Made by a program: the position numbers and the translations under genes
NCBI GenBank assembly: GCA_951406725.2
Contig: OX597831.1
Location: forward strand, 49,290,001-49,354,000
Source of the DNA: Octopus vulgaris
Lineage: Eukaryota
Length of the DNA: 64,000 bases
Direction of reading: 5' to 3'
The notes under the pieces: model-generated
Database searches by the model: none
What the model was told of the DNA's origin: nothing
The model's input: only the letters and a program-made list of their open reading frames with translations
Part shown: positions 1 to 64,000 of the stretch, in pieces
Position numbering within the stretch: the stretch's first letter is position 1
How the letters are laid out: each line of letters begins with the position of its first letter

Positions 1-27
1 TAGTTATTATGGAATACCGTTACGTTT

Positions 28-509
28 GTGGAGGCGCAATGGCCCAGTGGTTAGGGCAGTGGACGCGCGGTCGTAGGATCGCGGTTTCGTATCCTAGACC
101 GGACATTGTAAGTGTTTATTGAGCGAAAACACCTAAAGCTCCACAAGGCTCCGGCAGCGGTGGTGGTGAATCCTGCTGTACTCTCTCACCACAACTTTCT
201 CTCACTCTTTCTTCACGTTTCTGTTGTACCTGTATTGTGTCATGCTGAATCTCCTCGAGAACTACGTTAAGAGTACACGTGTCTGTGGAGTGCTCAGCCA
301 CTTGCAAGTTAATAAATGAGCTGCGACGTCATTGGTGCCAAGCTGTATCGGCCTTTGCCCTTGGATAACATCGGCGGCGTGGAGAAGGAAGGCTGATATG
401 CATGGGCGACTGCTGGTCTCCCATAAACAACCTTGCTCAGACTTGTTCCTCGGAGTGTAACTTTCTAAGGTGCAATCTCATGGTCATTCGGGACCGAAGG
501 ACGTCACAA
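28..509 (+). mobile_element. tRNA-derived SINE, working family A, full length
   Basis: Head GGAGGCGCAATGGCCCAGTGGTTAGGGCAG with A-box TGGCCCAGTGG and B-box-like GGTTTCGTATCC. Body matches the reverse-strand copy at 2344-2783; ends in a (TA)n tract. Confidence 0.85.
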
Positions 510-513
510 TATA

Positions 514-554
<41 letters not shown>

Positions 555-633
555 GTACACATACCTATATACATATATTCCTATATTTATATGCATATAT
601 ACACATGCACACACATACACAAACTCATGTTAC

Positions 634-1024
<391 letters not shown>

Positions 1025-1591
1025 TATATACATATATACATGCGTATATGTACGTTCATATGTTTACTACTATGCCATATTAGCTACTATTATGAGATTT
1101 TATTTAAAAGAAGAGATCAGGTCAACGGAGAGTGGAAGAGATTGTGTCTGTGTGGTTATTCGGTCTTTCAGTTGGAAACTTCAAGATATCTTTTCCAGGG
1201 CGAAAAACTTTAGTATTCGATTACCTATAACTAGGCCCCTTATCTAAGAGTCACTATTCAATCGTATACTTCCATGAAAAAAATGTGAGACACTCTGTGT
1301 AAGCTAAATGAAATCATTGTAAAATAATTAAGATTTCCTAAGTTGTAAAGAATATTAACGTTCGAAACGCTAACTGGAATAACAAGAAAATTGTAGAAAA
1401 GCTGCGTAATAGTCATATCAGACGTAGCATGCAGACCATCATATAACTTATATTATTTTTCTCTTTCGTTTTACGTTGACATGCGCATTGCCTTTTCCTT
1501 GTTCACTTTCCTTTTATGAATTCGGTATACGCATGCGCATTGTGTTCAAGCTTCTTTTCCCGGTTCCTATTCAAAAGGATTTATACGTATA

Positions 1592-1991
1592 CTAGCAGTA
1601 TCGCCCGGCGTTGCTCGGGTTTGTAAGGGAAATAACTATATAAGCATTTATAGAGAGTTATAGTAAAAAAATAGCAAAAAATGCATTAAAAATGGGAAAA
1701 AAATGATGGTAAATTTTATTTTTAATCGTTGACTCATCGTAGACATTTTTAGAGAGTTACTTCCCTTATATAATAGCGAAAAAATGCATTAAAATGGAAA
1801 AAAATGATGGTAAATTATTTTTAAAATCGTAGACTCATCGTAGACGCGCGCTAATACCCAGAAGGGCTCGATATGAATCACAACTATAAGATACCCGGTT
1901 TTGGTTAAACTGCACCGCAAAATGTGGGAGTAGTTAGGAATCTAAATCGTAGGAGACAGACAGCACGCAACCTCACTTTTATATATAAAGA
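1592..1991 (-). mobile_element. non-autonomous Helitron
   Basis: Minus strand starts A|TCTTTATATATAAAAG and ends with hairpin CCCGAGCAACGCCGGG followed by CTAG|T. Inserted between A and T with no TSD; internal ~100-bp tandem duplication. Confidence 0.8.
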
Positions 1992-2249
1992 TTACAACCA
2001 TCACATGAACGTGCGTTCGTAGGGGCGTTTCGCGCTCCGATAGTTGTGAAAAATTTCAACAGAAATCTAAAGCCTTTGGAAGAAAGAATTCAGAAAGAGA
2101 TGGTGATATCCCTGTATCTCGGGGAAGGAAAACATTTTGATGGAACCGTTTGCAATTTTGCAAATTTGAACAAAAAATACGAGTTGGTAAATTTTTTCAC
2201 AAATTTGTTTAGTTTTGTATTGTAGAATTTCAATTACACACACACACAC

Positions 2250-2338
<89 letters not shown>

Positions 2339-2343
2339 GTTGT

Positions 2344-2781
2344 GTTGTGACCCCCTTCGGTCTGGGCAAGGTTGTTTATGAAAGACCAGCAGTCACCCAT
2401 GCATACCAGCCTTCCCTCTCCACGCCGCCGATGTTATCCAAGGGAAAGGCAAAGGCCGATACAGCTTCACACCAGTGACGACACAGCTCATTTATTAACG
2501 TCCAAGTGGCTGAGCACTCCACATACACGTGTACCCTTATCGTAGTTCTCGGGGAGATTCAGTATGACACAGAGTGTGACAAGGCTGACCCTTTGAAATA
2601 CAGGTACAACAGAAACATGAAAAAAGAGTGAGAGAAAGTTGTTGTGAAAGAGTACAGTGGGGTTCACCACCACCTCCTGCCGGAGCCTCGTAGAGCTTTA
2701 GGTGTTTTCGCTCAATAAACACTTACAATGTCCGGTCTAGGAATCGAAACCGCGATCCTAACCACTGGGTCATTGCGCCTC

Positions 2782-2783
<2 letters not shown>
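2344..2783 (-). mobile_element. SINE family A copy
   Basis: Reverse complement of 28-509 with small internal deletions; flanked by (CA)n. Confidence 0.85.
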
Positions 2784-2833
<50 letters not shown>

Positions 2834-2914
2834 TACATACATACGATCTAACCATTAAGATAAGAGACCCCAATATGACAAATTCCGTCTAATTATAAGG
2901 ATAAATTATAGTTT

Positions 2915-3084
2915 TAAGATCCACAAAGATCAGAACTATTGGTGGTCCAGATCGGATATGCAGTCTATGTGGGTATCTTTTCAAAACATTGTCTGGCTTA
3001 AGACGCCACATCAGATTCCATGATAGTTCTAAGGTGGGTGTAGGTACAGGAGGTGGTCAAACTTGCATAAGGAGTAGACAACCA
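2915..3084 (+). mobile_element. 3' end of RTE-like LINE (terminal C2H2 finger plus tail)
   Basis: 2959-3021 encodes [21 protein letters not shown], a single C2H2 finger typical of RTE ORF C-termini. Followed by stem-loop GGTGGTC...GACAACC and an AT-rich tail. Confidence 0.55.
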
Positions 3085-3168
3085 TTATATATATATAATT
3101 TAATAAATAAAATATATGCATACATACATACATATATGTACGTACCTACATCTATATGTATATATACA

Positions 3169-3277
<109 letters not shown>

Positions 3278-3389
3278 AAGTACGAATGAGTGGATAAACG
3301 AAAGAAAGAGGAATTCTGTACATTTAGTAAGAGCGACATGCGAAATTGGTCCCATGTGAAACTTAAGTCCTACGGGAGGGAATCAAATT

Positions 3390-3454
<65 letters not shown>

Positions 3455-3569
3455 TAATAATAATAATCTACAGAAAATAAAGGAGCTCACAAGCGCAGGG
3501 AGGTAGTGAGTACAGCTTAAGGAATCGGGTGAGTATCCCTTCAGAAGATGGAAAACAAATCGATCAACA

Positions 3570-3643
3570 AGCTTCGCAGGGAATCGAACCCTGCACCTCT
3601 CAAATTCCGGCTGAGTGATCTGACCATTAAGATAAGAGACCCC
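3570..3643 (-). pseudogene. tRNA-like sequence (pseudo-tRNA or repeat head)
   Basis: Minus strand has A-box-like TATCTTAATGG, anticodon-like arm CTCAG/TTGAG and T-arm CAGGG-TTCGATT-CCCTG. The acceptor stem does not pair. Confidence 0.5.
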
Positions 3644-4212
3644 CGTGATGACAAATTCCGTCTAATTATAAGGTTAAATTATAATTTTTTCGAATTTTGG
3701 AACATTTAGTAAGCAAACTTATAAGCGCCGCTCGTGTCGGTAAGCTCACAAACGCAGATCAAAATTAATTTGCCATGTAAGAGTGTACAAACCGAAAATT
3801 AAGAATTTATCTTTTAGAAATGTTTCATGTAGTCAACATCTAGACATTTGTGTAACTTCAAAATTCTAGATATTTTTTTGCTTTGAAAAGTAAAAAAAAA
3901 AAAAAGAAGAAAATGAAAACTACGAAGACAAAAAAAAAAGAAACAAAGAAGTAAAAGAATATTTTATACGAATATTAAATTCAAAACTAAACCAGAAATA
4001 GTCAACTTCGTCGATACAGATAACTCTATAACACGTGTGACTGAAAAGTTGTACAACGAAAGTGCTTACACACAATACGAAAACTTTATTCAAAAATGTT
4101 CTTGCTATAATGGTTTTCAAAAAATGTAAATAAAAAATTTAAATAGTTAATAACTTTTAAGAAAATCTTTCTTTAAAATATTGTAACTGTATCAATTATT
4201 TTTTGCAAAAAC

Positions 4213-4320
<108 letters not shown>

Positions 4321-5152
4321 CATGTATGTATTACACACATATACAATTATGTAAGAAAATCGCTAGCGAAAGAGAACTTCCTCAGAACTTAAAAGCCTTG
4401 GAAACTCTGTTATGGATTTTAAGCAGAATAAAATCTATGGATTGTATTCTAAAACATAGTACATATATTTAAAATACTTCTAAGGTAACTTTGATTTTTT
4501 TAAACTATTAAAACTAATGGCAAACATAGCAGTTAAAACGATAGTCAAAATTTGGTTTTAGCGGCGGCAATAACTATGTTTAGTAGCTTTTAAGGTACTT
4601 GGAACTAGTTTTCATGAAGTATGAAGTTTGGAAACAATTGAAATGAAGAGTCAACAGCAGCAGTTAAAGTTATACATAAGTAGACGGTGTCTAGGCGATA
4701 AAAGGAAGAATTAAATTTTGACATTTAAATGGTTAAAAATTGCATTTCGTTTTATAAAGGCTAGACAATTACATTTGAGATAAAAACCACTGCAGGGAAA
4801 TTAGGAAGAGCGCGTGCATATGTGCGTATATGTATGTGTACACATACATAACATACATGCATACGTATGTGTGTGAGTGTGTTTGTCTGTGTATGTGTTT
4901 GTGGTTGTGCGTGAATGTGTGTGCTTGTCTACCTGTATATATTGTAGCTTTAACAACTGTATTAAACTTTTATATATATAATGGCTTTTAAATGGTAGTC
5001 CGGTACATTTTAGCTCTTTAAGAACCGAGCAAACAAGTACGCGACCCTTCCCACACCTACAAGTACATAAAGACACAATATCCAGTGCATGCTTAATGCA
5101 TCATTCACACAAACCCATTAGATAAGAATATTTGAAAAGAATATATATATAT

Positions 5153-5746
5153 TATTTCTTTTATTCGTTTCAGCCATGCGGCTGCGGCCATGCTGGGGCA
5201 CCACCGTGATTTTGCACCCTTTCTACAGCCTTCTTATTTTGCTGATTTCTTCAAAGTGTGGGGATTTCATATCACCAGGCTTGCATGTGCCTTTGCCCTG
5301 GTTGTTGGCTCATTTGATGTTGCCTTCATCTGTACTTCATGCCGGACGTTGGTTCATCTGGTATCGTGGATAGGAGAATGTTCAGTTCCTTTTTGAAGAC
5401 ATCCATATCCGAGTTCTGAAGGTGTTTTAAAAACTTTTTGGAGCTGAGCTTTGAAGAGATGTGGGCTTTTGAACCCTAAACTATTGCAGTATCTGGTCCT
5501 CACTTTAGATGGGGTGGATGGTACCTTTGGTACTACACAGCGGCGTCCAGTTCGGACATTTGTATAACAGTTAATGCCGAAATTAGGTACAAGCCCTTCC
5601 AGAATTTTTCATTTGTGGATTATTACATCTCTCTCGTGTCTTCGCTCCAGGGAGTAAAGTCGTAGCCTTTTCAGCCTTCCCCTGTAGTTCATCTGCATTG
5701 TTACCATATTTTTAGTGTAGTGACGTTGAATTGATTTGGTCTCCGC

Positions 5747-5747
<1 letters not shown>
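5153..5747 (-). mobile_element. 3' fragment of CR1-clade-like LINE
   Basis: Minus-strand translation NYRGRLKRLRLYSLERRHER...KILEGLVPNFGI...TIPDEP (with stops), resembling CR1-type ORF2 C-termini, followed by a 3' UTR and tail. Confidence 0.75.
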
Positions 5748-5785
<38 letters not shown>

Positions 5786-6286
5786 ACACACATGCTGACA
5801 CACACACGCTGCTATTCAGTATGTAAGAAGTTCTCTATCCACAAGGAAGTAAATGAGTATGTAGGAATATATGTCAATTGTTGCCCTGAAGGAGATTTTT
5901 ACCTTTTGAATTCATAATGCAAAATATGAATGAAGGTGTGAATAGAAACGTGAGTAGGCAACATGAAATTGACCATCATAAAAATAAATTTATTTTTTCT
6001 GTGTTCACGCTTTCCATTTTCTTTATATCATATTATTAGATTATTTTCTCCTACAACGGATAGATGAAAACATGTATAACGACAACTGGAACTTTATGAG
6101 TGTTAAGCACTAATATCGAAGAACCATCAATGAACACCAATACTAATACAAATTAACAAATTCCTGGAAAATTAATTGATATGGAGATAATATGGAGAAA
6201 ATTAATTGATATGGAGATAAAGACTTGGATAATATACATCGCTGTGAAAGAGCAACCTCTTTCCATTAGAAACTTCATAAACACTC

Positions 6287-6363
<77 letters not shown>

Positions 6364-6862
6364 AGAATTGGAATCAACATTAATACCAAACAATAATCTT
6401 TATATCCAACTTAAGAAAGATGCCTTGCTAAACACCGAATAGTGCGTTATTATCTTTGAAAGATAAAATCCTCTCATACAGGTTGGTACATAAAAGCACA
6501 CACATAGATCGTAGTATACAGATCGTAGCAGACGATAATCTTCTGTCTTGGCCACCAAGATTTCCATATCACGTGATTTCGGTCTGCTGGGTCTCATCTT
6601 TGGAAGTCACCAATCACCACATGCCAGCCAAATCTCGTTTCTACGATATATAGAATATCAGCGTCTTTTCAGATACTCTTGCCAGCAGGCTTATTAAAAC
6701 TTATTAGCGATGGATGCGGTATTAATAGCAAAAGATAATCTTTATAGCCAACTTAACATGGAGGCCTTGTTAGAACAACGAATACTGCGTTATTAGCATT
6801 GGAAGATCTTCACATGTAGGCATTTCGTGCATAAAAGCACACAGAAAGACTGTAGCAGACGA

Positions 6863-7509
6863 GGGGGATATTTTTCCGTAATCCTAAAGTGCATAAGCAG
6901 TGGTTAAGCAAGGTTCAGCTTCCGGAAACTGTCGCTAAACGGGAGTTTTCGAACACAAAGTGATGATTTGCGTCTTGTGGAATCATGAAGGTATAAATCA
7001 CTGGAAATTTGTTCCAGTCGGTCGAACCATCGATATCAACCTGTACTCTGAACAGCTGGATCGGATGTATTCCATTGTGCAGCCAAAATATTTGGCATTG
7101 GTTAACAGAAAGCAATCTCTTTTGCAACAAGACAACGCAAAACCTCATACTGCTCGAACGATTCTGAATAAACTCCAGGAACTTGAGGAAATCGAACTGA
7201 TGCCACACTCAGGATATAGTGCGGACCTAGCTCCCTCGGATTATTACTTGTTCCGATCTATAAATCACTTCGTGCGTTCGCGTTGCTTCATCAACCAAGC
7301 GGAGGTGGAAGCTTTAGTGAAGGAATTCTTAGCCTCGAATAACAAGAGCCAGTATTAGCATGGGATCGAAGAAGCGACAAAAAGTGGGTTCAGATGGCAC
7401 AACACAATGGTCTCTTCTTTAAACACTAACTTGGCTGCTTTTGTTGTAACTTGACAAATAAAGCAAATAAGTTACCAAAATATTGCAAAACTTTTGATTC
7501 AACACAATA
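6863..7509 (+). mobile_element. mariner transposon, 3' half (decayed DD34D transposase plus right TIR)
   Basis: ORF 6960-7358 has QDNAKPH and HSGYSADLAPSDYYLF (YSPDLAPxD motif); premature stop and upstream frameshift. Mariner-like end ...CTTTTGATTCAACACAA|TA. Confidence 0.9.
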
Positions 7510-7512
7510 TAA

Positions 7513-7721
7513 CTCTCTCTTTACTCTCTCTTTTACTTGTTTCAGTCATTTGACTGCGGCCATGCTGGAGCACCGCCTTTAGTCGAGCAAATCGACCCCG
7601 GGACTTATTCTTTGTAAGCCCAGTACTTATTCTATCGGTCTCTTTTTGCCGAACCACTAAGTGACGGAGAAGTAAACACATCAGCATCGGTTGTCAAGCA
7701 ATGCTAGGGGGACAAACACAG

Positions 7722-7764
<43 letters not shown>

Positions 7765-7927
7765 CGACAGGCTTCTTTCAGTTTCCGTCTACCAAATTCA
7801 CTCACAAGGCATTGGTCGGCCCGAGGCTATAGCAGAAGACACTTGCCCAAGATGCCACGCAGTGGGACTGAACCCGGAACCATGTGGTTGGTTAGCAAGC
7901 TATTTACCACACAGCCACTCCCGCGCC
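7513..7927 (-). mobile_element. tRNA-derived CORE-like SINE, working family D, full length
   Basis: tRNA-like head (GGTTCAGTCCC), CORE-like CTTGGGCAAGTGTCTT, internal (TA)n/(TG)n, tail CCAGCATGGCCGCAGTCAAATGACTGAAAC. More than 12 copies in the window. Confidence 0.85.
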
Positions 7928-8070
7928 ATAAGTGGCAATGTTTTGCAATTCTCTTTAACATGTCATCCCGGAAGATTCTAACATGGGTTAGTTAGTGAGA
8001 AAGAAAGAAATTAATCGATGGTGCTTTATTAGTGAAATGCAGATGTGTGTATAACAATTTATTGTTGTTT

Positions 8071-8300
8071 AAAGGCGAGCTGGCAGAACCGTTAGCACGC
8101 TGGGTGAAATGCGTAGCCGTATTTCGTCTGCCGTTACGTTCTGAGTTCAAATTCCGACGAGGTCGACTTTGCCTTTCATCTTTTCGGGGTCGATAGATTA
8201 AGTACCAGTTACGCACTGGGGTTGATGTAATCGACTTAATCCGTTTGTCTGTCCTTGTTTGCCCCCTCTATGTTTAGCCCCTTGTGGGTAATAAAGAAAC
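8071..8300 (+). mobile_element. tRNA-derived SINE, working family C
   Basis: A-box TGGCAGAACCG, B-box GAGTTCAAATTC, core GACTTTGCCTTTCATCCTTTCGGGGTCGAT; TSD AATTTATTGTTGTTTA on both sides. Confidence 0.85.
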
Positions 8301-8304
8301 AAAT

Positions 8305-8760
8305 TTATTGTTGTTTAATCCACTCCAGTTCAGGCCTTACTCTAGAAGACCTAATATCGAAAGCATTCCAGCTGACCATTCTATTTCTTATTCGGGTTCT
8401 GTGCACCATGGAGCACAAAAACATCATTTGTCTATAGTTCTAGTCGGTGGATGTGTTTCGAGGAAAGCATTTGGTTTCTATTGCTTGTGGGACAAACAAC
8501 TATGAAGAAGCTCGCTCGTTAGTTAGTTGTTCAGTTGAGAATTTTTGTCTGCCACTGTAACAAAGAAATTGTAGGAATGAAGAGTTTTTTTTTATCTTGG
8601 AGCAATCGGTCTCTAGTCAACCGTAATTGTAAAAGCCTGCGATCAAGGACATTCCTCTCGAGAACATCCGGTTGCCTGTTCTGACGCAGTGCATCATGGA
8701 ATGTATAGTTCGATTTAAGAGAGAAATTTAGCTTTTATTCTTAGCACATCGACCACGTTA
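8305..8760 (+). repeat. old diverged interspersed repeat, working family E (two partial copies)
   Basis: Similar motifs (GTTGTTTAA..CAGGTC..GATCAAAG.CATTCCAGC...ATTTGG.TG.TATTTCTAGCA) recur near 22420-22610, 27770-27970, 34340-34530 and 62655-62900. Confidence 0.5.
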
Positions 8761-9825
8761 TTCAACGGTAGAAAGCTTGCACATATTGAATTAAGGAAAT
8801 TTGCATTAACTAAGAATTTTTGGTCTCGGAGAAACATGGATGAGTGTCAAATATTTCTGAAAGGAAATAATCTCCACGTACGGAATAAGGTAAACTATTT
8901 ATTATATTGTAAGATGTGGATGGATAGATTAATAAAATCAAATGAATAAACGAGAGAAAGAGATCAAGAGAGAGGTGGTGGTGGTGGGGGGGTTATTTTG
9001 GCAAACATAGCTGATCAGAGTGCCTGGGCACTTTTTGGACGTTTGTCAGCTAAAGTTGCCAATATGCTTCGTGACAACTTCAACAAACCGACCGATTATA
9101 TTGCAACAAAATTATTAGTAGCCTTTTACGAACACTAAGAACACTCAATACAATTTTACAGTTCAGTCCTTTTAAGATGTCTCTAGACAACTCTTTATGC
9201 ATTTCTATACTGTGAAGCAGAGAGCTTTAACGTTTCTGATATATATATATAGCAAGTTGAGATGAAATGTTTACTGCTGTTAAGGGATGTATAGATCGGG
9301 CAAGCAACACCAGTAAACATCAGTAAATACGTTATCTCTATGACAAACGGTTCTACCAGGAGCGTTCAGCTGTTTTTCATCATGTCAGTAAATTTCTTTC
9401 CCGGCTTTCTTTGTATTAGTATTTGTTCATCAGCTTCGAAAAGTTCTATTAAAGACACTTCTTTCTTAACTCCATTTTCCACTCAAAGGCAATAAATCAA
9501 CGTGGGAATATTTACTAAATTTGATAGAAATTACGATCTACTATTTGTAAAAATGGAAGGACATATTGGACTGTATACCGCATTTACTCGTATGTTGTTA
9601 AGTCGTATCCCTAATCTATTGTTAAATCTTGGTAAAGATTTCCCCACCTCCTCATATTCAGTCTTCTTATCAGTTTTGACCCGTGTATCAGTTGCATCCC
9701 GGGTTGTTTTCTGTTAAAATCAAATGTAAAATAGTGTGATTTATAAACGAGCGAAAAAAAGATACTTACAAAAGACAAAAAAAGAAAAAAAGTTAGTTAT
9801 GGCCCGGATACTTTTGGTTATAAGT

Positions 9826-10103
9826 TTTGTTTGTTCCTTCTCGAGCCATGCCTGGCTCAAAAGGGCCGGTTTCCAGGTTTCTTTGGCGTATAGGTTTCCC
9901 ACCTGGACGGGACGCCGGTCCGTCGCAGGTGAGCTGCAAGATGCAGGAGGAGAGAGTGAGAGAAAGTTGTTACCTTCTGCCGGAGCCGCATTGAGCTTAG
10001 GTGTTTCGCCCATAAACACACACATCGCCCGGTCTGAGATTCGAAGCTGCGATCCCTCGACCTGCGAGTTCGCTACTCTAACCACTAGGCCATGTGCCTC
10101 CAC
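9826..10103 (-). mobile_element. tRNA-derived SINE, working family B
   Basis: Head related to family A, distinct 3' body ending CTCGAGAAGGAACAAACAAA; second copy at 57810-58118. Confidence 0.85.
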
Positions 10104-10516
10104 GGTTATAAGTTTACTAGGTCGAAACTAATCAACAGCAACAATAACAACATTAACTACAACAACAATAACAACGAATATACGATATTCACTATTAATT
10201 CTATTATTTCTCTTCCGACGAATACAACTTGTAGATTTACAATCCTTATTTCATGAACTACACTATTAAAACTGCACTTTACTGATCCAAGCTTATAAGT
10301 CAATGTTCTTTCAACAAAACATTTTAATCCAGTCAGCTTCATGTCTAGTTTTTTAATCGAACGTCCATCAGGGGTTGACTTATCGAACATAATCTGACAT
10401 AGTCGAACAACGCAAACAGACAACGGATAGCAAAATATAACTGGCATACAAAATAAACTCCAGCATACATACAAACACATACATACATACATACATACAT
10501 ACATACACACACACAT

Positions 10517-10550
<34 letters not shown>

Positions 10551-11008
10551 TACACGTACCGTTCGCCTACGCGCTCACCTACACGCAACACACACAGCTA
10601 GCTAAATTGATTGGAAAATCATTGAAAGCTTTTAAAGCTGTCAAAGAACCTTGCGTAAAAATACAATAAAGTAATGAAGTTGGTGCAACCTGTAGAATGT
10701 TGGACTTTTCTTTTAACGGTTTGTAAATTGTTTCATTCGGCTTTATTCTTCCCAATATATCTTATTTGACGATCAAAATACTAAAAGCGAAATTTAATAA
10801 ACACAACAGTTAATTGGAACTTTTAGAGGAGTAGGTAAAAATTCAAAAGAAAAGCTCACGGAAACTGTACACACGTTTCTTAACAAATTAATAAAATGTA
10901 TAGCAAAGAAAGTGTCATCACAATGATGCTTATTTATGTTGGAAGAAACGGTTCTCCAACAACTTCAGAATCAACGAAACTCTGATAATGCACAATGATT
11001 ATAATATA

Positions 11009-11840
11009 CGAGGTCTGATTAATAAGTATCCAGTCTGTTGCCATAGTAACGAAGCTAAAGCACACAGAGTGAAGCCGCTGGGCACAGATTGACCTTGAAC
11101 TCTGTTGTGTATGCACACTAAGTTTTAACGTTCTAGATCACTTCTGCTGTTTACAGCAGTGCCTGGGAGGAAGATGTGTAGCATGTGATCGTCGCATGGG
11201 CCATGACAGAGAAAGTTATCATGGCGATACCCACTCAGAGGCCTACGCAGATTTGTAGGAAGTCTATGGAGACGAGTGTATCAGCTGCACACAAGTGTAC
11301 GAGTGGTTCAGACATTTCCAAGAGGACCGAAAACATGTCGATATTGACGAACGTTCTGGGAGACCCACAACCAAGAGAACTGAGAAAAACATCGCAGATG
11401 TGCGTGCAGCTGTGAGGGGAAATCTTCGAATCACCATCTGTGAGTTATCAGAGGATGTGCAGATTAGTTACGCTTCAGTTCAGTCCATTATCACTGAAGA
11501 TTTGGGTATGAAACGTGTGTCTACCATGTTTGTGTCAAAACTGCTTTCAGCTGACCAAAAGGACACTTGGGTTTCAGTTGTACAAGATTTCTTTGATTGT
11601 GTCGAGAACGATGAAAACTTTCTGAAGACTTATGTAGGCCTTTGAGTAGGTATCGCCAAGCTTTTGGTAAAATTTGATGCAGATTTTCTGCTCAACTTTC
11701 TGTCATGATCAATGCGACGATTACACGTCAAACACCTTCCTTCCAAGCACTGCTGTAAACAGCGGAAGCAAGCTAGGGCGTCAAAACTCAGTACGCATGC
11801 ACAGCAGAGCTGAAAGTCAATCTTTGCCAAGTGGCTTTTC
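11009..11840 (+). mobile_element. internally deleted foldback mariner (N-terminal HTH remnant between inverted 5' ends)
   Basis: TA|CGAGGTCTGATTAATAAGTATCC TIR. ORF 11295-11645 YEWFRHFQ..DDERSGRPTT..RITICELS..IITEDLGMKRVS is a mariner N-terminus; about 11632-11838 is an inverted copy of about 11070-11250. Confidence 0.8.
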
Positions 11841-11844
11841 TCTG

Positions 11845-11990
11845 AATCGACTCCAGTACTTGTTTTTTAAGCCTGATACTTACTCAAGCGGTCTGTTTTG
11901 CCGAACTGCTAAGTTACGGGAACGTAAGCACACCAACACCGTTTGTCAAGTGGTGATGGGGGAGACAAACACAGACACATACACACTCAT

Positions 11991-12023
<33 letters not shown>

Positions 12024-12178
12024 CGACGGGCTTCTTTCAGTTTCCATTTACCAAATTCACACACAAAGTTTTGGTAGGCCCGATGCTATAGTAGAAGACA
12101 CTTGCCCAAGGTGCCATGCAATGAGACTAAACCTAAAAGTATATGGTTGAGAAGCAAGCTTCTTACCACACAATAACT
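11845..12178 (-). mobile_element. SINE family D (tail truncated)
   Basis: Matches 7513-7927. Confidence 0.8.
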
Positions 12179-12194
12179 CCTATATATATATATA

Positions 12195-13275
12195 GGATTT
12201 AGAAAGTATATTGAAAAGGCATGGAAGAGATACCTAGACGACTGCTTCATAATCTGGACAGAATCTCTAAATACACTGGAAGAGTTCAATATCCTCCTGA
12301 ACAACCTACACCCATCTCTCCAATTTACAAAGGAGATGAGTAGTACCAAATTACCATTCCTAGATATAATGGTAATTAAAAAAGACACCACCATCACCAC
12401 AGATATATACTATAAACACACAGACACACATCAATACCTAAATTTTAAGTCGTGCACCCACCACATACAAAACGTAACATCCCATATTGCCTAGCCAGAA
12501 GAATTTGTACCATTGTAGAAGATACAAATATCAGGAACAAACGCCTAATAGAACTAAGAGAATTTTTGCTCAAACAAAAATACCCATCTCTACTTATAGA
12601 AAATGGCATACAGCGGGCTATAAAAATACCCATACAACAACTTAGGACAACCCAAGGAAGAGGAAAACAAGAACAAGTCATACCATTCATAGTGACACAC
12701 AATCCATGTCACCAGAATATCTTCAACATTGCCAAAGCAAACCTACCAATCATTGCCCAAAGTAATGAAATAAAAGACATAATCACGAATCGAGCTATGT
12801 CTAAGGTAAAAGACAGCCTAAAAACTTGAAAACATTACTAACAAAGGCAAAATTTGACCTTAGCAACAAAGACCAAACATTCACTGTATCTAAATGCAAT
12901 GATAACTGATGTGGCACATGCCAATTCATACATACCGGCCAATATATAAACACAAAAACCGGGAAAATATTCACAAACGCGAATATGAACTGCAAAAGCA
13001 GAAATTTAATTTACTGCATCAAATGCCCAAATTGTGAAGAAATATATGTAGGTCAGACGGGAAACGCACTATCAGAACGCTCACGTGTACACCGGCAGCA
13101 GATTAGAGACCCAGAGGTCCGTCAGATACCTTTGAGTAACCACCTAGCAACATGTGGCCGGAAAATGTATATAATATTTCCGTTCTACAAATTACACAGC
13201 CCAAGTGAAATCGAGAGGAAAATCAGAGAAAAGAATTTTATTGATAAATTCGAACCCAAGCTAAATAAGCAATAA
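12195..13275 (+). pseudogene. Penelope RT-GIY-YIG ORF remnant (frameshifts and stop)
   Basis: WKRYLDD (YLDD at 12231-12242), LPFLDI, TDIYYK.TDTHQYLNF, HTKRNIP; linker KCNDN*CGTC (Neptune-like Cys linker); GIY-YIG NLIYCIKCPNCEEIYVGQTG..R...H, ending PKLNKQ*. Confidence 0.9.
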
Positions 13276-13767
13276 TAATAATACTTAGAGGTACTACTTC
13301 TACTGCTACGACCATGACCACTAACAACAACAACAATACTAAAGGTGATCAAGATGAAGATAGCAGGAAAATTATCTTATTTAGGGTTAAAAGTTCTATT
13401 GCCACCACCATCACCACTAGCAACAATAATTAAGGTGCTGACAATGATGATGATGACAATTGAAATATAGAAATATAAAAATCTGACAAAGGCTATTTAC
13501 AACATTTCTAAAAATAACCCAACAATTGCTGCTTCGGCCAGGGTCAAGATACAGGACTCTTGACATGTCCAACAAAGCGTGACGCCTAAACCAATCAGCT
13601 CAACCAACCAATCAGCTTAAGTAATTGAGTGATACTACACACTGATTGGTCAGAATACTGTTTGCAAAACCTAGCACTCTGGAGCCTACCCAGCTGTATT
13701 TATAGCACAGAATCAATCATCTTGCTACAGTCAAAAATTGTGAAGCATGACTGTCACCACTACTACA

Positions 13768-13812
13768 TGAACCCGAAGATTGCAGAATTTAATGCATGAA
13801 AGTACTAGTTCA
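13768..13812 (+). ncRNA. minimal type I hammerhead ribozyme motif (core variant)
   Basis: Stem I TGAAC/GTTCA, core CCGAAGA (C instead of the canonical U), stem II TGCA/TGCA, GAAA-GTAC-TA with palindromic AGTACT; located in the Penelope 3' repeat as expected. Confidence 0.65.
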
Positions 13813-13979
13813 ATCAGAATGAACATTTAACATTCTACTATTTTATTTTATTTTATTCTATTATAATATATTATCTTATAATATATGATTATAAGATTGT
13901 AAATAAAACGTGAAAATCAGACAAGATTGGAATTCCTTTTATTAATATATTCTTCTATACACAATCACACCCACCCACA

Positions 13980-14188
<209 letters not shown>

Positions 14189-14526
14189 TATACATACATA
14201 TATATGTATATATGTATAAATGCAAAGTTATAGATACACCATTTAGTCGCTCTTATTTAGAGAAAATGCATGCACAATATGAATACCAGAGGGGTTGTAT
14301 TTCTATATAGAGTTGTGTAGTATATTAATGGTTATGGTATACAACTGCGCAGAATGTTGCTGACAGTATGTCTGAAGAGATACCAATATTGCTTAGAAGT
14401 GTATCCGACGGTAATATCTCGATCAGTCAGATTGTCATAACCAGCAATATACTGCTCGACCCCGCAGACCCAACCACACACACGGACGCACTCACACACT
14501 CTCTTACACCCCCCCACACACACACT

Positions 14527-14561
<35 letters not shown>

Positions 14562-14659
14562 AAACATAGCGTTTGTTCTGTTTCTGACGAAACCTCAGCT
14601 AATGGCACGGAAAGAAAATATTTACATAACTTTTTTTTGTATTGGCATTCTGTTATTCT

Positions 14660-14867
14660 TTTAATCATTTCAGTCAATTGACTGCGGCCATGCTAGAGTA
14701 CCGCCTTTAGTCGAAGAAATCGGACACCGTGACTTATTGTTTTGTAAGCCTAATACTGATTCTATCAGTCTTTTTTGCCGAACCGATAGGCTAAGGAGAC
14801 GTAAACACCAACGTCGGCCGTCAAGCGGTAGTTCGGGAACAAACACAGACACAAACACGCACACACA

Positions 14868-14926
<59 letters not shown>

Positions 14927-15082
14927 CGGCCTTTCAATTTCCATCCACCAAAGTCATACACAAGGATTTGGTCGGCCCAAGGCTATAGTAGAAGACATTT
15001 GTCCAAGGTGCTGCGTAGTGGGACTGAACCCGGAACCATGTGGTTGGGAAGCAAATTTCTTACCACACAGCCAAGCTGCACC
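14660..15082 (-). mobile_element. SINE family D
   Basis: Full copy with internal (CA)n. Confidence 0.8.
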
Positions 15083-15205
15083 TATAATTATGATTCCCCC
15101 TTTCCGTCGCATTTCTTTCGTATAGACATAATTGAGATTAATTAACATGTACGCTATCGAGTACATGTGTATGTGTTTCCGTCTCCACATGAACACACCC
15201 TCACA

Positions 15206-15270
<65 letters not shown>

Positions 15271-15544
15271 CGGCCTTTCAATTTCCATCCACCAAAGTCC
15301 ATACACAAGGATTTGGTCGGCCCAAGGCTATAGTAGAAGACATTTGTCCAAGGTGCTGCGTAGTGGGACTGAACCCGGAACCATGTGGTTGGGAAGCAAA
15401 TTTCTTACCACACAGCCAAGCTGCACCTATAATTATGATTCCCCCCTTTCCGTCGCATTTCTTTCGTATAGACATAATTGAGATTAATTAACATGTACGC
15501 TATCGAGTACATGTGTATGTGTTTCCGTCTCCACATGAACACAC

Positions 15545-15550
<6 letters not shown>
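14925..15550. repeat. near-identical ~280-bp tandem duplication bounded by (CA)n
   Basis: 14925-15203 and 15269-15550 differ only by single-base homopolymer indels. Confidence 0.9.
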
Positions 15551-15624
<74 letters not shown>

Positions 15625-16072
15625 ACACACACATACACACACGCTCTACATATGCTCACTCTCTCACGTCAAGTCCAATTCAATCTTGCAATGCATACAT
15701 TCATGCATACATACATTCATGCATACATACATACATACATACATACATACATAGTTCCCCACTAAATTCATGTCTATTATATTCTATTGTTTGCGTGTAT
15801 TTTTAAACTCTCTCAAAATATCTTTTATTCCATCTGACTATTTTCCCTCTACTCCTATCTCTTTCCTGCCCTTTCTTTACATTAACTATGACCAAGGCCC
15901 CAGACTTAGATCCGGCATTTTAATTGATAACATACAAATGTATTTATTATTTACACTTATTCTTTATTGTTAATGCCGATCTAAATCTACCAATTATAAG
16001 TCTACCATACATTATACACCCCCCTCTCTCTCTCTCTACACACACACACACACACACACTCATATATACATA

Positions 16073-16107
<35 letters not shown>

Positions 16108-16117
16108 TTCAGTAAAA

Positions 16118-17465
16118 ATTTAGATTCAGTTGAATATGGTACTTAAGTTAAAGGCACCAGAATTTGGTATGGTATTATCCATATAATTCAAAATGGGGTG
16201 ATTATAATCAAAATATGCAACAATGATATCCAAAGGTAATGCAGTACGATCATTTCATGCAACTCCATTTAATTAAACAATGCAAGTAATATATCAGTTT
16301 TTAAATGTAGAGCAATCTTCAGCTGCATATGAATATAGAATTTAGTTAAATTGAAAAGATTCATTTTTATAATTATTCCATTTACCAACAATAACTATAA
16401 AAATGAAACTTTTCAATTTAACTGAATCCTATATTTATATGCAACTGAAGATTGCTCTACATTTTAAAACTGATGTAATACTTGCATTGTTTAATTAAAT
16501 GGAGTCGCATGAAACGATCGTACTGCATTACCTTTGGATATCCTTGTTGCATATTTTAATTATATGTATATATATATACTTTATTTAAAAGCAGCAGGAA
16601 TATAACAAAAGCTGTTACTCAGAATTTCACTAGCATATACTAATTAACCACTTTTCACAGATACCATCTGATGAGTTAGTATTTAAGTGTACAATATGTA
16701 TAAATATTAAACTATTTCTGGATAATATCTTTTCCTTCCTCATTTATGGTAAAAGTTTGGTATATACTCAAAAGTATTCATAAATTTCTATCCTTTTGCT
16801 ATAATATTCTTCTTAATAATCCTCTGAATAACCCTAAACTTTAAACTGTATACAATATAGCAACATTATTTAAAATATTTAACTATAGTACTACATGATA
16901 AGACTTCCCCTGTTTCATTATAAATGGTCTGCTTGTGGGCGACCCTCTTAATTGTCAGCTAGCATCTTGTTTTAAGTTTTCCTTTACCAAGCCTCATGAT
17001 ATTGCGTCTAATAAATCTTGATTTGTTCTCTCAGCGTTAGGTGTAGAAGGATTTGATAAAAAAACTGACCCCATAAAAACAAAAAAAAAATCAGTGACAG
17101 GCAGAGTCTGTAACAATGTATATCTTCTTGATAACTTAGTAACTTCTTTGCTGGAGTGGAGACAGCATGTTCTTTGTCTATCTCCATAACTTCTTGGAGA
17201 CTTTAGGTATAATTATATTAATGTGTCCATCTGTTCTAATTTAATTAAATTCAATGTCTTTGTGCAACTGAGGATTGCTCTGCATTTTAAATTGATGTAA
17301 TGATTGCATTGTTTAATTAAATGGAGTTGCATGAAACGATCGTAATGCATTACCTCTGGATATCCTTGTTGCTTATTTTGATTTTAATCACTTTGAAATC
17401 GTATGGATAATACCGTACTAAATTCTGGTGCCTTAACTTAAGTACCGTATTCATCTGAATCTAAG
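16118..17465. mobile_element. Penelope-type element with ~210-bp inverted terminal repeats and three hammerhead-like copies
   Basis: 16118-16329 is the reverse complement of 17263-17465, and a third copy at about 16388-16563 folds back on the first. Motifs CTGAAGA/CTGAGGA...GAAAC-GATC-GTA; (TA)n on both sides. Confidence 0.65.
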
Positions 17466-17466
17466 T

Positions 17467-17520
<54 letters not shown>

Positions 17521-17544
17521 TGTGTATATCTATGTGTGTGTATA

Positions 17545-17775
17545 TTATGTGTCTGTCTTTGTGTGTGTTTTTGTCCATCCCATTACCACTTGACAACCAG
17601 TGTTGGTGTGTTTACGTCACTGTAACTTAGTTGTTCCACAAAAGAGACCGGTAGAATAAGTACTAGAATAAAAAAATAAGTCTTAGGTTCGATTTGTTCG
17701 ACAAAAACCCTTCAAAGCAGTGCTCCAGCATGGCCGCAGTCAAATGCCTTGAAACGGATAAAAGAATAAAAGAAT
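17545..17775 (+). mobile_element. SINE family D, 3' half
   Basis: Matches the family D body and tail. Confidence 0.75.
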
Positions 17776-17788
17776 ATACTAAATTATT

Positions 17789-18004
17789 ATTCTTTTCTAC
17801 TTTAGGCACAAGGCTCAAAATTTTGGGGAAGGGAGAAGGTCGATTAGATCGACCCAGTACGCAACTGCTACTTAATTTATCGACCCCGTAAGGACGAAAG
17901 GAAAAGTCGACCTGGGCGGAATTTGAACTCAGAATGTAAAGACAGATGAAATACCGTTAAGCATTTTGCCCGGCGTGCTAACGTCTCTGCCAGCTCGCCG
18001 CCTT
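17789..18004 (-). mobile_element. SINE family C
   Basis: Family C head and core; TSD ATACTAAATTATT. Confidence 0.85.
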
Positions 18005-18017
18005 ATACTAAATTATT

Positions 18018-18231
18018 CTTTTCTACTTTGGGCACAAGGCCCGAAATTTTGGCGGAGAGAGCCAATCGATTATATCGACCCCAGTGAATAGCTGATACTT
18101 AATTTATCGACCACGAAAGGATGAAAGGCAAAGTCGACCTCGGAGCAATTTGAACCCAGAACGTAGCAGCAGACGAAATATCGCTAAGCATTTCGCCCGG
18201 TGCGCTAACGATTCTGCCAGCTCACTGCCTA
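18018..18231 (-). mobile_element. SINE family C
   Basis: Family C head and core; same TSD as its neighbour. Confidence 0.85.
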
Positions 18232-18499
18232 ATACTAAATTATTATTCCATGATTGCAGGCTGCGAAACGACCATCAAACTACAGATATCAAGTGGTTAA
18301 ATAAATATATTCACCTCTCATATTACCTAACTTTTTGTGATCTACATACTCCCACATGAAATAATTTCATACATTGGATCTCTTGGATTTCAGCTGAACA
18401 CGACACTACATTATCCTCATCCGTATTGGATTACTATGTAGTATGGTAGCCAGCCGAGTCCACTAGAACTTTCTGTGATTGCCATAGGATTCTATTAAA

Positions 18500-18588
<89 letters not shown>

Positions 18589-18643
18589 CATCCATCAATC
18601 CATCATCTATGTATGTATGTATGTTTGTATGTATGTATGTATG

Positions 18644-18730
<87 letters not shown>

Positions 18731-19310
18731 GCGTATGTGTCGTGAGTGTCTGTGTATGCGCGTTTATGTATGCATTGTTTATATGTGTGAGTACATGAAT
18801 GTAAGTGCGTGAATGCGTGTGTAGATATATGTAAATATAATAGATTTATGCAATCCGGAACGAAGAGAAAGTAAGATGATATCAAGCGGAGGCTATAGGT
18901 CAATGAAGCTTTCGTTTATGATGCAAGATGCAATGAAAAGATTATTTCTACATTTTATGCTGACATCTCTTGGACGGCTTTTAAATATCTATTGTTTATT
19001 CCAGTGTCGTTATGTCCTATAGAATATCATTATTTTATTCAGTGTCCTCCTTCCAGCTGAGGTCCCACCTTCTTTTAATGTCATACAGAGTTGTATATTT
19101 ATGAATTACAGCTGAAGACTGACACGAATGAAACAATACAAAACACACACACAAACACGGCATACACATACACATGATACACATACATACAGAACACACA
19201 CATACACACAATATACACACAAACATAGCACACACATACACAATACACACACATTCATATATACATACATACTCAAATCTACCTCCCTCCTTCCCTACCT
19301 ACCCACCTTC

Positions 19311-19374
<64 letters not shown>

Positions 19375-19401
19375 TTATCTATATAATTATCTATCTATAT
19401 A

Positions 19402-19475
<74 letters not shown>

Positions 19476-19496
19476 CATCCATCCATCCATCCAGCA

Positions 19497-19571
<75 letters not shown>

Positions 19572-20656
19572 GTGTGTCTCTCTGTCTATGAATTTATCTA
19601 TCCATTTATCTATCTATCTTTATTTAGAAATCTATGCACTCACCTACGCATGCATTCACACAAACACACACACACACACACACACATATGAACATACATA
19701 TTTTACTTCGGTATGCTGCAAACACATGCACGCACCCATTTTCATACATCCACAAATGATAGTTACATTAAATACAAATTTCGATATTAAGTTCGGTTTT
19801 ATTTTGGAACCATCAGAATTAGTAAAATATGAACGAGTGCAATGAAGATCAAATGACGCAACACTATAAACGATGGCAATAAATTCCATTGGTTGCAGCA
19901 GTTAAAGAAATGGATGGAAGAAGATATACCCCACAAGTGAAGCTATAAACAAATATGAAGATTTATATCCATTTTTACATCGGGAAATCCTGTTGCTGAA
20001 TATAAGTACTACTGAATACTTTATACAAAAAGAAAAAAAAAAAAAAAAGAAAAAGAAAAATGGAACTATCGCCCTCCAGTTTTCATATCACTTTTGTGAC
20101 ACATTAAAAAAGGTAACAGCCAGCGAAAGTAATTCGAAAGAATGCTGATGGTTTTGTGATATAGAATAACGAGGACAAATCGTAATAAATCTACGTAGTA
20201 TTTCAATGAACGTATGTATCTAGCACGTGAATACCAAAATGGCCGACATTTAGTTGAAGGCTAGGAAAACGGATATTTCCGCTCGACTTGAAAGAAATAA
20301 TTATTACTTGATGAAGAAATTATAATTACTATGATTCATTTTTATCAAGGCTGATTTTCTGAAATGCTTGAAATCTTAATTACTCACAAATTTTCATGCT
20401 TTTTTTTCTTCTTTTGTCTATCATCTGTCATCTAATCTGTGTCTTCACCTGTCGGGTGTGTCCTGTTTGAATAGAGGCAGTCTGAACAGTATTCCAGCTG
20501 TGACCGTTTCGTCTTTTTTTGTCGCGTATCGGTTATATAATACTGTGTTATCCTATATATATATATATATATATAGGAAAAGGAAAGATCCAAGGAAGGG
20601 AAGACGGAGGACAAAAATCGCCAACGATACACACATATATATATATATATTTGTAT

Positions 20657-21023
20657 ATATATAAATTAGAGAAAAAACACTATTATGCAATTCAAACAAT
20701 GATAGACATAAACCAAATCATAAATAAAAATTAAAATATATATTTTTTTAGAAACATATAACTAGATCACAAAAAATATAAAAGTGAATAGTCAATATAT
20801 AATAAGTAATAAGTAATACTCATTACTTATACTTTTTGTGATTTAGTTATATGTTTTTTAAAAATATATATTTTATTTTATATTTATGATTTGGTTTATG
20901 TCTATTATTCTATGAATTGCATAATAGTGTTTTTTCTCTAATTTATATATTATATATTTATGTTGTGAAATTTGATTTAATACTAAATTGAATTTTTCCC
21001 TGTAAGTTTGGAGTTATACTCCG

Positions 21024-21026
<3 letters not shown>
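20657..21026. repeat. AT-rich inverted repeat plus tail between (TA)n tracts
   Basis: Imperfect arms of ~120 bp at 20657-20777 and 20830-20950, followed by a ~75-bp unique tail. Confidence 0.75.
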
Positions 21027-21104
<78 letters not shown>

Positions 21105-21138
21105 TACATACACGCATATATATATATATATATATATA

Positions 21139-21217
<79 letters not shown>

Positions 21218-21289
21218 GTATATATATACACACACACACGCACACACACACATATATACATACACACACGCACATAGATATATGTATAT

Positions 21290-21648
21290 TATTTGTTTCA
21301 GTCATTAGACTGCGGGCCTGCTGGGGCACCGCAATGAAGAATTGTTAGTCGAATAAATGGACACCAGCACTTACTCTTTTTTCAAATCCTTGTCCCTATT
21401 CTATCGGTCTTGACGAACCGCTAAGTTATGGGAACGTAAACACATCGACTCTAGTTGTCAAGCGGTGATAGGAGATACACACATACACAAGCACAAACAC
21501 ATACACATACACACACACTCACACCATGCACACACACACGCACACACACGACGGGCTTTTTTTCAGTTTCCTACTACGAAGACACTTCCCCAAAGTACCA
21601 CGCTGTGGGACTGAACCCGGAACCATGTGGTTGGGAAAAGCAAGCTTA
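21290..21648 (-). mobile_element. SINE family D (diverged)
   Basis: Family D head and tail motifs. Confidence 0.75.
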
Positions 21649-21736
21649 GTCACAGATATAATTATTCTGAAGACGGAAGATGTATAATTTAAAATCTGGC
21701 TGGTCCCGAATTATGTGATATGAGGTTACTATGCTT

Positions 21737-21948
21737 AGGCGGCGAGCTGGCAGAACCGTTAGCACGCCGGGTGAAACGCTTTGCGGTATTTCACCTGCCA
21801 CTACGTTCTGAGTTCAAATTCCGCCGAGGTTGACTTTGCCTTTCATCCTTTCGGAGTCGATAAATTAAATACCAGTCAAGTACTGGGGTCGATCTAATCG
21901 ACTTACCCCACCACAAATTTCAGGCCTTGTACCTACAGTAGAAAGGAT
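21737..21948 (+). mobile_element. SINE family C
   Basis: Full copy; TSD TATGCTTA. Confidence 0.85.
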
Positions 21949-24021
21949 TATGCTTAGACCGTGTGGGCGTGTGTGTGCGCGTACGTATGTGTGTGTGTAC
22001 ATGCGCGCTCGCTCGCTCACATGTGTGATTTCATTGTATGTACGGATGTATGATAGCTGAATGATTAAGAAATTTGTGTTACAATCATGAGGACTGAGTT
22101 TCGTTCCGATCGCGTGGAATCATAAGTAAAACTGGGTTGACGAAAACTGTGTGGAAGCCCATCGGAATGCTTGTACATCTAATTTAGTGGTCCAACTTTG
22201 TTATATATTGTATAATGCTGATCCTGCTTCAAAACTATGCTATGTATCCGTGTGTTTGTGAAATTGTCATTTATATGCTAATTCAATGAGAAGCTACCCC
22301 GGTAGATCAATCAACTGAATACTCAGCGTCGATACCGACGCAGATCCATTTACTGTTACTTTAGTGTATATGGTATTATAACGTCAAGTAAATGTTTTGC
22401 TATAAACATAGATGTTCGTGTTTGTTGTTTAACCGCATGTGAATCTTGATCGTGCAACTCTGTACTCAATGGCATTCTTGACGTGACCGTCACATCTTAT
22501 TTTTCCAGGATTACGCTATCCAACGCGTTCTTCCTCCTGTTTTTTTTTTAATCTTGCAAATATTTAGTTTCTATTTCTAGCAGGTCTAACAACCATGTTG
22601 AAGATTCCTCATTCGTTCATAGTTTGGTTACTAGATAGATTTCTATTGCATAGACAGCGCATTGTAGAGAAATTTTTTCTTTCCCTTCTCTCTCTGACAT
22701 CAAAAGCATGCAAACACACATACACACACATACATACATAAACACAAACACACGCACACACACATACATAAACACAAACACACGCACACACACATACATA
22801 AATATATACACACACTTATACGTACATACACATATACATAGATGCATACATAAACACACACACACATATACACGCGTTATTTTGTATTTCTTTATCATTC
22901 AGTGTGCTTACTATAAGAGAGATGTGGATTTTAAACCTCCCCAACCAGTGCATATTTTGACATATTTTTGTTATCATGAAGTGATTTCATAAAAGTATTA
23001 AAACTGTACTCTGCAGGGATTGAAATGCTTTGAATGTTAGCATTTTGGAATTGGCAGTAGTTAGAAACTATGTCAATATAGCTTGCTTTCATATAATTAT
23101 CTACACAGACAAAAATGTACAAATAGACTCGACATTTTCTGTCACTGTTTATGACATGTTTCTCTAACATGCTTTACTCAGTTTTAATCAACAGTATTAT
23201 AAATTTCTACTATGTAAACCTGCCTTGGTTGCTATGTCGCTCCTTGTACTTTGTCTTTGTCAAAATTGGACATCTTACAACTTATGTTGCTTCGTAATGA
23301 TTTTACATTCCATTTGTTTTGCGTTGCAACACAATTTCACTCGATCAAGGAATTGGTTTTGTGAAGCAATTACAAATCTCTTAGATTCTGAATCGAACAT
23401 CTGTCTTTTAAATTAGATGAACAATTCACTTTCAGTCTCTTTGTTACTGTTAAGTACTATGTTTCACATTGACTTTAATTTTCTGGGGTAACTTAACATT
23501 TTTGATTGCTAGATTTTGTTTCTAAGCCACCTTGTACTTTTTTCAATAAATTCCTCCAGTTAAAAATACCTTTTGTTCTTTTCGTGATTACAAATATGAT
23601 ATTGAGGTTTTCACGGATGGTCCAATCGATAGAAGGGCGTATTCCCAGCTAAAGAGCTGATGGCATTTTTGTATTGCAAACTGTTCTAGCATAATTTCTA
23701 AATCTAATACACAGTCTTTTCAAACGGTCTAGTTCCTCTATACACTTATGTTAATAGATACCATGTGTAGGTAGAGTCGACTTCTGTATGTTGTAAGAAA
23801 ACTGCATTATCATCAGGTGTTATGGTTACTCGCAGGACTTTTATTGAAATCCTACCTTGAGGATGCTTCGGTAAGAGAGATAGGTTCTAGCCAGTAGGTC
23901 ATGGATTTAAAGTTTTTAAAGCTTTATATGCACATAGAGGAACAAACCGACTGGCAAGACCAGCCGTGATGGATATTTAATTCCTTACATTTCGGATAAT
24001 ATATATATATATATATATGTA

Positions 24022-24200
24022 TATATAATTATAACAATAAGGGTTTTGCAACAAGTTGCTTGTTGCCAAACCCTTATTGTTATAATTATATACAAGAAAA
24101 CGTTTTGTATAAGTTTTTACCGAATATGGCCCTTTTTCATACCGAAAAACTACTAGGTGAAATTTGACGATTTTATTAAATTAATTATCTTTCACCCTAT
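24022..24200. repeat. near-perfect palindrome plus tail between (TA)n tracts
   Basis: 34-bp arms at 24022-24055 and 24059-24092 with one mismatch and a 3-nt loop, followed by a ~110-bp tail. Confidence 0.8.
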
Positions 24201-24205
24201 ATCTG

Positions 24206-24287
<82 letters not shown>

Positions 24288-24636
24288 AAATGACGTAATG
24301 ATCCTTGCTGTTCCAGTATTTGAGACAGTCATTGCAAGAGGCTGATCTGCCTTGGAATTTAGCCTTTCCTTTTACTGTTCCCAAGTTATTTTTGCAAATA
24401 TTTTATTGCTTTTATTATAGAAACGTTCTAGTTTAACAACTCACCTCACCCCATCCAGCTGTTGTGAATATAATATACATAATAATAACTATCAATAATA
24501 TATATTAATTTTATATAATTTAATTTTTAAGAAAATACTTTTGCTTAAATTTCTTTTCTTTATATCTAATTCAATTACAAATTCTAGTTAATCACATTAA
24601 AAAACGCAGCTTACTCTCAATAAAAATTTGTGACAA

Positions 24637-24806
24637 TGCTGCTGCCACCACCACCACTACCACCACCACCACCACCACTACTACTACTGCTACTACTACT
24701 GCTACTACTACTGCTACTACTACTGCTACTACTACTGCTACTACTACTGCTACTACTACTACTACTACTATTACTACTACCACCACCACCACCACTACTA
24801 CTACTG

Positions 24807-24848
<42 letters not shown>

Positions 24849-24906
24849 GAAATCATCATCATCATCATCATCATCATCAACATCATCATCATCATTATTA
24901 TTATTA

Positions 24907-24955
<49 letters not shown>

Positions 24956-24977
24956 TATTATTATTATTATTATTATT
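24637..24977. repeat. compound trinucleotide microsatellite (CAC/CTA/CTG/CAT/TAT)
   Basis: Direct reading of the sequence. Confidence 0.95.
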
Positions 24978-25094
24978 TAAGATTCTGAGTAATAATCTAA
25001 TATGGTTCTGCTATTCTTTTATATTTACTCATGTCCACAGTTTAGTGTTATTGACGTATTGATCACCTAATACACACACGCACACACGCGCGCG

Positions 25095-25129
<35 letters not shown>

Positions 25130-26014
25130 GCATATATGTTCATTGGTCAATACATATATCTATATATTTGTCTTCAGGTCTCTATATACGTCTTCGTGTC
25201 CATACATTTGTTTCTTGTCTTCCAAAACAACATTGACAGCAGTATCAAATAGATGAACAGACAAATATAAATTCGGCTGTACAGTTAAGAAGCTTGTTTT
25301 ATAATCACGCGGTTTCGAGTTCAGTCCCAGTGCACAGCACCCTGGGCAAGTGTCTTCTATTATCGGCTCAGGTCGACCAACTTCTTGTGAGAGTATTTGA
25401 TGGACGGGAACTACGTAGATGCCCTTCATGTATATATCGCTGGATGACTTCAGTGAAGTCCTCTCAAATGCAAGCATTCGTTCCTGGTTTTCGGTTCAAG
25501 ATGCGTTCTTCTTTTTCTTTTTCCCTTCCTCTAGTATCAGTGGCCCAGTAAAGGGTTTTGTGTACTGCCCTACCTTCAAACCAATTAATAGAGGGTCTGC
25601 TGTGTAAACCATTCTATTTCGGTTCAAGCCTAATAAAAGACTCCAACTGAGTAACTCTAACCAACGAAAAACTCGGCAACCATGCAGTACCCATACACTG
25701 ATCAGCTTTATCTTCGCTTAGAATATATATGTCCGCATATATATGTATATGAGTGTGGGTGTGAGTGTGTGTGCGCGCGCGTCTTTGTGTCTGCGTGTCT
25801 TTGCGTTTAACCCCACTACCGTTTGACGACCGGTGTTGGTTTAAGTCCCCGTGGCTTAAACCTATAGAATAAGGACTTAAAAAGAAAAAAAAAAAAAACT
25901 AAGCCCTAGCGTCGATTTTTCGCCTATATTCTTCATGTCGGTACTCAAGCACGGCCGCAGTCAAACGAATGAAACAAGTAAAAGATAGACAAATAATCCT
26001 TTCTATAGGAAAAG

Positions 26015-26185
26015 TGGAGGCACATGACCTAGAGGTTAGAGCAGCGGAATCGCGGTTGAGGAAATGCGGGTTCGAATCTCAGACCGAGCGATGTGTGTGC
26101 TTATGAGTGAAACACCTAAGCTCAACGCGGCTACTGCAGAAGGTAATGGCGAACTTCTGCTAACTCATTCACCACAACTTTCTTT
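26015..26185 (+). mobile_element. SINE family B 5' part (duplicated at 26586-26711)
   Basis: GTGGAGGCACATGACCTAG..GGTTCGAATCTC head. Confidence 0.8.
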
Positions 26186-27098
26186 TTCCGATGTTTCAAC
26201 GATTTTGTCAAAGAATCGCTCGTAATAACTCTTTCTACAATTGGCACAAGGCCGGATATTTTTTGGGGAAGCGGTTGTCGATTATATCGACCCCAGCTTT
26301 ATCTTCGTATAGAATCGCTTTTTACTGCGGGTTAGTCCGAGAAAGTTAAGCGCGGGCATGGTTGTTACATGATCTACACTGCTTAACAACTGGTGGCTAA
26401 GTGGTTCAACAAATAAAGTTCAGTAAAATAAAAACCATATCTAGATATAAGTACTGTGGTTGATACGATGAAAAAAAAAACAAAAGGCCTTGAAGGAGAA
26501 ACCCTAGCACAGCCGTAGTCAATAAGGGAAACAAGTAAATACGATTGTAGTCCGTGATAGACAAATAATCCTTTCTATAGGAAAAGTGGAGGCACATGAC
26601 CTAGTGGTTAGAGCAGCGGAATCACGGTTGAGGGAACGCGGGTTCGAATCTCAGACCGGGCGATGTGTGTGTTTATGAGTGAAACACCTAAGCTCAACGC
26701 GGCTCCTGCAGTATCAAATAGATGAACAGATAAATAGAAATTCGGCTGTACAGTTAAGAAGCTTGTTTTATAATCACGCGGTTTCGAGTCCATGACATGA
26801 TCCAAACCATTCACTTTTTAGCCGATAGATCAATCTTATATCATCCTCACCAGCTGTGACTACTCTGTTCCAATACCTATATATGTATCTATATACAGGT
26901 ACTCTGCTATAGTACCTATATATGTATGAATATATTTTTTTTATCACATAGTTCTGGATATGTCTACTATATGACATTGTTTGATCTCAATATTCCGACA
27001 AGGAAACTACTTAAGTTCTCATATTAATCAACTGATTTCCAGCAGAGATACAAGGCCACGAATTCTATGTATACACACACGCACGCACACACACATGT

Positions 27099-27161
<63 letters not shown>

Positions 27162-27163
27162 TT

Positions 27164-27226
<63 letters not shown>

Positions 27227-28127
27227 TTCATACATACATTCATACATACGTACATACATACATACACACATACACATGTATATTATATATATATGTATGT
27301 ACGTATGTATGAATAATATATATGTACATTATATATACATATTATTCATACATACATACATTCATACATATGTACATACATACATTCATATATATGCACA
27401 CACATACGCAAAGACACACACGTACACACACACACATATATATATGTACATACATACACACATAGATAGACACACACATGCACACACACTCACACACAAT
27501 TTAAGTATATTATTGGGGAATGTGTATAATCGATTATATCGACCTCAATACCTTACTGATAATTAAGCTTACCGACCACTAAAGTATGTAAGGTGAAGTT
27601 GATCAGGATTTCGAGCAAGGAACACAGGAACGTAACTAAATATCACAAAGCATTCTTTTCATAATCGCTCAACTGATGCTAAACTAACGAAAGAAAAAAA
27701 AATGCAAATGTACACAAACACACGCACACAAACGTTTCATTTTCAATGAGTAGTATCCATTTAAGTATCACTGTGATTTAACCTCGAGTCAATTTTGATT
27801 GAAAGCATTCTGGCAGCGAACATTTATTATTTGTTTTAGACAGACAAAGTGTATCTACAACTATATCTAATATGACCTTTCTTGTTTCAAGATAGCGTTC
27901 AGTTATATAAGGAAAATTTGGTTGTTATATCTGGAAGATCTAACGATTACTTAGTACTTAAAAGATTCCTCCTTATTTCGTTTAGGTTGTGTAATGCTAT
28001 GCTGTACATTAATTGACTAACAGACATTATGGTGATAAGATGTAAAAATATCAATGAAAAGTATTCCTTTAATTTAAGATTTTATCTTCATAGGAGATTA
28101 AGTGTAAACAGTAGCTAAGATTACTAA

Positions 28128-28541
28128 ATAGCGAGCTGGTAGAAGCGTTAGCACACCGGGCGAAATGCTTAGCGGTATTTCGTCTGCCGTTATGTTCTGA
28201 GTTCAAATTCCACCGAGGTCGACTTTGCCTTTCATCCTTTCGGGGTCGATTAAATAAGTACCAGTTACGCACTGGGGTCGATGTAATCGACTTAATCCGT
28301 TTGTCTGTCCTTGTTTGTTCCTCTCTGTGTGTAGCCCCTTGTGGGTAGTAAAGGAATAGGTATTTCGTCTGCAGCTACGTTCTGAGTTCAAATTCCGCCG
28401 AGGTCGACTTTGCCTTTCATCCTTTCGGGGTTTATTAAATAAGTACCAGTTACGCACTGGATTCGATATAATCGACTTAATCCGTTTGTCTGTCCTTGTT
28501 TGTCCCCTCTGTGTGTAGCCCCTTGTGTGCAGTAAAGAAAT
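28128..28541 (+). mobile_element. SINE family C head-to-tail dimer
   Basis: The second unit starts internally at GGTATTTCGTCTG (about 28359), directly after the first unit's tail. Confidence 0.85.
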
Positions 28542-29319
28542 AAGATTATGTTACATTTAAACAAGCTCTATGAGTTCAAGTTACCCAGATATAAAATAAA
28601 ATTTTTGTCACCCGGGCCTGTTCTTTGGTCCACAAAGGCGAAGTATAGATTTTTTGTAAATGATGAAACAGTACTGAGAATATAGGTTAGCAGGTGGGTG
28701 GGGGTGATGAAGGAGGATGAAGAAACTTGGTCTTGTGTCGGCGTTAACTCAGGACGAGTTGAAGCAGTTCTATCTTGCAAATCTGAAATGTCACGAACAC
28801 AAGCCATTCATGCTCAGTGATCACAGACTTTTGACATGAAAATTGTCAACTGGTCGCAATCTCAAAGATGGACATCATACAAACGAAGAAGGGACATCGA
28901 TTAAAGGCCAGATTTGATCATACTAATCCTTGCTTTCAGGTGTCCGCCTCGCTGTTGATGCCATCCTAGAGAGATTTTGGCTCGTCTACATCACAAATGA
29001 GTTTGTCCTATGAACGACCGAATAGCGGCCAACCAACGGCAGCGCCTTTTGGGCAAGATGATGAACTTCAAAGTTTCATACAAAATCCAAATTGTTAAAG
29101 CGGAAGAATCGCTGAAGGCAAAAGCGGTCAAATATTTGCAACATGTCCAAGCCTGCAGTCGGATACAGGATGGTGCAAATGTTTTTGTGAACAAAGTCAG
29201 CATCGAAGAAAACAGAATGTAGCACGCATAGAGGTGACATAAACATCTCTCTCTTTCTCTCTCTGCCTCAATCTCTCTCTTTCTCTCTGCCTCAATCTCT
29301 CTCTCTCTCTCTCTCTACC

Positions 29320-29985
29320 TCTCTTAGCTCTTAGATCCGCCAGTGCTGTCAGCAAAACGGGCAACAAGCCTTATCCAATCATCTCGATTGCTGGCTTTCT
29401 TCTTAGTTCCATTCGGGCCGACTTGCATCGCTATCATGTCATCTCGGAACGTACAGCACCACCTCTTACTTGATCTCCCTCTCATTTATCTTTCTCCTTC
29501 TGGCGTCGACTCCATTATGATGGTAAGATATCTCTCCTGTGGTAATCGAAGCACATCGCCAGTTAGCCGTATCCGCCACTCAGCAACCTATAAACTTCCT
29601 ATTTCAGCTCTTCGTTTCTCACTTTGTCTCGGTAAGAGATGCCCAGAATTGAACGTATGCAATGTCGATGGAAGACGTCCAGCAATTGAGCGATTTTCGC
29701 TGTCTTCTTCCTGGTTCACAAGCGTAGATGGCTGCTGCATTGCCCTCGTTGACAATACAACTTATCTACGTATCTGAGCTCCACTAATTGTCATAATTTG
29801 GGTCTTTTCAGCACTAATCGGCAGAACGGTTTTCGCCCTCAAACTATATAGGCTATCTGTCATGGCTAGCAGCATATCTCTGTCGGAGATCAGTAACGTC
29901 AAGTCGTCTGCGAAAGCCAAATTTATAAGTTTCCCAGGTTTCCACGTTTCGTAATCAGTGAAATAGTTTTTACCCAAATTTCTCT
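29320..29985 (-). mobile_element. decayed RTE-clade LINE 3' portion
   Basis: NLAFADDLTLL...PISAEKTQIM (RT motif), C-terminal GDVLR...TPEG..RGR..W..TFRDDM...NRDDWIRLV, and short repeat tail CTAAGAGCTAAGAG. Confidence 0.75.
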
Positions 29986-29986
29986 G

Positions 29987-30186
29987 TAGGCACCCTCACA
30001 TTACGGAAGCGATGCGGTCTTGAAAATCTCGTGGTAACATAGAATTTCGTAACGTGAAATCAAATTTCCTGTTGAATTCCATAATACATAGCAGTCGAGA
30101 GCAAAATACATTTCGCGTTACGAAATTCCACATTACGGTGATATTTTCAGGAACGCAATGCCTCCATAACGCAAGGACTGACTGTA
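29987..30186. mobile_element. Tigger/pogo-like MITE
   Basis: Imperfect terminal and subterminal inverted repeats (GAATTTCGTAACGTGAAAT / ATTTCGCGTTACGAAATTC); right end ...GACTGACTG|TA. Confidence 0.6.
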
Positions 30187-30225
30187 TTCTTTCGATCATT
30201 CAAAGATCTGGTAAATACTACGATA

Positions 30226-30322
<97 letters not shown>

Positions 30323-31038
30323 TTACGCATCGCCGAAGAGCTCTAACAATAACGAAACGTAAGAAATTGTCATCTTACTGAAGATAAAAACTCACTTCCT
30401 ACAGCCTGCCTCACTCCACCGATTGAAGTTTTGATAAATTTAGGCTTCAGAATTAACTCATCTTCTTTTTGGACAACAATCTATGATTAATACTATTAAC
30501 TTGTCTCTTCATTATCTGTTTCATTTTTTCTTTTAGCTCACTACATTAAATATTATATTCGCACTTAAGTACGCGTTTATAATAATCTGCTGACTTATAA
30601 TTGTGTAAAAATTTGCAGCTTAAAGCATACGGTTTGAATAAATTTTATAGATTCAGTGTTCCGTCTTCAGTAGATTACGCTTTCAGTGGTTATTTTCCTG
30701 AACTACCGTTCCAATTCCAGACAGCTAAATTACACAGATTATACAAAATCCCTTTTATGCTGTCTAAAACAATTTATTTAACGATCGTTTGTGCCAGAAG
30801 CTTAAAATCTCCAACTGAACCCTGCATTCAATGATTGTACATGTGATCACCATGTTATTAACTCTTCTATAATGATATCAGGACTTCAGTATCCTTTATG
30901 TTAGTAAAATTACCTTCAGACTGGACGGTTTTTGGACGTAATATCACAGGCGGCTGATGTCCTTGGCTTTCTGTTAAAAGATCATTGAACCAATAAAAAC
31001 GTTTTTTCACAACAACAACAACAACAACAACAATAAGA

Positions 31039-31112
<74 letters not shown>

Positions 31113-32043
31113 AAGATAGCTCATGATGCCTCTGTATATGTTATCTTTATCGAAATGCATTTCTTGTATGTGGACCTAACATACAAACACACTCGCACAG
31201 ATATATCGCATACACAAATGAAATAGTTACGCGTATGTCTATATATTGTATATTATTTGTTTATTACATTTTATTCTTAAAGAAGATATAAGTTTTCAGT
31301 ACCCCTATAAAAACGATCAAAATATATTTTCCTGACCTAACGAAATTGCTCCAATAAAAGTTCATCTTACTAGTTATTGTTGTTGTTGTTTAGTTTAAAA
31401 CAATTCTAGCCTTTATTACCCAGTCTTTGTTTCACGAATTGTGTACCTCAGACTATATCATCCGAAGTATCAATTTTTTTAGAGAGAGCAAGGTATGATT
31501 TGAATGTATTTTACTACGTCTAGCAGGCTGACGACAGCTTAGAGGCATCTTCATTGGCACGTTAATTCATGCGAGCATGAATTTCTGGTATCGACTGAAA
31601 ACATAGCCCATCTAACTAATGTTGACACCAATAGTTGACAATTTACATCGCAAGATTGTAATTTGTTTTCAGAAAGAGATTTTCATGTGAAATTATGTTC
31701 CAAAATGAAATTTCATTATATTTTACATAGGCCACTACCAACTGCTTCATGCCTTCTTGTGACGTCATGCTAGCATTGGTGATTCGTAAACCATCAAACC
31801 AACGAGAGATTTTTTTGTGTAGTCACTCAATCTGTCAGAAGGAGTTGTTAGATCTCTCTCAAATCACAACCCACTGCCTTATAAATAAAACAAGCACGTT
31901 AGCCACAATAGTTTTATATATATATATATATATATATATACAAAAAACGGCGGGATAGTCATGGCTGTAATGTCTTCTATCGACACAATCTGATGTAACT
32001 TTGGGCTATACAACAATAACAACAACAACAAAAACATCAACAA

Positions 32044-32075
<32 letters not shown>

Positions 32076-33012
32076 GCAACAACGACTGTTATTCTTGAGT
32101 TATCTCAGATGTTCTACCCAGTCTGACAACATTTTCAGACGCAGAGTTTTGAAAAAGTAATACACACCATTTTAGCGCGATGTCGTCAACATAATGAAGT
32201 AAAAAAAAGGACAGGCGGTTACTATTACTCCAATTCCTTGAATTAAAGGGATGTGAAGTGTATTTTCTACGGACTGAATGCTTGTCTGTGTTCTTCATGT
32301 TCCATTCGAATTAAGTATACTGTCCAAACGAGACAAAACTAAGAAACGTTTTGAGAAGTTAGAGTATAAACGCATAGTCTAAAGAGTTATTGCAATCAAT
32401 AGCTTATCCAGTCGGATAACTCACCTTTAAGCACTTCCTCTCTATGTTCTCTATTGTTACATGCATGCTCAAATATGTGAAGAAGTTACCCACATTTCCT
32501 TGTGATCTTCCACAGACCTCGGCAGAATTTGAATTATTGGTGAAATTTTGCAAAGTTATTGTTTTGTCTGCCAATATTCACGCCAAACACCAGACACACT
32601 TCCCACAGTATGTTGTCTCTATCTAATTTTTATCAATTAAAAATCTCGGATTTGACTCCCTCACCTGCCGTGATGAAACTCATTAACGCTAATGACTCGT
32701 CTTCTCATTAAAGATTTAATTTCAATTGTCTAAATATTATTTTTTTTAGCTTAGAACACTGTTAGCAAGCATTTAACTTCGCATATATTCTGTACTGTTA
32801 TTAAACCCGTATTTTTCTCTTATAGATGGTTTCGTTCAACAGAAAATATTGCCAGATTATCTGTAAAATGCAGATCTTTTCAAGGAAACAGAAATTATAA
32901 ACTGCACATCCATATGTTTATATGATTTTTAAAAATCAACTATCATAGAATCATGCAATTAGGAGGATTGTAGATAGCGAATGCAGTCCAGTCATTAATA
33001 TATTACCGTCGT

Positions 33013-33227
33013 AAGGCGGCGATTAGGCAGAATCGTTTGCAAGCCGAGCAAAACGCTTAGCGGCATTTCGTCCGTCTTTATGTTCTGAGTTCAAATTCTG
33101 CCGCGGTCAGCTTTGTCTTCCCTTCCTTCCAGGTCGATGAAATAAGTATCAGTTGAGTACTGGGGTCCATGTAATCGACCTATCCCCTTCCTCGCAATTG
33201 TTGGCCTTGTGCCAAAATTTGAAACCA
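33013..33227 (+). mobile_element. SINE family C (alternative tail)
   Basis: Flanked by direct repeat AATATATTACCGTCGTAAGG; tail GGCCTTGTGCCAAAATTTGAAACC. Confidence 0.85.
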
Positions 33228-34893
33228 ATATATTACCGTCGTAAGGAGGATGCAAAAAGCTTTCATGTCTCAAGATTTTTTAGAATCTATTCTGACATAT
33301 TCAAAAGAAAATTTTAAGCTCAACAACATTTCACGTCCATCGCTACAAGCCCAAAATTTCTACCCGCCCCATCCTTGTAGCGTCCGATATTAACAATAAA
33401 AGAATGAAGCCCAAAGTTGGGAACTTAGTACTGGCTTACTAATACAGACTTCTGGAGATCAGCAAAATATCATTATCATTATCGTCCTCGTTGCCGCCAC
33501 TGCCATTAGCGCCAGCACCAGAAACAGTTGAGGCTACGTCACCACCATAAAGTAGCACTTCATGATGGTGCAACAATTATGTCAACTTTATTCAAATTTC
33601 TTTTCTTCAAACTGCAAAAACCACGACGACGACGACGACGACCACGACGACCACGACCACCACGACCACCACCACCATCACTACGACGACGACGATAACG
33701 ACGACGACCACCACCACCGGCACAATTATGATATATGCAACAACGTCATCAACAACAGGATTGGTTTCACGAGATTTACTACGTTAATAAACCTAAGCCA
33801 TACTTTCACCGGATAGAGAACACGAAATCCTAAATATTGACTTATGTACATATTATATATAATAATCACAATTATCACTTCGAGGGATCATATTTACATC
33901 TAACCTGAACATATTATACATTAATGTTACAGTTTAATTACCTTGAGTGATCATGTTTACAAATGTCAACCAAAAATAACCAATAGGCTGTAAAGTACCC
34001 TAGCTTTTCTCACTTAGTGAGGAATTTTCTTTAAGAAAAGTGAAAATAAAGTTTAAAGTATTTTGATTGGATTTTAATTTTTGGTTTGATTTATTATAGC
34101 ATATTGGAACTTTCATAAGTGCTTGGAGACAACTGAGCTTCACTCATATGGCCCATGATTACAATCAACTGAGTAAAAATAACAAACAAGTATAAAAACG
34201 GGTTCTATGTTGCCACAAAAAACTAACGAAGAGTTACGATGCATATTAATCAGTAAATTGATGAAATAGGTATTGTTATGTTCTTGCTGGAAGCAGTTGG
34301 AACATTGTAAAATAGGCAAATTTCAATTCACATGTAACTCAATTTCAGACTCAGTGGAGCAAACTTGTTATCAAAAGCATTCTAGTCTTTATTAGAGTTC
34401 ATTCATAATATTATGTCTAGGATTACATTCTACAATGTTTATTTTCTTTACAGTGATTAAGTTGTAAAATGTGGGAGATTTGGTTGATATTTCAAGCAAG
34501 TCTTCATATCAACCACTTAGGAAATTTCTTGTTGGCTCAATAGTTATCAAAATTTTGTTTTGCTGTGCTCGAATCTTTTCATGCATATAACATATACAGA
34601 GAAGAGCTGTGTCGGATACAATCCTGCTTGACGCACTGCGCTTGCCAAAGTATTCAACCCGTATGCTACAGGATATTCCGCCATTTTGGCTACTCTCCCC
34701 ACTTAACAAATAACAAAGAACAAAGTGAATTAAAATTTATTTATTTTTTAAAAAATGTTTGTTTAATAAAATTCAATTTAAATAACAATTAAAGAAAATC
34801 GGGGAAAATATAGACAATAAGTTAAGAGGCTTTTAAAACCAAGTCTTGGTTAAATATCACAATATATGATGAACTGATAGATTTCGTCTTTCA

Positions 34894-34942
<49 letters not shown>

Positions 34943-35006
34943 TATATATATGTATATTTATATATGTATATTTATATATGTACGCATGCATATATATATA
35001 AATACG

Positions 35007-35046
<40 letters not shown>

Positions 35047-35105
35047 GCATTTATATATATATATAAATATATATATAATATATATATATGTATATCTATA
35101 AAATA

Positions 35106-35192
<87 letters not shown>

Positions 35193-35494
35193 GAAATTAT
35201 ATATATATATTTATGCATATATAAATAATTATATATTTATATGCTTATATATATAATTTTATATATATATATATGTATGTATGTATGTATGTAAAAACAA
35301 CTTTTTTAAATGCATAAAAACCACAAACTGTAACAGAAAAAAAAGACTCAATACAGGTGTAAAGTCTAATGTTTATTCTAACTTTTTGACACTGACTTCC
35401 AAGCCTGTAAGAACTTAAGGAATCAGTCTGCGTAAGCTATTCCAGGCCAAAAACTGAAAATCAGTCATGGATATATACATACATATATGCATAC

Positions 35495-35545
<51 letters not shown>

Positions 35546-35585
35546 CATATATGTGCACATATATATATGTGTGTATATATATATG

Positions 35586-35674
<89 letters not shown>

Positions 35675-36252
35675 ATATATAATATTGTATATCATTAAAT
35701 AGTACTAGATCATATTATATTGATTTTTTTAATATTGCTTACTGTTGTAAAGCAACGACGGCAACAATATTAACAAATAAACACAACAACGATATTAATA
35801 ACAATAATAACAACAGCACCAGCAGCAGCAGCATCGGTAAAATTCAATTCACGAAGTAAAAAAAAAAACACCCAAAAAAACCCCAGAAAGGTAAACAGCA
35901 ACGATAAATAGTAAAATAACAACTGCAGTAATTACAATACTGACATCGGAAAAGCCGTAGATTTTTTAGAAGAGGGAGCATATATGAATATGTATGACGT
36001 CCATGTTTTTCTCAAAGGAAATGCAGCTTATATATATATATATAGATGCATATTTGTTGGGTGAGTTATTTACAGTAGGATATTCAACAAAACTGGGTTG
36101 TTAGGGTAGAATCAGTTTGTTAGGAGGTTGGTTTGTTTATCTACCTTACATCGTTTACCACCGTCAATCACGACAAAAAAAATATTATTACAAGTATGTA
36201 GGTATGTATGATTATATGTCTCTGTGTATACACATTAGATACATACATATAT

Positions 36253-36297
<45 letters not shown>

Positions 36298-36354
36298 CAT
36301 TGTATTCAAATATATGTATGTATATATGTGTGTGTATGTATGTATATAAATATA

Positions 36355-36405
<51 letters not shown>

Positions 36406-36465
36406 CCATATAAAAATATATATGTATGAATGTATATATGTATATATATATGCATATATATGTGT

Positions 36466-36518
<53 letters not shown>

Positions 36519-36597
36519 CCAGGTGGTGCTATTAAGTTAGACATGGCCTGGGCCAATAATGGCCGAAACCTATCAAAGTATCAAAGTATACATACAC

Positions 36598-36649
<52 letters not shown>

Positions 36650-37319
36650 TTATATATATACACCCACACCAGGTGCATATATTGTTTTTACATACATTTG
36701 TGTGCAGAAGGAAGAGGAAAAATAAATAGTTAAAATATATTAGTGTCTTTTATATACACGCACACGTGCACACACGCACGCACTCGCACACACACTCACA
36801 CACACGCACACACACACACACACGCACACATACATATTCTGTTGTTCAGTAAAACTCTAGAAAAGAAGTATTCAATACACATGTATGGTGCAGTAGTTTG
36901 TCACAGAGTTTCTCAGCAATCCCAGTGTAACAGACCACTGAAGCCAAAAACAAAAAAAAAAATTCTCTCGTTCTCTCTCTCTCTCTCTCTCTCTTCTCAT
37001 GTAAATACATACACACGCACAAACACATATATACATAGCTACAAACATATATACATATTGACATAAATTGGTTCACCTGCCAGTAATTAGGTCTCTCGAA
37101 GTCCCATTTTAAATTCTGTTAGGCCTTTTGCAGGGAGAAGCCTCAATGCGTGTCAGAATTTGAAAAATGTAGTTGTGAATGAGGAGGCCTCGCTGTCTTG
37201 ACGAAGGACCAACAAGAATGTTTAAAGAAGTAATAACTTGAAATGAGGTCGACTGATTTTTTTTAACGCGGAGGACGTTTAGTATTGACAACAACATATG
37301 CACATTCAAATTGGCATGC

Positions 37320-37400
37320 GTCGACACTCATCAGCGCTCATCGGCGTACATCGACGAACATCGGCGCATATCGGCGCACATCGGTGCACATCGGCATCCA
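37320..37400. repeat. 10-bp minisatellite (CATCGGCGCA-like), about 8 units
   Basis: CATCAGCGCT CATCGGCGTA CATCGACGAA CATCGGCGCA TATCGGCGCA CATCGGTGCA CATCGGCATC. Confidence 0.85.
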
Positions 37401-37433
37401 CATACTAGTACTGATTACAAAACACAGACATTC

Positions 37434-37551
<118 letters not shown>

Positions 37552-37884
37552 CGCACTCTATTGTTTGTCTATATTCTTTGCACAAAAACGTCCTCAACTG
37601 AAGCATGAGGCCATTTGCGTAAAATAGAATATAATATTGGGTATATGATTATAGCTACCTCATTATCTGCGCACAAATACACAGCTAATGAGTGGGACTG
37701 CATGGGCCGCACTCGAGTCGCTAGAAATAGCAGCAAAATCTCACTCAAAACACAAATGGTCACAGCGGATAGTGTAGTCCTTGTTATACTGTGCCACATA
37801 AAACAAAACAAGGAAAAGAAAACAAAAGCAAAAAAAAAATAGAAACAAACAAAAAAAATCAAAGGCCGAAATGCCTTTGTTCTT

Positions 37885-38075
37885 TTATCTTCTACTAGTT
37901 ACAGTTGTTGAGCTGCGGCCATACTGGGGCACCATCTCAAAGGGTTTTTGTCGAACAAATCGACTCCAGTACTTATTTATTTTAAAGTTTAGTAGTTGGT
38001 CTACCAATATCTTTTTGCCGAGCCGCAAGGTTACGGGGACGTAAACAAGCCAACACCAGTTACCAAGCGGTATTG
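37885..38075 (-). mobile_element. SINE family D, 3' half (diverged)
   Basis: CTGCGGCCATACTGGGGCACC tail and TTTTTGCCGAGCCGC..TTACGGGGACGTAAAC body. Confidence 0.7.
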
Positions 38076-39351
38076 GTTTGTTTACGCGCGCGCACTCGCA
38101 CACACGCGCTGCACACACTCATACGTAAATATATATATATATATATAAACCAAATACTGTTTTCTTCCTTTACACACACACGCACACACACACACATACA
38201 CACGCACGCACACACACACACAACTCGCACGCACGCATACACATACATGTGTGTGTGTGTGTGTGTGTGTGAACAGGGCTTATTGGCCCTGATAGGTGTG
38301 GACAGCATTCCTGAGTGGGGCGTGTTAAAACTTTTTAAAGGTTATTATTGTTTCTGGGCCCAAACCCAAATCTTTATGATGTAATGGTAATTAATTAATT
38401 TGTGATAATAACTTGTGATAACAAGTTGTGATGAGTATAAATTGTTATTTGGTAGTGAGATTTACACTAATACACAGAGGTGCATTCATTAACACGTATA
38501 TAATTTACATCAAGTATACATATACATATAATTCTGACCGATATCTTGTCATTATTAGAAGCTTGCTTCCCAAACACATGGTTCCGGGTTCAGTCTCACT
38601 GCGTGGCACCTTGGGCAAGTGTATTTTACTGGTAATTTATTATAACGATCCAGAAAGGATGAAAGGTAATTTTGGCTTTGACGGGTTTAAACGTAGAATG
38701 TAAGGATCTAGAATAAATACTCTAAGAGATTTTGTCTAACGCTCTAAAAGTTCTACAATTAACGATTTTTTAATATTTTTTCATAAGAGCAATGGGTCAG
38801 GGGATATTACACGGGAAAACGGTGGAATCGATTATGCAGAATCGTTTATGAAAAGAACAAAGGCAATGACAAATAAGACAGGGAAACTAAAAAATACAAA
38901 ACTATTTGATGTGAGATGCCTCAATAGGAGAACACCCTTCAAAAACTAATTAGGAAGCTCCACAATTCCAGAATTACCTTAGCTACCAAGAGCATGTGCT
39001 CCCTCCAAGAAGTATTTTTCAATCTACTGGTTCATCGTACAATAAGTTCATACTCACGAACCATTCTCATCTTATCGCTCACTTTTCTGAAAAATTTCAC
39101 TGGAAGGCAGCATCTCTCTCTCTCTTTCTCTCTCCATCCTCACTTTTGTCTCCAGCTTCCGCTTGAAGAAGTTCGTGGGGGTTATGGTCAAAGAGGCAAG
39201 CGCCGATATTGAATCCTTTCAATGTTGCCTACTATGCAGTTTCTTTCAAAATGTTCTCTAGAAAGACGAAATCTGCATGTTCATTTTTGGCCAAATGAAA
39301 GTTGCAGGTTTGATTCTCACGATAGATTCGCTTCCTAGTCGGATCTGTTCT

Positions 39352-40198
39352 AGATAATCCCCAACTCTCGGGCCGTGGATCACTTGGTACCGGACCGCGC
39401 AAAAAAAAGTATTCATTTAAAAATATTATTTCTATTTTATTGACTATCGCGGCCCGCAGGATGTTTTATTTTGAAAAGTTACCACATCTATCTGTGCCTC
39501 TTTCTCGCACTTGTCTTGAGTCATAATTTTTTCCATGCACCTGTAAATTAAATCCACAAGCTAACTGTAACAATAATATGGACCCTAAATTCCTTTTTGT
39601 GTATATCACAATGTAATAATAATAGAAATAAAGTGCATAATACAGAATGTAATAATTTCATTTGCATTCGTCTGTATTTATTCGTATTCGAGTAGTTAAT
39701 CTGTAACGAATGATTGATCCTCTTCATCCTAATGGGTACGAAGGTTGCCGGTGCTTGAGATGGCTGTTCAGGCCACGGTACTTTAAAAGTGTCGGGGAGC
39801 ATTTATCGCAGGAGAGGATTGGCGGAGGAGGAGGAAGTGTGAGTTGCTCTTAACGTCTTATTCGTTAGATCTCAGCCCCATGATGTCTGTTATTTTCCAT
39901 CTGGTCCGGTCACTTGACGATGACATGCCGCTACTTTGGGTTAGTGGGCCAACGGAAGAGAGTGACCTTCAGCTAGTCTCGGAAACGGAACTCGGGGGCT
40001 CCCCGTGGTCTGGTGCCTTAGGCCAAGTCCACAAAGAGGAGTTTTCGGGGGAGGTACGTTTGTATTATATCGGTCATAATTAAATTATATGTTATGCTCT
40101 CTATTATGATTTGTCAAGAGCGCACGTTCTCCAAGTACGCGGAAAATTGTCTTGCACGAAACCAGTCCGTGGTACAAAAGAAAAGCCAGAAACCATTG
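39352..40198. mobile_element. old non-autonomous hAT (Charlie/MER1-like) element
   Basis: Left end TCCCCAACTCTCGGGCCGTGGA..GGTACCGG and right end GGAAAATTGTCTTGCACGAAACCAGTCCGTGGTACAAAA resemble MER1/Charlie3-type termini (recalled, not searched). Confidence 0.5.
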
Positions 40199-40555
40199 AT
40201 ATGCATAAATAGTTATTTGGCATAATTCCAAAATTCAGTAATGCAAGGATATAAGACGAGTACCAGCAGAACAGCTTCGTCTCCCTGCACATATCTTAGA
40301 CAAGTCCGTCTGATGGCACTACCGTTGCATGTAAAGTTTATCCTGAATCGATAATGCCCTCTGCTGTAAGCCTACTAGGCCCCCAAATATCTGGAGGATG
40401 TCCATGCACGCACTGCTGAAAGTTCTTTGAAAAGGTTGTTTTGCTGATTTTCACAGATGCCCAGAATTTAATCGAGAACGTCGTCGCATTTGGGAATCAC
40501 TTATCTTTTATAGGAGGCAAAGATTTACATATCACCTGCAGTACTACCTGATTGG

Positions 40556-40647
<92 letters not shown>

Positions 40648-41017
40648 ACTGTGATCTCTGGTGACATTTCAGGTATCGGGCGCCCAATCATGGTCATCAC
40701 TTGACCTAGTCTGTAGCTCTGTCAATGACAGAAACTGAGTGAAGTTGTCCCTCACCAACAGCAGTCGCACTGTTTCATTGTCCTGGAATTTTCGAAGATG
40801 TCACAGTCGGAGATTTGGAATTAAATGGACCTTCTGATTAGTGGACCGTGTACCTTGGTCAAACAGCGAAATAGCAGACGTACCAGCCAAGTCAGATAAA
40901 AGATGGAGCAACCTATCATGACTAGGCGGTTATAAATAGCAAATGTCACAAACGTACGTACTCAAGGCACACAAAGGTGTGTTTGGTGGAGCTGTGAATG
41001 CAGTCAATGAAAATAAG

Positions 41018-41064
<47 letters not shown>

Positions 41065-42160
41065 CGACACAAGGCCAGCTATTTTAGTGGGAGGGACATG
41101 TCGATTACATCGACCTCAAAGCTTAACTGGTACTTATTTTATCGGCCCCCAAAGGATGAAAGGCAAAGTCGACCTCGGCAGAATTTGAACTCAGAACGTA
41201 ATGACGGACGAAATGCCACTAAGCATTCTTTATTAACCACTGAAGGTTTATATAAAAAGAGAGTATGGCACAGAACAAAACAATACAAATAGAGTGGGAG
41301 TGAAACCTGTAAATAATGAATAACAATGGAAATTTTAACAATTAAAATCCTGCTGGTGGAAGCCCTGCAAAAACCACAATCCCCCGGATCTCTACGGCAA
41401 GGCTTCTCCTCTTCATCTTCCTTCGATTTAGAGACACATGCTTAGTGTAGGCTCGTTCACTCAGGCCATTCGCCCTACATCCATCCACTTTTTAACTCAT
41501 GAAATGCTGCTAAGCATTTTGTTCACCAGGCTAACGATCCTATCAGCTCGCCACTTTAATAGCAATAATAACAATGGTTTCAAATTTTGGCACAAACCCT
41601 CCATCAGTCCCGAGGAAGGGTGTAAGTCGATTAAATCGACCCCAGTATTTTTATGGTACCCATTTTATCGTACTTCTTGTACTTATTTTATCGACCCCGA
41701 ATTGATGAAGGGCAAAGCTGACCACGGCGGAGTTTGAGCTCAGAACATAAATACTGACGAAATGCCGCTAAACATTTTGCCCAGTGTGGGAACGATTGCA
41801 CCAGCTCACTATCTAAACACCAACAACAACAATCCTTTCTGCTGTAGACACACGGCCCGAAATTTGTGTGGAGAGGGTTAGTCGGTTACATCGACTTCAG
41901 TACGCAGCTGGTACTTGTTTTATCGAACCCGAAAGGATGAAAGGCAAAGTCGACCGTAGTTAAATTTGTGCTCAGAGCGTAAAAGACGGACGAAATGTCG
42001 CTAAGCATTTTGCCCGGCGTGTTAACAATTCTTCCAGCTCTCCGCCTTAACAACAACAACAACAAACAAACAAACCACAATAATGGGTTGAAATTTTGGC
42101 ACAAGGCCAGCAATTCTGGGGGAAGGGCGAGATCGATTAAATCGACCCAATGTTCAACTG
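41065..42160 (-). mobile_element. cluster of four family C SINE copies
   Basis: Copies at about 41065-41228, 41575-41810, 41835-42048 and 42085-42160, all minus strand, separated partly by (AAC)n. Confidence 0.8.
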
Positions 42161-42164
42161 TTCC

Positions 42165-42510
42165 CTTCTACTTGTTTCAGGCATTTGACCGCGGCCATGC
42201 TGGAGCACCGCCTTTAGTCGAGCAAATCGACCCCAGGACTTATTCTTTGTAAGCCTAGTACTTATTCTATCGGTCTCTTTTGCCGAACCGCTAAGTTACG
42301 GAGACGTAAACACACCAGCATCGGTTGTCAAGTTGGGAGGACAAACACACACACACACACACATATATACGACGGGCTTCTTTCACAAGGCTTTGGTCGG
42401 CTCGAGGCTATAGTAGAAGACACTTGCCCAAGGTGCTACGCAGTGGGGATGAACCCGGAACCATGTGGTTGGTAAGCAAGCTACTTACCACACAGCCACT
42501 CCTGCGCCTA
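42165..42510 (-). mobile_element. SINE family D
   Basis: Near-consensus copy with a small internal deletion. Confidence 0.85.
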
Positions 42511-43200
42511 TTACTTACAGTTACATATTTTACTATTACTGTTACTTATTTTATCGATCCCGAAAAACGACGAAGGGTTAAGTTGACACAACGGAACATA
42601 GCAGTAAGGAATACTATCCAACAATATGCTTAAACAAGCCGAATAACTAATGAAATTACAGTAATTTAGCTAACGAAATATAAACCTTATACTCGTAATT
42701 GTAACAAACCTTATAATCGCAATTGCTATAGTTGTAATTGGGATAATTGAAATGATTTACACCTAATTCTGTAAAAGCAAAAAAAAAAAAATAAATAAAT
42801 AAAAAACATTGACCCAGAAGGTCAAATACAACCATGTCCCAGAAAGTATATGAATTAGGGAGCTCTAAATAATGTTAGGGTCTTTCTACACAGATTTTGT
42901 TATAATGTTTTTTTTCTACTTATTTCGGTCATAGGATTACGGTCGTACTGGGCTTCAACATTGAAGGTTTTAATCAAATGTATCGACCCCAGTACATAGT
43001 TTTTCCTTGAAGTTTGGTACTTATTCCATCGGTCTCTTTTGCCGAGCCGCTAATTTATGGGGACGTACACAAACAAACACCGGCTGTTAAGAGCGGTGGG
43101 TGGCGGTGGACTAACACAAACACAAAGACACATACACATATACATAAACACACACACACACACACACATATAAATATATCCTGTCGTATATTTGTATATA

Positions 43201-43410
43201 CAGTAATCCCTCGACTATCACGGATTTTACTTTCCAAAACCAACCGCGATAGGTGAAAATCCGCGAAGTAGAAATAGCACTGTATATTTAAAAAAATTAT
43301 TTTTGCAATGTGTATATATTTATTTTATTATAAATGCAAAACAACACCATGGAGGAATCACTTAAGCTTAATAAACCACGATAGGTGAACCGCGATATGG
43401 CAACGGATCG
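43201..43410. mobile_element. Tigger/pogo-like MITE
   Basis: TA|CAGTAATCCCTCGACTATCACGG TIR, repeated CCGCGATAGGTGAA subterminal motifs, degenerate right end. Confidence 0.65.
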
Positions 43411-43414
43411 CTAG

Positions 43415-43582
43415 CCACTACACATCCTTTATTTTCTCTTCTTGTTTCTTTCTATGTTCCTTTCTGTGGAAGAGCTTAGGCTCGAAACGTTAAAAAATTT
43501 TCCACTTCCCGAGCGTTATACTAATACATCTGTTTGTTGTCTACACCACCTGTCTTCGTCTTTTGTTTTTTTGTGAATTCTC

Positions 43583-43588
<6 letters not shown>
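43415..43588 (+). mobile_element. Penelope-type 3' terminal remnant with degenerate hammerhead
   Basis: GGAAGAGC-TTAG-GCTC-GAAACGTT followed by a T-rich tail and (TA)n. Confidence 0.45.
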
Positions 43589-43636
<48 letters not shown>

Positions 43637-44165
43637 TAGGGACTTCCACACTGTTTCTGTCAAGCAAATTTAATCACACGGCATTTATCAGCGCAGGGCT
43701 ATAACAGAAGATATGCACTCAAGGTACTGCGCAGTGGAACTAAATCCGAAATCATGTGGTTGTAAAGCAGCCTTCTTAAACACACAACAATGCATAATTT
43801 TGATGTGTTAAAGTAGAAGAGTGATGTATTTCTGAAACCGTAAATAGTAAGTTAATAATAACATAGATTGTTGAACCATGCTCAACATATAGAACTATTG
43901 CAATTTAAAATGACGGGAAATTTATTAAAATTTCTGAGTCTCGAAGCAGAAGTATTAATAGAATGAAGACCATGAAAATTGGGCAGAAATAATTAGACGA
44001 ACTCTTCCAAAGTATATCATTTCTGTGAAGCAATACAACTTAACGTGAACTAGCCTAGAATGTTGTATTGTTGAGAAAATTTGAGAGCTAATATTAAGTG
44101 TCTGTATGTTTGTGGATATCTTCATGGCTACATCTGTAAATATACTCTGATTAGTACATCATTAA

Positions 44166-44237
<72 letters not shown>

Positions 44238-44566
44238 TAGCTGGCGCCGTGCCGTCAAGAATGACGACTAATTGTATTTTATATGCAAATATGGATGGTA
44301 AATCAAATTAATACACTTGTCAATGTTATCTAGTGGTTGTCTTTTGAGATGTGACATCTATCATCGTTTGTTACAGAAAGAACGTTAGTCCACACATACA
44401 AATGTTCACATACTTCCCCTCGTATACGCACACGCATACACACATGTACTCACAGAGTTGAACCGCTCCCACAACAAGTTTGCCATCACCCCTTCCTTCA
44501 CTTTTCATCTATCACCCCTTCTCATTCATATATTGTGACGGAGAAAAACACAAGGGTATTATTATA

Positions 44567-44570
<4 letters not shown>
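44238..44570 (-). mobile_element. probable non-autonomous Helitron
   Basis: Minus-strand 3' end has hairpin CGTCATTCTTGACG followed by CTAG|T; 5' end TACTATAATAATACCC; inserted in (TA)n. Confidence 0.55.
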
Positions 44571-44619
<49 letters not shown>

Positions 44620-44622
<3 letters not shown>

Positions 44623-44847
44623 GCGGTGAGTTGGCAGAAACGTTAGCACGCCGGGCGAAATGCCAAGCAGTATTTCGTCTGCCGTTACGTTCTGAGTCCA
44701 AATTCCGCCGAGGTTGACTTTGCCTTTCATCCTTTCGGGGTCGATAAATAAAGTACCAGTTTCGCACTGGGGTCGAGGTAATGGACTTAATCCCTTTGTA
44801 TGTCCTTGTTTGTCCCCTCTACGTTTAGCCCCTTGTGGGCAGTAAAG

Positions 44848-44850
<3 letters not shown>
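44620..44850 (+). mobile_element. SINE family C inserted in (TA)n
   Basis: Full-length copy. Confidence 0.85.
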
Positions 44851-44906
<56 letters not shown>

Positions 44907-45718
44907 AATGATGTATAGATCGTTCTAGATTTTGGAAGAGTTCTTCTAATTATTTTCCCCTCCTTTTCATATTATTATAATTTCATACACGTCATAATAT
45001 TTCTGCTCCTAGACTCTGAAATTTTAATGAATTTTCCATTCCAATATTTCTATCCATCTAACAATTTACGTTTTCGTAAACGAGATTGGAGGGTCAATAC
45101 GCATTATATACTATCTGTGTGAAAAATCCTAAATATTAAATTTTACTCTTAGTTCACCCAAAAAGAAACGCTTGCTTTTTTACATGATGTAATTGTTTTG
45201 TTCATCAATAAACAACACGTTTGAAACAGCTGTAGTGAACTTCAGTCCATCTGTGTTATTGTTTGCATATATTTATATATGCTTCACACGTGCACGTATA
45301 TTCACACACGCACGTACGCACGCCTACATATATAATCATATGATAATTGAGGGGTAAGTAAACTGCTGGCAATCACTTTATAAGTACTTCATGAAGAACC
45401 TGGTTAACATAGTTTTCGAATAACCAACGGATAATTGGTTATAAATCGGTCAATTGATAAAGGAGCACTGTGCCAATCCAAGGCGTGTATATCAAAATAG
45501 GTATATGATAATCCTCACAGACTAATAATTTTTATTGACGGAAACAGAAGTTAAATCAATGTTACGTATGTTTCGGTGAACGAGCACAATTTATTTCATA
45601 TTACATACAAAGCTATGCAATTCATGCATTAAATTTAGAATTCATTCACTTCACTTCCTCACTGAGGAAGTGAACGAGCACTTTATTGAAGTACATATTT
45701 ATTAAAATAATTATATAT

Positions 45719-45776
<58 letters not shown>

Positions 45777-45784
45777 TAATAATA

Positions 45785-45829
<45 letters not shown>

Positions 45830-45835
45830 TATGTA

Positions 45836-45989
45836 AGCGTAGGAGTGGCTGTTTGGTAAGTTTGCTTAACAACTGTTCCTGGTTCAGTCCCACTGCATGG
45901 CACTTCAGGCAAGTGTCTTCTACTACACCCTCAGGCCGACCAAAGCCTTGTGAGTGGATTTGGCATACGGAAACTGAAAGAAGCCCGTC

Positions 45990-46061
<72 letters not shown>

Positions 46062-46252
46062 GCATATATATGTATGTGTGTGCGTATGTTTGAGTGTCTG
46101 TATTTGCCTCCCCACCAACATTACTTGACAACCGATGCTGGTGGGTTTACGTCCCCGTAACTTAGTGATTCGGCAAAGAGACTGATTGAATAAGTACTAA
46201 GAATAAGTTCTGGGATCGATTTGCTTGACTGAAACAAAAAAAAAATAAAAGA
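45836..46252 (+). mobile_element. SINE family D
   Basis: Head GCGTAGGAGTGGCTG..GGTTCAGTCCC, internal microsatellite, tail partly deleted. Confidence 0.85.
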
Positions 46253-46414
46253 ATATATATATATGTACATACAAACACACGCAAAAACACATACACATAT
46301 ACATACGCGCGCGCGCACGCGCGCACACACACACACACACACTTACACAAACATACATGTATATGTGCATGTGCAAGTGTGTATGTATGTAAGCATTTGT
46401 CTGTGTGTACATAT

Positions 46415-46797
46415 ATTCTTTTTACTTATTTCAGTCATTTGACCGTGGCCATGCTGGAACACCGCCTTTTAGTCAAAGAAATCGACTCCTGGACTTCTTT
46501 GTAAGCCTGGTATTTAGCGGTCTCTTCTGCCGAACTGCTAATGTATGAGGACACAAACCCACCAACATCAGCTGTCAAGCGTTGGTAGTGGTGTTAAACA
46601 CAGACACAAACACACACATAAATATATACATAAATATATATTTGACGGGATTCTTTCAATTTCCGTCAATCAAATCCACTCATAAGGCATTGGTCAATCC
46701 GAGGCTATTGCAGTAGACACTTGCCCAAGATGCCACGCAGCGAGACTGAACCCGGAACCATGTGCTTGGGAAGCAAGCTTCTTACCACATAGCCTCG
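46415..46797 (-). mobile_element. SINE family D
   Basis: Full copy, inverted relative to 45836-46252. Confidence 0.85.
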
Positions 46798-46833
46798 CTT
46801 ATGTGCTGAAAATTTATAGATGTGTGTGTGTAG

Positions 46834-46880
<47 letters not shown>

Positions 46881-47669
46881 AGTGCGTGTGTGTGTGTGTC
46901 TGTATTTGAGTAACGAGCGTAATAGGTCGGCTGGTTTAACACTTTCATTTGATACTTTGGTGTCTTTAGCGAAATTCATTCCGTTGTAAATATTCGTGCC
47001 AGACCACGGATTCCGTCACTGCAAATGGTTTTTCTGCAGATGTCAACCTCCAAATGTTCTGGCTGGGCACCGCCACATCAATTTTATCACTTAGTGAGGT
47101 CCTGCAAAGATCATGGGCTCTGTCTTGTGCCTCTTAATTTATTTGTATCTCTTTGCAAGTATATGTCTACATAAGTGTTTATGTGCTTACATGCACCTGT
47201 GAGCGAGCAACATATATAAGCCATTCTGTCGAAGCCATTCTAACAGTCGAAATGCTCTGCATCGGTGCACTTCGATTGAGAATCGAATCTGTACCGAAAT
47301 GAGAGAATTATATCCTCTACCTTAACCAACCAACCAACCAACGCGTGTCCATGCAGTTTGCATGCCTCGGTAATAACTAAAGCGACAATATAATTAAAAC
47401 CAAGCGCATTCGTTACAACTAACTTTTCGGCAAACAAGATTTTTTTGATGAGTTCTAAATAAATTAGGTGAGATCGGAAATATAGGAGCATAAAAGGAAA
47501 ATAAATTCGCTGCCATCGCCGCACTCATTGAAACTGTCCCTTGTAAACATAGACATGCTTTGTGAAAGACATTCATATTGAGTTAAGTTATGAGAAAAAT
47601 ATTCTCACTAACATATATTTTATATCATCATGTACACGGAATGGACACGTTTTCACAGACACAAAGTCA

Positions 47670-48120
47670 TATTGGTTCTAAATTTTGGCACAATGCCAGC
47701 AATTTCCAGGGAAGAGGGTTAAATCGAATGACCGATTCGTTTTCAACCGGTACTTATTTCATCGACCCCGAAAGGAGGAAAGGCAAAGTCGACCATGGTG
47801 GAATTTCGTGTGCAAATTTCGTCTAGCAAATCGACCCCAGTACCTATTACTTGTGAGTCTGTTATTTATTCTGTCGGTCTTTTTTTGTCGAATCGCTATG
47901 TTACGGACATGTAAACAAAGGAAAAAGCGGTGGCGTGAAAAACACGAACACATAGGCACTCACTCACTCGCAACCACACACAGACACACAAACACACACG
48001 CACACGCGCACACACATACACACACGTATATATATATATGCATGTATTTATGTATATATATATATATACGTATATATATACATGTATATATATATATATA
48101 TAAATATATATATATATATG

Positions 48121-48171
<51 letters not shown>

Positions 48172-48308
48172 GACGGGCTTGTTTCAGTTTTCACCTATCA
48201 GATCCTCTTACAAAGCTACTGTAGAAGACACTTGCCAAATATGCTATGCAATGCGACTGAACCCAGAACCATGTGATTACGAAGCAAGCTTTTTACTTCA
48301 CAACCACA
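47670..48308 (-). mobile_element. partial SINE C abutting diverged SINE D
   Basis: Family C tail and core at 47670-47805; family D body and head at 47820-48308. Confidence 0.65.
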
Positions 48309-48323
48309 CATGTATGTATATGC

Positions 48324-48419
<96 letters not shown>

Positions 48420-48458
48420 ATTCTGTGATCATTGTAACATAATATTTCACATAACATG

Positions 48459-48668
48459 AAGGCGGCGAGCAGGCCGAAACGTTAGCACGCCGGGCGAAAT
48501 ACTTCGCGGCATTTCGTCTGTCCTTACGTTCTGTGTTCAAATTCTGCCGAGGTCGACTTTGCCTGTCATTCTTTCGGTGTCGATAAGTTAAATAGCAGTT
48601 GCGTACTGGGGTCGATCTAAAATGTCTCCAAAAACTTCGAGCCTTGTGCCTAGAGTAGAAAAGAATAT
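48459..48668 (+). mobile_element. SINE family C
   Basis: Full copy. Confidence 0.85.
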
Positions 48669-48767
48669 TTAACAAAAAGCATAACTTTTATTCAAAAGAA
48701 TGACATTTCGAGCGTTTGTATAACAACCACCAACGTATGCGATATAATTGTATATATGTTTTTATAT

Positions 48768-48818
<51 letters not shown>

Positions 48819-48854
48819 GTGTAATGAAAATAAGAAGGTCTTGTTTAATACTGA

Positions 48855-49064
48855 TTTAAAATTTTTGCACAAGGCCAGCAATTTCGGAGGAAGGGTAAGT
48901 CGATTACATCGACCCCAGTGCTCAACTGGTACTTACTTTATCGACCCCGAAAGGATGAAAGGCGAAGTTGACCTCGACGGAATTTGAACTCAGAACGTGA
49001 AGACGGACGAAATACCGCTTAGTATTTCGGCCGGCGTGCTAACGATTCAGCCAGCTCGCCGTCT
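48855..49064 (-). mobile_element. SINE family C
   Basis: Full copy; TSD AAGGTCTTGTTTAATA. Confidence 0.85.
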
Positions 49065-50507
49065 CAAGGTCTTGTTTAATATTGAATTCAAATATAAGAG
49101 GAAGACCTCGATTTTTTGAGACAAGATATAGTCCATTAAGACTAACCACAGTTCATGACAGATTCTTATTTCATCGACACAGGAAAGATTTGTTCTTTTT
49201 TTTAAATCAAAAACAGAAACAAAGATGATTGCTTTAACAAGTAATTACATTAGAAACACTTAAACCAACAAAGCAACAGTTGTGTAGTGTACATAACAAC
49301 AGTTAATCAGAAATGACATCACCTTCACTAGCAACATTATTAATACAAAATTTCCGTCAACGGTATTACTTGAATAATCTCAATAAAACTTTCGGAATAT
49401 TTGCAAAAGATTGTACGAAACGAATGCTAAAATCATTTAGATTATTAACGATCGCTCGTTTTATCTTTTATCGCAAAGAGTACAGATAAATATTTTTGCT
49501 TTTCTTTACGATGTAGTCTTTTTTTTGTTTTTCTTTATGATGTAGTCTTTTATTTTTGTTTTAATATCACTGATTAATTTTGTCTGTATTCTTCGAATTA
49601 TTTCTTTTTTCTTTTTCTGGATTGTATTAGTCACGTATGTATGTATGTATGTATGTATGTATGTATGTATGTATGTATGTATGTATGTATGTATGTATGT
49701 ATGTATGTACAGATGTATGTGTGTATGTATGTATTGTGTGTATAGATGTATGTATGTATGTATGTATGTGTGTATATATGTGTGTATGTATGTATTTATG
49801 TATTTACGTATGTATATATCTATGTATGTATATATGTATATGTGTGTATGTGTGTATGTATATATATATGTGTGTGTATGTGTGTATGTATGTAGAGATG
49901 TATGCATGTATGTATGTGTATATGTATGCATGTATATCTGTATATGTGTATTTATGTAAGTATGCATTTATTTATCTATGTATGTGTGTGTCTGTGTGTG
50001 TCTATGTGCATGTATGTACATAGGTGTGTATGTATGTATGTATGTATGTATGTATGTATGTATGTATGTATGTATGTATGTGTATATGCATATATGTATG
50101 TATTGCGCAACGTTTTAGATTAACTGAGAACGCATATTGCAAATTTAACATCGAATGGTTCTTATTTTGTTCAGAATGACACATCATAAATATATGTTCA
50201 TTCAACATTTCGTTATTGGTGTCTTGAAATGCACTTAAACATTATGCTGTTATTGATAATTATTAGATTGGATTTTGACTTTTCCAAAAAAAATGACAAA
50301 AAAACCAAGAATACCCAACTCGCCTTCCTGCTCGACCTCTTCGTCAGCAATTATTCTAATTTTGCCAAGTATAAGACCATCGATTTGAAAAAAAAAACTG
50401 TCAAAGAGCGCTGGTTTTTGAACTATCGCAAGTTTAGACAAGATATTTGGTACTCAGGTATGATTAATATATATATTATGCTATATTATGTATATACATA
50501 CATACAG

Positions 50508-50557
<50 letters not shown>

Positions 50558-50706
50558 ATATATAAATGCATATATATTATATATATATGTATATATATAT
50601 TACATATGCATGTATATATATATATGCATTCAAGTATGATTAATATATATTTATGTATGTAAATATATATATATTATATTATACATATATATATGTATAT
50701 ATATAT

Positions 50707-50883
50707 ATTTATTATATAGAAGGAGCTTCTGAAGACGTGTTCCGGCGCCCGGCGGCGCGACGCCGAGCGAACGGCGACGCGGCCGCGCGGGAGCGAGGCG
50801 ACACACACGGCCCGACCGTTCGCTCGGCGTCGCGCCGCCGGGCGCCGGAACACGTCTTCAGAAGCTCCTTCTATATAATAAAT
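50707..50883. other. perfect GC-rich inverted repeat (68-bp arms, 41-nt loop)
   Basis: 50707-50774 is the exact reverse complement of 50816-50883; 50736-50854 is 97/119 G+C by hand count. Confidence 0.97.
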
Positions 50884-50952
50884 TAATTTTACTCTGCTAT
50901 GTATTGAGTACCTTATTTACTGTGGTTAACCCCGAATCAACCCGGGACCTAC

Positions 50953-51024
<72 letters not shown>

Positions 51025-51864
51025 CATGCATACATGTATGTATATATATGCATATGTCACACACACATACACACACCCACACGCACACACATATATTGTT
51101 ATGATACAAGATTTCATCAAGTTGCCAAATTTCTCAAGAAAAATAAATAGATAAATGCATTTTACTTCGTAAGGTATTGTAGGCTTTGTTCATTTTAGTC
51201 TTTACTCAGAAATAAGACTTTGAAGAATTAGATTCATTCTGAAATGTATATTCATGTAAAAGATAATAAATTGTTAAAGGAAATATCTAATTTATGTTAG
51301 AGGTAATATCTTCAATTCAGATTTCTCACTAAGCTTCATAACGCTTTGAAAGTTAACTGAATCTTGACAGATAATAAATATTGGATTAGAACAGGGATGT
51401 GATATATAATCGTTTGAACAGAATCTCAGAATATTGTTGCAGATGTTACATTTATTTCTTCTGATTAGAAAATTGTAAATGAATGAATATTAGGTCTATT
51501 ATAAAGAAACGTAGTCTAGTCGAATGTTCGTGTCTGTAAGAAACTGCATTATAACGTAATTCGTGATCGTCTGCTTAACTTTAATGTTATTTCATACAGC
51601 AACGTTACAGCTACAGCTTGTTACATTTAACTGGTAAAAGACCAGGGACGTTATTCGCATCAAAATATCACCTGCATCAAGCATTTAACGGGCCAACGAT
51701 AAAGTCCAACGCACTAGAAATAACAGTCAAGCCTTTGCATATCACATAGTACCGCCTTTAAAAGAAATAAGAAAGCGTTCGAAAATGAAGACCTAGGTTC
51801 ATTACACTTCAAAATATGGGTATGATAACCACTTGAACTCTTTAGTTAGTCTTTTCCTTTTCAT

Positions 51865-52250
51865 GCATCTTCTTATTTCCTCCTTTTCCTTCTCTTAATC
51901 TTCCTCCTCCTCCTCCACTTCGCTCTCCCTCTTCATCTTCCTCCTCCACTTCGCTCTCCCTCTTCATCTTCCTCCTCCTCTTCGCTTCCCTTCTTCATCT
52001 TCCTCCTCCTCTTCTCTCCGCCTCCGCCTCCTCTTCATCTTCCTCCTCTTCGCTCCCCCTCTTGATCTTCTTCCTCCACTTCTCTCCGCCTCCTCCACTT
52101 CTCTCCGCCCCTCCTCCTCTTCATCTTCCTCCTCCTCTTCTCTCCTCCTCTTCTCTCCTCCTCCTCTTCATCTTCCTCCTCCTTCTCCTTTCTCCTCCTC
52201 CTCCTCCTCCTCCTCCTCTTCCTCCTCTTCTCCTATTTTCCTCCGCCTCT
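51865..52250. repeat. polypyrimidine (CCT/CTT/CATCTT) low-complexity minisatellite
   Basis: About 385 bp of almost pure C/T on the + strand with repeated CTCTTCATCTTCCTCCTCC units. Confidence 0.9.
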
Positions 52251-52726
52251 CTATATATGCATGTATACATACGTACATAATACACACACATAAACACCCC
52301 CCCCCCACACCCACCCACACCCACACCCACACACGCATATATCTTGTACTATTTGTTGCTTTGGGTCATTTTATTAATGTCTAATTTCACCGTGTCTACA
52401 CTGTAAATTGCATTCGTTGACTAGTTTAGCAATAAATTGAAATTGGTTTGATTTTGCAGGTCACAGACCACATTGCTTGGAGCTTTCATTCCTTTGTTAT
52501 ATTTAACTTTCAGATGAACATCAACATCAACACCCTCAAAAATTAAATTTTAGCATGTATGTATGTATGTATGTATGTATGTATGTATGTATGTATGTAT
52601 GTATGTGTTTGTGTATGTATGTGTTTGTGTGTTTGTGTGTCTATGTACATACATATGCTTATATATTTATATATATACATATATATAATATTTACATATA
52701 CGTATCTATCTATCTATCAATCTATC

Positions 52727-52939
<213 letters not shown>

Positions 52940-53219
52940 ATGTATATGTGTGTGCGCGTGTGTATGTATGAAGTCCCATGGCACATGTGAACGCTGATAT
53001 TTGTAGTTCTTGAAACAAAGTCGCCATTTCTTAATGTCTGTGATCGCCTTAGAGTAAAACTCGGAGAATCCAATAAAAGAGCTGTTGAAAGATTAATAAA
53101 CGTAATGGAGTGGTAGTTGATGCTGTGTAGTGGTAGTCAGATGCACTGAGGCAATCGTCAGTTTATATCAACAAGTTCTGTTTTTCTTGTTCAGTTCTTC
53201 TTGAATTTGCCTTTCTGTC

Positions 53220-53805
53220 AAGGCGGCAAGGTGGCAGAAACGTTAGCACGCCGGGCGAAATTCGTAGCCGTATTTCGTCTGCCGTTACATTCTGAGTTCA
53301 AATTCTGCCGAGGTACATTTTACCTTTCATCCTTTCGGGGTCGGTAAATTAGGTACCAGTTACGCACTGGGGTCGATATAATCCACTTAATCCGTCTGTC
53401 TGTCCTTGTTTGTCTCCTGTGTGTTTAGCCCCTTGAGGGTAGTAAAGAAATAGAAATAGGTATTTCGTCTACCGCTACGTTCAGAGTTCAAGTTCCGCCG
53501 AGGTCAACTTTGCCTTTCATCCTTTCGGGGTCGATTAAATAAGTACCATTTACGCACTGGGGTCGATATAATCGACTTAATCCGTTTGCCTGTCTTTGTT
53601 TGTCCCCTCTGTGTTTAACCCCTTGTGGGTAGTAAAGAAATGGGTATTTCGTCTGTCTTTGCGTTGTGAGTTCAAATTCCGCCGAGGTCGACTTTTCTTT
53701 TCATCCTTTCGGGATCGATAAATTAAGTAACAGTTGCATATTGGAGTCGATATAATCGACTGGCTCCTCCCCACAAAATTCGGGCCATGTCCCTAGAGTA
53801 GAAAA
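53220..53805 (+). mobile_element. SINE family C head-to-tail trimer
   Basis: Units 2 and 3 start at GGTATTTCGTCT (about 53459 and 53643). One TSD GAATTT(G/A)CCTTTCTGTC at 53203-53219 and 53806-53822. Confidence 0.9.
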
Positions 53806-54294
53806 GAATTTACCTTTCTGTCTTTTTAATTTCTCTGTCTTATAACAATTCTCTCTCTCTTTCTCCCCACGCAGCACATGTTTCCAAGCACATACTTTTA
53901 CACACGTATCTCTTCGACAACACCGTACAGTTTATGCTAGTACACTATTGGTATAAAAAATTCTTATTTAAAAAGCACATTTGCAAAGGTAGTAAGAAAT
54001 TTCAAATTCCACGGAAGGTAATTACTAACTTTTTCTTAAATTGTTTAACATTTAAATTGTTTTATGTTTATAAAGCATTTATGTATTCATCTAAGTTTAT
54101 ATATGTATATGTTTGTATTCATAATTTGGTACCCCACCGACTTCGTTTCTTTACAACTTGCTTAAGAACGCGTATCTGCTAATGAAATTTTGAAGAGGTA
54201 CATCAGAGAAGGTGTAGATGACGAATAAGTTGATGGATGTTAATTTGTTTCTGAGAGAAAGCAAAAGTTTAGATATTTTAAGTTATTTTATAAC

Positions 54295-54596
54295 TTACTC
54301 TTTTACTCTTTTGCCGAACCGCTAAGTTACGGGGACGTAAACACACCAGCATCGGTTGTCAAGCGATGTTGGGGGGACAAACACATGCACACGCATACAC
54401 ACACATACACACACACACACACGCATATATATATATACGACGGGCTTCTTTCAGTTTCCGTCTACCAAATCCACTCACAAGGCTTTGGTCGGCCCGAGGC
54501 TATAGTAGAAGACACTTGCCCAAGGTGCCACGCAGTGGGACTGAACCCGGAACCATGTGGTTGGTAAGCAAGCTACTTAGAGCCACTCCTACGCCT
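54295..54596 (-). mobile_element. SINE family D (tail deletion)
   Basis: Near-consensus head and body. Confidence 0.85.
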
Positions 54597-55074
54597 ATTG
54601 CACAACATAAAAAAAACTATGATATTCTGATTGACATTATTCATTTTGAGCATGAAATTGGAAGGTACGATAAAAAAGTCCCTAGTTTACGTAGTTTGCC
54701 ACAACACAAATTGAAAGTATCCAGTAATTATAGGTGGGTAATTTGTTTAATGTTAGTACAAGGCCCAGTCCTTGTTTCAGTATGGTAGCTTGTGTGACTC
54801 AGTGACTCAAAGCTTCAAGCAGGTCTTCCCATACTAGATAGTCTAAGGATAGAGACCAGGCTAATATGGATTACTTCTTCCCAGATGTAGGGCCAATACG
54901 ATTTCATAGAAAAAAAAGCATAGTTATAGAAGCATCGATGACAACTAAAAAGAACAAAACTTGGGAGAGAAAGGCCTTTCCTTGAGGGAAACATGATGCA
55001 GTGTTGCAAAACCTTAAGAGATGTTGCAAGGCCTACTCTTTTTCTCGCCACCAGGAGAAAGTGTTGTGGCAGAA

Positions 55075-55358
55075 GTGGGGAAGGTGCAAATGGAAGAGGA
55101 GATCCTGAAGCGCAGGTGTGGGTGGATTGACCACACATCAAGGAAACCAACATTTGGAATTACACGACAGGCTCTGACCTTGGAGTCACAAAGGAGGCGG
55201 ATAAGAGTACGTCCTAAAAATAGCCGGAGACAGGATATTGAGGCAGAGCTAAGAAATCAGGGGTCCAACTGTAGAGAATAAAAAAATACAGCTCAGAGTC
55301 GAAAATGGTGAAGAAAAAAGGCATCTATAACCTATGGTTTATAGGGAGCGACGGGCTT
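55075..55358 (+). mobile_element. 3' fragment of RTE-clade LINE
   Basis: ILKRRCGWIDHTSRKPTFGITRQALT...RRIRVRPKNSRR matches the RTE C-terminal pattern W.GH.LRK...ITRQAL.W.P.G.R.RGRP..W. Confidence 0.75.
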
Positions 55359-56219
55359 AGACAAATGATTTGTTAAAAACCGAATAATTCCAATTCGTAT
55401 TGCAGCAGGATAAACGTAACCTGAGACAATTTTTTTTTAACGCACCTTTCATGTTCACGTTGATAATGTATAACAATCCAAAATACCATAGATTTTTGTT
55501 ATGATCTGCAATTATCACAATTAAGTTTTTGAACGGTTAAAGAGGTATGAATTTCATTCCTTTCTCAATAGCAAAACTTGATTTTCTAATAGCCGAATAG
55601 CTTTCGAAAATGTATCTCTGTAAAATTTCTTTAGAAATATGTGCTGTTTAGGAAGATATAAAGAGATAAATTCAGTGAAGGTGAGCTACTAAATTTTAGT
55701 TATACCATATATTAAAAATATGTCAAAGTTTACAATGTCGTACATCTGATACACCAGGAATGAATATTAAATATATGAATACACACACACACGACGGGCT
55801 TCCCCTGAGTTTCCCTTACAAGATATTGATCGGCCAGGACTTTTGTAGGACACCCTTATCCAACATGCCTCGCAGTGGGACTGAAGACATAACTACATGG
55901 TTGCAGATCGGCCTCTTAATTACACAGCCAAGCCTGCGCATATGTTAATTTAAATATAAATTCTTACTGACTCTTGGCAATTTTTAAAGCTTTGTTTTCT
56001 ACTCAAAGATAAGAGCTTTTTTTTCTCCTCATTATTTCCATAATGTTTCTATGGAATGCACGACTATTTGAACTTATTGAAGATCGTGCGTATATTCGGT
56101 CTGATGTTTTCTTTGGTTCTTTAAATTGTTCTAGACTTTGCTTTATGTAGTAAGTTGCTTCGCAGTTCCTGTTGAACATATTCCATTTTGAAACTCATTT
56201 AACATTTTAATATTCATTA

Positions 56220-56540
56220 AGGCTGCCATCTGTGTAGTGACATTTCGCCCTCTTTATGTTCTGACTTCAGATCTCGCCGAAGTCTACTTTATCTTTCATT
56301 TCCATTCGGGGTCGATAATATATGTACCGGTTGATCACTGGGGTCGAAGTAAGCGACTTATTCCCTTCTCGAAATTGTTGGCCTTGTACCAAAATTTGAA
56401 ACTAATGTTCTTTAAGGTGATCAACTAGCAAAGTCGTTAGCACGCCCGGGAAAATGGTTAGCGGCATTCCGTCCGTCTCTAGTTCTGAGTTCAAATTGTG
56501 CTGAGATCAACTATACTTTTCATTCTTTCAGAATTTGTTA
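56220..56540 (+). mobile_element. two diverged family C SINE copies
   Basis: B-box and core motifs at about 56260-56320 and 56483-56530. Confidence 0.6.
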
Positions 56541-56669
56541 ACTTGATGAATTGATGTCAGTCCTCGAGTATAGAAAGGGAGAAAAACTAAAGGTGGAAAC
56601 AAATATGTGTGACTGTATGTGTGTGTGTGTGTGTGTGCGTATGTGCGTGCCGGAATACATATATATGTG

Positions 56670-56717
<48 letters not shown>

Positions 56718-57221
56718 CACATACACACACATGAGTATAGATTTATAAATTCAAAGGATATTTTAATCAGAAGCTTATGGCGAGTTCATTCCCTTGCTTT
56801 TACTTATGACTCCTTTTTGAAGACTCAAGGCCAATCAATTATTGATCTAACCTATTGCTTTCTTAGCTTAGAGATAAAAAGAATTACGATGAAGCCTTGC
56901 TAGTGTCTATTGAAACTCATATCATTGATATACGGTTAATTGAGCCCAATAGGGATAAAAGGCGACTTGCAGTAGTGTCTTTTATGATGATGTGGAAATA
57001 TCGTATAAGTTGTGTGTAGCGAGAGTTGTATTAGCTTGTTGGATAGTGTGTTCTGTCTGTGATAAGTACATAAGTATTCTCTTTTAAGTAGCAATCGATT
57101 TTTAAAGGAATCACTTACTAAAATCTAAAACTCATCTGCATTATATCTTCCTGTTGTACCTCTTCATCATTACGTACTCCTCCTTTTCATTGTTGTTGTT
57201 GTTGTTAACATCGTTAATTAA

Positions 57222-57580
57222 TGCTGCGAGCTGACAGAATTATTAGCATGTCGGACAAAATGCTTAGTGGCATTTCTACAGGCTTTACATTCTGAGTTCA
57301 AATACCGCCGAGGTCGACATTACTTTTTATGTTTTCAGAGTAAAAAAAAAACAAGCACCAGTCGAGCACTGGGATCGATGTAATCGACCTCCACGCCCCC
57401 TCCACGCTCCTCCACGCCCCTCTACGCCCTTCCACGACCCCTCCACGACCCCTCTACGCCCTCCTCCACGACCCCTCTACGCCCTTCCACGACCCCTCCA
57501 CGACCCCTCTACGCCCTCCTCAACGCCCCTCCACGGCCCCCTCCACAAAGAAATTCAGGCCGTGTGCCTATAGTAGGAAT
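57222..57580 (+). mobile_element. SINE family C with internal C-rich minisatellite
   Basis: Family C head and core, then CCACG(A/C)CCCCT-type units at 57389-57545, then tail AGGCCGTGTGCCTATAGTAG. Confidence 0.8.
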
Positions 57581-57594
57581 AATAATTATAATAA

Positions 57595-57730
57595 TTTCAA
57601 ATTCTGGCACAAGGCCAGTAATTTTGGAGAAGTGGATAAGTTGATTACATCAACCTCCGCTCAACAAGGACTTCAAAGTCGACCTTGGCGGAATTTGAAC
57701 TCAGAACGATTCTGCCGGCTCACCGCCTTA
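57595..57730 (-). mobile_element. SINE family C (deleted copy)
   Basis: Tail, partial core and head motifs. Confidence 0.7.
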
Positions 57731-57809
57731 AACCTCCCCCCAACAAAAAGCTTAATAATGATAATGATATTGATACTAATAATGGTAGCAATGAAAATCT
57801 CCTTATAAA

Positions 57810-58118
57810 ATTTGTTCGTTTGTTTCTTCTCGAGCCATGCCTGGCTCATAAGGGCCGGTTTCCCGGTTTCCTTGGCGTATAAGTTCCTCACCTGGACGGG
57901 ACGCCGGTACGTCGCAGGTGAGCTGCAAGATGCAGGAGGAAAGAGTGAGAGAAAGTTGTGGCGAAAGAATCAGCAGAAGTTCGCCATTACCGTCTGCCGG
58001 AGCCGCATGAAGCTTAGGTGTTTCGCTCATAAACACACACACCGCCCGGTCTGAGATTCGAACTCGCGATCCCTCGACCACATGTCCGCTGCCCTAACCA
58101 CTGGGCCATTGCGCCTCC
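57810..58118 (-). mobile_element. SINE family B, full length
   Basis: Matches 9826-10103. Confidence 0.85.
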
Positions 58119-58339
58119 TATACATACAAAACATTTTATACAAAATCATTCAACAACAACAACAACAGCAACAAAATAACAACGTGGAAATGAAGGAGTC
58201 GTCGCGATCGTTTGATTGGCTAGAAATATCTGCGAAATCTCCTTCAAATTAGACCATTTCATCTTTGGAAATAGGCAAAACCAAAAAGAAAAAAATGGAA
58301 AAAGAAAAAAGAAAAAGAAAAGAAAGAACATTCTTATGT

Positions 58340-58779
58340 TCCTTTACTTGTTTCGGTCATAGGACTGCGGCCATACTGTGGCACCGCCTTGAAGATATGG
58401 TTCTAGACGATCGAGTCGATCCGAAGAATATTAATTTGTTTCAAAGGTGGGTACTTACTCTATCTTTTGTCAGACTGCTAAGTTACAGGGACGTAAACAA
58501 CTCACCACCGGTTGTAAAGCGGTTGTAGTGGTGGAAACAAATACAGACACACGCACGCACCTCCCCATATATATATATAGATATAAAATATGTATATAAT
58601 ATATATATATATAATATACATATAATATTATAATATAATGTATTATATATATAATATACATATAATATATATGTATAATATATATACATAATATATATAT
58701 ATAATATATATATATATATATAATATAAATATAATATAAATATAATATAAATACAATATATATATATAATATAAATATA

Positions 58780-58838
<59 letters not shown>

Positions 58839-58983
58839 CACAGAGTTTCCGTCTATTAAGTTCACTCACAGTGCATTAGTTGGCCCAGATCTATTGTAGA
58901 AGACACTTGCCCAAAGTTCCGCGCAGTGAGGCTGAACCTGAAATCACGCGGTTGCGAAGAGAACGTTTAAACTACACAGCCAG
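58340..58983 (-). mobile_element. SINE family D with expanded internal AT-rich microsatellite
   Basis: Tail about 58340-58560, ~270 bp of AT repeat, head about 58840-58983. Confidence 0.75.
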
Positions 58984-61264
58984 TCGAAGCTATTATGAAA
59001 AGACGGGATTTGTCACAGCTAGACTACCCTTGAATATAGGTCTGTTCCATGCGGGCTGACCTGTAACTAAATAGCACAGCAAAAGTAAATTATACACATA
59101 GCAGTATACATTTCTAGAGTTGGCATGGCGACCACATATTTTTATTTGGGCGGATGTGTTGCTAACCTAATCGCTGTTAATACTTAAATGGTACTTATAT
59201 TTCATCCACTCTGGAAGGACGAATCTCAGCAATGACAATTCTTGCAGGATTTTTTTTATCGCTTAGTAAAGAGGAGAGGGCATACCCCTGGAAATATACA
59301 TGACTCATAAAACTGTAGTGAAGAAAGGAGGATACTATTCTGACTCTAACCGTTTGCAATAGAATGGATTTTTCTGTCCTCCTTAACATCACCCACTGGT
59401 TGTAGGGTTTAAGATGAAGATGTTCATTATGGTAACGGTTTAAGCCTATCATCCATGTAGACCACAGCAGGATTTGAATTTAGACTCAAAGAGCAAGGGC
59501 AAACATAGTAAAGCATCCTGTCCGATACTGTTAACGATTCTACCTGTCCACCATATTAAACTGGTATTTTATCTGCCTCGATAGGATGAAAGGCAAAGTT
59601 TATCCAAGCTGGACTTAACTCAGAATAAGAACAGCATGAAATACAGCAAGGCATTTCGAATTAGGTTCTAATGATTCTGTCAGTTCACTGTCTGTATATT
59701 AATTTTAAATATAGAGTCGTAATAAAATATTGCAAAGTGGTTTTTAAGGTACCTCGCTTAATTGTTTTATCTACCAGCCTCCTGTATATATGAATATAAG
59801 TATAGATAAAGGTTTGTCTTCTCCTTTATCTGTGATGTTAGAATATGAACTTTCCAGATACGTATCTATATATCTCTGAAGAACTATGAAGGATTTTCTA
59901 AATTCTCCTGTTTCATATCCATAATAGAGTGTGAACTTTACAGACATCTACCTAACTATGAAGAACTACAATGGACTTGTGTTTTTCAGCTTTCGCCACT
60001 ACTGTTTCTCTGCTAAATAATATTTATACTCACTTCTGTATCATTGATTTATAAATACTTTGATGCCTCAACAACCACCTCTCTATCGTTTATTTTATTG
60101 TTAATGAAATATAGAAATTGGATTCAAAGTTAGTCTTGTGCTTACCACAGCAATATGACTTGATAGATTTAGATCTGAAAATATCCAGTAATTCAAATTA
60201 ATTAAACGAGGGAAGGATACTTAAAGAAATCATTTAATACTCTTAGGTCGGTGTATGAAGAAATGACAAGAGACCAGTAGTTTAACACGTTTGGGTTTTT
60301 AGTTTGGTATATCGTTGTATGTTCTACAAATCCCGTCTGTATTGATATTGATCTCTCGGTATTTTGAAATCAATAAAATACGTATCTGTAAGTCATTTAT
60401 AAAACTCTCCGTTGGATTAGGTAAGATTATCAGATTACATATGAGTGAATTTAAAAGGCTGTCGAATCTACTTACGCAATTTCTCAATGGTTCAACAGGT
60501 ATCAACTCGACTATCCGACTATATCGTAAAAGATAAATTATATTGTATTTTCATAAGGGATTATGAAGTTGGCAGATAAGTATGCAGTGTAATAATATCT
60601 ATCAATATTTAAACTATAACTTTGAGATCTGCACGTTTAGCGGGTTAATTATGACAAAAATCCAACTTTAAGAAATCTACTGGGATTGGATTACAGAATT
60701 TATTGAGAATGAAAGTGAAACAAAGTCGAAGTGACGAGAGAAATGGAAGCATGCAGATCAGATGGTTCACAGTACTACAGTTCAATAGAGCAGTGGCCGT
60801 TGCTATCACGCTAGAACAGAAAGTAGATACAGAACAAAGAGGTTTTAACGTATTATTTGTAAGTGAACGGTTACCACTCACTCGGATTGAATTGTTTGTT
60901 TGCTGATCTATATTTCATAATAGGACCCAGCAAATTGCTCCGTCCTAGATATATATTCTGTACTGTAGTGTTAAGAGTTTCTAAACACAGACAGGATGTC
61001 TGACCCTTGAAATGCCGTTTTAGCCACGATGTAACTTTATAGTGACCATGAAATTTCATCAGAGATTGCGAAGGATTTTGTTGTGAGTTGTTAATGAGGG
61101 GAAATGGCATAATGTCACATTTCCTTGATATATATAGTTACTACAGTTTGGCACTATTGAAGTAGATTCTATAGTCATTCCCCATGAAGGGATATTTTTC
61201 AAGCTTTATTCTCTGAAAATGATGCTTTTCTAACATGAAATAATTATAATGCGTGTGGACGATG

Positions 61265-61622
61265 GGCGAATACGACAAATTTCTTCTCTCTGGGGTCGTT
61301 AAAATAAAGTACCAGTTAAGAACTGGGGTCCATGTAATCAATTAATCCTTTCCTAAAATCTGCTGTGCCTAAATCAGAAACAATTATTATTTTTTAGTTG
61401 TATTAGGATAGTAGATTGGTATATTCGTCAGACTGTCAAACAAAACGCTTTACATAAATCTCGAATTTTTACGCGCTGAGATCAAATATCGAAAATGTAG
61501 TTTTTGCTCTTCATCTTTTCGGGTCCGAGAAAGTAAAGCACCAGTCAAATATTGGAGTCGATTTAATTGACTATTCTCCGCCCCCAATAAATGCTTGTTC
61601 TTTACCTAAGTTAGAAACAGTT
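61265..61622 (+). mobile_element. two highly diverged family C copies
   Basis: GGGGTCGTTAAAATAAAGTACCAG and TCATCTTTTCGGGTCCGA core remnants with tails. Confidence 0.55.
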
Positions 61623-63000
61623 ATTGTTAGTATTATTAATATTAGTAAAAATCTTAGCCAGCATGACGGCGAATTATCTGAACCATTCAAACAATGAATG
61701 GAATACGTCGAGGTACTTCTACCGAATATGTGCCTTCTGATTTGAAATATCGCTAAAGTTAATTTGGCCTTTCGAACTTTCGAACATGATAGAATATTGG
61801 ATGTGGAACTTTGCGGTGCCAGTTACAGCTTTTTGCCTCGTGACAGCAACGCCTACAACGACACTGATGCTAAGATGTATAATTTCTAAGGTAGTAACCT
61901 TTCTTTTGGTTAATAACTGTTGCAGAAAAAGGAAGAGATTTGCATGCATTGACAACTACCTGTATTCCACTAAAAAAATATTGCCCTGGCCTACGTATAC
62001 ATATGCTGATCAATGGTCAACACTGACCAACTGAGGCCCAAGAGTAACCAGTATCGGTGTCGTTGATTCTGTGGTTAATTCTGTAATACAGCATTATTCT
62101 GCTATATTACAGAATTGCAGTTAAGAAGTTTGCTTCGTAATGAAGGTTATGAGTTCGAGCCCTAGAAAATATAGTTCTTCAGTTAAGTGACTTTAATTTT
62201 AGCCTCTTGAAATTTGGCAGTCAAACACTATGCGGAAGTCTGTCGTTTTTATGTGTGTGTGCGTGCGTGTCTTCTTGTCAGTGTTTAGTGTAACATTTTG
62301 GAATTTTACAGACAAAAAACTGCACAAATCAGTTGTATTTATGTGTGTACATGTCTAAAAATGAGTATTGGTAATGTTATATACTATTACGTAAATTAGC
62401 GTAAATTAACGTAAATTAACGATAAATAGACACTGCAAAAATGTACTGGAGGCGATATAATGACAAAAATCTCGGACGCAAAGCACTGACATGGCGCAAC
62501 TTAGCGATTGAAACCAGAAGAAAAATGAAAAAAAAACACATCACAGACAACACACTTCTTGTGTAATATGTAGAAGAGGATACATTTAAAACAAATAAGT
62601 CTTCATGTTTAAAACAGATATATGCCTCAGCTTGTAAAATGGCATGCCAATGTTGTTGTAGTTAACCCAAGATCAGCTCTGATAGAAAAGATATGTAATC
62701 AAAGGGATTCTAGCCTTTCATCATATGCCTTTAACAATCCAACGGTAAGAAAACTCTAACAGTCATCAAACTGTTACAATTTTCTTTTGTATATCTAGAG
62801 ATAAAGTAAAGTGTATAAAGTATCTCTTAAACATTTAAGATGATGGAGTGTGACATGAGGAAGATTTGATGGTAATTTTTGTTCAGGTCTGATTGGTTGT
62901 ACTTGTATCATTATTAATGTATTCTACTATATCAACCCCACTACGTAGACACTCATATACGTACATATATACAAACACGCAGTCACATATATACACGCAA

Positions 63001-63058
<58 letters not shown>

Positions 63059-63972
63059 TATATATATATAAAGTATACGTATATCTTTATATACACATGT
63101 ATATATGTATACACATATACACACACATACACATACAACACACATACTCACACATACACACACATATATATATAGACGTCGACACATACACGTATACACA
63201 TTCACATATACATATTCGAACAAAAATATATGCGTGCGCATGGATGTATTTCCGTGCACGCTATATTAAAAACATGACTTCGTTACATTTTTATATTTTT
63301 CTGGAAGTATTTTCCTAACTTTCTATGAGTTTCTTGCATTTTATTTGCAAGAGCTTACTTCGCAAATCCATCATCGTCGCTTCTAGACATATTCCCATTT
63401 TCCCGATGCAGAGTTTCTGACGAATATCTATGTCCCTTTAAAGTTGAGAGAGTTAATAATATTGACATAGAAATTTCTGCCGGGTTTTGAAGTTTTGACT
63501 GTTGGTTTTAGACGCCATCAGTCAGTTGTTTATTTTTGGCAAGTAACAAATGTTAGCGGCATTATAAGTATTATTTCCATCAATAATATCCTATTTTCGT
63601 CAGGAAATATTCAGAGTATTGATGTCTTGTACACTGACATTTCCCTGTCCAGTTTTGTTGCATGGAGTATCGCAGTACTCCTTGATCTAAGTGAACGATA
63701 AACAAACAGGTAAGTGTTGCACTTGTACGGAAAACATAGCAGTTTGAATCCTGAAGATTACAACGTTCACGTTTGTTTTCGAGTGAGTTTATGAAACCAT
63801 GTTGGCTATTTGCATGCCAACTCGTTTATTGAGTTTCCATGTTTACATGACTGTAGCTTGTTATAACATTGATAAGAAGATTCATATATCTGTATGTGTG
63901 CGTATGTGTGTGTGTATGTGTGTATGCGTGTGCATGTGTGTGTGTACATGCGTATACATACAAATATATACC

Positions 63973-64000
63973 TATTTCTTTACTACCCACAAGGGGCTAA
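63973..64000 (-). mobile_element. tail of SINE family C (runs off the window)
   Basis: TATTTCTTTACTACCCACAAGGGGCTAA is the reverse complement of the family C tail. Confidence 0.75.

Follow-up and report, generated by a model that had tools for sequence, protein, structure and literature searches.

Host 28S rRNA joined to a Penelope-like element at its predicted hammerhead cut in a perfect hairpin of Octopus vulgaris

The 64,000-nt stretch of Octopus vulgaris contig OX597831.1 analysed here (the window, from whose first base all positions are counted unless another contig is named) contains a long perfect hairpin embedded in a (TA)n microsatellite. We recomputed its geometry and found two arms, 50707–50774 and 50816–50883, that pair over 68 bp with zero mismatches around a 41-nt loop. 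Between 50736 and 50854 the GC content is 81.5% with 32 CpG; the richest 100-nt segments of the core reach 84% GC and 28 CpG, against maxima of 72% and 18 in the rest of the window, and a run of 77 nt (50742–50818) is free of T. The right arm continues into a 69-nt tail (50884–50952) before (TA)n resumes. All of this agrees with an earlier note made from the sequence alone, which had singled out the hairpin, its unique core, the T-free stretch and the tail. In addition, an exact 15-bp direct repeat with a G marker inside the TA run lies on both sides of the insertion on the plus strand, at 50692–50706 within the (TA)n target and at 50953–50967, where it continues into (TA)n. It is likely a target-site duplication, but its low complexity makes it supportive only.

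Separate searches with the GC-rich core and with the AT-rich arm and tail, as proposed in that note, led to the host 28S rDNA and to a Penelope-like element (PLE) family, respectively. Positions 50730–50818 are 100% identical to a tandem array with a period of ~18.3 kb on contig C20 of the 2.8-Gb host genome, as well as to scattered loci, and Rfam identifies the C20 array as 18S-5.8S-28S rDNA. This 89-nt piece lies on the minus strand, antisense to LSU nt 2575–2663 of 4892 (RF02543), just past a conserved block, where a long expansion region rich in GC begins; the identical 89 nt are present in 11 of the 11 top-scoring loci. Its last 45 nt (LSU 2619–2663) appear again in the opposite direction at 50816–50860 on the plus strand, ending on the same base. 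The two copies meet at 50816–50818 on three bases common to both, where the rDNA matches stop at query position 112 and restart at 110, and this overlap is either a fold-back or a cDNA-to-cDNA join. Among 36 scored candidates, the window alone matches the whole 131-nt core, which leaves a MITE unsupported. Since the core is rRNA and its 89 nt are the same in all the top loci, the restriction-like sites once weighed as a possible synthetic sign are native rDNA, and with the host rDNA match and the Rfam LSU assignment in hand a synthetic, contaminant or vector insert is unsupported. The suggestion of a Penelope-type foldback carrying foreign GC-rich cargo thus holds in outline, as a foldback with captured cargo, but the cargo is not foreign, being 28S rRNA of the host itself.

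The last rRNA base is predicted to be unpaired in three of four folds (0.69–0.98), the shortest fold giving 0.26. Another 28S pseudogene, L186, stops on the identical base. Ends of 28S pseudogenes fall within 3 nt of nt 2663 at 3 of 22 other loci, one of them on the same base (Poisson p ~0.013 under rough assumptions), a weak hint that a hotspot of such ends may exist there.

Some side observations concern the rDNA itself. The 18S (L022 322–2970, 2,649 nt) and the 28S (L021 3603–8494, ~4,890 nt) are both much longer than their Rfam models (1,831 and 3,401 positions). Beyond the main array, rDNA-like GC-rich stretches occur on C1, C2, C5, C16, C20 and C29, some of them ~100% identical, and represent orphan units or misplaced sequence. 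At L014 (C2:110712199–110712534) an inverted 28S pair (LSU 2473–2693 / 2464–2790) lies beside (TA)n and also adjoins sequence resembling a different hammerhead-bearing repeat, and at L227 (C14:40.825 Mb) a family copy shows its tail, then (AT)7, then an antisense 28S piece.

By sequence, the AT-rich arm together with its tail represents the 3′ end of a PLE family that is young and bears marks of the Hydra clade. An exact 35-nt pattern spanning the predicted hammerhead cut recovers at least 3,619 copies, whose usual layout is (TA)n, an antisense arm, a sense arm with tail, and (TA)n. We number the family from +1, the first base 3′ of the predicted cut. The PLE part of the left arm (50707–50729, minus strand) is then antisense of +23 to +1, +23 being the position where internal starts usually lie in this family (22 of the 38 left arms scored). 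The PLE part of the right arm together with the tail (50861–50952, plus strand) spans +1 through +92, which is what the predicted cleavage would leave as its 3′ product, with 0 differences in 92 positions from the full-length copy L181. Both parts of the hairpin are identical to their sources. The earlier description of the hairpin as very recent is right in outline, and the gene conversion offered as its alternative is needless. Perfect arms, in turn, are not exceptional: 3 of 26 scored family copies carry perfect 64-bp arms. Flanking repeats like those of the window insertion occur in L042 and L286 among 16 copies with a G-type marker. In many copies the right arm exceeds the left by far, up to kilobases (L138, L183), which indicates that arms are normally copied from RNA.

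In the full-length copy L181, a repeat with the hammerhead and a second repeat enclose a 713-aa ORF and a 3′ region of 2.5 kb rich in microsatellites; hammerhead to hammerhead, this copy measures 4,782 nt. Its single ORF combines RT with a C-terminal GIY-YIG domain, as read from the motifs YRDD and LVY..YIG, and has no CCHH. The CxCX5C linker, CxxC and CxH are present in five of five long ORFs, DKT in all four that reach the N-terminus, and RWR stands at the RWK position in L181 and L182. When the L181 protein was compared with Pfam, both as ORF pieces and as the whole ORF, no RT or GIY-YIG model was returned, only weak unrelated matches; relatives at ~40% identity are numerous, some of them labelled PF01541 (GIY-YIG) or PF00078 (RT), and a search for longer homologues of the endonuclease piece found none. 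According to the available text of Craig et al. 2021 (PMC8557442), Hydra-clade PLEs are marked by RT plus C-terminal GIY-YIG, DKT, the CxCX5C linker, absence of CCHH, CxxC, CxH and RWK, and are generally <3 kb. The octopus family shares with them the domain order, DKT, the linker, the lack of CCHH, CxxC and CxH, the hammerhead motif in the pLTR, the (TA)n target, and the inverted truncated copy with a one-sided tail. It differs, the clade being assigned by motifs, in having RWR instead of RWK, in a unit of ~4.8 kb owing to the 2.5-kb 3′ region, in a tail of 69 nt versus 30–40, and, for the window copy, in holding rRNA (PMC8557442).

The family repeat contains the CUGANGA and GAAA core words and a GUA triplet, and its minimum-energy fold is a three-way junction of type I with the cut predicted after GUA. 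The fold is no more stable than shuffled sequences (z 0.42) and a comparison with Rfam detected no hammerhead in the repeat; the cut is therefore predicted from its core motif. Over the whole 64-kb window Rfam gave 0 matches and a strict hammerhead scan found nothing. It is at this predicted cut that the rRNA joins the PLE in both arms, at 50860/50861 on the plus strand and in mirror image at 50729/50730, with an ambiguity of one base because the A at 50860 fits either parent. Three nucleotides beyond the junction the rRNA repeats the first five bases of the PLE, a match that may have guided the join. The window element is a single unit with no intact hammerhead, and tandem hammerhead monomers are absent. 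The hammerhead core word noticed earlier at 50729–50735 is indeed present, but it is no ribozyme: the junction itself made it out of one PLE base and six rRNA bases, read antisense.

One candidate scar of ribozyme activity was tried and rejected. The first base after the cut, G+1, is lost in 51 copies compared with 0 and 2 at two control sites, but at a closer control three bases off, G+4, 90 copies show such a loss, and we therefore dropped arm differences at G+1 as evidence. In short-read contigs the G+1 loss is not listed at 1%, a crude measure. Sense-strand losses of single G residues in the family arms amount to 1–2.5% per site at two positions and ~0 at two others, and are likely base-calling errors in hairpins.

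When a hammerhead cleaves, the 3′ product carries a 5′-OH and the 5′ product ends in a cyclic phosphate. We propose, with a probability of roughly 0.5, that the hairpin is a young PLE insertion for which the ribozyme cut the element RNA and a host ligase joined a 28S fragment at the cut before reverse transcription. The family hammerhead would first cleave the transcript, releasing a 3′ product with a 5′-OH. This end would then be joined to a piece of 28S rRNA whose break lies after LSU nt 2663, probably through an RtcB-type ligase, which requires a 2′,3′-cyclic phosphate. Going by the family's anatomy and published in vitro work with a different PLE, the element's protein would nick both (TA)n strands ~15 nt apart and begin one cDNA at the end of the tail (+92) and another at the internal position +23. 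Both copies cross one junction and extend 45 and 89 nt into the rRNA with the 3-nt overlap, and the hairpin is perfect because two inverted copies meet there. Since arms are normally RNA-copied and the two copies cross one junction, a pre-joined chimeric RNA is the simplest template. In U6/L1 chimeras, RtcB is described as the enzyme that joins ends of this type (Moldovan et al. 2019, PMC6789731), and the accessible part of another report has it circularising hammerhead (retrozyme) products in vitro (PMC7229834). The hairpin is probably a by-product, a functionless accident of retrotransposition. We count against the use of cut RNA that the family's copies, at least 3,619 of them, read through the site intact, so cut-and-rejoined products must be rare or invisible. 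For the anole Poseidon PLE in vitro, the available text likewise gives uncut RNA as the main template, with no reads ending at the cut (PMC11167929).

We then surveyed copies that depart from the family at or beside the cut, viewing all 69 right-arm rows and 45 of the 51 left-arm rows. The right-arm rows comprise 27 microhomology joins in stem I, 27 substitutions or small indels and 15 structural changes (13 loci); they show no overall accumulation of truncations at the cut. Same-direction joins into another RNA segment at the cut occur at ten loci: the window, L101, L364, L084, L073/74, L217/218, L370, L372, L381 and L391. Seven of the ten lead into the element's own downstream sequence (L084 at ~+1970, L073/74 at ~+124, L370 at ~+136, L372 at ~+33, L381 at ~+80, L391 at ~+232) or its own flank (L217/218). 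They look like what circles would give, several running on as laps. Tandem or second-lap copies restarting at the cut were located at L073/L074 (C15:44.664 Mb), L217/L218 (C6:107.413 Mb; including (AT)20 and 18 nt of flank) and L391 (C8:3.805 Mb).

The same junction is found in both arms at three loci, namely the window, L101 and L364. L101 combines the 5′ half of a second family's hammerhead with the 3′ half of that of the hairpin's own family, in both arms and with no shared base, and the partner piece ends at the second family's own predicted cut. This second PLE family has 98 pattern matches and aligns to RF02275 with an E-value of 5.9e-5 (26.8 bits, below the gathering score of 52), the aligned cut coinciding with the end of the L101 piece. 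L101 is the product predicted by cutting plus RtcB-type joining. The locus (L101/L141, C15:30116007–30116089) is the cleanest case among the joins. At L364 the partner is 13–16 nt long in both arms, and the 16-nt piece occurs in neither the rDNA unit nor the element.

As controls, we viewed rows at five neighbouring positions: in right arms 12 of 12 at −4, 30 of 39 at −3, 27 of 27 at +2 and 48 of 86 at +1, where the remaining 38 are single-base losses, and in left arms 30 of 46 at −3. Together they yielded one doubtful join, L315. The excess of joins at the cut over these controls corresponds to a binomial p of ~0.004, or 0.018 for right arms alone, on rows sorted by eye and post hoc.

The same cut could also have been used with no ligase. 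It is quite possible, if somewhat less so than ligation, that on reaching the cut 5′ end the reverse transcriptase left its template and jumped end-to-end to the free 3′ end of an rRNA, after which the cDNA turned back on itself over three bases and served as its own template, the tail coming from a second short cDNA. Non-LTR reverse transcriptases jump end-to-end with 0–2 paired bases, as far as the available text goes and for R2 rather than a PLE (10.1101/2021.04.30.442027). Short, untemplated-looking fillers are found at the cut in L079, L086, L088 and L094, and the joins to own downstream sequence could stem from jumps just as from circles. In three of the three both-arm cases it is the left arm that extends further, which we count against ligation and which equally fits a fold-back. 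Against such jumping stand the extra strand exchange needed to attach the tail, the family's right arms, often RNA-copied far past the left arm, and the absence of added bases at the both-arm junctions with a known partner (the window and L101). Ligation and jumping alike need a cut RNA, and that one or the other took place is highly probable.

Much less likely, the ribozyme cut played no role: a cDNA left an uncut PLE RNA and re-primed within intact 28S on the five-base match, with a slip of three bases, so that the position at the cut site would be chance. The match lying 3 nt from the junction, the 27 microhomology joins among the 69 right-arm rows and the fact that most copies read through the cut site all speak for this; the required slip counts against it, and it leaves unexplained both L101, exact at two cuts without homology, and the excess of joins at the cut.

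Still less probable is an artefact of library or assembly in which a read from rDNA and one from a repeat were fused into a fold-back chimera. The single-base G losses in the arms do suggest base errors in hairpins, and independent read support is absent: reads were mapped across the junctions in four independent runs, as the earlier note had advised, and no junction-spanning read or contig emerged, a weak test in which the raw runs were sampled at 3%, with 2 and 16 reads placed and none on the multi-copy rRNA part. Two contig sets showed no bridging contig among those listed, and the junction 21-mer had 0 hits in metagenome contigs, which is uninformative; so young an insertion may be private to the source individual. 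A read chimera, however, would not reproduce the exact family start (+23) and end (+92), the 15-bp flanking repeat, the junction occurring twice and the sister loci. Very improbable is a selected hairpin-RNA locus or MITE, which the predicted RNA fold of −163 kcal/mol, very stable if transcribed, would suit, but for which nothing in the sequence appears to speak: the whole core is found once, both parts are identical to their sources and so left no time for selection on the hairpin, and other samples gave no match (a weak test).

Several known systems resemble parts of the octopus case. In the U6/LINE-1 chimeras attributed to RtcB (PMC6789731), as far as the available text describes them, a cellular RNA likewise lies 5′ of the retroelement RNA in the same direction and is then retrotransposed. 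In the octopus, however, where the ligation is our proposal, a ribozyme within the element itself would generate the 5′-OH, always at one site; a fragment of rRNA serves as partner, and inverted arms carry the junction twice. Microhomology at the join amounts to one shared base in the window, plus the five-base match 3 nt away, and to none in L101. LINE-1/28S chimeras have been described in 18 cases, with 28S fragments of 50–482 nt, mostly sense, for which ligation or template switching is proposed; LINE-1 5′ truncation is variable, and the accessible part of that report mentions no ribozyme-defined junction (10.1101/2025.02.02.635956).

For the anole Poseidon PLE in vitro, the available text of Frangieh et al. 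2024 (PMC11167929) describes both strands as nicked and extended, and two RT start sites that bound the tail, comparable to +23/+92 and the 15-nt stagger in the octopus. Cleavage is needless for insertion there, whereas the octopus loci point to a low-frequency use of cut RNA. Circularised hammerhead products reinserted as tandems are known from non-LTR retrozymes, in the portions available of two reports (PMC7229834; 10.64898/2026.07.22.740005); L073/74, L217/218 and L391 look like such retrozyme-type laps from the cut, while the window element is non-tandem and lacks a whole hammerhead. Cutting, ligation and circles have been proposed for PLEs, without in vivo evidence in the accessible text (PMC4209133).

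The function of PLE hammerheads was called unclear by Craig et al. 2021, in the text available (PMC8557442). Our literature search, which left supplements and most subscription papers outside, found no report of junctions at PLE hammerhead cut sites. Chimeras of rRNA and retroelements are already known from LINE-1; PLE joins at the hammerhead cut appear to be new. The cut-site junctions, above all the two-family fusion L101, offer genomic evidence of cut RNA that was sometimes copied, and the window junction is likely a fossil of the ribozyme cutting the element RNA in cells. The value of the hairpin is that of a marker that makes the PLE ribozyme question countable, and the count can be repeated in any PLE-rich assembly. 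More generally, and tentatively, PLE hammerheads may cut in living cells, with an RtcB-type ligase joining the 3′ product to nearby broken RNA before it is copied into the genome; the partners could plausibly be rRNA fragments, the element's own downstream ends (as circles) or another family's matching ribozyme half. If cutting and ligation do occur in cells, ribozyme activity would be recorded in the genome as fossils, and the cut would act as a fixed point of recombination at which ends are swapped between families and new non-autonomous elements are born.

Elsewhere in the window, further elements of arm, spacer, arm and tail sit in (TA)n at 620–860, 20657–21025 and 24022–24200, and likely belong to other PLE families. 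Hammerhead-like core words can be read by eye on the minus strand of the element near 634. An inverted repeat of 175 bp, 93% complementary with a centre of 12 nt, lies at 16203–16564.
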